From contig JBBQEB010000125.1 of assembly GCA_038320275.1 (NCBI GenBank), positions 1 through 11,371 on the forward strand: DNA of 11,371 nt, given 5' to 3'. Source of the DNA: Myxococcales bacterium (GTDB lineage Bacteria; Myxococcota; Myxococcia; Myxococcales; Anaeromyxobacteraceae). This document shows positions 1 to 11,371 of the stretch, in pieces. The notes beneath the pieces are model-generated. The model was not told where the DNA came from. It did no database searches and saw only the letters and a list, made by a program, of their open reading frames with translations. Position 1 is the stretch's first letter; each line of letters opens with the position of its first letter. Both the position numbers and the translations under genes were made by a program.

Positions 1-106
1 CCAGGGCCGCCGTGCGCGATACCGCGGAGTTCGCAAAAACCTCTTCGACTTACGGCGAGCCTCGGCCATCCAGAACTTGGAAGCCATCCAGCGCAAGGTG
101 GCGTGA
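1..106 (+). CDS. C-terminal fragment of an IS1182/IS5-like DDE transposase (5' end outside the window)
   Basis: Frame starting at nt 2 reads QGRRARYRGVRKNLFDLRRASAIQNLEAIQRKVA, then TGA TGA (104-109). The R-x-R-Y-R-G-x-x-K...A-x-x-N-L pattern is typical of the C-terminus of IS1182/IS5-type transposases. Not in the supplied ORF track. Confidence 0.75.
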   Translation, partial: QGRRARYRGVRKNLFDLRRASAIQNLEAIQRKVA

Positions 107-138
107 TGAGATCCCTTTCAACCTATTCGGTGCTCTAG
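1..138 (+). mobile_element. Right end of an insertion sequence, probably ending at or near CTAG (135-138)
   Basis: The transposase stop is followed by about 30 nt of AT-richer sequence (TTTCAACCTATTCGGTGCT) ending in CTAG, a frequent target/end tetranucleotide of IS4/IS5-related elements. The left inverted repeat is outside the window, so the boundary is inferred. Confidence 0.5.
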
Positions 139-235
139 GAAGACGGCAGCGGCGAGAGCGAGTATCCAACGAGGGAAGCCGCCCTCGAGGCGAGCACGAG
201 CCACGCGGCGGTCAGGCGCCGCAGGCGGAGAAACC

Positions 236-322
236 ATGAGTACGGCGGTGGATACGAGGTGTGGTCCCGGCGACGACGCGCTTGCCCTGCTGAAGTCGCT
301 CGACAAGGAGGAGCTCCATTGA
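236..322 (+). CDS. 28-aa small ORF (MSTAVDTRCGPGDDALALLKSLDKEELH), possible leader peptide or gene remnant
   Basis: GGAG RBS 5 nt before the ATG. ATGA overlap with an upstream frame ending at 239. Its TGA (320-322) overlaps the TTG start of the methyltransferase. Codons are mostly GC3-rich. Confidence 0.3.
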   Translation: MSTAVDTRCGPGDDALALLKSLDKEELH

Positions 323-942
323 GCCCTCCACCGACAGACTTCGACGCGAAGGCGAGGACCTGGGATGCCAATCCATCCGGGGCCGAGCGGGCGCGGCGAG
401 TCGCCCAGAGGATGGCGCACCACCTCGGCGCCCTGCCGGGGCGCACCATCCTCGAGTACGGCGCGGGCACGGGCCTGCTCGGCTTCGCCTTGGCGGAGCT
501 CGGCGCCCGGGTGACGCTCGCCGATAGCTCGACCGAGATGCTGGCGGTGGCTCGCGAAAAGATCGCAGCCGCCGGGGCGAGCGGTCTGACGGCTCTGCAC
601 CTGGACCTGACCACCGGGCCGACACCGGACGCGCGGTACGACGTGGTCTGCACGCTGATGACGCTCCATCACCTCCCGGACACGGACGACATCCTGCGGA
701 AACTGCGGGCGCTGCTCGCGCCTGGAGGGGTCCTCTTCGTGGCCGACCTGGACCGGGAGGATGGATCGTTCCACGGCGAAGGCTTCACGGGCCACGGCGG
801 CTTCGACCGGGTGGACCTGGGGCGCCGGCTGGAGCGGGCGGGGTTCACGAGCGCCACCTTCGAGACCGTCGCCGAGGTCGTCCGGGAGGAATCGTCCGGA
901 AAGCGCGTCTACCCGGTCTTCCTCGCGGTGGCCCGGAGCTAG
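319..942 (+). CDS. Class I SAM-dependent methyltransferase (about 207 aa)
   Basis: Motif I ILEYGAGTG, acidic post-I VTLADSS-EML, motif II YDVV...MTLHHL, motif III LLAPGGVLFVADL. Start placed at TTG 319 because of the strong RBS AAGGAGGAG (305-313), rather than at GTG 259. Confidence 0.9.
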   Translation: MSPPPTDFDAKARTWDANPSGAERARRVAQRMAHHLGALPGRTILEYGAGTGLLGFALAELGARVTLADSSTEMLAVAREKIAAAGASGLTALHLDLTTGPTPDARYDVVCTLMTLHHLPDTDDILRKLRALLAPGGVLFVADLDREDGSFHGEGFTGHGGFDRVDLGRRLERAGFTSATFETVAEVVREESSGKRVYPVFLAVARS

Positions 943-1315
943 CGGCAACGCCCAGCCCGTCGAACTGTCGCGGAACTTACGGCTCAAACGGGAACGAAGC
1001 GCTCGAGGGTGCGGCCCTTCACCTCCGGGGCAACCCTGGCCAGGCGAGCCAGCGGCCTCTCCCCGAACCGGGTCGACTCCGCGTAGGTGCTGGGCATGAG
1101 TCGAAGCATCTTCGGTCGGGCGCCGGATGCGCCCGCTCCAACCCGAGTGAGCCCCCCACGCACCGAACCGTCCCGGCAGTCCCTGGCTCTCATGGTTCGG
1201 ATGGGCGCGCGGAGAAGTTGCCGGAGACGCGAAGCCGAGCGTGATCTCCTGCGAGAGAGGTACGGCCCAGTGGGCCGTCAGCTCGGCGCCGAGGGCTTTT
1301 GAGGTGAGCGCAAGC

Positions 1316-1341
1316 GTGACACGGCGACGCACCTTTCCGTC
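1316..1341 (+). promoter_or_regulatory. Possible ECF sigma-factor promoter for the HMA gene
   Basis: GTGACA-N16-CGTC, 38 nt upstream of ATG 1380, resembling the ECF41-type TGTCACA-N16-CGTC architecture. GGGAGG follows at 1360-1365. A short motif in GC-rich DNA. Confidence 0.25.
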
Positions 1342-1379
1342 GTGAACCTTCGTTCGGCCGGGAGGCTCCCACCAGCACC

Positions 1380-1727
1380 ATGCGCGAACGCCTCGTCTTC
1401 CCCGCCCTGGTCGCCCTCGGGCTCATCGGACTCGGCGGCCTCGCGCTCTGGCAAGCGCGCGGACCCGAGCGGCTGCGTGCGAGCGCAGCCGAGACCGGAA
1501 TGGCCGTGGCGGACCTCGCCATCCGGGAGATGGGTTGAGGTACCTGCCGGGCCGCGGTCCTGCGGTCCCTGGATCGGCTCGAGGGTGTGGCGAACGTCGT
1601 TCCAGGGAGGAGCGGCGTCACAGTCGCGTACGACGCAGCCCGCCTCACGCCGACGCGCATCGCGGAGACCGTGACGCGCGACACCGGGTACGCCGCGCGA
1701 CCGCCGGCCGCGACGCGCGAGCGGTGA
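1380..1727 (+). CDS. Membrane-anchored/exported heavy-metal-associated (HMA, MerP/CopZ-like) protein with predicted selenocysteine (U53, MxUxxC motif), 115 aa
   Basis: Manual translation: MRERLVFPALVALGLIGLGGLALWQARGPERLRASAAETGMAVADLAIREMG[TGA 1536-1538]GTCRAAVLRSLDRLEGVANVVPGRSGVTVAYDAARLTPTRIAETVTRDTGYAARPPAATRER*. The HMA pattern (L-x-I-x-x-M-x-C-x-x-C...V-x-x-x-L-x-x-L-x-G-V...V-x-Y-D...I...GY) spans the TGA, which occupies the first Cys position. The N-terminus is hydrophobic. Confidence 0.85.
1547..1572 (+). promoter_or_regulatory. Putative bacterial SECIS element
   Basis: Stem GGGCCGCG (1549-1556) pairs with TGCGGTCC (1561-1568), 8 bp including 2 G-U. The apical loop GUCC (1557-1560) starts with GU, 18 nt after the UGA. 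The stem can extend with CC/GG (1547-1548/1571-1572). Confidence 0.7.
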
Positions 1728-1845
1728 CGAGCGAACGACGCGCGGCTGCGCACCATGAATGACATGCCGGGGAGCAGCGGGAGGAGTCGCCTCTTCGACA
1801 GCGGGTCATGAAACGCCAGCGCTTCTTCGGCCAGAACCTGCTGCC

Positions 1846-1884
1846 TCATCCCCCCAGGTATTTGCGCGAGAACGCCATCGACAT
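1846..1884 (-). pseudogene. Possible 5' stub of the gene that followed the bufferin precursor (candidate truncated DUF692/BufB MNIO)
   Basis: Reads MSMAFSRKYLGG* starting 40 nt after the bufA2 stop, where bufB normally lies. DUF692 proteins typically begin with a short N-terminus followed by LG-x-G-x-GLR. Too short to be sure. Confidence 0.25.
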
Positions 1885-1888
1885 GGTC

Positions 1889-1915
1889 GGGGACCCGGCG
1901 CGCGCGCCGGCCCCC
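1889..1915 (-). other. GC-rich hairpin directly 3' of the bufferin precursor gene
   Basis: Perfect 16-nt palindrome CCGGCGCGCGCGCCGG (1895-1910) flanked by GGGG/CCCCC. No U-tract, so it looks more like an intercistronic stabilising stem than an intrinsic terminator. Confidence 0.45.
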
Positions 1916-1924
1916 GCTCCCTTC

Positions 1925-2206
1925 CTACATGTTGGAGGCGAGGACCTTCCCGCCCTTGCCGGTGCACGCCTTTGCGCTCTTCTCCTCAGTCCAGCCCTTG
2001 CCCTTGCAGCTGTTCTGGGCCTTGCAGGAATTGTCGGCGCCCTGGCAGCTGCCCTTGCCCTTGCACTCGTTCACGCCGCCGCAGTGCACCACCTTTGCGC
2101 CCTCCTTCGTCTTCTCGGCCTTGTCGCCAGCGCGCGCCGCGCCGGCGGCGAACAGCGAGCAGACGGTGGTTGCGATGACGGCACCCTTCATGACTTCACG
2201 GATCAT
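1925..2206 (-). CDS. bufA2: BufA2-type bufferin precursor (secreted Cys-rich metal-binding RiPP precursor), 93 aa
   Basis: Sec signal peptide ending in A-R-A. Mature region CGGVNECKGKGSCQGADNSCKAQNSCKGKGW...ACTGKGG has 6 Cys and repeated N-x-C-K-G/A units. RBS GAAAGGAAAG upstream. Confidence 0.85.
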   Translation of the reverse strand: MIREVMKGAVIATTVCSLFAAGAARAGDKAEKTKEGAKVVHCGGVNECKGKGSCQGADNSCKAQNSCKGKGWTEEKSAKACTGKGGKVLASNM

Positions 2207-2942
2207 GGGTCTTTCCTTTCGTGGTGCTGCGGTGATCGGGGCCGCGAGGAAGCGGTCCCGAGTTGTTGCGGGCGGAGGTCACCTCCCGAAGCGGCCTTCA
2301 CCTCGCCCCGCGACTTCGCGAAGAGCGACAGCTCGACGGTGCCTTGTCCGCCACGACCTTCGCGAGCGATTGCACGCGCGCGAACCAGCCCTCCGTGTAC
2401 TTGGGGCCGATGTGATAGGCGTCGCGGTCGAAGTGCTGGATCGTAGCCCGGATGCGGATGGTCTTCTTCTCGCCATAGGCGCCGGGCGGGAAGAGGAGCG
2501 CAGTACCTTTCACCTGCTCCTTGCGCCCGTCGGCGGGGCCGCGGCCGCAGGCTGTGAACGGGATCTGCGCGGCGAAAGAGGCCGGCTGCTCCGGCGCGAG
2601 CCGCCCCACCTTCACGCCCGCGAACCTCGCCTCGAAGCGGCACTCCTTGGGATCGCTCTTCTTGTTCGTCACCCACTGCTGGAAGTGCTCGGTCTTGGTG
2701 TCCTCGTTGTCGACCTTGATGCTCGAGAGCGGGACGGAGCAACTGCCCGAGGCGGTACCCACCTTCTCGTCGTAGGTGAGGTCGCAGGCGACCTGCGAGC
2801 TCTGCGCGCTGATGCGCTCGCCCAGCCTCGCGTCGAAGACGGCGGTGAAGGCGTTGTTGCCGGCATCGGGATCGGTCTTGAAGTCCTCGGCAGCGGCAGG
2901 GGCGGCGAGCACAATGGAGGCGAGAACGACGGCGCGGATCAT
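2203..2942 (-). CDS. Secreted YceI-like beta-barrel protein with an apparent 1-nt frameshift near 2342 (as written the frame stops at 2298)
   Basis: ATG 2942 with a GGAG RBS and signal peptide MIRAVVLASIVLAAPAAA. YceI-like segments SGSCSVPLSSIKVDNEDTKTEH and FDRDAYHIG. The expected last strand VVADK-GTVELSLFAK is split between two frames at AAG|GC. The second frame ends at 2203 with an ATGA overlap on the bufA2 start. Confidence 0.7.
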
Positions 2943-3066
2943 GGGCAGGTCTCCGCGCCCGGCGGTCGTGTCGAGCGTCATGCCGTTGCTGACTCGGAGC
3001 GCGCGGCGCGATTACAGCGCGGGCGCGGACGGCCCGTTTGGACCGTTCACACGTCTCGCCCTGCGG

Positions 3067-4248
3067 TCAGGACGCCCGGGCGAGGGCCGCCTTGACCCAC
3101 CCGAAGCCGATCCGCTCCTGTTCGAGCCGGACGCGCTCGCCAATCTTCCCCGACAGAAGCTCGCGGTGGAGCGCGCTCTCCGAGGCATCGAGATGTCGCA
3201 GCTCCTGGAGACACGGGTCCCGCTCCTCCACCCACATCCGCCGGTGCGCGAGGAGCGTCTCCCTGTCCATCATGATTGATGTGGTGGCCGGGTAAACCCC
3301 TCGGAACCTGTCCAGCATCGCGAAGCCGTGGGTGTCGATGTCTCCCCAGTAGAGGAGTCGCCGACGCCCGAGCCAGGGCACCTCGACGAGCCGATCCACC
3401 GCGTAACCCTGGCCGAACAGCACGAGCGTCCTCGACCGCGGTGGCAGCGCGAGCCCGTTCACCTCGTTCTCGGTGACGACGACGTCGTCGACATCGATGT
3501 CCAGCCGCGACAGGTCTTCGATGGGAACGGTCAGGTCGGCGAGCCCCTGGATGCGCAGGTCGTCGTCGAGCAGCCGAAAGCGAACGAGAAACGGCTTCTC
3601 CCGCAAACCGAACCGTTTGTCGAACGAGATCCCCTTTTCGGTGCCGATCGCCGACTGCGGAAGGACCTGGCCGAGCAGCTCCGCCAACAGACCGCGATGC
3701 TGCTCGATGAACTTCGTGTCCACGCCCTCGACCTCGAGCTGCCTCCGGTAGAGGCCGGAACGCGGATGATCCCGGAACCACGCCAGCACGGCCAGGAGCC
3801 CGCCCCACTCCTCCCCCACCTCGAGAACCTTCATCGGATTGCGTGCGGCCCACGAATTTAGCTCCGCGAACGCGCCGCCGATGCGCCTCCGAAGGGAGTG
3901 GAAGCGCTCGGCCGAGCGCACCCTCCCGATCATCCGGAGCGCGGTGGCCTGCGTTGGAATGCGGATTCCGCTCGGGATCCGGTTGGCTCCGAGCTGCCTG
4001 TGGGCGATCTCCTCGAAAGCCACTTCGTATCCGTGCGCCTTGCTCCCCGCCTCGAGCTCGCGGATCCACGCGCGCGCCTCTTCGAATCTCGACCCGAGCT
4101 CGAGACGAGTGGGGCCGCGGAATCGCAGCGGCATGGGGAAGAATGGGTCGTCCCATTCCGACCGTCCGAGGAGTTTGCCGTTCGCCCATAGGCGCTCGAC
4201 CTGGCCGACGATGTCGATGGGCCTGGTCCAGCGTCCCTGCGACATCAC
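3067..4248 (-). CDS. jetD: Wadjet JetD TOPRIM nuclease (DUF3322 + DUF2220)
   Basis: N-terminal GxNxIP and YxRQLxVxGVDTKFIE motifs. TOPRIM residues VVTENEVNG and YWGDIDTHGF, C-terminal RLEQERI. Overlaps the jetC stop (GTG 4248 or ATG 4245). Confidence 0.93.
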   Translation of the reverse strand: MMSQGRWTRPIDIVGQVERLWANGKLLGRSEWDDPFFPMPLRFRGPTRLELGSRFEEARAWIRELEAGSKAHGYEVAFEEIAHRQLGANRIPSGIRIPTQATALRMIGRVRSAERFHSLRRRIGGAFAELNSWAARNPMKVLEVGEEWGGLLAVLAWFRDHPRSGLYRRQLEVEGVDTKFIEQHRGLLAELLGQVLPQSAIGTEKGISFDKRFGLREKPFLVRFRLLDDDLRIQGLADLTVPIEDLSRLDIDVDDVVVTENEVNGLALPPRSRTLVLFGQGYAVDRLVEVPWLGRRRLLYWGDIDTHGFAMLDRFRGVYPATTSIMMDRETLLAHRRMWVEERDPCLQELRHLDASESALHRELLSGKIGERVRLEQERIGFGWVKAALARAS

Positions 4249-7200
4249 GCGCTCCGCCGCGCCTTCTCTGCGCGGTACTGCTCGATGGTGAGGTTCCGGA
4301 GCTTCGACCGCTGCCCATCCGTGTTCGAGACGAACCCGACGTTCGCCACGAAGGGCTCGATGACGTGGATCTTCTGGAGCGGCGTCACCACGAGGAGCTG
4401 CAGGTTCAGCTTCCGGAAGAGCTCGAGCCCGTAGGTGGCCGACTCGTCCGATCCGCGCCCGAAGGCCTCGTCGATGACGACGAAGCGGAACGACCTGGAG
4501 CGCGTCTCACCCCACTCGAGCCCGAACTGATATGCGAGGCTCGCGGCGAGCACGGTGTACGCGAGCTTCTCCTTCTGCCCGCCCGATTTGCCGCCCGAAT
4601 CGGCGTAGTGCTCGTGCTCCGCGTCGCCTTCGACGAACCGCTCGGACGCCGAGAAGGCGAACCAGTTGCGGACGTCGGTCACCTTGCGGGTCCAGCGATC
4701 GTCGAGGTCGGTGGTTCCCTCCCTGCCCCGGAAGCGCTCGATGATCTTCTTCACCTGCAGGAACTTCGCCTCCGAGTACGCTTCGTCTCCCGATCCGACG
4801 AGCGTCCCCTCGGTACAGCCCCTGAGGTCCTGCTGGAAGTCGCGCACCTCGGCGTCCACCGCAGCCGAGGCTTCGAGCCGGATGTACCGCCCGGGGTTGA
4901 ACTCGATCTCCCGGAGCGATCGATTGATCCGATCGATCCGCTCCCGGATCACCTGGCTCTCTCGGCGGAGCTGCGATTGGAAGTTTGCGACCTCGCGGAT
5001 GGTGTTCTCGTTGAGGAGGTCCTTGAAGCGCCGCTCAAATCGCGGGAGATCGTCACGGCTGAGCACGTCGAGCATGCGGCGGTACTCGTTGGCGGCCTCG
5101 ACCGCCGCAGCGGCGTCCCTCGTCTCGACCGGGTACGCGCTCCGATACTCCTGCATGTCCGCGACGATGCGCTGCCCGAGCCGCGTCCTGCGTAGCTCCG
5201 CCGCGTCGATGCGCTGCTGCAAGCACTCCCGAAGCGAACGCTCCACCTCTCCCGCATTCTCGATGTCGAGCGCCACCCCCGCGCTCGCCTGGTCGTGAAG
5301 CGCCTGAAGCGTCGGGAACGAGTCGCGCTCTCCCAACGTGGTGGCGGACTCGAGCTCCCGCGTCGTCTCGAGCCTTCGGGCGAGCGCCTTGCTCTGCTCC
5401 TCGGCCCGGACGATCTCGGTCTGAACCGCCTTGCGCTCCTTCTCGCACCTCGCAAGCTCCGCCTCGATGACCGCGAGCTGGCCCTCCAGGGTCCGGAGAA
5501 CGTTCGACGCACTCTCCAGGGCCTTCATCTCGGCCTGGAGTTGCTCCTGCTCGACGACGCTCGTGCGCCAGTCCACGTCCGAGAAGCACGGGTGCGCCGC
5601 GAGCGCATGGAGGGCCGCGAGAAGTCTCTGGTCGCGCTCTTCCTGGTCTCGGGCGGCGGCGCAGGATGCCGCCTCCGTTCGCGCCCTCTCCTCGATCACC
5701 TCGAGCGAACGGTCGAGGGCGGCCAGCTTCTCGGTGTTTGCCCAGCCGAGGACGTACTGCGTTCGGTCGTCGATGCGCCGCCGGTCGTCCTTGGTGTGCC
5801 TCGGGCCACCCTTCACCTGACCGAACCGCGTCAGCGCCCTCGGCTCCCGGCGGAACTCCTCCAGCGAGTCGCAGCAGGCGAGGTCGAACCCTCGTGCGAC
5901 CTCCACCTCGACCCACGCTGCGAGCGGCTCCCCATGCTTGAGCTCGAGCTTGCGGATGAGGGAATTCGGACTTGCGCTCGCCCTCCCCGCCTTGCAGTCC
6001 TTCGCCCGGAAGTACGACATCCGCGTCCCGAGGTGGTTCGCGTCCACCCACGCCGACACCGCTGCGTAGTGAGCCTCCGGCACCAGGAGCGACGTGCCGA
6101 ATCCCCGGAGCACGCGCTCGATGGCCCCTTCCCAGGAGCGTTCGTCGGAGCGGACGCGCAGGAGCTCGCCCGCGAACGGCAAGTCCGCCTCTTCGATGCC
6201 GGTCGCCGCGCAGAGCGTCGTCCGCAGGCGCAGGAAGTCGGCCGGGATGTTGGACCGGCGTGCCCGGATCGCCTCGATCTCCTCGGCCGTCTCGGCCCGT
6301 TCCTTTGCTGCTGCCTGAAGACGGACCCCGGCGTCGATGGCTCGCTGCCGCAGTTCTGCGATCCGGCGTTCGGCTGCGGAGGCGACCGAGGCGGCCTCGC
6401 GCTGATTGGTGAGGAACGCCTGATCATCCCGCGCCTCGGCGAGGCCAGCGTCTCGCGCATGACGCTCGTACTCGGATGCTCGCCGCTCGCGCTGCGCACG
6501 TTCTCGGCCGCAAGCTTCGAGGGAAGAGCGGATCCGCTCGATGCGCTCCCCTCCGTTCCGGGCGATATCCTGCTTGAGGTCGTCACGGCGCCCGTTTTGC
6601 TTTCTCCTCGTCTCGTCGGCCTGGTCCGCGTCGATCGCGAGGCTCGCCTGCCGGTCCGCGGACTTCTCGAGCGCTGCCGAGAGCAGCTCCAACGTGAGCG
6701 AGGCCACCCAGGCGCGCAGCGCATCGCGGGCAGCGCGGTCGTGGCCGATCGCGGCCGCCAGTCGATCGTACTCGTCGCACTCCTCGACGATCGGACCGAG
6801 GCGGCGGACCTGGTCCTTCGCCTTCAGCACGGCCTCGTGAGCCCGGGTCAGGTCGTCGACGTGCCCGATGAGCGCTGTGATGCGCTCCTCGACCGGGAAG
6901 GGCTGCAACATGTGCTGCCGCACGAAGTCGGTGAGATTCCCCACCGACTTCATGGACACGGTCTGGTTGAAGAGGTCGAGGGCTTGGTCGTTCTCGATGC
7001 CGAAGCGCCGGCGGAAGGCGGCCTGGTAGGGCGGGAACGAATCCCAGACCTCCTTGGTGAGGGTCTTGAGGCGCTTTCGCAGCCCCGGAACGTCGTCGAA
7101 CCCGGAGAAGTGCTGGGCGATGGTGAGGGCCTCGTCTGCGACGACGAAGAGGCGCGCCGGCTGACCCTCCTGATCCCGCAGCCAGAAGAGCTGCGCGACC

Positions 7201-7610
7201 GTCACGGACTGCCGGTATCCCTCGTTGTGAAACTGCGCGAGGAGTACGGAGTAGCTGTTGGGGTCGCGCAATGCGACCGGCCTCGCTCCACCTCCGGTCT
7301 CGCTCCGCTCCGACTTGTAGTGTCCGAGGAAGTAGGAGCGGACCGTGCGCTCGCGAGCGTCCGCGCCGGCCGCCTTGTTGAACGAGACGCGCTGAGGAGG
7401 GACGAGCAGTGTCGTGATGGCGTCCACGATGGTAGACTTCCCCGACCCGATGTCGCCGGTGAGGAGCGAGGTGTCGCCTCCAGCGTGGAACCCCCACACG
7501 CGGCCGTCGAACGTACCCCAGTTGTACAGCTCGAGACGCTGCAGCCGGAACCCGGCTCGCTCGACCGGAGCGGCGAGGTCCATCAGGTCTCGCTGGCTGC
7601 GGGCGTTCAT
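4245..7610 (-). CDS. jetC: Wadjet JetC SMC-family ATPase (about 1121 aa)
   Basis: RLQRLELYNWGTF, Walker A GDIGSGKST, long coiled coils with a central hinge (LPFAGELL...WEGAIERVL), signature SGGQKEKL, Walker B VVIDEAF. True start ATG 7610 (ATGA overlap with the jetB stop), not 8153. Confidence 0.95.
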   Translation of the reverse strand: MNARSQRDLMDLAAPVERAGFRLQRLELYNWGTFDGRVWGFHAGGDTSLLTGDIGSGKSTIVDAITTLLVPPQRVSFNKAAGADARERTVRSYFLGHYKSERSETGGGARPVALRDPNSYSVLLAQFHNEGYRQSVTVAQLFWLRDQEGQPARLFVVADEALTIAQHFSGFDDVPGLRKRLKTLTKEVWDSFPPYQAAFRRRFGIENDQALDLFNQTVSMKSVGNLTDFVRQHMLQPFPVEERITALIGHVDDLTRAHEAVLKAKDQVRRLGPIVEECDEYDRLAAAIGHDRAARDALRAWVASLTLELLSAALEKSADRQASLAIDADQADETRRKQNGRRDDLKQDIARNGGERIERIRSSLEACGRERAQRERRASEYERHARDAGLAEARDDQAFLTNQREAASVASAAERRIAELRQRAIDAGVRLQAAAKERAETAEEIEAIRARRSNIPADFLRLRTTLCAATGIEEADLPFAGELLRVRSDERSWEGAIERVLRGFGTSLLVPEAHYAAVSAWVDANHLGTRMSYFRAKDCKAGRASASPNSLIRKLELKHGEPLAAWVEVEVARGFDLACCDSLEEFRREPRALTRFGQVKGGPRHTKDDRRRIDDRTQYVLGWANTEKLAALDRSLEVIEERARTEAASCAAARDQEERDQRLLAALHALAAHPCFSDVDWRTSVVEQEQLQAEMKALESASNVLRTLEGQLAVIEAELARCEKERKAVQTEIVRAEEQSKALARRLETTRELESATTLGERDSFPTLQALHDQASAGVALDIENAGEVERSLRECLQQRIDAAELRRTRLGQRIVADMQEYRSAYPVETRDAAAAVEAANEYRRMLDVLSRDDLPRFERRFKDLLNENTIREVANFQSQLRRESQVIRERIDRINRSLREIEFNPGRYIRLEASAAVDAEVRDFQQDLRGCTEGTLVGSGDEAYSEAKFLQVKKIIERFRGREGTTDLDDRWTRKVTDVRNWFAFSASERFVEGDAEHEHYADSGGKSGGQKEKLAYTVLAASLAYQFGLEWGETRSRSFRFVVIDEAFGRGSDESATYGLELFRKLNLQLLVVTPLQKIHVIEPFVANVGFVSNTDGQRSKLRNLTIEQYRAEKARRSA

Positions 7611-8221
7611 CGACCTGCCTCGCGAGCTCCTTCGGGTTCGGCGCCGGAGGCTTCCGGGAGCGGCCGGTACACGGCGAGGAGCTTCTCCAGCCACTCCCCG
7701 TCCACGAACGCCTTGATGAGGCGAACCACCTCGTACTCGTCTTCCCGGCCGCGGAGCGGCCGCAGGAACCCGAGCTCCACGACCTTGTTCAGGTGAGCCC
7801 CGATCTGATCGACGAGCTTCGCCTCGTTCGTCGTGGTGGGGAGGAACTGGCGCAGGAGATCGACGAGGTCTTCCTTGCGCAGGACGACGCGCCGGTCGCC
7901 GCCGCCCGCCTCGGTCTCCGCGACCTTCTTGCGCAGCAGGACGAGGAGGAGGCTCACCTTGAATCCGAGTGGCCGGCGCGGGACGAGGCGTGGAAGAGGT
8001 TCCTCGCCGGGCTCTTGCGGACGCTGGCGAAGAAAGGCGTAGCCGTCGGCCTCGTCGACCTCGAGGGCGAGCCCGAGCGGCACCACGTGGTCGCGCACCC
8101 GTGCCTGCAGGGACAGGAGCTGGGACCAGCGCCGCTCGTCGTCCTCGCGCCATAGAACGCCCTTCATCAGCGACACGAGGACGAGCGGGAACGCCGTTGC
8201 CGTGTCCGTCGGGGCCTTCAT
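7607..8221 (-). CDS. jetB: Wadjet JetB KITE subunit (DUF4194), about 204 aa
   Basis: LMKGV...W...LGLxLxVDEADGYAFLRQ...LPRLVPRRPL...SLLLVLLRK...LGFLR...EVxRLIKAFVD. Start ATG 8221 overlaps the jetA stop (ATGA). Confidence 0.93.
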   Translation of the reverse strand: MKAPTDTATAFPLVLVSLMKGVLWREDDERRWSQLLSLQARVRDHVVPLGLALEVDEADGYAFLRQRPQEPGEEPLPRLVPRRPLGFKVSLLLVLLRKKVAETEAGGGDRRVVLRKEDLVDLLRQFLPTTTNEAKLVDQIGAHLNKVVELGFLRPLRGREDEYEVVRLIKAFVDGEWLEKLLAVYRPLPEASGAEPEGAREAGR

Positions 8222-9669
8222 GTGGAGGACCTCGTGAAGATCACGCGCGGGACCTCCGCGGTGCGACCCTTCCCGCCTTCGACATTCCAATCGATGCGCT
8301 GTACGGCTGATTCGTCGATGAGCGCGCGATCGTCCTCGGATGCCACCGCGAAGTAGGTCACCAGCTCCGCGAGACCGTGCTGCAGTGGATAGGCGTTCAC
8401 GAGCTCTGCGAGCGAGACGCGATCTCGCCGCTGCAGCGCCTCGCGGACGTTCGACCGCAGCCGTTCGCGGTCCACGGCGACCTGCTCGAAGAGCTCCTCG
8501 GCAGAGACCTCCTCGTCGGCCAGCAGCACCCCCGTCGAGAGTCGCGCCTCGAACGGCGGTATGAACAAGGGCCGCTCGAGCGGGAGGGCGACGTCGGGCG
8601 ACGTGCCGTCCACGGCCGCGACGACGCCCTCCGGCGGGTCGTCCTTCATCGCGAGGGCGGCGCGCTCGATCTCGCGAATGGTCTCCATGATCCGGCGATT
8701 CTCGAGGAAGGCGCGGTCATCGAGGTAGCGGCGGAGCTGCTCCGAGAGCTTCGCGACGGTGCGCTGCGTCGCCTCTCCAGCCTCGAGCCAGTCGTAGTGG
8801 ATGCGGCGGAGGCGGGGATCGGGACTCAGGGCCTCGATGGCCGTGAGCTCGAAGACACGATCGAGCTTCCGGGTGAGCTCTTCCTGACGCTCCGGTGACA
8901 TGAGGAAGTCCCAGAAAGCGCGGAAGCTCGTGCCCTGGTCCGACGCAGCGATGGCATCCCTCTCGCCGAGGATGTCGTCGAGCAGCTCGCCGCGGCCGCC
9001 CTCCCACGCGGTGATGCGCTGGCGCACGTCCCGGTCGAGCGCGTGGAAGCTCTGCTCCAGTTCGCGGAAGTCGGCGAGGAGCTCCCGGGCGGTGCTCTCC
9101 ATCTGCTGAAACCGCTCGCGGAGCGCCGGTGCGTCCATCGGCGCCAGGCGGCCGCCCCGGATCTCGTCCATCTCGGCCTCGATCTGGTCCTTCCTTCGCT
9201 GCAGGTCGGCGAGGCGCGTCGAGGGATCGAGCTCACTCCCCTCCACCATGTCGGTCAGGAGCTGAAACACGGTCATGAGCCGCGACTGCGTCCCGACGAA
9301 GCGTCGCTCGAGAAGTCGCGCGATCCACTGGATCGCCCGCTCCGCGGCCGGAGTGAGGTCGAAGTGGGCCTCGTCGCTGCCCGATGGGTAGAACTTGCGA
9401 AGCCAGCCGTTCGAGTTCGACGCCCACTCGTCGAGGTACGCCTCCGCCGCGCGGGGTGCGTCGAAGCCCATCTCCCTCGCCGCGTGCAGGTGGTCCTCGA
9501 GTCGCAGCGACAGTGCCTGCTGCGTCTCCGTACGCCGGTTGGTCGCGACAAAGGCCTGGTGCAGAAAGCTCACGACGAGCGGGGCGTGGGCGGCCGTGAG
9601 GAGTCGCCACGCCGGATTCTGATCGCGAAGCCGCTGGAGGCTCGCGAGGTCGAGGAGCTGCAGTGACAT
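8218..9669 (-). CDS. jetA: Wadjet JetA kleisin subunit (DUF3375), 483 aa
   Basis: PAWRLL...APLVVSFL, YLDEWA...GWLRKFY, FVGTQSRL, SDQGTSFRAFWDFL, GLAELVTY, C-terminal PRVIF. First gene of a four-gene overlapping operon. Confidence 0.93.
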   Translation of the reverse strand: MSLQLLDLASLQRLRDQNPAWRLLTAAHAPLVVSFLHQAFVATNRRTETQQALSLRLEDHLHAAREMGFDAPRAAEAYLDEWASNSNGWLRKFYPSGSDEAHFDLTPAAERAIQWIARLLERRFVGTQSRLMTVFQLLTDMVEGSELDPSTRLADLQRRKDQIEAEMDEIRGGRLAPMDAPALRERFQQMESTARELLADFRELEQSFHALDRDVRQRITAWEGGRGELLDDILGERDAIAASDQGTSFRAFWDFLMSPERQEELTRKLDRVFELTAIEALSPDPRLRRIHYDWLEAGEATQRTVAKLSEQLRRYLDDRAFLENRRIMETIREIERAALAMKDDPPEGVVAAVDGTSPDVALPLERPLFIPPFEARLSTGVLLADEEVSAEELFEQVAVDRERLRSNVREALQRRDRVSLAELVNAYPLQHGLAELVTYFAVASEDDRALIDESAVQRIDWNVEGGKGRTAEVPRVIFTRSST

Positions 9670-10157
9670 CGATCGGATCGATCCCCACGCGGAGCCCCAT
9701 GGCGGCTTCGCAGATGATTCGCACCGTAACCCGGCGGTCGGACACGGACCGGTGCGGAGCGCCGGTAGGCCAGGTAGGCGACGGGTTAGTCCTGAAGGAC
9801 TTCGTCACCCGGCCCCTTGGCTGGTCTGCAGATCCGGGTGCCGCTCTCGGCGCTCGACGAGTCCCTCGCGGGTTCGCGATGACGCGTCCGACGGCGTGCT
9901 CGTTCATCCCTTCGCGGCCGCACCTCGGACTTCGCGCTCCGCCAGTCGACGTCGGTCACCAGTCCCGCACCGAGGCAGTTGGCTCGGGGCCCAGTGGTGC
10001 CAGGTCTCGGCAGGGCCTGCCGAGATCGCGGTCTCGGAAAGTCGCGGACGTGGAAGCCGCGAGAATCGTTGCCATCCACACACATGGTGCATGGCGCTTC
10101 AGCGGCGAGGCGCGCGCCGGTGGCACGGCCCCTTCACGAAACGTAAATTACGAAGTG

Positions 10158-10189
10158 CCCGGAACTCCGCTTTCGCGTGGAGTTCCGGG
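10158..10189 (-). terminator. Strong hairpin just downstream of the tRNA 3' fragment
   Basis: 11-bp perfect inverted repeat CCCGGAACTCC (10158-10168) / GGAGTTCCGGG (10179-10189). On the minus strand the inner part can form CGC-GAAA-GCG and is followed by the AT-rich CTTCGTAATTT. Confidence 0.65.
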
Positions 10190-10197
10190 GGGTCCAA

Positions 10198-10229
<32 letters not shown>

Positions 10230-10355
10230 TCTCGCCCGGTTCATCCGTTTCCGCCTCCCGCGCTCCCATACCAGGTCGCTCTCGTTTGCAGAATCCGGTG
10301 GATCCCGCTATGCATTGGTTTCACCGTACCCGACACTTTTCGTCGGCTTGAGCGC

Positions 10356-11162
10356 ATGCGCCGAAGAGCCTCCAGCCTCCGCCTCTCGAACTACCTCGAC
10401 GACCTCGTCGGGCGCGGGCGCTACGCCCTCGACCGGGCGGAGGCGTTGCGTGTTCTCGGCTCCACGCCCGAAGCGCTGGAGGCATCCGTGCGCCGCCTCG
10501 TCGCCAAGCGCCGCCTCGCGGTGCCTCGCCGCGGATTCTACGTCATCGTCCCGGCCGAGTACCGGAGCGCTGGCGCGCCACCGCCCGACTGGTTCATCGC
10601 CGACCTCACGCGCTTCGAGGGGAGACCCTACTACGTGGGCCTGCTCTCGGCCGCCGCCCTCCACGGATCGGCCCACCATCAGCCCCAGGAGTTCCAGGTC
10701 GTGACCGACGGGCCGCTCCGGCCGGCCAGGGCGGGGCGGGCGCGCATCCGATTCTTCACCAAGGCGACCGCGGCATCGACTCCAGCGATCGACATGAAGA
10801 CCCAGACCGGCTCGATGCGCGTCTCGACGCCCGAGGCGACCGCCCTCGACCTCGTCCGGTACGCGAAGCGCGCCGGCCACCTCGACCACGTGGCGACCGT
10901 CCTCTCCGAGCTCGCCGAGAAGCTCGACGCGAGGCGGCTCCTCGCCGTGGCCCGCACGGACGTTGAGATCGCCCACGTCCAGCGACTCGGTCACATCCTC
11001 GAGGCCTTGGGCGCCTCCTCGGCGACGAGGCCGCTGGCCGCCTGGATCTCCGATCGGAAGCCACGCCGGGTCCTGCTTCGCCCGGACCGCCCGGACCGGC
11101 CTCTCGAGGAAGACCCGCGGTGGCGGGTCGGCGTCAATGAGCCGGTGGAGATGGACCGATGA
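10356..11162 (+). CDS. abiEi: Type IV toxin-antitoxin AbiEi-family antitoxin / transcriptional regulator (268 aa)
   Basis: N-terminal wHTH (GRYAL..AEA...RL..K.RL..PRRGFYVIVP.EY), YYVGLLSAAALHGSAHHQPQEFQV, VSTPEATALDL, QRLGHILE, RWRVGVN. Start ATG 10356. The 5' extension to 9663 crosses the tRNA fragment and is not credible. Confidence 0.9.
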   Translation: MRRRASSLRLSNYLDDLVGRGRYALDRAEALRVLGSTPEALEASVRRLVAKRRLAVPRRGFYVIVPAEYRSAGAPPPDWFIADLTRFEGRPYYVGLLSAAALHGSAHHQPQEFQVVTDGPLRPARAGRARIRFFTKATAASTPAIDMKTQTGSMRVSTPEATALDLVRYAKRAGHLDHVATVLSELAEKLDARRLLAVARTDVEIAHVQRLGHILEALGASSATRPLAAWISDRKPRRVLLRPDRPDRPLEEDPRWRVGVNEPVEMDR

Positions 11163-11197
11163 TCCCCAGGGCCCACGTCACGGCCTGGCGCTCACAC
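11159..11197 (+). pseudogene. N-terminal stub of an AbiEii-family nucleotidyltransferase toxin
   Basis: ATGA overlap with the antitoxin stop. Reads MIPRAHVTAWRSH, matching the usual MIP-x-x-x-I/V-x-x-W-R start of toxins paired with this AbiEi type, but the expected continuation (APW...QVEQDL) is absent. Confidence 0.65.
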
Positions 11198-11224
11198 GAA
11201 GGGACCTGGGAGCACGGGCCACCC

Positions 11225-11371
11225 ATGACAATGCGGCCGTTCAACCTGCTCTTCCCCGAGCTCGCCGACCGGGAGTGCCGGACCCTCCGCCCGATGAACC
11301 ACGAGCGGCTGCCGAGCCGCCGCTTCGTGTTCCTGGAGTCCTACTGCGTCGAGCCGCGATGCGACTGCCGA
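11225..11371 (+). CDS. N-terminal part of a Cys-motif hypothetical protein (YC-x-x-P-x-CDCR, often found in SEC-C-domain proteins), runs off the window
   Basis: MTMRPFNLLFPELADRECRTLRPMNHERLPSRRFVFLESYCVEPRCDCR... with GGGAG at 11208-11212. Open to the end of the window and in frame with ATG 11159. Confidence 0.6.
   Translation, partial: MTMRPFNLLFPELADRECRTLRPMNHERLPSRRFVFLESYCVEPRCDCR

Follow-up and report, generated by a model that had tools for sequence, protein, structure and literature searches.

The gene at 1380-1727 and its surroundings

The window (the whole stretch of DNA analysed, 11,371 nt) belongs to an Anaeromyxobacteraceae genome that is 90.7% complete and consists of 343 contigs (G000). 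On its forward strand lies a predicted gene for a 115-aa membrane-anchored HMA selenoprotein (1380..1727), which runs from the ATG at 1380 across a single in-frame TGA (1536..1538), assigned from TGA/Cys pairing and truncated homologues as the predicted Sec53 of a U-x-x-C motif, to the true stop TGA (1725..1727), whose position differs among homologues. The read-through translation starts with MRERL and reads REMG-U-GT-C-R around residue 53. Codon-usage scores favoured the frame of 1380-1727 both before and after the internal TGA, and the read-through protein, with U read as C, matched the PF00403 HMA model with 37 bits against a cut-off of 24.8, so that the continuous HMA-like protein described by the first-pass annotation was borne out. 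A second Sec at the final TGA (1725-1727) was considered and rejected because the protein ends vary among homologues and the fold downstream has a z of -0.30.

The architecture has three parts, all encoded on the forward strand. Hydropathy, AlphaFold2 and alignment place a hydrophobic helix at residues 5-23 (1392..1448; mean hydropathy 2.34), in which F7 is conserved and G14 invariant; it has no lipobox Cys, there being no Cys before U53 in the read-through protein. A linker helix of the form RLRxxAxxxG (1461..1496), specific to the protein family and supported by alignment and AlphaFold2, has R31, A36 and G40 invariant. The HMA domain spans residues 46-104 (1515..1691) in the PF00403 match. 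The AlphaFold2 model, built from a 12-row alignment, reached a pLDDT of 84.6, with a helix at 6-26, the linker helix at 28-39 and a ferredoxin-like domain, and its top Foldseek matches were MerP (1osd), the CopA N-domain (1kqk) and CopZ. The HMA fold is thus a high-confidence prediction. By alignment, the second motif ligand is Cys56 (1545..1547), followed by an invariant Arg57; the family conserves both chalcogen ligands as well as the loop-5 G-Y/F, and the fold suggests that the U53/C56 loop binds metal. The motif had been read as a canonical MxCxxC with Sec in place of its first Cys. The position of Sec stands; the form is not quite canonical, with E replacing the G of GMxCxxC at -3, a variable residue at -1, and the Arg past the second Cys invariant.

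DNA similarity to the orthologous locus of a relative (G002) covers only 1342-1834, that is, a promoter-like element, the gene, and the end of a decayed gene. The latter is a 3' remnant of an SQR-like oxidoreductase gene (1760..1834, reverse strand), identified by its DNA similarity to G002, where the SQR-like gene is convergent with the orthologue. LSKRRLLPLLPGM is readable in the ORF at 1190-1849 that holds this remnant, and a frameshift left the direct protein comparison weak. The possibility that 1090-1340 holds a decayed thioredoxin gene was dropped, because DNA similarity to the G002 locus does not extend upstream of 1342. In G002 the genes just upstream of the orthologue form a cluster (L021:2456-7963) encoding an ArsM-like methyltransferase, a small CxxC protein, two thioredoxins, TrxB, a radical SAM/SPASM protein and an MbdU-N-like protein.

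The remaining genes of the window are of varied kinds. Upstream of the selenoprotein gene is a class I SAM methyltransferase gene (412-942, forward). Downstream, on the reverse strand, a BufA2 bufferin precursor is encoded at 1925-2206 (NF050166, 72 against a cut-off of 60); no DUF692-like partner is called beside it, and a relative of the gene upstream of it adjoins, in L128, a gene that we take to be DUF692-like. A gene at 2298-2981 (reverse) encodes a secreted protein with no Pfam match whose homologues all match only to about residue 201; the window copy is apparently frameshifted near its 3' end (near 2340), and a 98% piece lies on contig C271. Next comes a Wadjet (jetABCD-type) four-gene defence operon (3067-9669, reverse) encoding DUF3375, DUF4194/MksE, SbcC-like ATPase and DUF3322/JetD_C proteins. 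A tRNA-like remnant near 10190-10215 was not called by ARAGORN, and an AbiEi-type antitoxin gene and, after it, an ORF that the contig end interrupts occupy 10356-11371 (forward).

The in-frame TGA as a very likely selenocysteine codon

A class-wide search with a profile of the N-terminal half, in which 18 candidates were scored per genome, found the protein family in 7 of 368 genomes. Five have TGA forms (G000, G002, G020, G028 and G281, the last from another bacterial family) and two have Cys forms (G044 and G480). All six metagenome loci (L064-L069) carry the TGA, four of them being near-copies of G002. The Cys/TGA pairs anticipated at position 53 were therefore found: 9 orthologues have Cys where 5 genomes and 6 metagenome loci have TGA; among the best 150 HMMER matches, 7 single-domain, full-length homologues all have Cys and the same architecture. 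Across two bacterial families the TGA persists at protein identities of 43-83%, and the half downstream of it is conserved and stop-free. An 18-row tree separates 15 family members from three merT/merA-linked MerP-like proteins (99/97).

Other searches gave little. A single-sequence protein search returned no matches among 84 candidates, a word search with the full-length profile only 3 Cys forms, and a plasmid collection no match, while the ESM Atlas yielded generic HMA clusters under 0.9, which serve as leads only. A 'TGA' match in G142 was discarded as the ordinary stop after a Cys-form MerP-like gene.

A search with the N-terminal profile also retrieved 39 short database homologues, judged from their protein ends, every one of which ends at the codon before U (35 with REMG, 2 with REMR, 1 with REIG and 1 with RDMG). 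At least 39 database clusters thus consist of truncated fragments of 43-74 aa, and the gene adds a selenoprotein subfamily that is systematically mis-annotated.

The first-pass annotation had made its reading depend on selA, selB, selC and selD in the genome, and here selA, selC and selD were found. In the own genome we detected selA over the cut-off, a Sec-type selD with its own in-frame TGA, and two tRNA-Sec(UCA) genes (C231:1160 and C89:8313). Of SelB only the first 54-56 residues were found, cut off by the end of a contig and sharing 76-78% identity with the SelB of relatives; its C-terminal wing, which binds SECIS, was not found in the own assembly. Each of the two tRNA-Sec genes adjoins small toxin-antitoxin-like or mobile-looking ORFs. 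A crude scan gave further TGA read-through candidates in the own genome, which we take from their motifs to be Prx, FdhA, GrdB-like and rhodanese proteins. Among the relatives with TGA forms, G020, G028 and G281 have selA, selB, selD and tRNA-Sec, with a full SelB match in all three, and G002 has selD, tRNA-Sec and an 80-residue piece of selA at a contig end, selB not being found there. As for the Cys forms, G044 has none of selA, selB, selD or tRNA-Sec over the cut-offs, and G480 has selA yet keeps Cys.

Just past the TGA lies a predicted bSECIS hairpin, GGGCCGCG/GUCC/UGCGGUCC (1549..1568, forward; loop 1557-1560), put forward on codon constraint and consensus fit; the 8-bp stem with a GU-starting 4-nt loop 18 nt past the UGA was found just as the first-pass annotation described it. 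The consensus given in PMC13188914 comprises a loop of 3-9 nt with a G in its first two positions, a spacing of 16-37 nt and at most -7.5 kcal/mol. The window hairpin (GUCC, 18 nt, -12.7 kcal/mol) falls within it, along with those of 7 of 7 homologues when a bulge is allowed, though this loose rule also fits 333 of 1690 ordinary TGA stops (20%; long called genes of the GC-rich own genome). The strict form seen in the window occurs at only 2 of those 1690 stops. Measured against shuffled sequences, the hairpin shows no excess stability (z +0.26 to +1.35), and we dropped its stability as evidence for a selenoprotein on this ground and on the 333 fitting stops.

Conservation of the hairpin, which had been proposed as a check, was found in its sequence and codons and only partly in its shape. 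The 8-bp register is kept in 2 of 7 homologues, and in the remaining 5 the fold takes up a 1-nt bulge (about -13 kcal/mol); no compensatory change was seen in the arms among the 7 homologues, because the arms are either invariant or bulged. Nineteen nucleotides of the hairpin region are invariant across all 7. The SECIS codons, C-R-A-A-V-L, are invariant in 6 of 6 cases, against 2 of 18 codons for conserved residues elsewhere (7 distinct Sec genes, L067 being left out as a near-copy and Met and Trp codons excluded), and are under selective constraint. The codon string is not kept in the Cys forms of G044 and G480. Two FdhA-type SECIS of the own genome (GGUCU/AGUCU at 18 nt) resemble the window hairpin.

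The Sec machinery, the TGA/Cys pairs, the constrained SECIS codons and the homologues truncated at one site together strongly support the hidden selenoprotein that had been proposed, and the gene almost certainly reads TGA 1536-1538 as Sec, through a SECIS that would lie within codons 56-62. The chief alternative is a gene broken by a nonsense mutation or a sequencing error, leaving a pseudogene or only a 52-aa membrane peptide. It would agree with a hairpin no stabler than its shuffles and with the decay nearby (the SQR-like remnant and the frameshifted neighbour), but a TGA retained across two families at such divergence, a conserved and stop-free downstream half, constrained SECIS codons and the existence of Cys orthologues make it highly improbable.

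Family identity and membrane topology

No NCBIfam model reaches its cut-off with the window protein. The best-matching selenoprotein model is NF041115 (UxxU_metal_bind), listed in Table 1 of PMC13188914 as a UxxU metal-binding (seleno)protein and 'putative mercuric reductase', which gives 29.4 bits for the window protein and 29-50 bits for it and several family members against a cut-off of 95. In both, Sec occupies the metal site of an HMA-type domain, but NF041115 has UxxU rather than UxxC, and its 74-position model has neither the N-terminal helix nor the linker. The MerT/CopZ fusion-like selenoprotein NF045683 (MerT-CopZ-Se; 15.8 against 375) likewise joins a membrane part to an HMA domain with Sec, whereas the window protein has one helix instead of a MerT-like domain and is without mer context. 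Table 1 of PMC13188914 also gives a Sec cation-transporting P-type ATPase (TIGR01525, ABB15669.1), a heavy-metal ATPase whose UxxC presumably belongs to its HMA domain; in contrast, the window protein is stand-alone, of 115 aa, with a single helix and no ATPase domain. Two 'MerP' (Mercuric transport protein) selenoproteins in the GOS table of PMC2398784, known from that entry without sequence detail, are similar in combining a membrane part, an HMA domain and Sec.

Non-selenium relatives resemble the window protein in fold, in ligands at the CxxC positions and in the loop-5 GY (MerP and CopZ/Atx1; PDB 1osd, 2qif, 6ff2), and differ from it in that it has Sec, the motif E-M-x-U-x-x-C-R and a conserved anchor and linker helix. 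CopZ, for example, is a soluble chaperone without an anchor, whereas the window protein has its N-terminal helix. The CopZ models score 31.7 against 91 (NF033795), 28 against 95 (NF033794) and 18.4 against 85 (NF047957), the MerP model 23.7 against 92.55 (TIGR02052), and NF033556 25.4 against 180.

The first-pass annotation had held that the class is not wholly new, and this is correct: Sec-HMA proteins are catalogued in PMC13188914, where a UxxC P-type ATPase, a MerT-like protein and NF041115 stand among 119 tabulated selenoprotein families, and in PMC2398784. The part of the 119-family table that we consulted contains no stand-alone anchored UxxC HMA protein (reference 64 of that paper, on selenoprotein neighbourhoods, may bear on novelty), and the parts of PMC9312934, PMC1976440 and bioRxiv 2022.07.06.499078 that we consulted hold nothing closer. 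Since no NCBIfam family is reached and Sec-HMA proteins are already catalogued, the window protein is an uncatalogued subfamily of a catalogued group. The entries consulted in the selenoprotein catalogues give no function for any Sec-HMA protein, and, with Sec and Cys versions occurring naturally on a very small and well-understood fold, the gain from selenium at a metal-binding, as opposed to catalytic, site becomes directly testable.

Because F7 and G14 are kept at 30-50% identity in the alignment, a retained helix is favoured over a cleaved signal, and the N-terminal helix probably stays as a membrane anchor. The HMA domain would then, with slightly less confidence, face the periplasm; the 'extracytoplasmic' placement proposed earlier is thus carried over as a likelihood only, since the flanking charges do not decide topology. 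The window protein has 2 basic residues before the helix and 3 in the ten after it, most Sec forms have more after than before, and the charge rule discriminates poorly because 3 Arg likewise directly follow the helix of a TlpA-type redoxin of the family (L029).

The opposite orientation, N-out/C-in, would make the protein a cytoplasm-facing tethered Cu(I) chaperone that hands metal to a co-regulated YHS P-type ATPase, a role comparable to that of streptococcal CupA. The excess of basic residues after the helix in most Sec forms points this way, as do the co-regulated YHS/HMBD ATPases described below, which show no HMA match in the part scanned, and a cytoplasm that would keep the U/C pair reduced. 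Nevertheless, the short N-tail is basic too, the TlpA-type protein has the same three Arg, and the gene never shares an operon with an ATPase, and we regard this arrangement as unlikely.

Promoter-like element, putative regulon and proposed function

Eight nucleotides before the ATG lies a bipartite, ECF-type promoter-like element, GAACC (1344-1348)-N15-GGCTCCCA (1364-1371), on the forward strand (1344..1371), a position that suggests a leaderless or very short-leader mRNA. A weaker second copy, GAACC-N15-GGCTCTCA, is present at 1165..1192 (forward). All 7 Sec-form loci tested carry the exact form, GAACC-N15/16-GGCTCCCA, with 5-9 nt between it and the start codon; by eye, variants precede the G480 Cys form and an OsmC-HMA pair in G281, and none was found before the G044 Cys form. 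Across 92 family genomes the element has 183 matches (4 of which had defined the pattern), against 11 for the reversed pattern, with 76 genomes positive. Restricted to the own genome, a PWM scan showed no enrichment of relaxed matches (14, against 6-13 at other spacers). A scan found no sigma-70 promoter or intrinsic terminator, and a sigma-32 reading of the element was set aside because the spacing does not match the sigma-32 consensus.

In 85 of the 92 family genomes there is a gene for an ECF sigma factor that carries a zf-HC2 finger fused to its C-terminus. In the own genome its operon (C187:4740-5567 with C6:52290-53643, strand not given; gene names from inspection) reads TolC-MFP-RND-DUF2892-like-ECF and is pieced together from contigs C6 and C187, which overlap by 36 nt. 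The element thus lies upstream of the selenoprotein gene and also heads the sigma factor operon, there as a looser variant. Of 150 listed element matches, 7 fall within 10 kb of an ECF gene, against about 0.7 expected (counted by eye, with kin not independent); in G281 the ECF gene and the selenoprotein gene converge, and in G002 about 3 kb separate the two. The sigma factor is probably autoregulated through the GAACC/GGCTCC element.

This sigma factor resembles the ZAS thiol-stress ECF systems (SigH/RshA, RpoE/ChrR) in its zf-HC2 (HxxxCxxC) finger and in the TrxB/Trx-type genes of its putative regulon, but its finger is fused to the sigma factor and no membrane helix was seen. The fused-ZAS groups ECF48, ECF52 and ECF53 are described in PMC8999054 as actinobacterial and membrane-spanning. 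CorE-type ECF238, in which a Cys-rich tail is linked to metal genes, was rejected as an identity, a zf-HC2 finger being present rather than a short Cys-rich tail. We found no description of a zf-fused ECF of this kind or of its promoter in the parts of PMC7826278 and PMC8999054 consulted, and the supplement of PMC7826278 may hold the group.

The genes behind the element were surveyed at 38 loci, the 3 HMA loci being excluded; 23 of 33 ORFs were scanned and the rest named by visible likeness. Twelve loci precede thiol/sulfur redox genes (TrxB, TlpA, OsmC, rhodanese, HesB-like, Trx-like or octaheme tetrathionate-reductase-family), five precede YHS/HMBD P-type ATPases with no HMA match in the part scanned, three a small membrane ORF ending in TGA, three methyltransferases and ten other genes, and five have no called ORF. 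We take the YHS P-type ATPases, from their domain architecture, to be copper transporters; one lies 4.6 kb from the selenoprotein gene in G281. The other exact element of the own genome precedes a Met/His/Cys-rich lipoprotein gene (C94:2709-3458, reverse), whose paralogue (C83:12667-13275, reverse) lies in an RND/P-ATPase metal cluster; the C94 gene also adjoins a two-component system. The selenoprotein gene is thus likely, on comparative grounds, to belong to a thiol-, sulfur- and copper-stress sigma factor regulon, transcribed from the GAACC/GGCTCCCA promoter probably by the family-wide zf-HC2-fused ECF.

Since the element ties the gene to such a regulon, Cu is the likeliest metal and a redox role is a real rival. 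We favour, at about even chance, a stress-induced, membrane-held trap that would bind soft metals through a selenolate, Cu(I) being the likeliest. The selenolate/thiolate pair U53-x-x-C56 would capture soft metal ions during thiol, sulfur or metal stress, co-regulated TlpA/thioredoxin systems would reduce the site, and the selenoprotein would act as a metal buffer during export by the co-regulated P-type ATPase and RND pump. Several observations count against a metal trap: the gene shares no transcript with a transporter partner, its motif deviates from GMxCxxC, and redox genes outnumber metal genes by 12 to 5 in the sampled regulon.

These same redox genes favour a repurposed HMA fold, in which U53-C56 would act in the membrane as a selenenylsulfide or sulfane-sulfur relay within the stress regulon. 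Neighbourhoods of the gene differ among genomes, with Trx, ArsM-like and SQR-like genes in G002, OmpA-MotB-like and msrPQ genes in G020 and G028, OsmC in G281 and nothing informative in G044 and G480; the Trx and SQR-like neighbours of G002 and the OsmC of G281 agree with a relay. So do oxidised MerP as best structural match of the model, the usual role of ZAS zinc fingers as oxidative-stress sensors (PMC8999054) and the view that most UxxC selenoproteins are redox proteins (PMC13188914). The fold and loop-5 residues are, however, of the metal-chaperone type, and the regulon also has a metal-export arm. We know of no HMA-fold oxidoreductase, and we hold the relay to be a lesser possibility than the trap.

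Mercury, which had been named first among the candidate ligands, is not supported. A MerP-like periplasmic scavenger exploiting Hg-Se affinity could account for MerP as top Foldseek match, for the weak matches to TIGR02052, NF033556 and NF045683 and for the MerP-labelled selenoproteins in the GOS table of PMC2398784, but those matches lie far under their cut-offs, no mer genes are called among the neighbours in the 5 Sec-form genomes, and the true merT-linked MerP-like Cys genes form a separate clade; we consider it very unlikely.

The putative regulon surprises more than the selenoprotein itself. Tentatively, and at rather less than even chance, we propose an undescribed stress regulon of Anaeromyxobacteraceae and relatives under a one-piece zinc-finger ECF (GAACC-N15/16-GGCTCCCA), which would co-induce hidden selenoproteins (HMA, HesB-like, rhodanese and GVPT-U) with thioredoxin, sulfur-transfer and copper-export genes, the HMA protein serving as a membrane selenol trap or relay and possibly as the first HMA fold in Se-S redox/sulfur chemistry. 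The element is a handle for further hidden selenoproteins and for a likely sigma-factor regulon across the whole bacterial family.

Other candidate selenoproteins are encoded directly behind it. Read-through candidates are a HesB-like GHG-TGA-GG (L033:1536-1862; NF038090, 42 against 85) and a rhodanese GMG-TGA-SLS (L080). The small membrane ORF ending ...LPxxGVPT-TGA occurs near 9200 on contig C5 of the own genome (reverse) and in L035, L102 and L105; it has no Pfam or NCBIfam match, and past its TGA the sequence continues in conserved form, with 19 nt on a SECIS-like GGUC loop, so that the GVPT-U protein is likely another hidden selenoprotein.
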